A stretch of 64,000 bases of DNA from Monocercomonoides exilis PA203 (lineage: Eukaryota > Protista > Preaxostyla), in the NCBI GenBank assembly GCA_001643675.2, contig LSRY02000064.1:248001-312000 (forward strand). Direction: 5' to 3'. This document shows positions 1-64,000 of this stretch, in pieces. Under the pieces are notes generated by a model. It made no database searches. It was not told the DNA's origin and saw nothing but the letters and a program-made list of their open reading frames with translations. Numbering within the stretch: the first letter of the stretch is position 1; each line of letters starts with the position of its first letter. The position numbers and the translations under genes are program-made.

Positions 1-1
1 T

Positions 2-682
2 CTGACTCGACTGGCCTATCAATCTGCCTGGAAGTTTTTGATTTTTAGAATGCGAAAAGACGATAGCTTGGAAGAAGTGATAACGAAAGAACTGCATTTT
101 GCAAGAGAGGTGGCAAGTGAATTAGAAGATCAAATGAAATGTGTGGATTGGAAGAGAGAGAAAGAAGAAAGAGGGAAAGAAACGAAAGAAGAGGTTGCTT
201 TATTGAGATGGCTTGATACAATTAATTGTTTCTTTAACTCATGTAGATCATGGAATGAAGACTTTGCTGGACTTATCAGACGAACTGTTCAGATACTTAG
301 AGCATCAAGAGAAAATTACAAAAAAATTCACGTTAAATGCCTACATTCGATTCAAAGAGCAGCGGAAGAAAAAATCGTGAAAATTGATGACTTACTGAAA
401 GGAGAATCTGTGGATATTATTTTGGAGGAGATTCAGCAGCCAACAACTTATAATAATGCGATGATGAATTGTTTGTATTTCTTTTTGGAAATTTCAGAAA
501 GACTGAAAGAAAAAACAGATAACAAAGCCAATGAAGCGAAAAGAATGGAGTTGAAAAGAAAGATATTTGAAAAGATGGAAGAAAAAGGATACGAAGATAC
601 CATTGCAAGCCTTTATGGAGTGATTTCTTTTGTTTACTTAGATTTAACGAATTATCAAAATATTTTGCAGATTATTTTGTGA
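2..682 (+). CDS. Lineage-specific helical family protein, 3' part (5' end outside the window)
   Basis: The frame is open from base 2 (LTRLAYQSAWKFL...LHFAREVASELE...KMEEKGYEDTI). It is clearly paralogous to the convergent gene at 949-2460. Confidence 0.8.
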   Translation: MTRLAYQSAWKFLIFRMRKDDSLEEVITKELHFAREVASELEDQMKCVDWKREKEERGKETKEEVALLRWLDTINCFFNSCRSWNEDFAGLIRRTVQILRASRENYKKIHVKCLHSIQRAAEEKIVKIDDLLKGESVDIILEEIQQPTTYNNAMMNCLYFFLEISERLKEKTDNKANEAKRMELKRKIFEKMEEKGYEDTIASLYGVISFVYLDLTNYQNILQIIL

Positions 683-840
683 ATATCTGAGAAATTGAAA
701 TGTGTTACACTTTGATGCACAAAAATCAGAAGAACTGCTAAATTTCAGACCAGTTTTCTTTATCCTCCATTACCTTATTTTGAAATTTTTAGCTTTGAAA
801 GCCCAGAATTATTTTTTTAAAAGAGTTTTACGAATATTGG

Positions 841-844
<4 letters not shown>

Positions 845-879
<35 letters not shown>
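845..879. repeat. Poly-T tract (35 nt) between convergent paralogs
   Basis: Uninterrupted T run seen directly. Confidence 0.9.
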
Positions 880-881
<2 letters not shown>

Positions 882-948
882 GAAGTATAATTGCTTTGAC
901 TTTCCCCTTATTCTTTTTAGAAGAGAAAAACAAAGGACAAACTCTTTT

Positions 949-2460
949 TCAATTCTTCAAAAAATAATCAAAAGGATCAGATGATAAATTATAATCATAA
1001 TTGAAATATTCCAATAATTCACTGAAACTTAAAATAATGTCTTCATATCCTTCTTCTTCGCATTTATCATATATCATCCGTTTTATCAACCTAAATGGTG
1101 CCTTTTCTGCATATTCAATTGATTTTTCATTCATCAATTTTAAAGAAGATGTTCCACTTTTTTTAATTTCATTTTGAGAATGTTTTTGATCACCCTCATA
1201 TGAACAGTCTTCCATTTTGCTTGGAAGCGTATGAAAGAAAATAAGGCAGTACTCAGTTGAATAATCATCCAACGTTGACTCGAAAATCATCTTCAAGACG
1301 AACATAACAGACCCACTCTTCCATAAGTAACAAATTGATTTTTCACTGTTCATTTCTTCAAAAAGTTGAATGCAATCTCTTACAACAAAAATAAAATTAT
1401 CCTTCGTTAAATTGCAAATTTTGACAATGCATTCAATTAAATTGGAAAAAATTTCATTCCATAAATGATTGTCCCAAGAAAAATAACTATAGATTGTTGA
1501 GCACCATCTTCGAATAATAAAAACTTCTTTAACCTTTTTTAATTTATTTTCTCTTTTCGTCCAGCAAATATGTTCAGCAAGCTCTTCCAATTCTCTTGTT
1601 GCTTCTCCAGCAAAATGCAAAACATTCACAATTTCATTTTCAATGGTAATGTCCCCCCTTAATCTTTCAATTAAAAATTGCCAAGCGGATTGATATGCAA
1701 GACGAGTCAAATTGTGATGTTCTTGATGATACTCGATGATTTCTAATATCTTCTTTAGGTGCAATTCTTTTTCTGCTTTCTATTGGAGAAAAAAAAAAAA
1801 ATAAAGAAAAAGAAAAAGAAAAATTGATAATCAACTGAGAGAAAAATGGTTGCACACAATATAGTGTGGTAGATTACTTAAAGCTAATAAAGATATTTCA
1901 GCTTCATTTTCCACTTCCTCATTTTTATTTTTGTTTAAATCCGATTTTAAAAGGAATTGTATGCATTTTGAAATGACCTTTTTTGGTGGATCATAGCCCA
2001 ATCCCAGTAATAAAAGATAACATTCGCAACAATCAGTTAGCATAATTTCGCTTTTTCCATTTCTTTTCTTTCTGTAAATTATGATCATCTTTTCCAATCT
2101 TTTTCCAAGAAAAGAATAAGAAATACAATTGTACCAGTCCGTTCTTTGTATTATTTGATGTCCATAATATTTCAACAATTGAACAACGCTTTTAAAAGAC
2201 AACATCTTTTTTGTGATCATTTTATCTATTTCATTGTACTTTTCTTCATTTAAAATATCTACAAGTTCATCTTCATCCATCTCATCAATTATTTCCTTTA
2301 TTTCCTTTATTTTCTGCTTAAGTTCAGCTGGCTTTTTGTTTTTTAATTCATTAATCTTTTCTTCAAAAATGGTTTGTAATGAAAATAAAATATAATAATA
2401 AGCTTGAACAAGAAATAAAATATGCAAACCAAAGTATTTTTTTGTCAATGACATTTGCAC
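949..2460 (-). CDS. Lineage-specific helical family protein, spliced (ORFs 1831-2460 and 949-1764)
   Basis: Shares HHNLTRLAYQSAWQFL, LHFAGEATRELEEL and EEEGYEDII with the gene at 2-682. An AT-rich intron separates the two ORFs. The start codon is uncertain. Confidence 0.75.
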
Positions 2461-2983
2461 TTCACAGATTACGTATTAAAATTTACATAATTGTAAATGT
2501 GCAACAAAAAATTAAAAACAAAAGAATTTACAAATATCTGAAACACTCTCCATGAAAATAATTATCATGTGCAATACACTTTTAGAAAATACAATTTTAT
2601 ACAATGAGAAATTCTGTTTTGGATAAAAAATTTTTGTTTAATATATAATGTTACGGGAAGAAATTGCAGTTTATGAAACAATGTAAAGTTGACACTTTTC
2701 TATTTCTATAAATCAAAAGAAATGAAGAAAAATAATCATTTTCAAAATTTTTATACATCCATAACATGAAAAAAAAAACGATCAATTTCGTTGTTTTTAA
2801 GACTTTGAGAAATGAAGGGAATTTTCACAGTTAAAAAAAATCTTAAAACTGTCGTTTTTCAATGAAAAAATTTCTATTTTATACAAACATTAAAATTACT
2901 CAAACTTCGCATTTTCTTACTGTTCTACATTACTAAGTTATAATTGACTTACAGATCCAAAATTTGATAAATTTTTGATAACA

Positions 2984-3659
2984 ATGATAATTTCTTTATT
3001 ATTATTTGCATCAGCATACGTTTTTTGTGAATGTGAAGAGGAAGAAATCTGTGAAGACGATGGATCTGCTCCACTTTCAAGTTCGATTATTGGTTATTTT
3101 TTTGACTTTTATTTCGTTAAATTTTTTTCAAAAAATCAATATTTTTAAACGAAATATTTTAAAAGATGCACTATGCTGCGGATTTGGAGGTCCGTTTCTT
3201 CCGGGTTTTGGAATTGGTGGAGCTTATGGATCGTATGGAAGCTATGGGGGATATGGAACATATGGAGCAGTAGGCATGCCATTCGGACTTGGGTGTGGCC
3301 TTGGGGGATATGGCCTTGGAGGGTTTGGGATCGGTGAAATGGGATATGGAATGGGAGGGTATGGAATGGGAGGATTTGGATTAGGAGGATTAGGCTATGG
3401 TCTGGGAGGGCTAGGCTACGGATTGGGAGGATATGGTTTGGGAGGATATGGCCTCGGCGGGTATGGGCTAGGTTGTATGGGATACGGGTTAGGGGGATAC
3501 GGACTCGGGGGATACGGGTTAGGGGGATATGGACTTGGTGGATTCGGACTTGGAGGATATGGTCTTGGAGGTATTGGTGTGGGAGGTTATTCATCGGGAT
3601 ATTCTACAGGCTATTCAGCTGGAGGCATGATGTCTCCATTTGGATTCGGTATCATTTAA
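2984..3659 (+). CDS. Secreted Gly/Tyr-rich GGYGL-repeat protein (exons 2984-3080, 3166-3659)
   Basis: Exon 1 reads MIISLLLFASAYVFC (signal-peptide-like) followed by an acidic stretch. Intron 3081-3165 (GTTCGA...AAAAG) joins in frame to tandem GGYGL/GGFGL/GGYGM pentapeptides. Confidence 0.8.
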
Positions 3660-3897
3660 TAAAACGAAATATTACAATTCCAATTTTTCCAATACAAATC
3701 ATTAAACAAATATTTTTTAAAATTTGAATTGAGTATTTTTGAAGTATTTTTATTTGAAATATCTAAAACATTAGAATGACTTTTTGCTTGAAAAAGTTCC
3801 ACGTCACTATGAAATATGTTGATCTTCTTATCATAAATTGACAGTAAAAGAGAAAAAAAATTTTTTTTTCAGTGGAAAGAATTACCCATTACAAATA

Positions 3898-6800
3898 ATG
3901 ACATTATCAATTGATAGTGATCGCATTTTTCAATTTTTCACTCAACCTCGACTCCATGGAGTATATAACCAACGCGGAGAGCCAATTAAATTCGAGGGAA
4001 TTAGTTGTATTGCTGGCAAAAATGATTTTCTTTTTTGTGGCTGTCAGGTTTTAACTATTCGTTTTTTTAGTAATATTTCGAATTATAATTGTTTTATTCA
4101 CAAAAAAGAATGGATCTATCAAATTCATAAGAAAATATGTTTGCAAATTATTCATTTATAAAAAAAATTTTTTTTGCATGCCAATTTGAATTTTAATAAA
4201 AAATAGAAAGGAATTTTATTGGCTCAAGATATTACCGCGCATGATTCTTGCGTGTTGTACATTTGCATCACGCATGAACGAGATTATTTATGTTTGAAAA
4301 ATTTGAAATAGAACCTTCTTTATTTTCATCACTCGCGAAATTTAAAGTTTCTTTTGCTGATGATAAAGAAACAGGGCACATAAAAATGCTAATTTGGAAA
4401 ATCAGTCACTTATTGTGCCAGAAGTTTGATCCGATTAAAAAGTATATTTTTGAAAGACCTGGAAATGTATGAATGTTTTTTGTTCAATCGAATTATTATA
4501 TTGAGACTATTTTTATTTAAAGCCTAAGTTAACTGCAGTGTCGTGTTGTTCAAGTGGACGTCAAGTAGCTTTAGGATTTTCCAACGGTGAAACGTTGGCT
4601 GTTCAACTCGGAAATTTTGATATGTATGAAGAGTCCAGCAAAGAAGACAATTCATCAACGAGCAACAAAGGAATGTTGTTATACGGTCCAACAGAAGGTA
4701 TTCCAAAGTCGCTTATTCCAGAAAGTTGGATTGGTATGAGAATAATTTTATTTTTAAAAAATGAATTAGACAAAAAACTCTTTCAAATTGATTTATAAAT
4801 GAATTATCAACCATTTATTCTTTTAAATTAATTTTTTTTTTTGAAAAATTGTAAATACAACAGCAGATAAACCTGTGACAACTTCTGGAGAGCAAGGCGA
4901 TGCCCACAAGCAGAGTTCTGGACCCTCAAAAGCAGTTACATCGCTCTTCTTTGCGGAAGACAAAGATTCCTCGGCTGCTGATACAACAGCATCAGCAGCA
5001 GCAAACACTTCACAGTCTTCTTCTTCTGCGCTGCAAACATCATATGCGCTTTTTATTGCTAATGCAGTCTGCGTCAGAGCTGTGCAGACAACCCCCTTTG
5101 CTTCCAAAATGAATCAAATAGTATGAATGAAAGATATTTATTGTTGAATTATTTAATATAATTTTATATCAAACATCATTCCGTTTTGGTGCAATGAAAT
5201 AATCTGTCAAACTTTCTTGAATTGTCTGCTATTTGTGCTTTTCTCTCAGGAAGTTGTTGATTATGTTGGCTTGTCAAATCCAACGAATGGCTGTGGAAAT
5301 CAGAGCGGGCACTTCTTAACACCAAATAGTCAGGTAAGAATTAATTAATCTATCGCATAATTTTGGATATTCATACACGCTTGTTTATTTTCATGACTTG
5401 TGCAAATCAGAAAAAAAAATTTTTTTGAGTTTTTTTGAGTTTTTTGAAAATTTGGATGCTTATGCAATTTGACTTTAAAATTCAACAATTTTTTTAACTT
5501 CCTTTTCAAATCATATTTTTGTATTTGTATTATCCACATTTTTTATTGGAATTTTTTCCCCCTATATATGTTTTTCTTTTGCTTTTCTTATCTTATCTTA
5601 TCTTTTCTTTTCTTGATAGGGCATACGCACCATTCTGTTCTCAAGCAGAGACAGAACATTCATCATCGGAAACACTTTTGCTGTTTTAGACGAAATCACT
5701 TCATTCGCCACATACAATTCATATTGCATCACCACCACACAAAAACGCGCTGCTGCCTCTTCTCCTTCTTCCACAGCATGTACACTCACTGTCTTTGACC
5801 CAAATCTTCGCTTCATTGCATTCACTGCGCCTGTCTTTCCGAACCCTCCGCCATCCACTCCAACTTCAACCTCAGTTGCCTTTTCTGCCTCTTCGTCTCC
5901 TTCTTCTTCTCACACTTCATCGTCAACATCGTCTGCTTCTTCTTCTACCTCTCCATTTCACTCATCTGTGAATATGCACAATTCTTCGATCGAGTCAAAG
6001 CTGTTTGGCTCTGTCGTGTCTGTCGTTCCTGTCTTTGAAGGACTGGCAATTTTGACGCACGCTCCTCGTCAGCAGCTGTCATCTCCATCTTCATTTGCTT
6101 CTTCACCTTCGGAATCCACTTCGCAATCCACTTCCCCTTCTTCTTCTGCCTCTTCATCTGCACTTGCTGATTTCGAGTGCAGACTGTATTTGATCTTCGA
6201 GAAGGACTTTGCGTTGAAGAGGCGGGTGCTGGCAGAGCGCGGGAAGATGGACATTGCAATTGGGATGAACAAGCTGAGGTGCTCAGACGGGCTTCTGTCA
6301 GAGACATTTCTGGGCGCAGCTGCGCGGCCAAAGGGCAGCACAGCCACAACAGCAGCACCACAGCCATCGGCACTGTCCTTGAAAGGGCCAGCGTCTTTGG
6401 GGCGAGATTTGGAGGCAGCGCTGAGCGGGTCGTCGTCGGCGCTGCATCCGTCGCTGCATTCGTTTGTGCAGGGGCATCTGCACAGCGAGCAAGCAGTGGG
6501 TGTGCTGGAGGGGCATGCGTGGGACACAGACGCGGGGGGTGCGGGGGAGGCGTTCGTGCGGTCGATTGGGTGTGTGCAGCCGAGCATTGCGATTGAGCGG
6601 CTGCTGACGTGGAGGCGGGTGGATGTGCTGGCAGACTATCTGCTGGCGCTGCACTCGTTCACGGAGAGTGTGGAGCGGGAGAAGGCGAGGGCGAAGGCAG
6701 CAGGGGTGAAAGAGGCAGGTGGGGATGGAGTGTGGAGAAGGAGGGAACGGCAGGTGCAGGCAGAGCGGGATCCGCTTTGTGCAGCAATTCCGCTGGAGGA

Positions 6801-9800
6801 GCTGACAGCGACGAAGGAGCACACAACGCTTCTGATCAACTGCCTGACGAAGATGCAGCAGCAGAAGAGGCTGAACGACTTTTTCGACCGTTCTTTTTCG
6901 ATCAGTTCATCAAGTTCATCATCATCAAGCTCATCATCATCAAGCTCATCATCATCATTCTCATTCGACATCAACACAGCCATCCGGGTGTGTTTCCAGG
7001 CAGGGTTTGAGAGCGAGGCGCTGCGGCTGGCAGACAAAGCAGGGAGGCAGGAGTGGTCGCTGCGGATTATGCTGGAAGGGAACCTCGGGGAGGAAGAGAT
7101 CAGGGAGCTGTGGAGGCGAGAAATGGAGAAGGAGAAGAAGGAGAAGAGGGAAAAGGAGAAAGGAGGATGGGGGAGTGGAGTGTCTTCGCTTTCTGCCTCT
7201 TCATCATCATCATCATCGTTGGGGAAGATGGGCAGCTCATCGAGCTATGGGGGTGTGAGTGGCGGGTGTGAGTCAGAAGTGCCAGCAGCATCGCTTGTGC
7301 CGCTGCTGGCGCTTGGGAGGATCCGGTCGCTGAGAGACAGCGGGCAGCGGGAGATGCTTGTGCTGAAGTATGGGAAGCAGCTGCTGAGCAAAGAGAGGGA
7401 GAAGACGACAGAGCTGCTGATTGAGATGTGCACAACAGGGCTGGGGAATAGAAAAGAGGCAGGAAAAGGAGCAGGGGTTGGGAGCAGCAAGAGAGGAGAA
7501 GAAGCGACTGGGAGCAAAATGGAAAAAGATGGGAATGTTGGAGCATCTCCTTCACCGTCTCCTTCCCCTTCTCCATCTCCTTCCCCTTCTCCATCACCTT
7601 CTCCTTCACCATCATTGTCGCCTTCATTGTCATCGGGAGGGATGCTGATTGGTGAGGCAGGGCAGGCGGGGGAGAGCAGAAGGCGGAGGGGAGTGACGGC
7701 TGTGGAGAATGTGATCCATCTTTTTGTGGATCAGCCGGCGATGCTGATCACATTCCAGCTGGAGTGCCAGCGGCAGAACCCGAACCAATCGAAGCAGTTT
7801 TATCACCAGCTGATTGAGACGCTGCTGCGAAGTCCGGTTTGTTTCTGCTTTGTATATTTTATTTTATTTTATTTTGTTTAATTTTTTGTTTGGGGAAAAA
7901 GGATCTGAGTGGGGTGCATTTGGAGAACAACCCGCACATCGAGCGTGTCCGGAGGTCGTCGTGTGTGTTTGAGAAGTGCAGTTTGGAGGAGCTGCGCTCG
8001 GAGGTTGTGCGGCAGAGGCGGGAGATTGTTCGGCAGCTGATAGTGTCGTTCTGGCGGGAGATGGAGATGGGGGTGGTGCTGGAGGTGTGCAAAGACAACC
8101 AGTTTGAGGGCGGGGTGATGGCGGTGTATGAGAAGGCGCACATGTACTCGGAGATGGTGGAGTATCAGATGGAGGGCGGGCGGAGCAAGGAGGCGATGCG
8201 GAGGGAGCGGCAGGTGCGGAGGCGGAAGATGGCCGAAGAGGAGAAGGAGGCAGCGCTGGCGAGGGAGAAGAGCAAGCAAGGCAAGAAGAGCACAGACGAT
8301 GGTGGAGAAAGGGGTGAGAAAGAGGAGGACGAAGAAGAGGAAGAAGAAGAAAAAGAATATGATGATGATTCAGATGATTTCTCTGATGAAAGTGAAAGTG
8401 AAAGTGAATATGAAGAAGAGGAGGAGGAAGATGAAGAAGAGGAAGAGGAAGAGGAGGAAGAACGCAAAAATGGAGATGAAATGAATAAAGATGAGCAGAA
8501 TGGGGTGGTTGGGGAAGGGAAGGAGGACGGAGAAGGAAAGAAAGGAGGAAAAGAAAAGAAAAAAAAGAAAGCCTGGAGGGAAGAATGGGAAGGGATGAGA
8601 CAAGCAGAAGAGCAGAGATACATTGCGATGGTTCAGACATGCGAAGAGCATGGGATTCCGAAAGAAGTGTGTGGGAGGGGAGAGAGTGGGAGAGGGAAAG
8701 GATGCGAAAGGAGAATGTTTTGATTGAAATGAAATGTAATTTGCGTTTTCTTTTCTTTTCTTTTCTTTTATTTGTTTTTGTGGATTGGTTAATTGTTATA
8801 TTTTTTGATTAAAAACTTATATTGGAAAAAACATTTCAGGGAATGTTTTCAGACATCAACTTGTGGGGAAAGTGCCTGAAGTTTCTGTGCAGCCTTCGAG
8901 CAAAGAAAGGAGAATGCGACCGAGAGCTGAGGGACAAATACATCAAGATCCTTCTGGAGAGTATGACTTTTGTGCTTGGGGAGTGAGTGAGAGGTGAAAA
9001 GATGAAGAATTATTTTTCATTTTTATTTTCGTTTTCAGTTGTTGAAGTTGAATGTCTGATACGAATTTTTAACTCTGTTGAAATCATTTATTTATTGAAT
9101 GATATGGGTTTTCTATTTTTCTATTTTTTCGATGCAATGCTTGGGCGATGCTGTGTCAGAGATGAGGCAGATACCAGAGCTGCCTGCACTGCCCACGATT
9201 GAGGTGCTGGCGCAGAAGAAAGAGATGAGGCTGGGGATTGTGAAGGAGTTTGTTGGGAAATGCCGGGAAGAGCAGAGGGAGCAGATCAGAAGAGAAATGG
9301 GGCAGTGCTACGAGCTGATGGAGTCGATCCGGATGAGGAACAGGAAGACGCGGGAGCTGCAGAATGTGTATGCAGATTATGCGTTTATTTCTCCATTATA
9401 TTCGATGTTTTTATCTTTCTTTCTTTCATTCTTTCAATTTTTGAAACAATGTGGATGCGAATGGGGATGACGTGATGATGATGATGATGTGTGGGGAGCA
9501 GCACACAAGTGTTTGGGAGCGGGGTCTGCACGCGGTGCGGAGGTGGGCTGGATGTGCCGTGTGTGATGTTTATGTGTGGGCATGCCTTCCACAAGCGGTG
9601 CTTGATGGACGAGTCTGTGTGCAACGAGTGTGCAGCGAGCGAGCGGGACATCCGCCAGCGGCTGGGGGCGATCAGGCAGCGAGTGGTGGGGAACGAGGAT
9701 ATGCCTCAACATCAGCCAGCACCATCTTCATCATCATCATCTTCTTCTTCTTCAGCGGCTGCGGCAGCAGCATCGATGCTGACAACTTCTTCGGGTGCTG

Positions 9801-10370
9801 GGCTGGCAATGGGATTGCCATCAGGTGGTGGGCAGGGGTTGAATGGGCGAGCGTCTTATCTTCAGGCATTGCCAGGTGGAGGATTGGCAGTGGAGACGGG
9901 GCTGCCGTTGGGAGGCGGAGCGGGTGGGATGGGGAAAGAGGGCAGGGCAGGGAGAAGCAGCGGGGCGAGAGACTTTGAGACGTTCATGGCAGAGGCATCG
10001 AGCGGCGGGCTGGATGTGATTGTGGATTATTTTGGAAAGGGGCTGCTGAATCGGGTGTGGTTTTTGGTTATTATTTTCTTTCTTTTTCTTTTTTTTATTT
10101 CTTTTGTGCGAGAGGAAAGAGTTTGTTTGAAAAGTGTGTGAGAGAGATGGGAAAGGATTTGATTTTATCTTTGTTTTGTTTTGCTTTGTTTTGTTTTGAT
10201 TTGATTTGATTTTTTCTTTTTTGGAAATTAATTTGTTCAATTTTCAATTTTTGTCTTTTTGCATGTGAAAAACGAAATGTGGACTGAATGTGGGGCAGGT
10301 GTTGTATCTTTCAGATGAGCAGGAAGCAGCCGACAGGCAAGTGGTGGAGGCTTCGTTTGTGCAGACTTGA
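3898..10370 (+). CDS. VPS11: Vacuolar protein sorting 11 (HOPS/CORVET core), multi-exon
   Basis: Contains a clathrin-repeat-like region (LADYLLALH...TKEHTTLLINCLTK, KYGKQLL...TTELLIEMCT, IHLFVDQP) and a C-terminal RING (CTRCGGGLDVPCVMFMCGHAFHKRC...CNEC), then DVIVDYFGKGL. The last exon is tentative. Confidence 0.85.
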
Positions 10371-11070
10371 GCTCATGGAGCGTGAGGAGGTGTGAGCGCT
10401 CTTATGATGATGATGAAGCTGTTTCATGAATTTGCCTTGGTTGAATGGTGCAGATTTGCAATCAATGATTGGTTTTGGGCAATCTAGCATTGAAGCATTG
10501 GGTATGTGAAGTTGGGAAAGAGTGGAAGGTTGGCATGGGAGCATGACTTTGGAGTGGGATGGAGTGGAGTGCAGGAAAGAATGCAAAAGGATTCGTTTTG
10601 TGATTGCTGAGCAATGAGCTGGGACAGCAGCGATTGAGGCAAGGGAATGAAGTTTCGTCCATTCCTTATTTTCTTTATTTTCTTTTTAATTCTTTTATTT
10701 ATTTATTGTTTCGTTTTTCAATTTTGACTTTATAATTTTATATTTTGCAAGAATCATCCCCTTGGACATTTGAGGAGTGTTTTTTGTTTGAAGGCAGAGA
10801 AGGAGAAAATAAAAGGGAAGAAAAGAAGTTGCAAAGCCAATCGAAAACACATTCAAAAGCTCACAGCTGATGTTATTTCCAGTGGAACATCCAAAAAACG
10901 AATTCTGATCTGTATTTATTTTGTGTTTGTGCTGCTGGGCTTTTCTTATTGCGGTGAGATGCCTTGGCAAAATGAAGGAGGAAAGGTATTATTTGTGAGG
11001 GTGATGTGAGACGATTAAGGGTGAAATGAAATGTGTGATAAAGGTTGTGATCGAGAACAAAAGTTCAAAA

Positions 11071-14000
11071 ATGGAGCTGCTCTTTCTATTTCTGCTTGGA
11101 TTCACCTCGTTGCTCTGTCTGAGTGAGGGTGCGTTTCAGTGTGATCCACTCCTGGGGTGTCAATGGACTCGGCTGGAGCTGATGTTTGGTGTGAAGAACT
11201 CGAGTGTGAAGGCAGAGGGATTTGCTCAGACAGGAAGGAGGCAGGAGTGCCTGTGGAGGATTTGGCAGAACTCGCGTGTCCTTGTTGGAGATAGCACCAT
11301 CAGTGCAGCAGCGGACATTGCAGCAGTGTTTGAAGTGAAATCGAGCGATATTATGTTGAAGAACATTTCATTATTTTCAGCTCAAGAAAGTCAGCCTTTT
11401 CCTGAGCTGATTTCGAGTTTGCCCTTCGATGATGGAATTGGCAGATACGGGGTGCTTGAGGCATCACTTTCGAGGATTGAAGAGATGGTATTGGAGTCAG
11501 GACCGCTCTTCTCTTCGCCTGCATTTCGTTCAGTTGGGATCAGGGAATGTGTGTTCAGGAACATGAGTGTGGCAGCAGGGAAAGGGATCGGGTGCGAGGG
11601 GTCAGGGAGGGAAGACATTTCCATTGGAAGCAGCGACTTCAGGAGTGTGTGTGATGTGTTCACGGGCGGGATTGTTGATGGGATGCATGGGCAGTCACTC
11701 AGCTTGTGGAACAACACCCACTTTGGTTGCACACGCTCGCTGGAGAACGGAACACGGAGGATATTGGCAGTTGACACAACTATTCGATCAGAGCGTTTTG
11801 AAAATCAAAAAACAGAGTCAACATCAACTAGCACATGGACAACCACAGATTCGGGGAGTTGTGTATTTTTAAGGCACAACAGCAGTGCCAGTTTGAGTGT
11901 TTCTGGGAGCATCTTCCAGAACTGCACTTGTGGATACTGTGGAGGTGCAATCATGTGCCAGAACATAAGTTCGGTCGTGATTACAAATTCGTCGTTCAAT
12001 GTCTGTCGAGCAGAATTTCTGGGACATGGAGGGGCATTGTTCATGAACAGCATTGGTGGCTGCTATTTCTTTTCTTCCATTTCGTTTAATTCATGCAAAA
12101 CAAATCTATTTGGTGGATGCGCACTTTTCTACACTGTTCCGGTTCCATCGTTGTCGAATTGCATCACAGACGAACAGAATGGAGAAATGAGTGAAAAGTT
12201 TCAATTCAGCGATCTTTCTTGCCGCAATTGCTCATCCAAGAACACAGGTGCTTTTTCCATGTTAAACGAGATTTCTTCATTTTTTGGGATGCGAAACTGC
12301 CTGTTTGAAGGATGCTCTATTTTGGGAGAGGATACTGGAGGGGCATTGTCGATCACTTCGAACGGACTGACAAAAGATAATCCGCAGCTGTTTTTCTTCT
12401 GCCTTTTCTTCAACAACACAGCAACTCGGGCAGGATTCGGCCACGATGTGTGTTTGAATGATGAGGGAAGTCGGATGAAGACGATATCTCCGTTTGTGGA
12501 GTCGTTGACACTGACGAAGGGAGGCAAGCAGCTTGCACACTGCAACAGCACATGCCATGCGAACAGTGAGTGGCTTCGGTATGGGTTTGCAAAGAGAATT
12601 GTTGCAGGAGAAGAGGGGATGGACAGGGAAGAGTGCGGGTGGAGTGATGGGGCAGGATGCAGGACAGTGAAATATGCAGTGGAAAGTGAGTTGAGCATGG
12701 AAGGGTGCGTAGTGAATGTGAGGGGTGGAGAGCACACAGAATTCACGCAAGATGGGATTGCTGCAGGAGTGAAAACAGTGAGGATCAGAGGGAGTGAGGA
12801 AGGCGGAGGAGGCACTCGATTTGTTGTGGTGCAGGTGGGAAGTGGGCATGCCCTGTTCTCGGTTTCGTCAGGGAAGCTGAGTGTTGAGAGTGTGAGTGTT
12901 GAATACGATTCAGATGTGGGATCGATTGTTGGGAGAGTAACAGAGGGGGAGGGGATGCTGTCACTTGTGAGGGTGCAGATCAACTCTTCAACATCGACAG
13001 TGTCCCATCCGTTTGGAGTGTCATTGTTCCAGGTTGAGAAAGGAAGTTTGTATGTGGAGGGATGTCAGCTGAGCTCGTTGTGTGTGTCTGATGTTCCGCT
13101 TGTGCGTTTGTCTGCTTTGTCTGCGTTCAGGAATGCGAACGCCACATACCAGTCGATTACGCGTGTGAGAGGGAGTGGGTGTGTGATGGAAAGAGAGGTG
13201 GGTGAGGGAGACGAGGTGGAGATGGATAATGTGACACTGAGTCAGTGCATGTGCCTGGACGGGGATGGTGGGGCGATTGCACTCACACTGAGATCGACAG
13301 GGAAAGTGAGGGTTGGGGTGAGCGAGGGCGTGATATTCAGCAGTTGCACTGTTCCAGCTGATGGAACGAAAAAGGGGAAAGGGGGAGGAGTGTATCTGAG
13401 GTTGGTTGGGGGTGGATGTGGATTTGTGCTGGATCGAGTGAGTTTTTCCGAGTGTGGAGCATGGAAAGGGAGGAATGTGTTTGTGAAGGCGGACAATCTG
13501 TCTGGAGTGATCACAGGATCAAGTGTGAGGTTTGAAGTGACAGGGACGGAAGACGAGGATTTGATGGGGTTTGAGGAGGGGTGTGGAGCAGAAGCAGTTC
13601 CTCTGAAAGCGTATTTGGCAGGATTTGGAGGGAGCGGGTATGTTGGGGGAGCAGGGGAGCTTGACTTCAGCGGGTGTGGAACAGCAGCATATCCGTGCGA
13701 GACGATCAGGCGAGCTGTGAGTGTGCTGTTTGAGGGGAAGAAGCGGAAGGTGATTCTGAATGAGGGGTTCAGATGGAGGGAGGCGGTGGGGATGGAGGAG
13801 CAGGAGTGGGATGTGAAGTGTGTTGCAGAGGATACGAACATTGTGGTTGCTCCAGTGGGGAGCTTGGCTGAAGAGGCGGTTGTTGTTGTGTCGAGTGCGA
13901 AAGCGAGCTTCACCAACATCCGTTTTTCGTTTGGGAGCTCAGGGAGTGGGCACTTCAAGAGGTGGATTCTGTGCAAGGGCGGGGAAGCGAGCATGTCGTA

Positions 14001-17000
14001 TTGCAGAATTGGGCTGGCTTCGAGCACAGGCAAGCTGGAGAACTCGTTTGCAGATGTGACAGGAGGCTCTTTGATGCTGTTCCACCTGAGTGTCGATGGG
14101 GTGTTGGTTGACTCGTATTCTGTGATCAGAGGGTTGAAGGGAGCGAGTGGTGGAAGTGTTGAGCTGGATGGGTGTGTTTTCACCGGAGTGGAGCTGAGCA
14201 GCGGGAGCATTGTGGAGACAGGGGGAGAGAGGAATGTGAATGTGAGTGGATGCACGTTTGAGGGGATCAGTCGAGGGTGTGGAAGTGGAGGAGGTGTGAG
14301 TGTGAGAAATGGGGATGATGAGGATGATAATGAGGAAGAGGCAGGAGGAGTGGTGGTTGTGGAAGGGTGCACTTTTGAGAGATGCTCAGTCAGCGAAGAA
14401 GGCAAAGGGGGTGGAGGACTGAGTGTGAGCATGGGGGTGCAAGGAGCATCAGGGATGGCGAAGATATTGAAGTGCACATTCAGGCAGTGCAGTGCACAGA
14501 GTGGGTCTTTTGTGGGATATGGAGGAGGGATGCTGATAGAGCTGACGGATGCTGATGCATCGTTTGTGGTATCTTCTCCGACATTTCCGGCAGATGGAGC
14601 GAACAGTGCGAGATACGGGCGGGATGTGTTTGTGGTGTCTCCGAACCTGTCGCGAAGTGTTTGTGGGGAGACGATGCTGTTTGCATTGGCAGTGCCGCTG
14701 CAAGATACAGATTCGATGATGGGATACGAGGGGGAGGACAAGAGAAATGCGATTCCGCTTGTGTATGTGGTGAATCCGGTGGGAAGCACGATCGTTGTCT
14801 CTTCGGCGGAAGGGGTGGATGTGAGCTGCTGTGGATTTGAGGAGTATCCGTGCCACACGCTGAAGCATTCGTTCTGGAGGCAGCAGGGCAAGAAAAAGAG
14901 CATTCTGATCAGCGAGGGATTCGAGCTGAACGAGAGGGTTGAACTGTCGGATGGGCAGGGATATGTGATGAGCGGGGCTTCTGAGAAAAGCGGAGTGCAT
15001 GTGAATGGAGGAGAGGATGGGGAAGGGGGAGTAATCAGGATGAAGGGGAGCAGCGCATTTGCGGCAGTGATGAAGCTGATGTGTTTTGCACTCCCAGGAT
15101 CTTTGGGGAGGCATGCCTTTCTGATTTCGCAGGAAGGGTTGGGGGAGATGGGAATTGAGCAATGCGATTTTGTCTCAGAGTCTGCTGAATCAGTTCATTC
15201 GTTCACCATTGTGAGGTGTGTTTCAGGAACTGTGGTGCTGAAGACAGTGCATATGAGCGGTGTGCATTTTGGGGATGGGCATTTTGTGGAAGCATGTGGA
15301 GATTGTGTGGTGCGGATGGAATCGTGCGTTGTGGCCGATGTGCGGACAGCGTCTGTGAGAGGGGTTGTTTGTGTCCAGTCGGAGCAAGCATCGCTGCTTG
15401 TGAAGGATTCGTGGTTCAGGTGTTCTTCTGAGGGGGAAGAGAGCTTCAATGTGCTGTATTGTTCAGGGATGAAGGAAGTTGTGATTGAAGGGAGCGAGTT
15501 TGAAGGGAGCAGGTGCAGAGATGGGAATGGATCGGCGATATTGTGCAGGATCAATTCAGGAGGAGCGATGAAGATGGAAGGAGGGGGATTGAAGAGCGGA
15601 AAGAGTGTTGGAGGCAGTGGAGGAGGGATGCATGTGTGTGTGGAGAGGGGAGGGAAGCTGGAGATCGGAAATGGTACTGGGGCTGTGCCCACGCTGTTTG
15701 AGAACTGTGAAGCGTTGAAGGAGAGGGTGGAGGGAGGATATGGGGGAGGGGTGTGTCTTCGGCTGATTGAAGATGATGCAATGTTTGGGATGAAGAATGT
15801 GGGCTTCTCCAGCTGCAGGGCGGATGCTGGGGGGAATTGGGTGTTTGTGGAAGGGAAGAGGCTGAAATCGATTGTGAAGGAGGAGACAATTGGATTTGAG
15901 TTTGAGAAAGAGGAAGGAAAGGCAGGTGTGGGGGATGTTGAAGGGGGTGATTTGGCTGGGGCATCTGTGTGCATTCCGCTTGCGATATTCTTCCGGAGTG
16001 TGCCGAGTGTGGGGCATGTGAGCATGGGAGGGCTGGATTACACGATATGTGGGTATTCTGATTTCCGCTGTTCGACGATTCCGTATGCTGGATCGTTGTT
16101 GTTTGGCAGCAGCGAGAGAACTGGAACACTGAAGCTGGAGCCAGTGTATGTGCTTGAGGAGGAGATGCAGCTGAGCAAGGAGTCGCTGCGCATCAGTGGA
16201 GAGGTGCCGAAAGCAGAGATCGAAGTGAAAGGCTATGTGAGCAACACGCAGCAAGGACTTGTGGAAACAAGGACAGAGATCTCATTTGAGGACTTGGCGT
16301 TTGGGCTGCCTTCAATGCTGATTGGGTCAGTGACAACCAGCCTGTTCATGTGCAGCAGCAGTGTTCTGAAGGTGGAAGAATGCAGTTTTGGGAGTGAAAG
16401 CGAGAGTGTGGAGTATTCGGTTGTGTTTGTGAAAGGAGGACGAGTGGAGATGTTTGGGTGTTTGATTCGGGAGTGTGTGTTTGTGGGGGCAGGGGTTGTT
16501 GAGTTTGGGGAGGGGGTGTGTGAAGGGGAGATGAAAGGGGTTGAGATGGAGGGAGTCAGGAGAGAAGATGCAGGAAGTCTGGTGAAGGTGAGGAAAGGTG
16601 GGGATATGGAGGTGGAGAGCTGTGTGGTGGGTGATTGTGCAGAAGGGGAGGGGAACGTGGTTGGCTTTGAAGAAGGCGCGAGCATTCGGATGCGCAACAG
16701 CACATTTGGGAGGATGAAGCGGAAAGCTGGGGATGGCGGGGTTGTGGATGGGGTGGTTGGAGAAGGCGAAGAAGCGAAGGTGGAGAACTGCACATTTGAA
16801 TACAACGGGTGTGATGCAAGCAGCTCGAAGGGAGGAAGTGTGATTGTGAGGGTTTGTGCGAGGGGGAGGTTTGTGTTTGAGCGGAATGTGGTGAACCGGA
16901 GCACAGTTCCTTCGGGGAGTGGACTTGGGGGTGGGGTGCATCTGACGCTGGGGGATGTTGATGTGGAGTATTCGATGAAGGAGGATGTGTTTGAGGAGAA

Positions 17001-20000
17001 CGGAGCGTTTCGAGGAAAGGATGTGTATATGGTGTGTCCTCAGCCGCGGCTGGTGATTGTGCCTATCCTGTGGAACGGGTCGGCCACGAGCAAAACAGAG
17101 GAAGAGCAGCTGTGGGTGCGGGAGCTGGAGTTTGGGGAGAGCGAGGGGCACACGATGATGGAGTATCTGTTCCCGAGCCAGACCGCGTTTGTGTTTGTGA
17201 AAGGGAGCGGGAGTGCAGCGGAGTCGTGTGGGTATCGGGAGCTTCCGTGTGCAACAGTTGACAACGGGCTGGCGAGGATGGGAGAAAGGCAAACGAGCAT
17301 CAGACTGCTTGGAGAGACAGCGGTTGAAGGAGTGATTGAGCGGGGAGGAGAGTCGTTGACTGTTGAAGGGAACGAAGAAGAGCAGCGTTTGGTTGTTGGG
17401 GGAGATGCGAAGTTTGTGATGAAAGAAGGGACGATGCTGACGCAGCTGACACTGTCTTCACTGTGTGTTGTTTTGCCGATGAACAACGAGGGAAGCAGCG
17501 AGGAGGATTGTGTGGTGAGTGGAGCAGTTGGGCAGTGCAATGCTGTGAGATGCCGATTTGTGAATGGAAAAGAGAATGGTGTTGGGTGCGGGAAATGGGT
17601 TGTGAAGGGGCTGGGGAGCAGGGTGAGGATTGAGGAGAGCCAGTTTGAGGAGATAAGTTTTGTGGGAGGAGGAGGGATTGTGGAGATGGTGGAGGGAGAA
17701 GCAGTGTTGAGGAAAGTGAAGATTGAGGGAGTGTCAGCAGAAGGGAGCATTGTGGTGGTGGATGGTGTTGGAGCGAGTTGTCGGTTTGAAGGGTGTGAAG
17801 TGTGCGGGGTTGATTGCCGTGGGGAAGGAAGCGTTCATGTGGAGGGAGGAGGGTCGATTGTGATTGGGAATGGAACGAAAGTTGGGTCATGTGTTTTGAG
17901 GGAAGGGAATGGCGGGGCAGTCCATGGAAAAATGGGGGAGGCAGGGATGGTGACAGTTGCGAATGCAACAGTGGAAGGGTGCAAAGTGAATGCAGCAAGC
18001 AGGCTTGGTGGGGGAATCTTTGTGGAGGTGGAAGGAGAGAGGGAAGGGGGAGTGTTGTTTTCGGAGGTGGCGTTTGGAGGAAATGAGGCGTTTGAAGGGA
18101 GAGACATCTATTTTGTGTGTTTCGATCTGAACGAGAGTGTGAGGGCAGCCCGCTTCAACGTGAGTGTATTTGACGAGAATGGCGAGGTGGTGGTTGAGAT
18201 GGAAGGGAGAGACAGGAAGAATTTTGGAGAGAGTGTGGATCTTTTGCTGTTTCTTGTGGAGTACTGTTCAGCAAGTGTGGTTGTGGGAGCACAGGGGGTG
18301 GATGTTGTTGGGTGTGGGACGAGCAGGCATCCGTGTGGCACGATGGGGATGGGGTTGCAGCATCTGGACGAGTCTCACTCGCGAAGGCTGGTGATTGCTG
18401 ACAAGGTGGAGGTTGACGAGTGCTTCTCGTTGAGAAATGAGATGTGGATTGGAGGAAGAGGAGAAGGCGGAGGAGAGAATGAGAAGGGAGTTGAGATGGT
18501 GTTTGTGCCAAATGGGAGGGCAGATGGAATGGGCGCAAAGGGAGTGCTGGATATGAATGGCAACATCACTTTTTCGTTGATTGGTTTTGCGGTTTCTGCA
18601 TTGTTGAGCGTGGAGCAGGAGGCACTGATGTATTTGCAGTCTGGTTGTGTGCGATATGAGAAGTGTGTGTTTTGTGAAGCTGAATCAGTAGATTCGTGTT
18701 TGGTGAAGTCTGTGGGGAAAGAAGTGCATCTGAGCGAGTGCAACATGAGCACGATGAGTGTTTTGTGTGCAGCGCTGCAGCTGCACTCTTCTGTGTCGAT
18801 GCAGTCGTGCTACATCACGAATGTGAAAGCAGGAACGAGCAAGAAGGGAGGAGCGGTATTTGTTGAGAGAAAGAGCGAAGAAGGATTTGTGATTGTGAAC
18901 TCGTCGAACATTGTTGGGTGTGAATGTTCGTTGAGTGAAGGTTCTGGTGGGTTTGCGTTCATCGACTGCTCGAGTGATGAGACGAGCGAGCCATTTCGGT
19001 TTATTTCGCTGAAATTTGGGAGGAACAATGCTCGCACAGGAAGAAACATGTTTTTGGTGGGGAGCGACTTGAACAGCTCAGTGAAGGAGTCGACATTTGA
19101 CTGTGAGGTTTTTGATGAAGCAGATGAGGAAGTGGAAGACGATGGAAACATGTTTGTGGGAAGGGACAAGGTGTTCTCGGGGGTTGATCTTCTGTGCTTT
19201 TTGGAGGATTTCAAATGCGATATGGTTCATGTGAGTGCTGATGGCTATGATGTGAAGAGGTGTGGAAGAGCAGTGGAGCCGTGCAGAACGTTTTGGGAAG
19301 GGATGAATCACATTCTTGGGTCAGGCGAGCAGCATACATTGGTTGTGGGGCAGAGTGCGCATGTGAGCGATGAGTATGTGCTGTCGCACTTTTCGATCTG
19401 TTCTGGGGATGATGAAGCTGAGGGAGTGAGAAGTGAACTTGTTTTTGAGAGGAAGAGTGGAGCAACAAGAGATTCTTTTCTGTGTGCTTGTGATGAGCTG
19501 AACTGCACGAACATATGCTTCAGGGCAACCGCTCTGATTGATGGCACGGCCAGAGTGGTTGTGGAGATTGAAGAAGGGAATGTTTCGCTCGAGAACTGTG
19601 AATGGAAAGGGAGCGAAGAAAATGGAAGTGCTGCTGGATGTTCGTTTGTTCGATCTGTGAATGGATCGCTGTTTGTGCACAAACTGATCATTGCCTCGTC
19701 AAGACTTGGGGCGAGTGTGTTTGTGGTTGATGATATTTCGCAGTGTGTGTTTTTAGAGCTGAGAGTGTCGCTGATCGATGAATCCATCGACTCGTTGATC
19801 AGTGTCAGTGAAAGTGAAATTCAGACTTCCTGTGGAAGCAACGGGATGAGCAAAAAGGAAGGAAGTGTGCTGGTGGAGAAGAGCCAGTTCCTGTCTGTTC
19901 ACAAGTCAGACGATTGCTCGAGTGTCATCAGCACAAGTGCTGACCTTTCTGTTTGTGTTTGTGTGAATAGCTCGACGTTCACAGAGTGTCGGGCGAGTGC

Positions 20001-23000
20001 GTCTGGCAGGGGAGGTGCGATGCGAATATTGATGGGAGCAGGGTCGCAGATGCAGATCCTGAACAGCGAGATGATGCGGTGCTGCAGCAGCTTGGAGGAA
20101 GGGAAGGGCGGAGGGGTGTATTTGGCGAGCAAGGAGACAGGGGATCTGCAGTTTTTGTTTGGGAACATGAGCTTCATGGGGAATGAAGCAGCTGTTGGGT
20201 GCGATGTGTTTGTGAGCTGCTTCAGCATTCAGTCGCAGATCAATGAGAGCCAGTTTGTGTTTGATCTGGAGCGTGTGACGAGCAGGGAGAAGAGCATGTT
20301 TGGGGTTGATGTGACAGAGCACAAAGCATTCACGAATCTGATGGACTTCATCAGCGTGTATCAGTCAGACACGATTGTTGTGTCCTCGCTGGAGAGCAGG
20401 GGAGGGAGGAACGAGAGACAGTGTGGAGCGCCGGAGCAGCCGTGCAAGACGGTTGAGTATGGGTTGGGGCATCTGACGAACCGTTTTGTGAGCCAGATGT
20501 TTGTTGATGGGGAGACAGCAATCAACAGCGAGGTTGAGGTGCGGCAGATGAGCCTGTCATCGCGATGGATGGAGAGCTCTGTTGTGCATGTTCTGGCTGC
20601 TGCTGGAATGTTTTCGGATCAGATTGTTTCCACATGCATGCAGGTGTCGGTCAGCAATCTGGACTTTGTGTTTGAGGGATGGCAGGAGGGGAGTCAGCCA
20701 GCATTCCTGAGGGTTGTGAATGGAACAGCGAAAATGCAGAGCTGTTTGTTTTGTGGTTCTGGGGAAGGAGAAGATGGGGATGAAATCGAGCTTGAATCTC
20801 TGTTTGTTCTTGTTGGAGGGAATATTTCAGTGGAAAGGTGCAGCATTACGAAAATAAGTTTTGGGTGGAATATCATTGAGATCGGAGCGAATGTGGCGAC
20901 TATTTCATCGAGCTCGATCAGCGAGGTGAAGTGCAGAGGAGTTGTGATGGAGGAAGCGAGTGGAGATGTGACATTTGAGAGGGTGAAGGTGTTCAATGTG
21001 ACAGCGAGCTCGCCACAAGGGTTGATATCGTTTGTGAGCACAGATTCTCCATTGATTTTTGAAAACTGCACATTTGAGATGGACCAGCTGTCGAGCTCAG
21101 ACAGACTGATTTCGTTCAAGGATTGCAGCAGAGTTTTGGTGGAATCGTGTGTAATGAGGGGGTGCAATGGGGAATGTGCTCGGTTGGGGGTGGAAAACAA
21201 CGAGGAAGAAAGCATGTGCAAGTGGAATGGATCGCTGGTGGAGTGCAAGGAGAGTGTGGTGGAGTGCCGAGGCACAGTGATAGCAGACGCGCCAGAGGGA
21301 GGAATGGGTGTTGTGGGAGGGAGAGTGACGATTGAGAAAGGGGAGTTTTCAAGCAACGACCCGAAGGTGGAAGGCTATCCATCGATGAGGCGGAACATTC
21401 GATGTGCAGGATTAGGGTTGGTGAGGATTTTGAATGTGAGAGGAGGAGATGGGCTGATGCCAAACACTTCGCTGTGGATTGTGAATGAAGGGTGCACACT
21501 GGAAGGGATTGTGCTGGAGAGGGCTTCGGCGTTTTTCATTCCTCGGCTGGAATCCGTTGCAATGGAAGTTCAGGGGGAGGAGGCTGAGATCAGGTTTGCT
21601 GGGGCGCTGTTGCTTCCGTGTGATCTGGCATTCCGAGTTGTGTCAGAAATGAACAATGTCAGCTCAATTGAGACTTATAGCTTTGCAGAGGAAGATTTTG
21701 TTTCTGAGGAGGAAGTTCATGGAAAGATAAGCTCGTCTTTGATAAGCTCAGCTCCAGCAGAAGCAGAAGTGGTGGTGTGTGTATTGTTTGGCAATCTTGA
21801 TACTCCATCTGCCACTGATTCTTACATTCTGAAGAACAGAAGCGATCCCAAGGCAACTGAAGATGAAAGAATTGTTGAAGGAGGAAAAAAGGAAAGATCA
21901 ATATGGCCAATAATCGTAATTGTGCTTGTTGTGATTTTGCTGATAGTTCTTATCGTTGCAGTAGCATTTATTATTCGATGGAGGAAGCAAAAGAGAAGAA
22001 CAGAAGAATTGGAAGTGATTGTCGAAGACACGGTAAAGAAGGATCCTAAAGCATTCGAGATGGTGACGATGGAAATGTCTCCCGAAGAGCAATGGAGGAG
22101 AGCAGAGAGGGAGACAGAGAAGAAGAATGAGGAAAGGATAAAGAAGAGGGTGTACGAGAAAAGCTTGGGACACTCCGAGTCATCAGAGCATCTTCTCTCC
22201 GAGAGTGGATCAACAGAATACATCCTTGGAAGAGATTCAGACAAAATTCCAGAATGGATGCTGGAAAAGGTTGAAGAAGAGGAAATTAGAAAGCAGACTC
22301 CATCACCATCCATTTCATCCACCTCAACCACAGACACTTCAGACACAGAATCCACATTTGTTCATGGAGAGGATCTATGCCCAACCACCTCATCAATGTC
22401 GAATCTTGTCGATGCAATTGCCTGTTCATCACCTCACGAGAAGCTGATTGTGGATTTGAGAGATTCTTTATTCATGTTGCTTCATGGGAGGAACGAGAAG
22501 AAGGAGATGGCGATTGGTACACTTCAACAGAGGGAGCAGACAGCTTCCCAAATCCTGTTCTGGGTGGCGAATGGAGCTCTCCATTCATTTGATGAATGTG
22601 AGGTTCCACTTCAGTCGCTGACGAATCTGAGTCCTCACATTGTGTTGTTCTCTGAACACATGGTCATTTGTGTTGCAATGCATTCTGACTGCTCTTCTTC
22701 AGATTCAGATTCATCCTCGATATCTTCATCAACAGTTGTGACATCAACCAGTGATGATGGTGATGAAAGATATTCTCTACCCTCATCAGCTTTTGAGGAT
22801 GAGGATGATTTCAAAAAAGAGTGTCTGAGGTGGAAGGCACCTGAATTGCTGAATGGAGAAAAGAAGCATGCGACGAAGAAGACAGTTGCGTTCTCGATTG
22901 GGATGATGCTGTGGGAGTGTCTGACACTGGACATTCCGTTTGGAGAGTATGAGGAAGAGGTGGCAGGGAAGAAGATATGTCAAAGGGAGCGGCCGGAATT

Positions 23001-23229
23001 GACGAAGATTGAGGAATCGGAACTGGCACGTTTGGTGGATTTGTGCTGGTCTGCAGATCGCGAGAATAGGATGAGTCTGACATGCGTGAAGAGAGAGTTC
23101 CTTGGGTGCATGCCGAATGGTTGCTTGATGATGACGATGTCGGATGCGATAAGCTACGACGAAGACAGCAACGATGGAGGAAGTGGAGGGAGAAGCAGCA
23201 TCAGCAGCACAGATTTGTCATTCCGTTGA
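11071..23229 (+). CDS. Giant intronless type-I membrane protein: signal peptide, repeated Cys-rich beta-helix-like modules, one TM helix, cytoplasmic degenerate (pseudo) tyrosine-kinase-like domain
   Basis: 4067-codon ORF from 11026; the likely start is MELLFLFLLG at 11071. It has eight CGx5-6CxT modules with GG[AG]hh and NxAxxGxDh motifs, a TM IWPIIVIVLVVILLIVLIVAVAFII (~21901-21975), and kinase C-lobe motifs RWKAPELL and FSIGMMLWECLTLDIPF. Confidence 0.85.
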   Translation: MELLFLFLLGFTSLLCLSEGAFQCDPLLGCQWTRLELMFGVKNSSVKAEGFAQTGRRQECLWRIWQNSRVLVGDSTISAAADIAAVFEVKSSDIMLKNISLFSAQESQPFPELISSLPFDDGIGRYGVLEASLSRIEEMVLESGPLFSSPAFRSVGIRECVFRNMSVAAGKGIGCEGSGREDISIGSSDFRSVCDVFTGGIVDGMHGQSLSLWNNTHFGCTRSLENGTRRILAVDTTIRSERFENQKTESTSTSTWTTTDSGSCVFLRHNSSASLSVSGSIFQNCTCGYCGGAIMCQNISSVVITNSSFNVCRAEFLGHGGALFMNSIGGCYFFSSISFNSCKTNLFGGCALFYTVPVPSLSNCITDEQNGEMSEKFQFSDLSCRNCSSKNTGAFSMLNEISSFFGMRNCLFEGCSILGEDTGGALSITSNGLTKDNPQLFFFCLFFNNTATRAGFGHDVCLNDEGSRMKTISPFVESLTLTKGGKQLAHCNSTCHANSEWLRYGFAKRIVAGEEGMDREECGWSDGAGCRTVKYAVESELSMEGCVVNVRGGEHTEFTQDGIAAGVKTVRIRGSEEGGGGTRFVVVQVGSGHALFSVSSGKLSVESVSVEYDSDVGSIVGRVTEGEGMLSLVRVQINSSTSTVSHPFGVSLFQVEKGSLYVEGCQLSSLCVSDVPLVRLSALSAFRNANATYQSITRVRGSGCVMEREVGEGDEVEMDNVTLSQCMCLDGDGGAIALTLRSTGKVRVGVSEGVIFSSCTVPADGTKKGKGGGVYLRLVGGGCGFVLDRVSFSECGAWKGRNVFVKADNLSGVITGSSVRFEVTGTEDEDLMGFEEGCGAEAVPLKAYLAGFGGSGYVGGAGELDFSGCGTAAYPCETIRRAVSVLFEGKKRKVILNEGFRWREAVGMEEQEWDVKCVAEDTNIVVAPVGSLAEEAVVVVSSAKASFTNIRFSFGSSGSGHFKRWILCKGGEASMSYCRIGLASSTGKLENSFADVTGGSLMLFHLSVDGVLVDSYSVIRGLKGASGGSVELDGCVFTGVELSSGSIVETGGERNVNVSGCTFEGISRGCGSGGGVSVRNGDDEDDNEEEAGGVVVVEGCTFERCSVSEEGKGGGGLSVSMGVQGASGMAKILKCTFRQCSAQSGSFVGYGGGMLIELTDADASFVVSSPTFPADGANSARYGRDVFVVSPNLSRSVCGETMLFALAVPLQDTDSMMGYEGEDKRNAIPLVYVVNPVGSTIVVSSAEGVDVSCCGFEEYPCHTLKHSFWRQQGKKKSILISEGFELNERVELSDGQGYVMSGASEKSGVHVNGGEDGEGGVIRMKGSSAFAAVMKLMCFALPGSLGRHAFLISQEGLGEMGIEQCDFVSESAESVHSFTIVRCVSGTVVLKTVHMSGVHFGDGHFVEACGDCVVRMESCVVADVRTASVRGVVCVQSEQASLLVKDSWFRCSSEGEESFNVLYCSGMKEVVIEGSEFEGSRCRDGNGSAILCRINSGGAMKMEGGGLKSGKSVGGSGGGMHVCVERGGKLEIGNGTGAVPTLFENCEALKERVEGGYGGGVCLRLIEDDAMFGMKNVGFSSCRADAGGNWVFVEGKRLKSIVKEETIGFEFEKEEGKAGVGDVEGGDLAGASVCIPLAIFFRSVPSVGHVSMGGLDYTICGYSDFRCSTIPYAGSLLFGSSERTGTLKLEPVYVLEEEMQLSKESLRISGEVPKAEIEVKGYVSNTQQGLVETRTEISFEDLAFGLPSMLIGSVTTSLFMCSSSVLKVEECSFGSESESVEYSVVFVKGGRVEMFGCLIRECVFVGAGVVEFGEGVCEGEMKGVEMEGVRREDAGSLVKVRKGGDMEVESCVVGDCAEGEGNVVGFEEGASIRMRNSTFGRMKRKAGDGGVVDGVVGEGEEAKVENCTFEYNGCDASSSKGGSVIVRVCARGRFVFERNVVNRSTVPSGSGLGGGVHLTLGDVDVEYSMKEDVFEENGAFRGKDVYMVCPQPRLVIVPILWNGSATSKTEEEQLWVRELEFGESEGHTMMEYLFPSQTAFVFVKGSGSAAESCGYRELPCATVDNGLARMGERQTSIRLLGETAVEGVIERGGESLTVEGNEEEQRLVVGGDAKFVMKEGTMLTQLTLSSLCVVLPMNNEGSSEEDCVVSGAVGQCNAVRCRFVNGKENGVGCGKWVVKGLGSRVRIEESQFEEISFVGGGGIVEMVEGEAVLRKVKIEGVSAEGSIVVVDGVGASCRFEGCEVCGVDCRGEGSVHVEGGGSIVIGNGTKVGSCVLREGNGGAVHGKMGEAGMVTVANATVEGCKVNAASRLGGGIFVEVEGEREGGVLFSEVAFGGNEAFEGRDIYFVCFDLNESVRAARFNVSVFDENGEVVVEMEGRDRKNFGESVDLLLFLVEYCSASVVVGAQGVDVVGCGTSRHPCGTMGMGLQHLDESHSRRLVIADKVEVDECFSLRNEMWIGGRGEGGGENEKGVEMVFVPNGRADGMGAKGVLDMNGNITFSLIGFAVSALLSVEQEALMYLQSGCVRYEKCVFCEAESVDSCLVKSVGKEVHLSECNMSTMSVLCAALQLHSSVSMQSCYITNVKAGTSKKGGAVFVERKSEEGFVIVNSSNIVGCECSLSEGSGGFAFIDCSSDETSEPFRFISLKFGRNNARTGRNMFLVGSDLNSSVKESTFDCEVFDEADEEVEDDGNMFVGRDKVFSGVDLLCFLEDFKCDMVHVSADGYDVKRCGRAVEPCRTFWEGMNHILGSGEQHTLVVGQSAHVSDEYVLSHFSICSGDDEAEGVRSELVFERKSGATRDSFLCACDELNCTNICFRATALIDGTARVVVEIEEGNVSLENCEWKGSEENGSAAGCSFVRSVNGSLFVHKLIIASSRLGASVFVVDDISQCVFLELRVSLIDESIDSLISVSESEIQTSCGSNGMSKKEGSVLVEKSQFLSVHKSDDCSSVISTSADLSVCVCVNSSTFTECRASASGRGGAMRILMGAGSQMQILNSEMMRCCSSLEEGKGGGVYLASKETGDLQFLFGNMSFMGNEAAVGCDVFVSCFSIQSQINESQFVFDLERVTSREKSMFGVDVTEHKAFTNLMDFISVYQSDTIVVSSLESRGGRNERQCGAPEQPCKTVEYGLGHLTNRFVSQMFVDGETAINSEVEVRQMSLSSRWMESSVVHVLAAAGMFSDQIVSTCMQVSVSNLDFVFEGWQEGSQPAFLRVVNGTAKMQSCLFCGSGEGEDGDEIELESLFVLVGGNISVERCSITKISFGWNIIEIGANVATISSSSISEVKCRGVVMEEASGDVTFERVKVFNVTASSPQGLISFVSTDSPLIFENCTFEMDQLSSSDRLISFKDCSRVLVESCVMRGCNGECARLGVENNEEESMCKWNGSLVECKESVVECRGTVIADAPEGGMGVVGGRVTIEKGEFSSNDPKVEGYPSMRRNIRCAGLGLVRILNVRGGDGLMPNTSLWIVNEGCTLEGIVLERASAFFIPRLESVAMEVQGEEAEIRFAGALLLPCDLAFRVVSEMNNVSSIETYSFAEEDFVSEEEVHGKISSSLISSAPAEAEVVVCVLFGNLDTPSATDSYILKNRSDPKATEDERIVEGGKKERSIWPIIVIVLVVILLIVLIVAVAFIIRWRKQKRRTEELEVIVEDTVKKDPKAFEMVTMEMSPEEQWRRAERETEKKNEERIKKRVYEKSLGHSESSEHLLSESGSTEYILGRDSDKIPEWMLEKVEEEEIRKQTPSPSISSTSTTDTSDTESTFVHGEDLCPTTSSMSNLVDAIACSSPHEKLIVDLRDSLFMLLHGRNEKKEMAIGTLQQREQTASQILFWVANGALHSFDECEVPLQSLTNLSPHIVLFSEHMVICVAMHSDCSSSDSDSSSISSSTVVTSTSDDGDERYSLPSSAFEDEDDFKKECLRWKAPELLNGEKKHATKKTVAFSIGMMLWECLTLDIPFGEYEEEVAGKKICQRERPELTKIEESELARLVDLCWSADRENRMSLTCVKREFLGCMPNGCLMMTMSDAISYDEDSNDGGSGGRSSISSTDLSFR

Positions 23230-24699
23230 ACGAATGGGTGAAGCAAAAGGAGATTGACCAAACAAAAAATGAGAATGAATTTGAACAATGAAAAATGAAC
23301 AATTCTTGAACAACAAAAGAAGAGAACACAGAAAAAAAGGAATTAAAAGATGAAATCAGCGAGATTACGAAAGCATTGCTTCATTTCTTGGCAACTTATT
23401 CTTACGAATATATTTGTGGCAAATCAAAATAAAAGCCTTTGAAAAGTCGCTGAACAAGTGGCAGGCTCGTCTTTTGTTGCTCGAAAATGGAAATGTCTGT
23501 GTGAAAACTGGTGGTTGTTGAGAAAAAATGTGTGCCTGAATTAAAAAGGTGATTGGCAGCTGAAGAAAAAGTTAAGCAGAAGGTGACAAAGAAAAAATGG
23601 AATTTCTCTCAAATAATGGTGAAATGAAGGTTTGTTGAGAATGAAATAATGATGTTCTTGAAGGAAAGACGCACAAATGTTATTGATGTTTTTGTGTTTA
23701 TAAAATCAGATATGCTTATTTTTAATGTGAAAACGGCTGAATCTTATTTGGTGGAATGATGGTTTTGTTGTTTGTTCATCTGCCACCAAACCGTTTTCGT
23801 TTAATTTCAATTTCTGAAAATGAACATAAGCTTTGAAAATTGATCATGGCTTGGAACATGTGCTCTTTTGTTTTTAAATTGAGTGTGTTGTTTTTCCTTA
23901 ATGACAAAAAATAATGGAACAGTCAAAATTAAGTTAACAGGTTTAATTGAACATGTGAAAAAAGAAAAAAAAGCAAAAGTATTTATGAGAATAAATGAAT
24001 AAAGAACTAAACATGAAAATTTGGTCATTTGAAAGGATTCTTCATTTTTTCTTGAATAATTGAAGAGTGAAATCATATCTTGAAACTATCTGTAAATAAT
24101 ATTAAAAAAATTACTTATATATTTGTTTGTTAATTGAAGGGTGGGGCGGAATGGAGACAAAGTATTTTAGCTTTTGGATAATAAATATTTATCTAAATTT
24201 TTATAAACTCTCACACACCGAAAAAAATCTTTTTTTTTTTTTTTTTTTTGTATTTTGATGAAAATTTTCAAACTCTAATGAAATGAAACAAACTTTGTGA
24301 AACAATGTTGATATTCAATCTCTCAAAACAAATGGCAAAAAAAGGATCCAAAAAATTCGTAAAAAAATTGGTATTATTACAAAAATATATGAGTTATTGA
24401 ATATTCCGCGAATTTCTTAAAAGAATGGTATTTATCATATCATACACAATTCTGATTTCCAAAACAATTTTAAAAAATCATTAAAAAGTGATATTTTTAG
24501 GGAAAAGACAAAAAACCAATGGGCATGTTGAGAAAAGCATTCACATTAACAAATCAGAAGATCAAAGCGAAGTTCAAAAAGTTTTTAAAAGCTCAAATTC
24601 TAGTAAAAAAAATCCAATTTGACCTCTTCAAGCATTCAATCCATGCGTATTTCTCAGTCCTCAGCAGGTGAAATGTAATAACACTCTTATTCAAATGTT

Positions 24700-27600
24700 T
24701 TATTGCCCAATATTTTCAAGTTGAGTTTTTATTCTGTCCAATCGAGCATTCAATTCTTCAATTTGAGTGTTGACAACATCGCATTCATCATAATTCTCTT
24801 CTTCCATTAATTTGTTGAGTAACTCTTCCTTTTCTGCAATTGATGCCTCAATCTTGGCCTGCTCACCTTCCAGACGCACTTTTCTTGTTTCGTCATCTTC
24901 TGCCACTTCCTCTTTTCCTTGTTCATCATTTCCGGTTCTTTCGCATTCATCTTTCTTTTCTTCTTCATCTTTGTTTTCCTTCTCTTTGCTTGCTTCAATT
25001 GTTCCTGCTTCTTTCGCAATCTCTTCTTCTCTATGAGCAGCACTAGGACTAGAAACATTCTGTTCTTCGACTTCTCCCTCTTGCTCCTCTTCTGTTTCCT
25101 CATCCCACTCGTCCTCTTCCTCTTCGCTTGCAGAAGAAGAAGATCCTACAGTTGAAGCACCTGCAGAAGAAGAAGATAACGAAGTCATCGAAGATGCCAA
25201 TGTTGATGAAGCAGAAGATGCCAGAACAGATTGAGATGCTGACGTGGCAAAAGCTGAAGATGAAGCAGTTGCAGAAGCAGAAGCAGAAGCCACATCAAGA
25301 GAATGAGTTGAATTGGAGTGAGATGAAATAGAGGGGGAGTTTTGCATACCGGGTGGTGGTGAAGTCGACGGCGATGCTATCTGAAGGCGAGAAACTGACG
25401 CTGTCTGCTTTGCAGCAGAAGCAGCTGCTCCTTCTGCACTGAATGGATTCGGCGTAAGTGGCTTCTCTTCCATTCCAAGCTGCGCTCTTTCCTGGTTCTG
25501 CCGTTTCTCTCTGACAATCAGCTTCGTATAGTTCTTCTCCGCTTTCTCCTTCTCCGCTTTCTCTTTCCTCAACCTTTCCTCCTTCTCTTCCTTCTCGCCC
25601 TGTGCCAGCTCCCACGCAATCATCTTCTTCAGTGCGAGCCATGGGATGCTGCTGCTTCCATCACTGCTGCCTTCTCCGTTTGGAAGCGCAAAAGCGAGTG
25701 AAGATGGCATTGAAGATGTGGCAGACACAGACGCTGCTGCAAACGCAGACAGCTTCGGCCGCTCAGAAGTGTACAAGCTGCTTGTGCTGTCTTCGTCGTC
25801 GTCTCTCTCTCTGCTCTTGCTTTCATCGTCGAGGTTGGCTGCAGATGGAGAACGCGAGTGTAAAGCAGAGGAAGATAAAGAAGACGAGCGGGAATGAGAT
25901 GCCCCGCTAAGTGATAGAGCTGATGATGATGACGATGATGATGATGCAGATGATGAAGCAATGTGCTTATGACTCGCATTCCACAGCGCCATTTCTCGAT
26001 ATTCTTCTTCGTCGTCTTCTTCTGCTTCTTCCTCAAAGCACTCCATCTCTTCGCTCTTCTTCACATCTCGCAAAATCTGCTGCTCTTTTGTGAGTTCGAC
26101 AGTCTGCTCTGTTTGTTCGTCTTCAGCGCTTTCCTTTTCTTTCTGTGCTTCTTCTTCTTCTTCTTCTTCGGCATTTGCTGCTTTCTCCTCTTTGATTGTT
26201 TCTTTGTCTTGTTCTTCGTTTTCTTCATTAATTTTTCCTTCATCAGTCATTTCTTCCTCTTTTTTCTCTTCTTCCTCTTTTTCTGCCGGTGCTTCATTTG
26301 GTTCTTCATTCACTTCTTCTGCTGCTTCCTTCTTTTCTGCCTCTTTCTTTTCTTTTTCTTCCTTTGCTTTTATTCTCTCTCTCAATTTTCTCTCTTCCTC
26401 TTCCTCGTCTATCCCAAACAGATTCACCAGCCTTTTCCTCTCGCTCTCGTATATCCCCTTCATCAGCTCTATTCTCTTTGAAATGCGCCTCCTCTGCTCC
26501 TCAAAGTGCTTCACATCTCCTTCTACTGTGTTGGCAAGCACTTGGAACGCTGGCGACGTGTGGAATAAGTCGTCTTCCACTCCAAACTCTTTTAACTCCT
26601 TTTCTTCTTTCTCTTTCTCTTTCTCTTCCTGATCGTCATCGCCATTAGCCTTCTTTCTCATCTCCTCTTCCTTTTTCTGTGCATCTGCGCTGACTCTTTT
26701 CTTCCCTTCCATTCTTTCCTCTGCCTCCACCCTCTCCTTCTCCTTCCTCCTCTTCCTCCTCAGCGCGCTCTTCATCGCCTCGCTCGCATACTCCAGCAGC
26801 ATCTTGTGCGCCTTCGCCCGCGCCTGCCTCTTCCTCGCCGTCTGCCTCGTCGTCTGCAGCAGCGATGCCTGCACAGCCACTTTCTTCAGCGATGCTAGGA
26901 TCCTCTGCACAACAGGCTCGTTCATCGACTGCTTCAGTCCATAGATCTCCCCCGCAATGCGCATCACCTGCGCCTCCATGTCCTTCGCCCGGTCGTCCAG
27001 CTCCTTCGCCAGCACCTCCTTCTCCTCCACCTCCTGCTTCAGCTCTTTGATCTGGTCAGAGATCTTCTTCGCCGCCTTGAAGTTGTGTGCTGCTGCTGCC
27101 GTCTTCTTCTCCACCTCCATCGACACCAGCCGCTCTTCCTGGATGTTGTGAACCGTCTGCCGCAGCTGCATGCTCTGCTCGCGGCACTTGTTCTGCTCTG
27201 CCTCCAGCTCGTCCCTCTCCTTCTCGATCGCCGCCACATGCTTCTGCTGGTGCTTCACCTCGTCCTCTCGTTCCTCTTCTTCCGTGCTCGCTCGCAGCAG
27301 GTCGCGGAAAAGCTGCTGTGTTTCGCGTGTTTCGGTTGCAATGCGCGTTCTTTCTGCTGACAAAACAAACGACTCTGCTTCTACAACAGCCAGCACCACT
27401 CGCTCATACGTCCCTTTCGCTGCCTCTTCTGACTCCGACGCTTCCATCAGCATCACTCCGTTCTCTGCCCGTGCACGCATCGTCCGACACAGCCTCAGCT
27501 GTTGTGCAGCCCTCTTCTGGTTCTCAGTGACTGACGTGAGTTCTGTCAGATGTCTCCTCTCTGCCTCTGCCACGCGCCGGTCAATCGCGTCTGTCTGCTT

Positions 27601-29548
27601 GTCGATGCTGCCGATGGACTCCTTCAGCCGCGCGATGGCCTTCAGATGCTCTTCCATCTCGTCGACCATCTCTTTCCGGCTGTTCAGCAGCTGCGCCTTC
27701 TCCTCTGCGGCTGACCCGGCCTCGCGATCGATCTTCTCTCGCACGGCATCCACACGCACATCTGCCACTGCTGTCTCCAGCGCTGCCTCGTCCTCTTTCT
27801 TTTCGCTCTGCGCGAGTTCTCCTTTCATCGCCTGCAGCTCTTTGCTGCTGTCAATCACTTCCTCTGCTCCTCCTCCGAACCCTCTTCCATCGGCAGTCAG
27901 GGCAGACGAAGATGAAGAAGAGCTCATTCCCTTTTTCTTCTTGTCAAGCGATCGCGACAGCCGAATCCGCATTGTGTCCAGCCTCGTCTGTGCAGTGTCG
28001 CGTGCTTCCTGTTCGTCAGTCAGCAGTTTTGACTGCTCCAGGAACATGTTCTGCAAGTTCTGTGCCAGCTCGCTTTTCCTGCCTTGTATCTCCTTCTCCT
28101 TCTCCTCCAGCGCCTCTATCTGCACTCTTAGCTCCTCTGCCCGGTCGAAGTCTTCTTCTTCTCCGGCCTTTGTTTGCTCTTCCTCCAGCGCCCCGATCTG
28201 CTGCCTCAGGCGCGCAAGCATTGCGTCTCCGCTTTCCTCCATCTGACTGTAGAGAACATTCTCCTTCTCGCCCAGCTTCTGCCGGCGCTCGTGGATCGTC
28301 TTCAGCGAGTTTCCGACTTCTTCGACTGCGCCGCGGCAAAGAGAGATGGTGGAGTTGACTGGAACAGGAGGTGGGAGCACGGTGATTGGCTGTGGAGGGA
28401 TTGGGGGTTGGGTGTGGTGTGGCTGTGATGCAGAAAGAGAAGAGGGAACAACAGATGGTGAACTTGTTCTGGATGAAGGAGATAAATCAGATTGAGATAG
28501 TGCTGATGAAGAAGCTGAGGCTGATGAAGCACCTCGAGTTTCAACCGCGCTCACTGATGGAGGTGCTTGAGTGGGTTGAGGTTGAGTTTGTGGTTGAGAA
28601 GGACGTGAAGTGTAATCTCTTGGCAGTGATGGAGATAAAGATTTTGATGAAGGGGAATTGCTGGGAGAAGTAGAAGAAGATGCATTAGGAGGGAAATGTG
28701 ATATACGAGGATCTGCATGCTCAGATGATTGCTTTACAGGCTTGGGCCTAACTGAAATTGGGCTTTGTTCGGGTAAAGATGAGACTTCGGTCTTTGATAA
28801 AGACGATTGAAGTGGAGATATTTCAGGAAGAGAAGATTGTGATCGTATTGTTGAAGAAGGAGTTTGGATTGCAGATGATAATGGAGTGTGTTGATGCGCT
28901 AATTGTGAATGTTGTTGCCTGTTTTGTTCTACACTTTGAGGTGTTGACGATAGCTTTTGATTATCTCTCATATCATCAAGAATAGTTAATTGTTGTTTAT
29001 GTTCTTGAACAGCAGTAGCAGGCGAAGCAGTTTGTGGTGAAATTGTGTGAGTAGTTTTGTCTTGCACTTCTTCTTGTCTCAATGAAGTGTTTTGAGATGG
29101 TGGTGAAGACGAATCTCGAATATTTGTCTGAGAAGTTGATAATTTTGAAGGCGACGCTTGCAATGCTGTTGGACTAATTGCATCTGAGCGCTGACTAGGA
29201 GATGAAGAAATTGGATCTTCCTCTCTGTTTGCGCCTGGTCGAAATCTTGGAGCATTTCGCCTTCGAACGCTTGCCCCTGGAAGCGAAGCAACTGAAGGAG
29301 ACTTTGCTTTTGGTGTAACAAGACGCCTAACAACAGGGCTAGGTTTTAGTGGGGGGTGTTGTTCTTCGGGATCGTCTGAAGGAATATTCAACAAGAATCA
29401 TAAAAATTATTTTTGAAAAAATTCGTTGAGAGTGTTCATGTTTAAAAAATTGCATTTTAATGTTAAACGTGCAATAACATTCAAATGCATCAAATGCATA
29501 TTTTACAAAAGCGCACTGGAGCACACCTATAAAATCAAAGGCACTCAT
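24700..29548 (-). CDS. Large coiled-coil protein with three UVR (UvrB/C)-like motifs (exons 29548-29527, 29375-24700)
   Basis: Motifs EEEDFDRAEELRVQIEALE, EKKTAAAAHNFKAAKKISDQIKEL and EEENYDECDVVNTQIEEL. A 22-nt first exon (MSAFDFI) splices in frame via intron 29376-29526. Confidence 0.75.
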
Positions 29549-30379
29549 AAATATTAATTAAAGAATAGATCATATAAAATATTTTTTAATGAAAAATCAA
29601 CAAATAAATTTTGTTGATGGAAAAATATAAATGTTAAGAAAGTTATAACAAATTTCGAAAAATTTGAAATTTACTGCAGCATATTATGAATTTTGTGAAT
29701 TATTTTTTTTGAGTCATTTTTGAATAGCAATTGTTTTCACAACTGAATCAATGAATGTTTAGAGTGCAAAGCATTTTCATTATCTAATTCTATTTTTATG
29801 CTATGCTCAGTCTGAAGAAATCAATCAATTTTGTTATCACAAATTATTTCTATTTAATTTTAATTTTTGATTAGAACTCTTTCGTTTATTCATCTTGTTT
29901 TTCATTAAAAGGAAAAAATATCTGAACTTTCTCAAATGAATTTGATTAAAAAAGCTCAAAAAGTTTTCTTTCATGTTTTTTTGAAAAGTCATCAAGTTCA
30001 CTTATCTCATAATAAAAAAATATTGATCAACAATCAATAATACTTTTCAGCTCGGATTGTTCTTATCAATCATATCAAAAAATCGATTATTCCGTGACTG
30101 AAACACAATTTTGAAATCTTATGAAATTGTAATAAATGAGATTTTTATTGAATTCACCTTTCAATTATTATAATTCAGCTTTTTTTCATGCCAACAATCA
30201 GTCGAAATTTAGACTTCAATGAACCACAAAATATCCAAAAAATGTTGGAAAATCCATTCGGATTTACGTTTTTGCGATTCTTCATATATCTTACTGCGTA
30301 TTTGTCTCGAAAAAGCATATAATACTTATTGAATGCCGAATTAATAATAAAGGGTGAATAAAATTTTCCTTATACATAA

Positions 30380-31620
30380 ATGTCAACAATATCCTTCCAC
30401 AACCCAACAAAGGTTTAATTTTTGATTTTGTTCATTGTGTTTTGATTTATGTATGTTGAAAATATAATTTTTAGTATCTTTTAGGCCCATCAAGCATTGA
30501 GCAGCTCGGTGGTGAAATTAAGAAATGCGGATTCAAAAAGGTTTTGATTGTATTAGGAGGAGGTTCCGCTAAAACAAATGGAGTGTATGATCGCGTAAAG
30601 AAAACACTTAGCGAAAATGGAATTGAAAGCGAAGAATTGTGGGGTGTTCAGCCAAATCCACTCATTTCTAAAGTCAGAGAAGGAGTAGCAATGTGCAAAG
30701 ACCCTTCAAAGCATATTGAAGCTGTTCTTGCTGTTGGAGGAGGAAGCACAATTGATAGCTGCAAAGCAATTTGCGCTGGAACAAAAATGGAAAAAGATGT
30801 CTGGGAATGTTACATTGGAAAATCTCCACGTCCAGAGGTTTCCCTTCCATTATTCACTGTATTGACAATCTCAGCAACTGCATCCGAATTTAATGGAGGT
30901 TCAGTCATTTCCAACCCAGAAGAACATGCAAAATTGCCATTCTATTTTTATTTCCCAATTGCAAGCGCAATTGATCCAACTGTTCAATTCCATTTGCCTT
31001 GGCGCCAAGTGATGTGCGGAGCTGTTGATTCAATGTCTCATCTTATGGAAACTTATTTCTCCCGTGATGCATCCAACTACACAACACGTCAAATTAATCT
31101 TGCTATTCAAAGATCAATAATCAAGTCCATGGAGAGAATCAAGGCAAATAAGGAAGATTTGGAAGCTCGCACTAACTTCTGTTGGGCTGTTTCTTTGGCT
31201 TTGAATACTTTGCCAGAATTTGGATTGTCTGGAGATTGGAATGTGCATTACATTGAGCATTCTATTTCTGCTTTCAACGACAAAATTGCACACGGAGAAG
31301 GATTAGCTGTTGTGTCTCTTTCATACTATCCATACATTTATGCAAAGGGAATATGTCCGGAGCAGTTTGAGGAATGGGCAGAAACTGTTTATGGAACGAA
31401 AGATGTCAAAGCTGCCTTTGCCAAAATGAGAGAGTTATATACTTTCTGGGAGACTCCAAAGACGCTGCAAGACCTCAAGCTTGTTCCTGAAAACATTGAC
31501 GCGATTGTAAAGATTGAACAGGATCAGCAAAAAGTTGGAGTGAAGTCTGATCTTTTCCCTCTGAAAGAAGAAGATACAAGAAAGATTTTGCAAATTGCAG
31601 CTGGTGTTGCAACATTATAA
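30380..31620 (+). CDS. Iron-containing NAD(P)H-dependent alcohol/butanol dehydrogenase, BdhA/YqhD-like (intron 30413-30474)
   Basis: MSTISFHNPTK|YLLG, GGGS, GVQPNP, LAVGGGSTIDSCK, TISATASE, DSMSHLMETY, HYIEH and AHGEGLA (metal-binding His/Asp). Confidence 0.92.
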
Positions 31621-32228
31621 GGGTCATTTAACATTGTTCTTTTGAAGATTGTTAAACATTTCTTGAAAGAGCGACTTTTTGTTCCTGTAAATGTTCACAA
31701 AATTGTAACTTATTTATTTTCGATTTTAATTAATTCTCATAATTTTTACCATACTTTCTTTGGAAAAACATACACATAGTTTTGATAATTGTGTTATTTT
31801 TTAATTTTCAACGATAAAAATGAATGCTCAACAAATAAATAAAGAAGTATTTGACAGATGAGAAAAAAACAAACATTTTTTTAAATTTTCATAAAATATT
31901 ATGCATTTGATATGAAAAAAGTTCTCATGAAATATTTCAATAAACTTTATCATGAAACATATTTAATGGAACAATTTATCATTTTTTGTTCATCAAACTA
32001 CTAACCTGTTTGTTCTTTTCAAAAAAAAATCATATTTATTCCACAAACGAATTTTGTAAACCATAATTGTTTATTGAGATGATGCCAAATATGGTAAAAA
32101 AGCCAAAAAGGGAATTTCCAATTACATCAAAATCCAAGAACAGTATGATGAGCCTTTAGTAATTGTTGTAAACGTTATGTCTCATTAATATTTTATATAA
32201 TGTACCTATTTTTGTATTTTTGAAGAAT

Positions 32229-33890
32229 ATGTCTCTTTGCTCTGTTTATAACAAAAACGCAAAAGTTATTAAGAACATTCACGTTCCATCAGTGATTCGC
32301 TACAGTCCAATCCGTCCTGATGTTGTCAACTTTGTGCACACAAACATCACAAAGAACAGCAGACAGCCATATGGCCGTTACAACAAAGCTGGACATCAAC
32401 ATTCAGCTGAATCATGGGGTACAGGAAGAGCTGTGTCTCGTGTGCCACGTATTTCTGGCTCAGGAACTTCAAGAAACGGCCAGGGTGCGTTCGCCAACAT
32501 GACTCGTGGTGGTCGCATGTTCTCTCCACTGAAAATCTGGAGAAGATGGCACAGAATGGTTAATGTGACCCAAAAGAGATACGCCATGTGCTCTGCCATC
32601 GCTGCATCAGCAGTTCCATCTCTGGTGATGGCCCATGGTCACAGAATCGAAAAAGTTCCTGAGATCCCATTGGTTGTCTCAAACGACATTGAGCGTATCA
32701 AGAAGACAAAAGAAGCTTTGAGAATCTTGTCCATGCTGCATGCTACAAACGATATCAAGAGATCAGCAGACTCAAGAAAGATCAGAGCTGGCCAAGGAAA
32801 GATGCGTAACCGTCGCTATGTCCAGAGAAAAGGTGTTTTGATTGTTCATGCAGGCAAACAAGGTTTGTCTCGTGCATGCAGAAACATCTCTGGTGTGAAC
32901 TGCATCAACGTCTGCAGACTTAACCTCAAGGAAATGGCACCTGGTGGACATGTTGGTCGTTTTGTCATTTGGACTGAAGCAGCCTTCAGAAAATTGGACA
33001 AACTCTATGGAACTCGCCGTCGTGATGCCATGATGAAGAGAGGATATCGCCATCCCACTTCTCACATGGTCTTGACAGATCTGGACCGTATCATTCACTC
33101 TGGCTCTGTTCAGAGATATGTCCAGCCAAAGAAGCACCCACATCCTCGCATCCCAAGAAAGAGAGGAGAACTTCTTCTTGTGCGCAAAATCAGAAGAATG
33201 ACAATTTTGAACAGCAAAGTTAAGCAAGCAAGAAAAGCACGTCTTGAGAAACTGCGCTCACTTGGCAAGCTTCCAGCAAAGAAGGTGAAGGGACCAGTGA
33301 CAAAGAGAACCAATCTTGTTGATCCATGGGGAGTTCCACTGCGCAGAAAGGAGAGAAGAGTTGTCCTCAGAAAACTCAAGGCAGAAAAGAAGGCGAAGAA
33401 AGAGGCAGCCAAGAAAGCACGCTTGGACAGAATCCAGAAGGCAATTGCACGCGCAAAGGCAAAGAGAGAGGCAAATAAGAAGAAGATGGCAGAAGCAAAG
33501 AAACAGATGAAGGACAAGAAGGTCAAGCCAGTCTCAAAAGCCGAGAAACGCAAGGCAAAACAGGAAGAGAAGAAGAAGAAGATCGCCGAATTGGCAAAAG
33601 CAAAGGCTTTGAAAAAAGCAGCCACAACATCACAGAAATCAAAGAAAGCAAAGTCAGCAAAAAAGGCAAAAGCAGCCTCAAAAGCAAAGGACGCAAAGAA
33701 AGACGTCAAGAAAGTTGAGAAGAAACCAAAGACCACAACAAAGAAGGATGTCAAGAAGACCGAGAAAAAAGATGTGAAGAAGGATGCAAAGAAAGACACC
33801 AAGAAACCAGTTAACAAAGACGCCAAGAAGGATGTCAAGAAAGTCGAGAAGAAAGAAGCACCAAAAGCCAAAGCAACCCAAAAGAAGTAA
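32229..33890 (+). CDS. RPL4: 60S ribosomal protein uL4 with long Lys/Ala-rich C-terminal extension
   Basis: PIRPDVVNFVH, AGHQHSAESWGTGRAVSRVPR, RAGQGKMRNRRY and APGGHVGRFVIWTE. Confidence 0.97.
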   Translation: MSLCSVYNKNAKVIKNIHVPSVIRYSPIRPDVVNFVHTNITKNSRQPYGRYNKAGHQHSAESWGTGRAVSRVPRISGSGTSRNGQGAFANMTRGGRMFSPLKIWRRWHRMVNVTQKRYAMCSAIAASAVPSLVMAHGHRIEKVPEIPLVVSNDIERIKKTKEALRILSMLHATNDIKRSADSRKIRAGQGKMRNRRYVQRKGVLIVHAGKQGLSRACRNISGVNCINVCRLNLKEMAPGGHVGRFVIWTEAAFRKLDKLYGTRRRDAMMKRGYRHPTSHMVLTDLDRIIHSGSVQRYVQPKKHPHPRIPRKRGELLLVRKIRRMTILNSKVKQARKARLEKLRSLGKLPAKKVKGPVTKRTNLVDPWGVPLRRKERRVVLRKLKAEKKAKKEAAKKARLDRIQKAIARAKAKREANKKKMAEAKKQMKDKKVKPVSKAEKRKAKQEEKKKKIAELAKAKALKKAATTSQKSKKAKSAKKAKAASKAKDAKKDVKKVEKKPKTTTKKDVKKTEKKDVKKDAKKDTKKPVNKDAKKDVKKVEKKEAPKAKATQKK

Positions 33891-34642
33891 ATTTGCCTTT
33901 TTTTAAATTGCCTCTATGGCAAAACATTTGATTATTTTGATCAATTGTTTTGTTAATTGGCAAAAATATACATTTGTTCTTGCACTTTTGATGTTCAAGA
34001 TGACATTGACCATTTCATCTTTTCGATAAGTGCAAATATTGATTGAATTTATGAAATGTTTTCTTTTGCCAAAAAGTGTGAAAAAAAAAAAGCGACATGA
34101 AAATAAAATATTGAGATTAAATGCAAAAAGCTTAATTCTGGTTTTAAAATTCAGCTGTGAATTTCTCTAAGACAAAATGTAGAGAGCTGAATTAAAAAGC
34201 ATTTTCTATTTCTGAAAATGAAGCAAATAAAGAATAAATAAATAAAATATAAAATAAAATTAAAAAGGAATAATTCACAATCAAAATGAAACAAACGGAA
34301 AAAGATTTGTCCCAAATAATCATAAAAAGAAGTAATGTCTCAAAAAAAATAATTGACAATATGCTTTTTAATGAAAAAAGAATGGTGGATTTCGTAAGGG
34401 GCTGTTCCATTGAATCAAAGGAGAGGAGCAAATGAAAAATAAATATATTCTGCAATTGCAGATGTCATGCGAGGATAAGAACAAGCAGATGCTCTTCTTG
34501 TTTATAATGCCTATTGTTTCCAGTGTTTATTTCATAGTGACAGGCATAGGAAGTGTTCTCAAACTCTGAAGAAGAGAATGATAAAGAAAAAAAAACCAGA
34601 TGCAAGATGAGATTTTAAAAGGCTTCAATGAAAGAAGGAAGA

Positions 34643-37350
34643 TTATGAGTCTTTATCTGGAGGGATGTAGTACTCGAAGGTTGGGACGGAGGATTTGGAA
34701 GAGAGGCTGGAGGAAGACTTTGTTGTCGATTTGGCAGAGCTTGTTATGCTTCGTTGGGTTGATCTGACTGACGATGGAGACGCGGTTGCAGGCCTTGAAG
34801 AAGGATGAGGAGATGAAGGAGAAGAAGAAGGAGGAGAAAATGGTGGGTAAGAAGATGGAGGATAAGGTGATGGAGGATAAGATGATGGAGGATAAGGTGA
34901 TGGAGGGTATGAAGATGGAGGGAAAGGTGGTTGATAAGGCGAGGAATAAGGCGGAGAATAAGGAGGATAAGAAGAAGACGGATAAGGTGGAGGGTTAGTA
35001 GATGAGGGATATGAAGATGAGGGATAAGAAGGAGGATAAGAAGGAGGATAAGAAGGAGGATAAGAGATTGGAGAAGAAGAAGGGAATGTTTGCAGAGAAG
35101 AGCTCTGATGAGAAAGTTGATGAGGCATCTGAGGAGAATGAAGACTTACGAGAGAAGAAGGACCATAGGGAGCAGCATATGTATGTTGCTGATGGGGCAA
35201 AGGAGGAAGACGAGAAGGTTGTGACGGAGGCAAAGAAAATGAATAATCAGAAGCAGAAACAGAAGCAGGAGCGGGATTATACTCAGAATAGGGCACAAAT
35301 GAATCACCTGGCAGTGCAGACGGAGTTGGGGGCTTGTCAAAGGAGAGCGGAGAAAATGCATATTGAGGCTGAGCTGCAGTTCGTTGTGCGCTCTTGCTGG
35401 GTAGCACAGTGCGGGAGATGGTTGAAGCGCTGGGGTCTGCTTGCAGCGGGATAAATGCCTTGTATTGAAGGCTGCTGGCAGAAGGGCTGAATGCACTGGA
35501 GGGAGCGGGGGAATGTGGGGGAGTGCCTGTGAGTGAAGAAGAGCGGGTGAATGAGGCATTTGTCGAGGCTGCTGCGGTTTGTGGTCTCTTTTCTGGTGCT
35601 GGTGAAGAAGGCGCTGGCTTTTGTGGGCTGCTTGCTGGAGTCCTTTGAGGAGTCTTTGGCTTTGGCTGGGGAGGCGGCGGTGGCTTTTTGATGATGTTCT
35701 TTTCTTGCAAGAATTCTAGTCATGAACATTCACGAGCATGATCATATATAAGCATTTTATTAATATCATCATCATCATCATTTTATCATAAGTTCATATA
35801 TCCAAATTCAAGCAGAAAATAAAAAAAAATCAAAGATAGGTTATAATGTTGAGCATAAACTGCGTTCATTCATAAAAAAACAAGCAATTGCCACACCAAT
35901 TATCGACGACCGCAGGCCTTTGTCGAGCACAACGTGTTTTTCAACATCCTTTTCGGTGATGGCTTCGAAGGTGTCTGGCCAATGGCCGATCTCTCGCACA
36001 AAGAGCAGAAGCTCGTCGAGATCACACACACTTCCTCCGGGTGTGCAAACAGGCTCTCTCATAATCTGAGGGTGGTGGGGTTATTAGTGGGGCATTGTCA
36101 CACAAGTTAAAAAAAGAAAGAAAGAAAGAAATTAATAAATAAATAAATACATAAATACATAAATAAGAAAATGAAAATGAATAAATTGGATGAACATTCA
36201 AATTTTTGAAATTAGAACAGAGAGAAAGATGGAAAGGAGTTTATTTAATCAGACAATTTTTCATATAAATGTAGCATAAAATATATCAAGAAATAATTAA
36301 TAAAAAAACATTATTGGTTCCAGGGAAAAAAAATATCAAACCTTACGAGAAATGCTGCATAAAAAGCCTAAATCGTCCATTTCTTGAAGTATAGAAATGT
36401 CGTTAACTTCTGGTATAACTTTTAATCTTACGTGATTATTGTTTATAGGCTTTTCTTGATGAACTGGTGCAGAAAAAGAACTTGAAGAAGCAGTTTTGTA
36501 TTTATTGAGAAGTCTCTCGGAAGAATTTGGAGCTTCCTCTACTTTGTCTTCGTAGACGTCGTCACCCTTAAGTTCTTTTGCATTTTTAGACATCAAATCA
36601 CTTCCACCTTGATCAATTATTGTGATTTTTATGTTCTCAACATCATCAATAATTACTGCTGACTGTGGTTGCGTTTCGACAATAAAAAATAGAATAATCT
36701 CATCTTTTATGCATAATGGAATTGTGCTGTACTCTGCCAGCGCATAAAAGTTTTTAAGGGCTTGCTTTATGCTTCAGAAAAAGAAGCAGATGTAAAACAC
36801 TTTTAAAAAAAAGACTTCTTTCAAACTCAGTTTCTGAAAATGTCATGTTTTGGTTTGTTTTTTCGGCAGGGGAAAAGGTTAAAGAATTTGCCTTTGGGAT
36901 GTGCTTGGCTGTTATCTTCACTATTGACTGTTCTGACAGCGAAAGATAGTTCATCATCTGTACAAATTCATTTAAAATGTGAATTTTCAAGTTTCCAAAA
37001 GATTTCATACCCAAAATGGAAGGTAAACTTCGTTAGGCTTCGCAGCAAGTCCGAGACATCCAGAGTAAACTGATTGCTTAGTCTCACAATTCTGGATTTC
37101 AAAAGATATTGTTTTGTCGTATACGAAAGGCAATAACAAATTTAATTCATCGTTTGAAGGAAGATAAACTGTTGATAAATCAAATATATATTCAAATTTA
37201 TTTCTAAATATTGATCAATATACTGCTTCCAGTTTGTTCGTTTTCATGTAAATCTACACAGGCAAAAGAAACGGCTGAATAATATCTTTCAAATTTGTCG
37301 TTATCACTTCCTTCCTGAGCTTCATCATGGGATGAACTGTTTAAGTCCAT
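34643..37350 (-). CDS. UFD1 N-terminal (UT3)-like domain + U-box + Pro/Ser/Tyr-rich tail protein, multi-exon
   Basis: Spliced translation gives FERYYSAVSF...IYLPS...SFEIQN...SVYSGCLGLAAKPNEVYLPFWMMNYLSL...QALKNFYAL...FFIVETQPQSAVII (UFD1-like). This is followed by FLCSISRKIMREPVCTPGG...WPDTFEAIT...LRSSIIEFL (U-box), then PPSY repeats. Confidence 0.8.
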
Positions 37351-37516
37351 CGATTTAGAAAAAATTATGAAAAAGGAAATTATTATATAAAACACAAAAG
37401 AAATCTCTGTCAAAAACTTGAGAAAAAAATTAAATATTAGAATAATTCGAATTAATAAAGAAATGAACAATTACTTGATCGCAAAAAAAAAATAACGCCC
37501 AATATATTTTTTGAAA

Positions 37517-38388
37517 ATGAGGTTGATCGTTCAAAAAGTTTCTCATGCATCTGTTCAAGTGGCTGATAAAATCGTTGGTTCGATCGGCAAAGGTGTAATG
37601 GTTTTGGTTGGAATTGCAGATGATGATGATGAAAAGGTTGGAAAGGAAAAATTATGAATTATATTCATTTATTTATAAGCGAATATGTTTTTAAACACAA
37701 AACATAAGGATGCGGAATACGTTTGCAAAAAGTTGCTTAAACTTAGGATTTTTGAAGACGAAGGAGCTGTTTGTTTTGAAATTTCATAAATTTTACCATT
37801 TTTTAAAAATATTTTTTCAAAGTTTTGGAAGAAATCAGTTGTTGAAATTGATGGAGAAATTCTTCTTGTATCTCAATTTACACTTTTTGCAAATTTATCG
37901 AAACGTATGTGTTTCGGATTTTTTTTCAAATAAAATTCTTATCTATCTCTTTCTAAATGAATGATTGTAAAGCAAAACCAGATTTTCACCACGCAATGGT
38001 CGCAGAGAAATCTAGACCATTTTTCAACGCTTTTGTAGATAAAGTTAGAGCGTCATATAAATCTGACAAAGTTCAAAGTTTGACAGTAATATTTGTTTAA
38101 TTTAATTTTAATAACAAACTGTTTTTCCGTATAGCTGGAGAATTTGGGGCTTTTATGGAAGTTTCCTTAACAAATATTGGACCAATTACCATTATCATAG
38201 ATTCAAAAGAAAAAAGTGGAAGCAGCAAGGCACAACCGTCTCCTCTTCCTTCTCCTGTGGCATCTGTCTGTGGGTCTCAACTTTTGAATAATAAAAAAGC
38301 TAGCGATGTTTCTTCAAACAAAAAAGATGAAACGGAAAAACCTTCATCATCTTCAACTCCTTCTGATGATGCAAAGAAAATGGATTAA
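37517..38388 (+). CDS. DTD1: D-aminoacyl-tRNA deacylase (introns 37637-37708, 37769-37822, 37905-37972, 38078-38134)
   Basis: MRLIVQKVSHASV...IGKGVMVLVGI, SQFTL, KPDFHHAM and TGEFGAFMEVSLTNIGPIT. All four splices keep frame. Confidence 0.95.
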
Positions 38389-39428
38389 ATTGGAATTTAT
38401 TAGATGATATTTCCATTTGATGATTATTTTCATTTTTTGAACATTGAAATAACAAAGGTGTATTTTACAATGAGATTTTGTTTCATTTTGAAAAATGCTT
38501 CAATTGATGCAAATATGCATTCAAAAAGTCACTTTTATTTTCAAAGTGAAGATTTTTGGGTATGATTTCTGTAAGATTGAAATAGATTAGCATTGGATGT
38601 CAAATCCAGTCTTTGTTCTTCCTGAATTCGAAATACAATGTTAATTTTGTGTTCCATCAGAAAATCCTTTTTGAAAATTCATTTGACAAAGGTTCAATTG
38701 TGTGAAAGTGGAGAATAAAATATTTTGATACAAGTATCTTCAAACAAAAAATGAGTTAAAGACGAAGATGATTTCAAATGAAATTGAAGAACTTTGGATG
38801 GCGATGCATTAACAATGTGAAAGAAGAGTATGTATTTGATTCGTATAAATAATGATTCTCTTGATTGGATGAAACGCTTCATCATTGCGATCCTCTCAAA
38901 CTGAGATTCATAATCCATTGAGAAGCATACAATAATTGAAGGAATGAGAAAAATAGCTTCTCTGAAAGGTGAAGAAGAGTGATAAAATGGAAAACGAGTA
39001 GAAGAAGGGGTAATGTGAATGAAAATTAAAGTGTCATTCATCTTTCATAAGAAAAAAGAAAAATTCTTTATGTTATCCTTAATCTTTTTGAGAGCTGTAA
39101 AAAAATAAAACAAAGATAATAAATGGAGCTTTGAAACTTTCAATGATAATGAAGTGACAAAATATAATTAAAAAACGTAAAACACAAATACAACTTATTA
39201 AATTACTTTTTTTTTCAGAGATTTACAAATAAGACAAATGAAAGAAATAATAACCATGTAAATTGTTGTTGAATGAAAATCTCATAAATTTCAATCAGAA
39301 CTTTTCCCGCTTTTTAATGCGCGCATTCTCTTAAAATGTAATGAAAAAGTGTTTCAATACAGCTCACTAAATTCCATGATAATAACTTCATTTTCAATTT
39401 CTCGTGTTGAGCCACTTCGAAGTGTATA

Positions 39429-40407
39429 TCATTTATTTTTTGACGTAGTTGTAAGAACTACAATCAAAACAATTACAACAATTAAAATTAGTACAATGAC
39501 AATTCCTATGATTATCAGCTAATGAAGGAAAATTCATTTTAAATATTTAATAGTTAAAAAGGCAGTTGTCAATTAATCGAGCCTAATACCTTGATCCATT
39601 TACTTCTCATTGTTGATTTTATGCCTTTTGACTTTTTCGCAAAATCAGATGCTGAGCCAGCCAAATCATCTGAAATTATTATTTTGAGTATAAATGAATG
39701 AAAGAAAAATTAATTCGAGAACTTTACTCTTTGAAATTTTTCATACTTGATTTTTCTTCAAGAGACTCTAACTTTTCCTATTCATTCAAATGAAATAGTT
39801 TATAAAAAGCTTGTTTAAATCAAAATTATAATATTATCATGTTACCTGTCTATCAAGTATTTTTAAAACATTTTCATCCATCTTTTGTTTTGTTTCTTCA
39901 ACTTGTCTCGTAACCTAACAAAATATATATATTTTTAAAAACGCTTGAAAGTCAAAGCTCCACAAATTAAACCTTCATCATCCTGTCTGCTGATCCATCG
40001 CAATATGCAACAGCCATTTCTTCAAGAAGTGGCTGCCCTTCTCTCATTAATCCATTTTTCGCTAATCCCCGTATGGCTATGGGATTAAATCGAGATGCAA
40101 AAGTCTTTTTCATCTCTGTAAAAAGTGATGTTGCAAGTTGAGCTGGAAACTGCCTGTCTGTCACAGCGAAATACAAGAAAACGTCATCCCTCGAGTAATA
40201 TATTACCATTGAAGAGTCATCATCCGTTATCATATAACTTTTATTTCTGACAAATGCATCGTTTGCAACAAGTTGTTCAATCGTTTCCAAATGAAGAGAA
40301 CCTTGTTTTGCTGGAATTCGAATATGATGATAACAAAGTATGACCCTTTGAGCGGGAAATTCATTAAAACGTCCGACTACCAAAGATTGAAGATGATTTG
40401 ATGCCAT
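39429..40407 (-). CDS. VAMP7: Longin R-SNARE, VAMP7-like, 4 introns
   Basis: Longin domain (YFAVTDRQFPAQLA...FTEMKKTF), SNARE motif VTRQVEETKQKMDENVLKILDRQEKLESLEEKS, and C-terminal TM LIIIGIVIVLILIVVIVLIVVL. Confidence 0.85.
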
Positions 40408-40635
40408 ACAAAAGATTTATGAAGTGTTTTGCGAAATGAAAATCTTTATAATGGTCTGTCCCTTCACTCATAAATATAAAATAACAAATAAAAATTGACA
40501 TGGTTCAATAAAAAAGAATACGAATATACGAAAAAACATAAAAGGACAGAACATGAGAAATGAGTCAATAACTTTTAAATACATAAATTCTTAAAATCCA
40601 GTTTAAACGCATTACAATTTAAATGTGGTATTCTG

Positions 40636-42200
40636 TCAACATCTCCATTTTTTCCCGCATTCTAAGCATGTTACAAATACGGTCATAGGTTCATCAGATG
40701 ACCTTGTCTGCTTTTGGTAGAAGGTGCACCTCCATTTCTTGCATCTGGAACATTGAAATTCAGCTGTTTCCGCTCCCTGAGAGTAATGTTGTGAAAAAGT
40801 TAGTGGGAACAATTAAAAAAAGTTGAAATAAAAGAATATATTTCAGAATGAAATGTAAATTTCCATAGGACATTCATATATATATGTATGTATATTCAAA
40901 AAAAAATCGAGATAATAATCTCAAGTTTCAATTTCGAATTTATTAATACACTTTTTCATTTTCCTCCGACAAATTTTCTCCACACACAAAATAAACACAC
41001 CTCAATCAACCCGACCATTGCGTCCTTTTCCGCCTCCTTCAGCCACTTCTCTCTCTCTTTCTTGAGCGACTCTGGTGCCAACTCCAAGTGTGTCATCTTT
41101 CCGAAGTCTTGTGGAGACATTAGCCCTTCAATAAGATCCAGTGTTGTTTGCGGGGTGCGCTCCAGGTGGAGCACAAGGTTTGTGTAGCGCGAGCGATATT
41201 CCCCGGTTCGCAGCGTGGGGTCATTGCTCGCAATGAACATGGCTGAAAAATAGCAATTATTCGGATTAAAATATCACATTATTTAAATTAGAAATAAAAT
41301 TTCAAGTTTTTTTTGTGAGAAAAAATAAAAGAAGGATTTCATCACAAGCTCTGAATCAATACCTTCTTCAATTTCATCAGCGATGTTTGTAAGCAGGTCC
41401 ATTGGCTGTGAAGTATGTTTTGCCATTCGTTCAGCAAACCGTTTGACAGCATTCATTCTGTACTCTATAAATTTCACATGGTGCAAAACAATAAATATTT
41501 TAAAAAAAAAATGAATAATGTTTAAATAATGAATATTTACCATTTCTGGTTATTGGTGTTTGATGCATGTCAGATGGAGTAGTTGATGTTGAAGGGAAAA
41601 TTAGGCCTGGGGAAGGTGTTTGAGATGGAGTTACGTGTGTTGGAGAATGTAAAACAGTCGGAGAAGATCCAATAGGTTGCGTCTGCGCAACAGATGTAGA
41701 AGAAGGCTTACTGCTTCCTTGATTCTGTGTTTTCACAACAGATTGTTTAAGTGTAGCCTTTTTTGCTTGTTCTAATTGATATGCTTTCCATTTTGCAAAC
41801 ACTATTTCTCCCTGCTCTTTAATTTGCGCGTTTTGATGTCTTGATAATGTTCTCAAATAAAGGCCAAATTTTGATTCCTGAATTGTTGAATAAAAAATTG
41901 GTTTATTTCAAGAAGATTATTTAAATATGTTAGAATTTCTTTTTTTTGAATTATAAAGAAGTGTAAAACTTTCAAATTTTCTGCACTTGTATTACATGTT
42001 TCTAATTTCTTTAGTATTGATAATGCTTGAGGAATATTCTGTTAAATAGCGAAATAAGAAAGCATTATTCAAAATTGTTCAAATAAAGCCAATAATCTCA
42101 ATAATCCTCATGAAAACTCGCAAACAAGTGATTTTTCGCTCAAAGAATCTTCAAGTTCTTGCTTATACCTGAGTAACTCTTCGAGGGTCAGAGAATTCAT
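40636..42200 (-). CDS. TFIIS: Transcription elongation factor S-II, multi-exon
   Basis: N-terminal domain (ALSILKKLE...[11 protein letters not shown]...AKWK), central [13 protein letters not shown], and zinc ribbon [24 protein letters not shown]. Confidence 0.93.
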
Positions 42201-42264
42201 TTAATGATCAAGTATCCTTTTATAAGATTTATGATTAATAATAAATATTGTTAATATAATTTTT

Positions 42265-43067
42265 ATGACTGAGACAGACACTGGATTTCTTCTTAAACTG
42301 ACATGTGAAGTGAAAAATGAATTAGAGGCAATGGGAAAAAAGAAAGGTGGAAAAGTCGGAGCTGATTGGATTAGAATGTCTCATTCTCAAGCGAATTATG
42401 TTCCGTTTTCTGTTATAACCAATATATGTGCAGAAATGTTCGGTGCAAAAAATCTTGAAGAAGGTAGAAATTGGATGGCATACGTTCTAGATCACAGTGT
42501 ACTTGTTCAACCTGCAAAAGAGGTTTGAACACATTTTTCTTTCATTAGATTGTATTGTTTATTTTTTGAAAAGGAAAAACCATTAACAGTTCAAGAAAAA
42601 GCGGAGATAAAAGCTGCCAACAGGGAATATGCACGCATGGTGGGAAACATTGGAATGGTAAGCAATTTTTTCTTTCTCATAAATGTTAACATTTTTAAAA
42701 GTCTCCATATGAAGATGATGAACCTAATAAATCTTTTATTAGAGAATTATCTGACACTATATTTTTTTTATGGAAAATTGTTGGACCTATTTTATCTGTG
42801 ATTGCAGTTTTTCTTGCGGTGTTTTGGGTTCTTTACAATACTCACAGATACTCAAAGAAAGAACAAGTTACTTATTCGACAATAGCTGCATTTATTGCAG
42901 CATTTGCAGAAATTGGACTAGCAGTGATTCGTTGTGGAAGGAAGAAACGAATTGAAGAAAGAAAAGAAAGAAAGAAAAAGGCCAAACAAATTATCATGAG
43001 TAAGGATGTTGTTTCAACAAAATTGTCTGAAAAGGATATGAAAACGGGGAAATTGAAAGATGAGTGA
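42265..43067 (+). CDS. ER V-ATPase assembly factor Vma12/TMEM199-like
   Basis: KAANREYARMV motif, two hydrophobic segments, and a C-terminal KLKDE (KxKxx ER-retrieval signal). Confidence 0.65.
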
Positions 43068-44106
43068 TAAAGAGAATTGAGTATTTAACATTTCATTATT
43101 CTTATTGTTTGATGTGTTAGATTTAGATGAAAACAATTAAGATTTTTGAGTAACTTAGAAAAAGTGATCAGAATAAAATAATAGAATGAGAATTGTGGAT
43201 TTCCAGATTCTTTTTTTAATAATTATTAAATTGTATTCAGTATGACTTCTGAAAAATCAATGAGTAAAATCTTAACTTTTTCTCAAAAGAAAACATCGCG
43301 TTCATCTTCAACAATTTTCTCTATCTTTTCAAAGATTTGAAATTATGAAAAAATTCGATTCAGCTTTGTTTTGAAGAATCAAGAATTGATTTTTCAAAAT
43401 GGAACAATAATCTTTTTCATTTATTGATTAAAGCATGTGAAGTCTATATTGTTTTCATCCATGTGCAATCACTTTATTCAAAATGCACATGCCCTCCTTG
43501 CACTGTTTGCAAAAAGACATAAAAAAACAAATAAATAAACAATTTTTTTTTTGATTTTTTGATCACTTCACATGAAAATAAACAAAAACATAAAAGAATA
43601 TCGATACAAAAACAAAAGAAAAATATCTCAAAAAAAAGAATGAACCAGAAACCACTAATGAAATAAAATACATGCAATACCAACAGTCAAGCAGAAATAT
43701 CATTTAGTCTTCAATATTGCATATAAATGTTTATAAAGCAATCACTTGTAAATAATAAAATTACAGTGCAAAATAACACATCTTTAACATAAATTACATT
43801 ATTATTATATCAAAAAGCAAAAGAGAAACAATATGATTATACAAAATAAAGAAAGAATTAGATATTTATTAAACATAAATTCTTTGAAATGCTATCGATT
43901 ATAAATAAATAAACATTTAAGATACTATTGCAAATATCAAACGAAAAATCAACACTCGACTGTGTTTAACAAAAACGTGAAAATTATCTCAAAATTAGCA
44001 AATATTCAAAAATGAAAGTTCAACATTTCGATAAATATTTACAATTTAAAAAATATAACATAATTCTTGAATAATTCAGAAAAATAATCGAAATACAAGC
44101 ACAATT

Positions 44107-47100
44107 TTACAAAGATCTCATACAATCTGCAATTTGCATGCGCCTCAAATACGACAGCGGTGCAGAGGTAGACAAATATCCCAGCAGCATTGAAATAAAA
44201 ACCAGCACAATCAGCGTCACATATGGGAAATAAAACTCAGCCTGGCCAGCTTCCATCAACTGTGTTATCTGAGAAGTTATCATGTACGACGAGACCATCC
44301 CTGAAATCACCCCCATCACCGCAGCAGCCATCACCAAGATAAACGCCTCTTCAATGAAGACCCTCCGCGTCTGGAACTGCGACATCCCCATCGACCGCAT
44401 CATCCCGTAGTCCTTTTTGGATGACAGCACATTCGACGACATGGCAGCAACAAGCGAGCACTCCCCGAGAAAGCTCATAAACAGAGCACCAAACGCAAAT
44501 GCAGAACGCAGCAACGTGTCCATCAGAACGAATCCTTCATTGAAATCCTTCTTCGTCCAGATATACGCACCATATGTTGTGCTGCTACTTGAAGCAAATA
44601 GAGATGAAGATATTTCATTGTCTTGTCTTGTTAATGATTCACTTTCAAATGTCTTTATGAGAGAACTAGGTTTTCTGGGATCATATAAGGACGAAGCAGC
44701 AATGCCATCTGTATTTATGTTTCGTCTCATTATTTCTTCATTGGAAAATTCCAAAAATTCTTCGCTCACATAACGATTAAAATTCGCATTTGACGTGTTT
44801 TGAGATGAGGCAGCAGTATCAAAGAAAGTTGCTTGAGAAGAAGGTTCAACAGCATGTGAAAGAGATGCTAGATTATTGGAACGATGTTCTTTTAATTTGA
44901 GTCCCAAGCCATCAGTTCTCGAAGAAGCTGCTCCTTTCTTGTACTTCACGTTAACAGACATGACAATGATGTCATCAAAAGCGGATGACGCAAACACACC
45001 GTTTATGCTTTCAATTGCCTCAGACATAAATGGAAAAGAGACAGGCATAAAAGAGGCAGTTGGGCTGTCCACAAATAAATAAGAGCGTGGCATCGGCATT
45101 GACGAGACAAACGCACCAATTGTCAGATTTTTGAAAATAGACGACAGCGAAATAGAATTTATCTTTCCATTAGCATCTTTGTTCTCTTTCTTGATTGACT
45201 CTTTGTCTATCTCATTGAAAAGTGTGTTCGAATAGAATGGCAAGTAATAAGATGCCACTGCACTGAGATTCTTCGTCATCACATATCTGTCACCCAAATT
45301 AGACCGCAGCTGCTTTTTGAAGTTTTTAGGCACAATCGCCATTGGCAAGTCATAATAGTCTGCATACAGCTGCTTGATGATGTCGTCGCCTGTTAGTTTC
45401 TCTTTGTCGTTCAACGTCGATTCGATATGCCAGACTTTCTCGTCTGTTGACTCTTTGAAAGTGGGAGAAGTCGCCACCAGATCGAACAAGCTTTGGTGTG
45501 AGCGTCCTCGGTTCGTCATCATCACGCTGGCTTCTTTCCCTCCTTGTTGCGATGACAGGCTTCTGCCTGTGTATGAGAATGTCTCAATCACGTCTTTGTA
45601 CTCGTCTAACAAATCTTGAACCCATGTCAAGTCTTTTATCTTCATTCCATCATCAACAGCAATATTCTTTATAAGCGGAGGCGGGAAGAAAATAGAACCG
45701 TTCCAATTCTCGTAATCACGGAATATTGAACTACTTCCATACGTGTAAGGTTCAACGCACAGATCACATGCATAATGCTGATATTCTGATGCCTTCAATG
45801 TGTTCATAAGTGTGCTTGTGATGATATCCATTGAAAACACAAAGCACAGAATCAGCGCAAACATAATAGTCGTCCCTCTGTTTCTCAGTCTGTGCAAACT
45901 GAGGTTTTTTGCTGCCATTTTCCGAACCGCTTTTTTCTCCCAGAAAAGAAACACTGTTGCCACAATTGTTTCAAAAATGTATTCAAAATTCACACAAATC
46001 AGCACCAGCGCTGTCATCACGCAGATCACCAGCCCAATCAGCAGCACTATCATCAGCGCCATGTTTCCAGCCGCCAGCGAATAGGGGAAGAGCAAATACA
46101 CACACGCTCCAATCACTGTCAAGATTAGACCATCAACAAGCAGAGTATACGAAGAGTGGACAGAATCACTTCGCTCGATAGTGATAAGCACTGCAGACGT
46201 GTTCGTGTGCTGCACATCGATCGCATCATGCAGATTTGTTGACAGTGCTGTCTGAATTGGGAAGAATGAAGCAACCAGCGTCGAACCCAAAACAACAAGA
46301 ATCGTCAAAATCACAGACCACATAGAAAGCATAACACTCAGGTGCATATCTGAATCCTTTGTTATTCCGTGTATAATCGCCACATTAATCCCCTGAGCTC
46401 CAATAATTCCTATTATGATTCCAGGCACAGCAAACGTGAAGGCTTGTATCACAATCAGCATCACCACGCCGAACCTGCCCATTCCATGCACACGCATCAG
46501 CCCCAGCTCGTAAGCTCTTCCTTCGACCGACCGCTGGATCTGCGAGTAAATGATCAAGACTGTAATGACCAGGAGGATTACAACCATCATGCCCATTGAC
46601 ATAAGCATGACCTCGTCAAAGGACGTGTCAGACTCTGGCATCATTTTCAAATCTGCGTATAGCTCTGCAAAATACAGTGCATAAAGTATGTTCATAGACC
46701 AAGAGTTTAATTTTCTGTTGAGTGTTCAAGTTGATGATTTTTATTCGTGTAGAGAAAAAAAGTGTGTAAAAATATGTTTTCAAGAATATTTACTGCAAGT
46801 TCAATGATCACACTTAGTTGTAATTGTGCTGTCTGTATATAAATAGGTTTTATTTCTCGGAACCTGGCATGCACAAACAATCTCTGAAGCATAATCATTC
46901 ATATTTGCTTCTAGAAAATGATCTTTTTTAACAATTTCAAATAATTCAGGTGGCAAATTATCGACAATCTGAAATGAATAGGAGGATAAGAGCAAAGAAC
47001 AAATTGAAAAGAATAATGTTACAAAAATTCTATAAAAGCAAAAATAATAATAATAATAATAATAATCATACGTGTTCCCACACATTGTCTATTTCAGCAT

Positions 47101-48355
47101 ATATCGTAGCCGAACCATATCGATCTTTGTCATTTTTTTGTACCTATCAATTGTCATCCGATAAAAATTAAAGAAAATTAGTGTTTTGAAAAAGGTACAT
47201 CGTTTTGTAAAAAAAAAAAAACAAAAAAGTTAATTTTAAAATGCATTTGCATGTCACATAATATGAAAGAAAAAATTAAATGCAAATATTCACTATGCTA
47301 AGCCACAAACCGCAGCTACTTCAAATGGAACAGAAAAATTCTGAAGAAGTTTCACAGCTTCAAGCAAACGATTGGGTTCGTATTTCTTAATAACATCAAA
47401 AGCTATAGGTGATAACTGTGACATATTCAAGCGCAAATTTACAACACTACCGGTAGTCCAAGAACTTGAACTATAAGTAGGTTGATCAACTATGATTTTT
47501 CCTTTGGGTATAGAGTCATAATTATTCTTCCAGCCAAGGTCATATTTTTCCTAAATTACAGAAATTGAAATAAAACGAAAAATGTAATTTGTTCGTGTTG
47601 AAAGAAAAATGAAAAATTTTTTAATAATTTATGCATTGATTATAGAAATTCGTTAGAAGCATACTTCTAGCCTGCTATTAATTGCCTTGAAACCTGCAGG
47701 TAAAAAATAATTAGAAATTGACGCATATAAGTAATTTGTTGATACACGAGGAGTGCACATTGAATACTGTTATCAAGTCAACGTTTCATAAATTACAATT
47801 TCCAACAAAAATTCAAACTTCTTCTCCAAGTGGATCAAGGATTTCTTTTGCACGTGTAGCATTCAACCCAGAACTTTCAGTTCGCAAAGCAGGCTTAATT
47901 AGTAAATCACCATCGGAAAAATGCATAGATAACGATGAAAATTTCATTTCGGGCTGCTTTGTGGCAAGGTTCAGCACAATAGGAATAATCAAACTTACAA
48001 GCAAACATCTAATCAAGAAAAGTGTCGCTTTTAAACGTAAATTAATAATTGAAGTCAAACCCAACAACACCCCAACAAAAACTACATTTGTTGTGCTTCA
48101 TCTCTCTCCAACTTTGTGAAATATAAAATCGTAAATAAGCGCATGCAACTTTTCCTTGACTTTTATCTTCTTTAACAGGTCTATATAAAGTCATTGTGCT
48201 CAATGAATACTTCTTTGAAAAAAAGGCTGATTATAATAAATAATATTTGGATCAAAAATTAATTGATCGATTGATTTTTTTAACAAGGAATAAACAATTG
48301 TGAAAATAAGACAAACAATATTAAAATTTTTTGCATTGGTTACGAAAGCAAACAT
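44107..48355 (-). CDS. FtsX/MacB-like ABC permease, duplicated-domain type, multi-exon; 5' end uncertain
   Basis: Two FtsX signatures (RAYELGLMRVHGM and KKDYGMMRSMGMSQFQTRRVFIEE), KNLSLHRLRNRGT, about 10 TM segments, and N-terminal SWREMKHNK. Confidence 0.8.
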
Positions 48356-48519
48356 GCGACTTTTTCCGTTGAACAACTTTTTTTTTAGTTATCCCCTGTT
48401 AAAACAAAACAAATTTTTGATGATATATTAAATCATTTTGATATGCTTTTTGAATTTTTAAAATCAACATCTGCGTTACCTTGAAAAAGGAAAGTTCGTT
48501 TCAGTCAGTGCCCGGAACC

Positions 48520-48520
<1 letters not shown>

Positions 48521-48564
<44 letters not shown>
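48521..48564. repeat. Poly-T tract (44 nt)
   Basis: Uninterrupted T run seen directly. Confidence 0.9.
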
Positions 48565-48565
<1 letters not shown>

Positions 48566-48672
48566 GTTTTGTTTCATAAATTTTTTCTGAAATATCAAAT
48601 CAAAACAAAAATATTTCAAACTTTTATATGACCTTTTGAAATAAAAATTTTTTCAAACACATTTTAAGTCAC

Positions 48673-49239
48673 GTTTTTAAAATGACTTTACCCTCAACTG
48701 GCACTTTTTTGTTTTCGATGACAAAATACGGAGAAGTGTGAAACGGCTTTCAGCATTTTAATGAACAATTTTATGAAAGTTGACACAATTTATTACTGGA
48801 CAATTATTTTAATTTTTGCATATTATTTAACGAGATGTCTCATTATTTCTGAAAACTTCCTTTTGTTTAATTTTCAAGTAAAATAAAAATTTCACATTTT
48901 CATCAATTTTCTGTTCCAACAACAAAACTTATCCAAAACACAAATAATAACATTGTTCAGATTTTGTTTCCATTTCAGTGATGTTTTATTTGTGTGAACA
49001 GAAAATTGATGAAAATGTGAAATTTTTATTTTACTTGAAAATTAAACAAAAGGAAGTTTTCAGAAATAATGAGACATCTCGTTAAATAATATGCAAAAAT
49101 TAAAATAATTGTCCAGTAATAAATTGTGTCAACTTTCATAAAATTGTTCATTAAAATGCTGAAAGCCGTTTCACACTTCTCCGTATTTTGTCATCGAAAA
49201 CAAAAAAGTGCCAGTTGATGGAAAAGTCATTTTAAAAAC
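48673..49239. repeat. Near-perfect inverted repeat: 244-bp arms (48673-48916 / 48996-49239), 79-nt spacer
   Basis: Manual reverse-complement alignment shows 2 mismatches in 244 nt. Confidence 0.95.
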
Positions 49240-49332
49240 AATACACGATTAAACAAAAAATGATTCATATTTTTTTTGGAAGTTAAATATTGAATTAATT
49301 CTACGAAGATAATTAAAAAAAAATAAAGTTTG

Positions 49333-49677
49333 CGCAAAAAATACCGGACAAGATCGATGTCACAATTACTGCAAGAGGAATAATTCCGACAATTTTCCTC
49401 AAAATATGTGTCATCAATGCAAACTCACGTGACATCCATGACTATCAGGACAGCCTAATTTGTGCTCAGAATAAGTTATTTTTGATATCTCGGAGAAATA
49501 GGATTTTGATTTTCTCCGAAATTACAAAAATTATTTTTTTAATAATCCGTCGACGTGAAAAATGAAAGTTTTGTGTATCAATTGAGTTTTCATTAATGAG
49601 AATTTTTCTGAGGAAAATTGTCAGAGTTATTCCTCTTGCGGTAATAGAGAAATCAATATTATCCGGTATTTTGTGCG
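49333..49677. repeat. Diverged inverted repeat centred near 49505
   Basis: The outer ~116 nt align ungapped at ~78% identity (ATACCGG...GCAAGAGGAATAA...GACAATTTTCCTCA). An inner TCGGAGAAA/TTTCTCCGA hairpin lies at the same centre. Confidence 0.85.
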
Positions 49678-50382
49678 ACGTCCGGCATTTAATGCGATAT
49701 CTGTAACAGTTTTTTACTGGAATGAAAAAAAAAAAATTTTTTTTTTGAATATGAAAAGAATTGAAATTAGAGAATAGCATTGAATGTGGGTAATTATTGT
49801 AGAAAATATATCATTTCTATCAAACTTTTCATTTTGCAAATTAGTTTCGAAAGTTATGAATGTGCACTGAAAATGAATAAGGCAATAGATAGATAACTTT
49901 TTCATGTATTAATTTTCGACATTGACTTTTTAAACAAAATTAACAAAAATTTTATATTTTTAATAAAAAAAGTTGGCTTGTGATATAGGAGGGTTTTATT
50001 ATCAGCATTCAGAAAAAAGTTTGGTTTTCAAAAATAATTACCAAAACAAATAGATCAAAAAATTGAATTTTTCGTAATAATAACAAATTCTTTGTTCTAT
50101 TAATGCTTTATTTTGTTTCTTGCAAGCATTTGACAAACACAAAAATCAATAAAGAGGTTAACGTCAAGCTGTCATAAAAAAGGAGTCTTGATGAAAGATT
50201 TTTCATTTAAAAATCAATTTCAGAAATTATTATATCAAATTATTATTCATATTTTTTCAGTTAAGTTGTGAAATGGTGAAATGCTTATATACTAATTAAC
50301 CTGTTTATAAACAAAACGTTTAAAATGTAAAAAATATTCATTTTACATAAAAAATAATTTTCAGCTCTATACAATGAATTCT

Positions 50383-52466
50383 TCACGAGTTTGTATTATT
50401 ATTTGAGCTATGCCTTTTGTTTTTCATCTTCTTTGGCAGAGATTTTTCAAAATGTTTTGCATCATGTACATCAGCTTTGTGTGTGGGCCTCACATCTTGC
50501 GTCCCCTTTCTCCCTTCACCTTTGAAGCTTCTTTTATTTCCTTTCCATTTCCTGACCCATTCGCGTTTCGGAGGCTCATCAGTTTCTCTGTAAGGCGCTG
50601 TTATGTACTTCAAAGGCACGTGCCGATTCAACCAATCGTCGTCGCTCTCCAGCACTTGCTGGACAGTCAGATTATAATTGTGAGGATGCACACGACGGTA
50701 TTTGAACCGCGTTTTCAGACCATCGGCAATCTAATAGATAAATATTCACATAATGATAATAATAATAATTAAATAAAATGGTAAAAAAATAAGCAAACTA
50801 TATCTTCATAATCTAATTCTCCTGAATTTTCTTTCAAAAATGCCTTTAATTCCTTTTTTGTGGCTTGTAATTTTTCTTCTTTCGCTTTATTATCAGCGCC
50901 TTCAGTTGCTTTGACTTTACTTAGCATCTCTTCAAATCTTTTCAATCCTGTTATTTTCGCTTTTTCTAGCTCTTCCTGTTCCAACGAAAACGGATGATCG
51001 CTTTTTGATTTCGAATCACTTTTCTTTTGCTTGTGTTTTGACTCTTCTTCGCTAAGCTTCGATTTTGTCTTTGAAGTCGAATCATCGCTTTCTTCGTCAT
51101 CTTCTTGATTTTCGCTATCTCCTTCTCCAAGGATATCTTCGTCCCAATTCTCTATCCCCTTTCCGTCATCGTCTTCTTCGTAATAATCATCATTAAACAT
51201 TTCTTCCATCAGCTTGTCAAACTTCTCTTCATCAAATTCCTCGTCTCCTTCAACAAGATCCCTAAGCTCCTTTCCGTCAAGCACTTTATCTTTCTCTATC
51301 CCTGCAAGCTCTGCAATTTCCGACAGCTTTCTGTTTGTTTCTTCTCTTCGCATTGCTTTCAGCCGCTTCACCTCTTCTTCATGCCGCTTGCGCATTTCCT
51401 CCTCTCTTTCATGCTTTCTCTCCCTTGCTTTCTTTCGCTTGCTCTCCATACGTCTCAGAGAACCCTCTACAGCACCACGTGGAAATGAAACGATTTCCGT
51501 GCCTCCAGGCTCCTCAAATCTAAAGTTGTACTTCTCTTCAAATTCCTCCTGTCGCTCAAGATCTTTTTCATCATCTTCCAGAAAAGCATCTTCTGTTCCC
51601 TCTAAATTTAATCCATTTCCTGTAGCATTACCATCGCTTCCACCTTCTGTTTTTCCAAAATACTGATTATCACCATTCTTTTGAGTTATTCCTTTTCCTT
51701 TTGCATGTATCCATTTCCGATCAAGTGTATATCCAAAAAGCATTTTGTCTTCTTCACTGAGAGGTTGCTTGAAAAGTTCTTCGGTTGTGTATCGTAGTTT
51801 GCGTTTTTTGAGAAGGCGCGCTTCTTCAGATTTTAAAAATTCTCGATAGGACTTTTCCTCTTGAGCTTTCTCTTCTTCATTTTTAACTTTTGGAACAAGA
51901 AAGTCATCATCCTCAGCGCTTTCAACATCATTCACTTTTTTTCCCCCTCCAGCAGCAGCACGAATAAAGTCATGCTTTAGTTTTTCCTGCTCTTCAATTG
52001 GAGTCATGAATGAATCTTTTCCTTCTTCAAGCTCAGAATCATCATCTTCTTCAGCTTCCAGATTATCATCATCAACAAGCTTAGAAATTCTCTCTCCAAG
52101 GTATGCCTTACTGTGAAAATAATCACCAACGGTCATCTTTTTTTCTTTATTTTTATTTTGTGAAGATGTTGATGAAGTATTTTCTTTTTGTGTCTCATTA
52201 AAAAAAGAAGCTTTTGGATCATAAACAGAAGGATCTTTATTTCTAATTCTTTGAATTACATCAAATATTTGTGCGTCTAATGCAGGATCAACATCAGTGC
52301 CTTCATCTTCTTCTTCACTTTCAGAATCACTATCCAAATCAATTCCCATGTCAGCAGCTCGACTAAGTTCTTCCTTTCTTTTTCTTTCTTCGTATTTTTG
52401 TGCGTATTGCTCATTTAGCTTCCATTCAACCCTGGAATTGTCATCTTCATTAAAGAGATCTGTCAT
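50383..52466 (-). CDS. KRI1: KRI1 homolog (40S biogenesis), one intron near 50730-50798
   Basis: NEQYAQKYEERKRKEEL, DPSVYD, FEEKYNFRFEEPG, SLRR, LDYEDI...RFKYRRV and NYNLTVQQVLESDDDWLNRHVPLK. Confidence 0.92.
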
Positions 52467-52624
52467 GACAATTTTTCATTAAAGGGTTAATTTTTTGTGA
52501 AACTTTCTTCATTGTTCATTATAACATATGATAATGTTTTCTAACATGCAGAGGAAATAGATAAATAACCATATTTTTAATATTCTGTTAATCCCTTTTT
52601 TGGATTGGATCCGAAATTTGATCG

Positions 52625-53955
52625 ATGGCATCATCACACGCAACGATTCTTGGCATTGGAAACCCTCTTCTCGATGTGAGCGTTGGTATGCAATATTTAT
52701 TGCTGTAAGATTCAGTGGCAATTAATTATCTGTTTCATTTTTATGAATTTTTAAGAGGTTGATCCTGCAATGCTTGAAAAATATAAGCTGGATGCAAACA
52801 CCCAATACCTTGCATCACCAGAAACTCTTCCATTGTATGCGTAGTTCACTGTTATTGATTTCATTTTTGTTTAAAATATTTAGGTTCAAGGAATTGGAGA
52901 CAAATCCAAAGTGCAAAAAGATCCCAGGAGGCTCTTCGCAAAATGCTATTCGTGCTGCACAATGGCTCAGCAAAACTCCAAAATTTGCTGCATTTGTTGG
53001 ATGTGTTGGCGATGACGAATTTGGAAAAAATCAACGTGATATTCTTGTTTCTGAAGGTGTTGATTGCAAGTATGAAGTCATTGAAACACAACCCACAGGA
53101 ACTTGCGCTGCATTGATTACGGGCAAAAACAGATGTTTGATTGCAAATATCGGTGCTGCTGGCTTTTTCCACACCGCTCATATGTTGAAGCCGGAAATTG
53201 CCGAAGTTGTCGAAAAAGCAAAAATCACTTATTGCGAAACATTCTTTGTAACTGTTTCAATGGAAGCGTTACTGATGGTTGGTCACAACGCATTGGTTCA
53301 TGCTGATGAAGGAAAATTATTTGCAATGAATCTTAGTGCGAAGTGGGTGATTGATGGACATTTGAAATGCCTTTTGGAGCTTATTCCGTATTCCGGATGC
53401 GTGTTCGGAAATGAAGATGAAGCCCGATGCTTTGCAGCGGGGATGGGTTGGGACGAAAAGGAAGATATCATCACCATCGCAACTAACATTGCCATGTTGC
53501 CAAAATTAGCTCCTCAACAAAAGCGTTGCGTTGTGATTACCCAAGGATCAGATCCCGTGGTGATGGCAGTTGCTGAGTGGGGAGTTGGAGAGAAAGAAGG
53601 AGAAAAAGCTCCTCTTCTTCCAGTTGGTGGAGGAGACCACAGAGGAAAAGTTCAGCCACCTGCATTGCCCTCTTCTTCAGCAAAATCATCATCAGAGACA
53701 CAATGCTCAGAATCTCAATATTATCCAGAACGCCATGCACGTGTTACAGTGTCCACATTCCCCGTTCAACAGATTCCAAAAGAACAATTGGGAGATACAA
53801 ATGGATGTGGAGATTCATTCGTTGGAGCGTTCTTGACAGCTTTGTCCAAAGGCAAGAACTTTGAGGAATGCGTTCATGTTGCCAACAAAGTTGCTCAAGT
53901 TGTTGCTCGCGCAGACGGATGCGTGTTCCCACCAACATGCGAAATTGAAGTGTAA
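52625..53955 (+). CDS. ADK: Adenosine kinase (PfkB family), 2 introns
   Basis: GIGNPLLD, PGGSSQNAIR, GCVGDDEFG, TGTCAALIT, FGNEDEA, VITQGSDP and DTNGCGDSFVGAFL. Confidence 0.93.
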
Positions 53956-54238
53956 GTTATTTTTCACTCAGTGAGCAACGATGCTTGTGTTCATTACATC
54001 AAACCGTTTATTTATGATTTATTTATAAACGTCATTTATCATTTTGTTATGTTTTTCTTTTTTCAAAATAGTTTTTCATATCTTTTGCTCATGAAAATGC
54101 AAATAATAACATAAAGAGCACAAATAAAATTATTTTTAAAATAACATTTATTTAAAAAGTTAAAGCATGAACACTAAAGAAATAATTAAGTATTTCACTC
54201 AATTGTTTTTCTATTTGATCAAAAATGAAATAAAAAAA

Positions 54239-56468
54239 ATGAATAATCAAAAAAGTCGATGGGACGACGATGAAGATGATAATATTGAAAGTTTTAACAA
54301 TAAGAAAATAATAGAAACAGATGCACACCCGATAAAACGAAAAAGAGAAGATGACTCAAAATCCTCAGTACGAGTTAATCCTGAAAAACCTCTTCCACCT
54401 TGTCGCTCTGTGAATTTGTTTGAAAAAATTGGTAAAATCAGTGAAGGAACTTTTGGAATTGTTTATAAAGCAATGAATAAAGAAACAAAGGAAATAGTGG
54501 CCTTGAAAAGATTGAAATTTGGAGAAGATCCAACAGGTTCAATTTTTCTTTGATAACTTAAAATTCAAGTAACATTCTTTTTTATAATTGTTATTTTTCA
54601 TATGGATTTTCTTTTTGTTGTGTTACTGTGATGATTAACTTTATTTATAAGGAATTTCAATCGTTTTATTAAGAGAAGTCAAATTTTTAATGCAGACAAA
54701 CCATCCACATATTCTACATGTATCTGAGGTTGTTAGAGGTTTGAATATTAGTACGTTTTACAGTGCTAAACGTGATGTTTGTTTTAGGAACTCATTTTGG
54801 AGATTTTTTCCTTGTGATGGAATATGTTGATTTTGATCTTTATGATTTTTTAAAGACTACATCAACAAAAATTCCCTTGATACTTGCAGAAATTAAATGT
54901 GTATTGAAGCAGCTGCTAGAAGGAATCGAATATCTCCATCGTCATCACATCATCCATCGAGATTTGAAAACTGGCAATCTTCTTTTGACAAAGCAAGGAT
55001 CATTAAAAATCGGAGATTTTGGATCAGCAAGAGAAGTTAAAAGAGTTGAAGAATCTAAGCAAACAAAAAGCATAAATGCTGGCAAGGATTCATCTCATTT
55101 GAGCACAGACAAGCGAAATTCTTTATCTTCATTCAGTTCCCACAAAGAAAGGATCGACAATAAATCATTTAGCTCGCAAACTTTTTCATCTCAATCATCA
55201 ATTCCATCAAATTTAGCTATTTCCTCATCGTCATCGTCATCCTCTTCCTCTTCGTCTCATTCAGCTACCCCATCCGTGACATCTCAGCCCACACCTCCCA
55301 GTGCATCCTCTCTTATTGCATCGTCTCGCGCAACAACACAGCAGCTGACACGTGGAGTGACCACTCCAACATACCGCGCACCAGAGGTGTTTCTGGGATC
55401 AAGCACATACACAGGCGCTGTAGACATGTGGGGAGTTGGATGCATTTTCGCAGAGCTTGTGGATGGAAATGTGCTCTTTATGGGCAGGTCAGAACATGAA
55501 GTGCTCAACAGGATATTTCAGGTGGTGGGTGTGCCAAATGAAAGGAACTGGCCTGGCTGGGAGTCGCTTCCAGATGCAAAGAAGATCAGTGTGAAAGGTT
55601 TGCGCTAAAAGTTACTGCTTATAAAAAGAGGATATTATGAAATTTGAAGAAAATTTGAGTTTAGTCTTTTTTTCATTAGATTATTTATGTTCTATTTATA
55701 TTTTGATTATTTTCAATATGTTTGTAATTAAACGATTATTTATCTTTATTTTCCCCTCATCTTTATGTTCATTCTTATCAAACATTAGCTACAAAATCCC
55801 GCTCCCAGCTTGAAACAGGAGAGCTACGCCTTCATTTTTCGCGTCTGACGCAGAACGGATTCAATCTGCTTGCGTCTCTTCTGTCGCTCGACCCGTCTCT
55901 ACGCCCGACTGCAGCAGAAGCGCTGCGCCACCCGTTTTTTGAGGAGGAGCCGCGGCCGCTGCCGACGCTGCAGATGATGAAAGGGAGGTTTGAGCAATTT
56001 GCGCAGAGGAACGAACGAAAAGTGGAGAAGATAGGAATGGCAGATGAAGAGGAAGGAGGGGGTGGAGGAGATGGTGAAGGCGATGAAAATGAAAGAGAAA
56101 GGATACTTGCGAGATATGAAGCGAAAGGATCTTCTAGTTGTGTGCCAATTGTGAGTGACCAGAGGAAGCGAATAATTCAGATGGAATTGAATGAGGATCG
56201 ATATGCAGCAGGGATGGACGAAGAAGATGAGTCTGATTCTGAGCTGCATCGTGCAAGAGAGAGCGAGGAATTATTGAAAGCTTATATGAATTCTGTTGTG
56301 GGAGACAGGCCATCAAAGGCAGAGAAAGATCAAGCTAAACGTGAGTCATTCATTGATAGCTTGGGAAAAACACAAAAGGAAGACAACATTAAAAGCAGGT
56401 TTCAAGAAGCAAAAGCGTCTTCGGCTGCTGTTCATTCAACAATTCCACATTCAAAATGGGATGAATGA
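54239..56468 (+). CDS. Cyclin-dependent kinase, CDK11/CDK10-like, 3 introns
   Basis: CRSVNLFEKIGKISEGTFGIVYKA...IVALKRLK, cyclin helix GISIVLLREV, HRDLKTGNLL, DFG, YRAPE and DMWGVGCIFAEL. Confidence 0.88.
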
Positions 56469-57036
56469 ATATGTTTGCAGTTTCTTAGAGTTAAAACAGC
56501 TAAATATTGTATCAATCCTAAAGATAAAATAATGCTGAAGTTCGAAAAAATTGTTTAGAAATTCCAAAAGTGCGCATCTTAACTCCAATGTGATGGACAG
56601 ATTCTTTGTTGTTTGTTGCGAAAAAAACAAAATAATACAAAAACTGCTTATAATGAAACTTTTTAACTGACTTTTTAACTGTGCCATTTGTTTGGTTTAA
56701 CTCATTTTTGAATGCATTTGTATAATCACAAATTTGCAATTCAAACTTCTTTCGTCAATTGTTCGCAATCTATCATTTCATGAAATGACTTTTTATTAAA
56801 GCCTGAAATTCGTAAAAATTTGAGTTGAAGTTAGATTTAAACTTTTAATTTGTTCTTTTTCTGTTTTTTGAATAAAGCAAAGTTACAGATGAGACGAAAG
56901 CTTTCTGTTATTCACATTCAAATTTGAGTTTTTGTTTCTTTATTTATTTTAGATTTTGTGAAAAATTCGTTCAAAAAATTAAATAAATAATAATAATTAT
57001 GGATAAAACAAAAATTTATGTGCTAAATATTAAGTA

Positions 57037-57944
57037 ATGAGCATACCTCGCGGAACAGCATTAAAATTATATCAATCTACAATAGATGGAGATTATCTTA
57101 CAGTTGCACATTTAATTAAATTTTTGTCTAGAATTCCAAGAAACAGATCCGAATTTCTTTTTTTATCTACAATACGATTGCTTGGAAGGAACTTTCCACA
57201 ACGACTTAATAATCTTTTAAGATTCATACAGACTATTCTTGCTGATGAAGAGAGAGCACGAGTTCGAGGTGCACTTGCTTTGCTTCACATTAGATGTCTC
57301 GTTGAATCTGGCGATATTCGTCAAGCATCACCTCTTATGGTTCAATATTTTTCAAAAACATTGCTGCATTTATCTGCTACAGCAACATTTTTTGATAGCA
57401 TATTGTCACTTATGGAAAGGGAAGGTTTTCAAATTTGAATATTTTTATTTATTACAAATATTTTTTCTATAAAGCAAATTATACATCTTTTAGCGATGTG
57501 ACAACAAAACTTAATCGAACTCTAGATTGCTGCAGAGAACAGACAAAACAACTTTCAATCTTAGCACTTCATGGATTGTACTTAAGCTATGACACATACT
57601 CTCAATTATCTCAATTCAATAAAAGCATGGTTACATATTTGCATCATCAATATAATCTATTAATTGGACGCAATCCTCATAATGCGATTGGGTATCAAAT
57701 GATCGTGCCTTTTACAAAGCTTGTTTCAGGAAAAAAACAATTTGTAAATGAAGAAAAGTCTTATCCCTTATATGTCACATTATATGATCTGTTGCACATA
57801 TCAACAGAAAACAATGCCCAACGAATTGTAGAAGAAATGATAGAAATATCAAGAGCAGCGGTGCAAGCACGAGCTGCTGAAAGTGGTTCACAGCGAATGA
57901 ATATCGCTCCAATGATGAGCGCAGACGATGGAGAAGGCGAGAAA

Positions 57945-57979
<35 letters not shown>

Positions 57980-59800
57980 AGAAGAAAGCGACAGCGAAAA
58001 CTTTAACGATCAATCGTCCGAAGATTCTGAGAGCAGAAATCCCGAAAAAGACAAAGAACGAGAGACACAACATGGCACATCAGAAAATAGCAATCAATCG
58101 CGAAAGTCCAAAAGAAGAACACAAACTGAAGTGAGCAACCGAAAAAACAACGAAAAGAATACTGCCGAATCGTTACGAACAACACGCAGAGGGAGCAAAG
58201 GCGCAACTTCAAAGCGCAAGAAGCAGAATCTGCCATTGCTGTATAACTGGCTGAAGGAGAGCAGAGCTGAGCTGAAGCCGGAAGAAATGGCAGCTCTTTG
58301 TGGAAGATGGATTGTTGCCGATCCATTTGCGGAGTATCCGTTGCTTATGCTTCATCAGTGTGTGAATTATTTATTATAACATGCAATTAATTGTGGGTTT
58401 TTTTATTAATAATCTATCTTCAATTTATTTTTGCAATTATTAATCTTTCGTTTCAAATACCCGATTTCTATTTTTCATCTTTTGCAATAATTTTCAGTTT
58501 GTGGCACATGAACGAAGGCGGAGTAACAGTTCTTGACATTCTCAATGCGCTTCTGCTTCGTTTTTCTCAGCCAGAAACCGTTTTGGCTTCATCTGCTGCT
58601 TCATTCACAACAGAACTCCGAACATCAGAACCCCCCTCGCTGCTCAATCTGACGCGAAGCATCAGGGTCGGAAGAGTTAGAAACAGCAGCAGTTCTGAAG
58701 CATCTGCTAAAGGAGAATTTGAAGACATTAGTTCCGATGATGATGAAGAAGGTTCCGGAGAAACTTTGGAAGATCCTGCATTTTCTCCGTGGGTGATTTG
58801 TGCAGAAGCATTCATAAGGTTTTTCCTTCTGCTTTCACAAAGAGCACCAAATTCAGAGTCTGCCATGGGTGCTGAAGAGGAAACAACACAAAGTGCTGCA
58901 TCTTCCTCTTCTGCTTCCTCTTCCTCTTCCTCTTCCTCTTCTCAAAATGATTCTCTCCCAGAAATAATTGACTTAGAAAACACAGTTCCTTCCCCGCCAA
59001 CTGCCATGAGAACTCGCCAGTCGCAACTGCAGCCACCCGTCTCAGCTGAGCCTGAGTCTTTGTTCCCTCGTCTGCCCGAGCGGCACGTGGATGAGCTGAT
59101 CACACGAGAGACGATGGGCGAGTGGCTGCAGATGCTCCCGTTTCAGACATCGCACTGGGGAGTGTCGTTTTTCCGCATGTCGTATCCTTCGTTCGAGAAG
59201 TGGCTGCAGAACGAGGCAGAAACGGTGGGGCTGTTCGAGGCGTGCGGGAAAGCGGTTGTGTGTTCATTGCTGTATCCTGAGGAAGAGGTGGATGGAGCGA
59301 ATAGCAGGGAAGGGGCTGAAGCAGGAATTGAGGGAGGAAGGGAAGGAAAACAAAAGAAGGAAAAGAAGGAAAAGGAGAAAAAGAGAGAAAGCCAAAGGAA
59401 AGGACACAAAACTAACTCTGACAAAGAAGCACAAGAAGATCTCAATGAAGAAAGTTCTTCAAAGAACAGTAAAGAAACACGTAATGAATTCAGAAACGAA
59501 GAAGGCAGTAAGTCTTCATTGGGCGCATCTTATCTGCCAGCGACGTATCCTGGAGCGATGCGCAAGGCTCTAAATGAAGGATGGTGGGGGATGCTATTAG
59601 CAGAGGAAATGATTGGTAGCAGTTCTGAAATTATGAAAGCAGAAACGAGAGTGAAAAAGATGAAAAACGAGCAAATGAATGAGAAGGAAAAGAAAAAAAT
59701 GAGAAAGTTGAAACGCGCATTGAACGATACAAAACAGCAGATTTTTGCTGCTGCCCAAAAGGAAGTTGAGAAAGTCTACAAACTCTTTTCTCTAACCTGA
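57037..59800 (+). CDS. Hypothetical helical protein with acidic/Ser-rich insertions, 3 exons
   Basis: Three consecutive long ORFs separated by short AT-rich introns (e.g. GTTTTC...TAAAG near 57425-57474). No family was confidently recognised. Confidence 0.7.
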
Positions 59801-60387
59801 ATATATTTTGTGTTTGCTTTGATATTTCAAATTACATGAATGCGTTTATCAGCATAATGGTTGGTGCAAGTTCAGAGCAATGGCAAGCGAATTGACGAGT
59901 GTTCGAATGAGATCAATTCGTTTACTATGGATTGCATCTGGACAGCCATCAGTGCTTTGCAAGAAAGCTCGATTTCTTGTGAATTTTTATGACTTCTGTT
60001 TGATTTTATATCTGAATGCTTTCACATTCAACAATATTTTTCTTAATCGAATTTGAGAAAAACATGTTCACATAAAACATTCTTTTGAGAATGTTTTGAT
60101 AAAATAATTGAGAAATGAATAAATAATAACGTTTTTTTTATTATTGGTACAAATTCAAATAACAAAAAGGCAAATCAACTTTTTTTTCAAACAAAATTGA
60201 AGTGAAACTAACAATTACAGTTTGCTTAGAATAAATAACACTGAAAAAATGTCTTAAAATGCAAAATGAAAGACAAAAGTGATCATTTATCTGCGAATTT
60301 GTGTACAATCATTGCTCCGATCTTCCATTTTTCAAATATCACAATATAAACATCTGACACATCCACTTTTCATTCTCTTCGCTCCTC

Positions 60388-63026
60388 TCATTTGAATCTC
60401 TCCTCCTTCCTGACCTGCTCGAGAAAGTTTCCGCACTGCTTGTTCACGATGTCCAGCGCCTGCCTCAGCATCTGCTGCACGCGGCTGTTCTCCTTCTCCA
60501 CCACCCGCGGGAACTTCTCTTCCATTTCGCTGTCTCTTCCGAAGATGAATGCTGCATACACATCTGATGGTGATGATCCCTTTGTGGTCATCGTGTTCTC
60601 TGACAGAAGCAAGCGCCGCTGCGCAATCGGAAGAAGAGAAAGCGCTTCGATCGATGCAATCGGAACCAAGGCTGGCCCTGTGATGTTTAAAAGGAATTTG
60701 TAAATGTGAAGGAAAGAAATTGAATGTGAATAAAATAAAAAATGAATGTGTTGCCAAAAAATAAAAGAAAAAAGAAAGAAAGAAAGATCCATTTATTTTT
60801 TTAAAAAAGCACTACGATAAACAAGCAAATAAACAACAGCAATCACATCATTAAGTTTAATAGCATTCAACAATGTTATCATCAGCATTCATACTTCCAT
60901 TGACCTGGTTGGCCAGCGATCCGAGAAGAATCTCTCTGACTCTCTGCGACAGCCCTCTCCACCGTGGTGACGGCTGCTCCACCCACCAGCCGTGGATAAG
61001 GACAGCCACACGGCTCAGCTCAGCCACCACATCTGCTTCATCAACTGTCACATATGAAATCCGCTGCTGTGCTGACGAAGACGGAGAAGGCGGAGGGACA
61101 GAGGCAGATGTAGGTGAAGGTGTGAGGGAGAATGGCGCTGGAGAAGAACTGGGAGGCGGAGAAGTCGATGGAAAGATTGTCGATGCAGAAGCCAACGGAG
61201 ACGGAGAAGGAGCTGGAGAAGGGTAAGGCAGCGACTGCACATTCTTCCCTGGAATCTCTCCATCCATTGTTCGAGTGTCGATTCTTCTGCTTGTTCGCTT
61301 CCCGCAGTACGTCATCAGTGCGTCCTCCACCTCGCTCAGCCGCACCATCTGCCCTCTCCGCACAAGCACTGTGACGCACTCGCGCAGCGACAGCTGCTGC
61401 AAGTCGGTGTGGCTCAGCTCGTCGTAGAAATAGAAGCCTCTTCCGGACTTTTCGATGTTGAACAGCAGCTTCGAGATGAACTGCGGCGTCTGCTGCTGCT
61501 GCGAAGTGATCGACTCGGGTGTGGTGAAACGCCGGAGAGAGGAAAGAGACACACGCAAAGGAGGATCGGGGAATGCCTGGTGGAAGTACTGCCGAGGGCC
61601 GACGGATGTGTGACGGAACAGAGGAGAAGACTGCGAGGGAGCGGAAGAAGACGAGGCTGAAATGGATAAAGATGTTGGAGTTGATGATGACATTGCAGAA
61701 GAAGAAGATGATGATGATGAAGCAGAAGAAGCAGAAGCAGATGAAAGAGAAGCAGATGAGGCGTCTTGAGAGCCAAACAAAGAAAAAGGAGCAGCATCTG
61801 CCGAGCCTGGCTGGCGCTTCTGCGAATACTGAGTGAGAGAAAAGCTGACTGGCGCGACGCTATCTGCAGAAGACGGAGGAGCTGTCGTGCCAGAAAAGGA
61901 AGACGCAGCGCCAAGACTGGGAAATGGGTTTAAGTCGCCTTTGTCGTCTGCTGCTGGCAGACCTGCTCTGATTGGCAGGCGATCTTCGCCTCCAACTGTC
62001 AGAATTCTCCTTTGTGTCTCCACATCCTTGTTGTCGACGAACCCCAAAGTAGAACTGTTCAAAATGCTGCTGTCTTCAAAGTCATATTCCTCCCACTTTT
62101 CTGCTTCTTCGCTTGCTTTTATCTGGCCATACAACACCCGCCGTCCGTAAGCAGAACGTTCCTGGGGCAGCACACCGCTAGATATAATTCTGCTTTTCGG
62201 CTTTGGATTGTTCCCAATCGAGCGTGTGCTTGTTGTTGCACCTCCACTAGAAGCAGATCCTGCTGGCTTTGGAGTAAGTGGAGGCGGAGATACAAATTCC
62301 TGCCCCTCTCCAATGATATTCTTTCCATCCTCTTCATCAAAATGTTTAAAAGAAGGGAAGAACTGCAAAAACGTTGGGATTTGCGTGATGTACAACTATT
62401 TGAAAAATTAACCATTAAAAGAAGTAAATTTATTGCAAATACAACAATGTTATTCAAAATTCATTCAAAAATTTCTCATCTTCACTTTCACAAAAAAAAT
62501 GAGCGGTCCTCAAAAAGGGGGGATAATAAAATAAATATCAATAATTTACATATCATTCAAACATATTCTTGTTCATGCGAGAAGTATTCAAATTTTTTGT
62601 GATATCACAAACCTTTCCTCCAGATAAGTATCCAACCATCTGATTTGCATGTTGCGTCACAACTTGAGAAGCCAAAGTCAGAGTTTTCTTTCCTCGTGCT
62701 TCACTTGCATCTACGGATTCTATTGAAATTCAATAACATTGAAGCTTCATTTCAAAAAAAGAAAAAAAATTCAAAATTTTCATACGACTGTCATAACATC
62801 CAAGCTGTGAATTGTGATAAAATTCCATCTCCATAAGTTGTTGGTGACGTTTAATTCGACATTCTTTTAATCTTTCAAATTCATATGGAATGTGTGCTGG
62901 TCGCAAAGGATACAAAAACATGCATAAATCTTCAAAATTCTCATTTAAAACAATGTCATATTCAGCAACAATTTCATCTTCATCATCTATAGTCTCCTCT
63001 ATTTTAATTTCTGGGTCAATATCCAT
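60388..63026 (-). CDS. POLR3E: RNA polymerase III subunit RPC5 (Sin-like/Rpc37), multi-exon
   Basis: N-terminal DEDEIVAEYDIVL...LCMFLYPLRP...CRIKRHQQLMEMEF, Y(L)SGG, ITQIPTFLQFFPSFKHFD and VAVLIHGWWV. Confidence 0.8.
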
Positions 63027-63737
63027 TTTCGGTGTGCTGAAAGTGGTTTAAAACTTAATTCTATTTTTCACACCGATTTTTTCAACTGATGGTATTGATC
63101 AAAAAATAAATATTTATGAAATTCTTAAGAGTCCGAAGCAGAAAATGAAATATGCGAATGAATTCTACAATTTTCCTATAATTCATCATTTTTTAACATT
63201 TTTTCAACACTTGATTTATTGTTATTTTGAAAAGATGAATTGCAATTTCACATTTAGTCAAAATCGAATTCAATTCATATATTTCACGTGTTCAAAATTA
63301 GAGTCAATTTTGCCAATATTTCTTTAAAGATCAACACTGAAATCAGGTTGTTTTTATGTAAAAATAAACAAAAAAGACCAAATCATATTACAAAAATATT
63401 TTCTTTAAAAATGGAAAAAATTCAAGAAATGACAATAGCAAAAAAAGAATCGCAAAAGAAAGTATTTTGAGTTTGATAAACTTCACAAAAAAAGCAACCA
63501 AAGTGATTTCCAAAATCAGATCCCAGAATGCAAAGCGATATCAAGATAATTGTTCTAATCAAATTATTCCAACTGATAATCTTTGAATGCGTATGTTGAA
63601 TTTATATGGTTGTTCAGTAATTATCGTTATTTGATTGGATATATTAATGTTATAAAATTCTCCTTTATTTCAAAAAACCATTTCACTGTTTGGCGTTAAT
63701 CGCAAATGCAAATCAATTCATCCATTTTCTCTTGCTT

Positions 63738-64000
63738 TCATTCGATCAACAGAGCTATTGCTGTTTCCAGGTCTCTCTCTGCAACAAGATATGTCTGTAT
63801 CGCTCTTTCCCTGTCAATTCCTGTGCATTCTATTATTGCTCGAACATCGTTTTCTCCGTCTTCTCCCAAGTCAATCGCTTCTCCTCCTTCTTCCTCTGCT
63901 TCTCTTGTCCTCTCAGCTTCTTCTTCCCCCTCCACTCTAATGCGTTCGTCGTTTTCTTCTTGTTCTTTCTTTTCTTTCTCCTCTTTCTCCTCTTTTTTTC
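63738..64000 (-). CDS. 3' end of a protein with a C-terminal UBA-like domain (gene continues beyond the window)
   Basis: DVRAIIECTGIDRERAIQTYLVAERDLETAIALLIE* after an acidic linker. Confidence 0.65.
   Translation of the reverse strand, partial: KKEEKEEKEKKEQEENDERIRVEGEEEAERTREAEEEGGEAIDLGEDGENDVRAIIECTGIDRERAIQTYLVAERDLETAIALLIE

Follow-up and report, generated by a model that had tools for sequence, protein, structure and literature searches.

Does a protist genome join a UFD1-type domain and a U-box in one protein, and what could such a protein do? To our knowledge, the UT3 domain of UFD1, the cofactor with which Cdc48/p97 and Npl4 recognise ubiquitin, is known almost only within the Cdc48-Ufd1-Npl4 unfoldase. 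The question is raised by a minus-strand locus of Monocercomonoides exilis PA203, a protist without a mitochondrion (genome of 82.3 Mb in 101 contigs), and the locus was read within a window of 64,000 nucleotides, which is the whole stretch of DNA that was analysed (contig LSRY02000064.1, positions 248,001 to 312,000). A preliminary description had spliced small exons into a gene running from 37350 to 34643, and our reading of the sequence gave exactly these coordinates: six phase-compatible exons with GT-AG introns form one frame of 695 codons, with the ATG at 37350-37348 and the TAA at 34645-34643. The exon lengths total 2088 nt, which means 695 codons plus the stop. The introns measure 55, 53, 55, 276, and 181 nt in order, and all of them run from GT to AG with a G+C content of 16-28%, against 34-51% in the exons. 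In the predicted protein, a linker of 76 residues separates an N-terminal UFD1-like (UT3) domain from a U-box, which is followed by a Pro/Ser/Tyr tail of 356 residues. RPL4 is a neighbouring gene.

Exon 1 (37224-37350, minus strand like all features of the gene given below; 42 codons + 1 nt, phase 1) encodes an acidic N-terminus and the first N1 strand of the UFD1-like domain ('FERYYSAVSF...EQTGS'), and exon 2 (37011-37168, 158 nt) encodes the core of N1, a predicted double-psi barrel, with 'EVYLPFW' as its last residues. The end of N1 and the start of N2 ('MMNYLSL...') are in exon 3 (36827-36957, 131 nt, phase 2 end). Three parts make up exon 4 (36342-36771): codons 1-52 (36615-36771) hold the remainder of N2 ('IKQALKNFYAL...IVETQPQSAVII'), codons 53-128 (36387-36614) an acidic, Ser-rich linker without recognisable motif, and the last 15 codons (36342-36386) the first U-box element ('...DDLGFLCSISRK'), after which comes the GT donor of intron 4. 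This intron (36066-36341, 24% G+C, GTTTGA...CCTCAG) interrupts the U-box past its first element, and the U-box body ('IMREPVCTPGG...') follows in exon 5 (35897-36065, 169 nt). Exon 6 (34643-35715) supplies the last U-box helix ('EFLQEKN') and then the low-complexity tail down to the TAA. An alternative intron 3 of only 34 nt (donor 36798, acceptor 36765), which is also in frame, was rejected because it breaks the correspondence in exon length and phase with canonical UFD1 that the 55-nt version preserves.

By sequence comparison, the head of the fusion gene is a diverged UFD1 paralog, as had been supposed. The preliminary description had advised looking for a separate canonical UFD1, and the genome scan found one on contig C69, with NPL4 on C17. 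The fusion gene and canonical UFD1 have three introns at identical positions, with identical phases (1, 0, 2) and exon lengths (158 and 131 nt); the first intron of canonical UFD1 lies at the same place and phase as that of the fusion gene, after 'EQTGK'. BLASTP aligned exon 2 in register with exon 2 of canonical UFD1 (E 7e-10) and exon 4 with its exon 4 (E 0.004, residues 1-39 on 1-39), at an identity of 31-34% for the two exons. BLASTP and the intron comparison thus indicate that the head is homologous to a genuine UFD1, with N1 preceding N2 and a common gene structure. The Pfam scan, in which PF03152 and PF24842 stand for the N-terminal domain of UFD1, was done exon by exon, and all matches stayed under the Pfam cut-off because single exons carry only part of a domain: exon 2 alone matched UFD1_N1 with 19.6 bits (E 6.6e-4, profile 32-76/97, gathering score 29), and exon 4 alone matched UFD1_N2 with 20.5 bits (E 4.9e-4, profile 25-68/76, gathering score 37). 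The six-frame genome scan gave E 0.0012 for exon 2 with UFD1_N1 and 22.1 bits for the UFD1_N2 match of exon 4, and the Pfam matches are colinear along the exons, from UFD1_N1 through UFD1_N2 to the U-box. Exon 4 of canonical UFD1 likewise begins at UFD1_N2 profile position 24, and its exon 3 aligns ungapped with residues 98-140 of human UFD1.

The three UFD1 motifs that had been quoted in support of the head were all found, 'EVYLPFW|MMNYLSL' across intron 2 and 'QALKNFYAL' and 'IVETQPQSAVII' in exon 4. With them the fusion protein carries the UFD1 hallmarks 'YLPFWMM', 'ALKNF', and 'VETQP' in a UT3-type arrangement of UFD1_N1 and then UFD1_N2, and the fold-core residues (FE, G, PxW, and the N2 prolines) are kept. 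The language-model neighbours of exon 4 were exclusively UFD1_N2/CDC48_2/PEX-1N clusters, and a PDB search with exons 2 and 4 as single-sequence queries returned no match.

UFD1 UT3 is a ubiquitin-binding module, and in human UFD1 the residues for engagement of the proximal and the unfolded initiator ubiquitin are L53, E84, K139, E143, and D186 (preprint 10.64898/2026.03.13.711538). Mutating E84, K139, and E143 impairs ubiquitin engagement and markedly reduces unfolding, and E84A and E143A additionally abolish binding of a K48 di-ubiquitin mimic (preprint 10.64898/2026.03.13.711538). Alignment mapping placed G, E, and K in the fusion head at E84, K139, and E143, and E at L53, where L is obtained only with a one-residue shift, while the acidic character at human E184 and D186 is retained as D and E. 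Canonical M. exilis UFD1 retains L, E, K, E, and D at the five positions. In this alignment the fusion head does not keep the L53/E84/K139/E143/D186 set expected of a ubiquitin receptor.

These residues bear directly on the proposal of the preliminary description, a self-contained reader and writer (E4) in which the UT3-like head would bind ubiquitin or a chain on a substrate, the U-box would extend the chain, and the PPxY tail would couple the protein to Nedd4-type ligases. Ubiquitin binding by UFD1 UT3 (preprint 10.64898/2026.03.13.711538), the acidic E184/D186 positions, the presence of the N2 strand region, and a U-box adjoining the head in the same polypeptide all speak for it. But the three replaced residues, all of them kept in the canonical paralog, and the E or shifted L at L53 weaken the reader half, and human UT3 itself shows negligible binding to folded mono- and di-ubiquitin (preprint 10.64898/2026.03.13.711538). 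Key ubiquitin-contact residues are lost, so the "chain reader/writer" role is unproven. The link to p97 fared no better: SHP (strict and loose), VIM, and VBM patterns were sought in every exon of the fusion gene and none was found, and the UT6 region with its Npl4-binding segment is absent, N2 leading into the linker and then the U-box. Since both UT6 and the SHP boxes are missing, there is no evident route from the fusion protein to Cdc48/Npl4. In these losses, in the replaced contact residues, and in the added U-box and tail, which occur in no described UFD1, the fusion protein differs from UFD1. Its resemblance to Ufd2/UBE4B, a chain-elongating E4 ligase of the UFD pathway that has a U-box and cooperates with Cdc48, would be conceptual only, a functional analogy; the fusion gene has no Cdc48-binding element, and the Ufd2 core domain gave no Pfam match in any of its exons at E up to 10.

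The tail was the third part of the reader/writer proposal. A Pro/Ser/Tyr tail of ~350 residues with many PPSY/PPPY motifs had been described, and the tail itself was confirmed (356 residues; S 26%, P 24%, Y 7%; low complexity), but a regex search found only four strict PPxY motifs (three PPSY and one PPPY), clustered at 34982-35059 within degenerate (S)YPPS repeats. Imperfect 12/15/30-bp tandem repeats spanning 34797-35080 are the source of these motifs, and shuffles of the tail gave 1.4 +/- 1.2 motifs against the observed four, with 99 of 2000 shuffles reaching four (p ~0.05). A motif scan also gave a single PPLP (35195-35206) and a P5 run (35669-35683). A possible partner exists, as WW and HECT occur in one open frame of the same genome (G000:C7:683681-685533), and this favours the proposal. 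However, a docking claim that depends on four by-products of a short tandem repeat is weakened, and we consider the self-contained reader/writer unlikely.

A second explanation is that the fusion is real at the DNA level but that the U-box, the UT3 head, or both no longer work, which would leave a scaffold or an incipient pseudogene. The U-box is the part to judge first. That it follows the UFD1-like part in the same gene, as had been claimed, was confirmed, since it begins inside the exon that finishes the UFD1-like domain. Exon 5 matched the U-box profile (Pfam PF04564) with 14 bits (E 0.058, profile 13-60/73, gathering score 21.4), the first 12 profile positions being encoded in exon 4, and BLASTP aligned it with the U-box paralog L013 at 38% identity (E 1e-16); the L013 U-box scores 26.9 bits, above the Pfam cut-off. 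The last residues of exon 4 aligned with those of the L013 upstream exon ('...DNMGFRCALSRE', BLASTP E 7e-4), both alignments stopping at the exon end, and the upstream exon of paralog L009 finishes with '...EFLCNISRM'. An interruption at Pfam position 11-13 is seen in at least seven further U-box genes of the genome, and two close paralogs have it at the identical residue. The language-model neighbours of exon 5 were all U-box clusters (score 0.92), and its top PDB matches were CHIP U-boxes, beginning at construct residue 14. The L013 alignments, the exon 4 end, and the language-model neighbours together indicate that the domain is homologous to genuine U-boxes, with the N-terminal 'F-x-C-x-I' element included. 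Two paralogous U-box genes, L030 and L031, were considered as additional UFD1 fusions and rejected, as their N-termini share a different, non-Pfam domain.

The closest known systems for this half are CHIP/STUB1 and other U-box E3 ligases, which share a U-box of about 70 residues ('LMREPCITPSG' in CHIP, 'IMREPVCTPGG' in the fusion protein). In CHIP the E2-contact positions, which we take to be I235, H260, and P269, correspond in alignments with CHIP and the paralogs to the Ile of 'CSIS' in loop 1, a Phe at the H260 site, and the loop-2 Pro at the P269 site, so the predicted contacts (Ile, aromatic, Pro) are kept. In contrast to CHIP, the fusion protein has no TPR domain, its U-box is internal rather than C-terminal, and its recognition domain is UFD1-like; it also has Cys-Asp-Leu for Tyr-Asp-Arg and a five-residue insertion, which is common only to two M. 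exilis paralogs. After the loop-1 Gly, five of the seven paralogs have Tyr-Asp/Glu-Arg and the remaining two retain Tyr, and the paralog alignment showed the fusion U-box to be the most deviant of its subfamily. Because Tyr-(Asp/Glu)-Arg is replaced by Cys-Asp-Leu, ligase competence is uncertain.

Decay is consistent with this loss and with that of the ubiquitin-contact residues, with a U-box score that is the weakest in the genome and left the gene out of the family scan's 15 candidates, with an identity to canonical UFD1 of only 31-34%, and with the lack of a relative among sequence representatives and metagenome contigs. But the gene runs for 695 codons over six exons without stop or frameshift, 10 of 10 splice sites are canonical, the open frames far exceed those of shuffles, and the fold-core residues are kept, as are Ile, an aromatic residue, and Pro at the putative E2 contacts. 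A decaying or non-catalytic duplicate is thus quite improbable. The search for relatives covered 1.84 billion sequence representatives, among which exon 4 had a single, low-complexity match and no ortholog, and metagenome contigs, where it had no match. One contig (L029) that came up when the U-box subfamily alignment was run against metagenomes was spurious, being high-G+C bacterial.

Physical linkage of the two halves is carried by exon 4, a single open exon in which the UFD1-like domain ends and the U-box begins with its first strand. It has no stop in frame, the two alternative frames having 11 and 14, and none of 5000 shuffles remained open. Its 76-codon linker is open in frame, as were only 0.16% of shuffles, and the 356 open codons of exon 6 were matched by none of 3000 shuffles. 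Exon 6 lacks a Met over its first ~195 codons, so it cannot be a separate gene, and the junction of exons 5 and 6 is phase-compatible. On this sequence evidence, head and U-box are joined in one gene. That there are two or three separate genes, or other splicing, with a UFD1-like gene stopping after exon 4 ('...SISRKV'), a U-box gene from ATG 36062, or a tail-less protein ending 19 residues past the exon 5 donor, is very improbable: an ATG is indeed the second codon of exon 5, retention of intron 4 gives an immediate stop after exon 4, read-through of the exon 5 donor soon terminates, and exons 1-4 differ from exon 5 in G+C and GC3, but a U-box from 36062 would miss its first element, which closes exon 4 in phase and is also conserved in the paralogs' upstream exons, intron 4 has 276 nt at 24% G+C against a published mean intergenic distance of 1855 bp, and exon 6 offers no start codon of its own over its first ~195 codons.

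With confidence a little above even, we therefore favour one intact M. exilis gene whose 695-residue product is a U-box E3, probably specific to this lineage, with a UT3 head put to a new use. The UFD1 UT3 domain (N1 double-psi barrel and N2) would have been duplicated and would have diverged, retaining exon structure and fold-defining residues; the duplicate would have shed the C-terminal UT6 part, through which UFD1 is connected to Cdc48 and Npl4, and gained a CHIP-like U-box of a local subfamily together with the proline-rich tail. We infer E3/E4 activity of the fusion protein: the U-box may recruit a charged E2, given that it retains the Ile of loop 1, the aromatic residue of the helix, and the Pro of loop 2, and the UT3-like head may bring in a client or partner, which is unlikely to be K48-linked or unfolded ubiquitin held in the canonical binding mode. 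With its poly-Pro run, PPLP, and four PPxY motifs, the tail may be a disordered docking or regulatory region, which could be read by WW-domain proteins such as the WW-HECT ligase on C7. A more specific version, in which UT3 cut free of Cdc48/Npl4 acts as substrate receptor of the U-box ligase, is a distinctly doubtful suggestion: the N2 groove would capture an exposed beta-strand, for example the C-terminus of unfolded ubiquitin or of a ubiquitin-like protein, under altered charge rules (the K139E/E143K swap), and the ligase would mark or extend clients displaying unfolded ubiquitin-like segments. If true, this receptor would be a single-chain reader and writer without an unfoldase, in a domain combination that we found described nowhere.

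The favoured reading matters for UFD1 itself, as the UT3 module is here duplicated, freed of the Cdc48/Npl4-binding part, and attached directly to a predicted E2-recruiting U-box. If the protein is expressed and active, UT3 is portable and can provide a ligase with its recognition module, and a comparison of the changed contact residues with those of canonical UFD1, which the cell also has, would be a natural experiment on UT3 recognition. Without expression or activity, the fusion would be an ordinary lineage-specific domain shuffle. The preliminary description had called the architecture unfamiliar from model organisms, and this agrees with the literature searched, in which we found no paper on a protein that combines UFD1 with a U-box and no treatment of UFD1 in Monocercomonoides. 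The same genome also encodes three UFD1-like zinc-finger proteins (on C51, 1169 aa; on C14, 699 aa; on C69, 706 aa). Unlike the fusion head, whose exon-intron structure is that of canonical UFD1, their heads are intronless, their exon structure is further from that of canonical UFD1, and after the head they have no U-box but Cys/His zinc-finger-like motifs (weak Di19/UBZ/C2H2 matches). They likewise carry an N-terminal UFD1-type N1+N2 head on a longer protein.

The gene that joins a UFD1-like head to a U-box (window 37350-34643, minus strand) was read from the sequence as six exons, at 37350-37224, 37168-37011, 36957-36827, 36771-36342, 36065-35897 and 35715-34643, and the limits first proposed for it coincide exactly with those of this frame, from start codon to stop codon. 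The exons sum to 2088 nt (695 codons and TAA), and all five introns, of 55, 53, 55, 276 and 181 nt, run from GT to AG, with a G+C content of 16-28% against 34-51% in the exons. The M. exilis assembly used here (G000) comprises 101 contigs and 82,301,135 bases; for strain PA203, the ONT assembly in the literature likewise counts 101 contigs, totals about 82.3 Mbp and has introns averaging 119 bp and 27.6% G+C and intergenic distances averaging 1855 bp (PMC8767320). A plus-strand ribosomal protein L4-like ORF ends at 33890 on one side of the gene and a plus-strand gene starts near 37511 on the other, so the locus is tightly bounded. The start codons of the head-U-box gene and this divergent neighbour are only ~160 bp apart, so a common promoter region is probable. 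The neighbour (37511-37657) starts 'MKMRLIVQKVSHASVQV...GKGVMVLVGI' and by eye resembles D-aminoacyl-tRNA deacylase. The L4-like ORF (32220-33890, ~553 aa) is extended at its C-terminus by some 190 residues rich in Lys, Ala and Glu, to our knowledge a far longer tail than the L4 proteins of other eukaryotes have.

The Pfam scan was run exon by exon, so scores below the cut-off were expected for fragments of domains. Exon 2 matched UFD1_N1 (E 6.6e-4, profile 32-76 of 97) and exon 4 matched UFD1_N2 (E 4.9e-4, profile 25-68 of 76), both below the Pfam cut-off as exon fragments, and a six-frame genome scan recovered both places. The preliminary description had raised the matter of a separate canonical UFD1, and the genome profile scan located one on contig C69, at about 1,504,000 (44.7 and 66.1 bits). 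Its first intron follows 'EQTGK' in phase 1, its second follows 'PFW' in phase 0, and its third precedes 'LEYSLRSF' by one codon in phase 2. In the head-U-box gene, intron 1 follows 'EQTGS' in phase 1, intron 2 follows 'PFW' in phase 0, and intron 3 precedes 'IKQALKNF' by one codon in phase 2. Both genes have 158 nt in exon 2 and 131 nt in exon 3, and a fourth exon that starts at UFD1_N2 profile position 24-25. BLASTP aligned exon 2 (E 7e-10, residues 18-52 on 18-52) and exon 4 (E 0.004, residues 1-39 on 1-39) with their canonical counterparts; exon 3 gave no BLAST match to canonical exon 3, yet could be aligned with it without gaps. The language-model neighbours of exon 4 were UFD1_N2, CDC48_2 and PEX-1N clusters, all of one clan. 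These matching introns, phases, exon lengths and BLASTP alignments, with the Pfam matches, show the head to be a diverged UFD1 paralog, as had been proposed, derived from duplication of an intron-containing gene.

The UT3 head (N1 and N2) is found in at least five M. exilis genes, namely this gene, canonical UFD1 and three single-exon genes of 1169 aa (G000:C51:233738-237247, minus; L004:1739-5248), 699 aa (G000:C14:1111503-1113602, minus; L027:2504-4603) and 706 aa (G000:C69:1890142-1892262, plus; L028:3143-5263). In these three the head comes first; acidic or low-complexity stretches come next, with Cys/His motifs that resemble zinc fingers and gave weak Di19, UBZ and C2H2 matches.

Exon 5 matched the Pfam U-box from profile position 13 (E 0.058, as an exon fragment), its best solved structures were CHIP U-boxes, aligned from construct residue 14, and its language-model neighbours were U-box clusters throughout (score 0.92). 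Exon 4 closes with the first U-box element ('...DDLGFLCSISRK'), and a GT donor comes directly after it. Two close U-box paralogs, L013 (contig C20) and L009 (contig C40), have 38% and 36% identity (exon 5 against the L013 U-box, BLASTP E 1e-16) and share a five-residue U-box insertion with this gene. The upstream exon finishes with '...DNMGFRCALSRE' in L013 and with '...EFLCNISRM' in L009, and BLASTP aligned exon 4 with the L013 upstream exon at the exon ends only (E 7e-4). Intron 4 therefore interrupts the U-box, which starts in the exon that finishes the UFD1-like domain. The U-box family scan of the genome indicated that many M. exilis U-box genes are interrupted at profile position 11-13; in at least seven (L006, L007, L009, L011-L014) the open frame is short or a stop stands directly ahead of the match, and this break suggests one intron position common to an expanded family. 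Exon 4 has no stop in frame against 11 and 14 in the other two frames, none of 5000 shuffles was open throughout, and the 76-codon linker alone was open in 0.16% of shuffles. Head and U-box would thus be one gene, mainly on the basis of an open exon that carries the end of the head and the start of the U-box, and the fusion reported in the preliminary description is confirmed; its interpretation as a self-contained ubiquitin-chain reader/writer is only partly supported.

The N-terminal domain of L013 and L009 differs from the UFD1 head and has no Pfam match, so among these U-box paralogs the head is found in this gene alone. The two closest U-box paralogs (loci L030, G000:C20:1150500-1157500, minus, and L031, G000:C40:405500-413200, plus) share this Pfam-unmatched N-terminal domain with a 'VTILPNPP' motif, followed by low-complexity sequence and an intron-split U-box, and look like a small M. 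exilis subfamily with recognition domains outside Pfam. Exon 5 (35897-36065) has GC3 0.55 and G+C 0.51 against 0.26-0.44 and 0.34-0.38 in exons 1-4 (36342-37350), a difference that would agree with a chimeric gene whose 5' and 3' halves have separate origins, M. exilis genes being heterogeneous in G+C anyway.

The UT6 region is absent from the head-U-box protein and SHP, VIM and VBM patterns occur in none of its exons; the canonical Cdc48/Npl4 route appears to be absent from it, with canonical UFD1 and NPL4 encoded separately. In a 2026 preprint human UFD1-UT3 was solved at 1.31 A together with a K48 di-ubiquitin mimic; there, L53R, E84A, K139A, E143A and D186A markedly lowered unfolding, L53R, E84A and E143A also abolished mimic binding, and E184A had little effect (10.64898/2026.03.13.711538). 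The canonical M. exilis UFD1 exons align to human UFD1 48-97, 98-140 (ungapped) and 142-192 and retain L, E, K, E, E and D at L53, E84, K139, E143, E184 and D186. Mapped through its in-register alignments to these exons, the head-U-box protein has E84->G, K139->E, E143->K, E184->D and D186->E, and at L53 either E or, with a one-residue shift, the adjoining L, so three important contacts (E84, K139 and E143) are changed non-conservatively. K139->E and E143->K (exon 3 codon 42, 36832-36834; exon 4 codon 2, 36765-36767) exchange charges reciprocally across one turn of the helix; an intra-helix salt bridge could persist in this way, with the polarity shown to a ligand reversed. The fold-core residues (FE, Gly, PxW and the N2 prolines) are retained, a combination in keeping with a head whose fold was conserved while its ligand changed. 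The most likely reading, which we hold with moderate confidence, is an intact U-box ligase, specific to the lineage, that carries a re-purposed UT3 head. The ubiquitin reader/writer of the preliminary description is unlikely; the missing UT6 and interaction motifs, and the changes at three sites that canonical M. exilis UFD1 leaves unchanged, stand against its reader half.

The U-box keeps the Ile of 'CSIS', with Phe and Pro at the positions that match CHIP H260 and P269. Five of seven U-box paralogs have Tyr-Asp/Glu-Arg and the other two keep the Tyr; this gene has Cys-Asp-Leu, and its match was too weak to place it among the 15 candidates of the genome U-box scan. Ligase competence is plausible but not assured, and we consider a non-catalytic or decaying duplicate rather improbable. 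For the re-purposed ligase, the closest known kinds are UFD1 for the head and CHIP-like U-box ligases for the catalytic adaptor. It was rejected as a functional UFD1, since the UT6 and SHP features that define one were tested for and are absent, and as a Ufd2-type E4, since it has no Ufd2 core; the best classification is a U-box E3 whose recognition head is of a new kind. No description of a UFD1-U-box protein was found in the literature searched, and no ortholog in sequence-representative and metagenome-contig searches, where absence of matches carries little weight.

Exon 6 codes for 356 residues (26% Ser, 24% Pro, 7% Tyr), of which the first form the final helix of the U-box and the rest a low-complexity tail. 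The exon is open throughout, as were 0 of 3000 shuffles (longest shuffled open frame, 320 codons), and roughly its first 195 codons lack a Met, which means that it must splice to upstream sequence; its junction with exon 5 is phase-compatible, and a transcript structure other than the six-exon model is very unlikely. The Pro/Ser/Tyr tail is present as first described, but strict PPxY motifs number only four (1.4 +/- 1.2 expected from composition, p about 0.05) and lie within imperfect 12/15/30-bp tandem repeats; a PPLP and a P5 run occur once each. WW domains are present in the genome, one sharing an open frame with a HECT domain (C7:683681-685533), so a Nedd4-like reader is available, and nothing links it to this tail. 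At least 20 HECT loci were matched in the genome, and the HECT domains at G000:C22:400810-401736 and G000:C5:1558538-1559452 lie at the ends of open frames that run without a break for 10,324 and 11,405 codons, which makes these giant HECT ligases.
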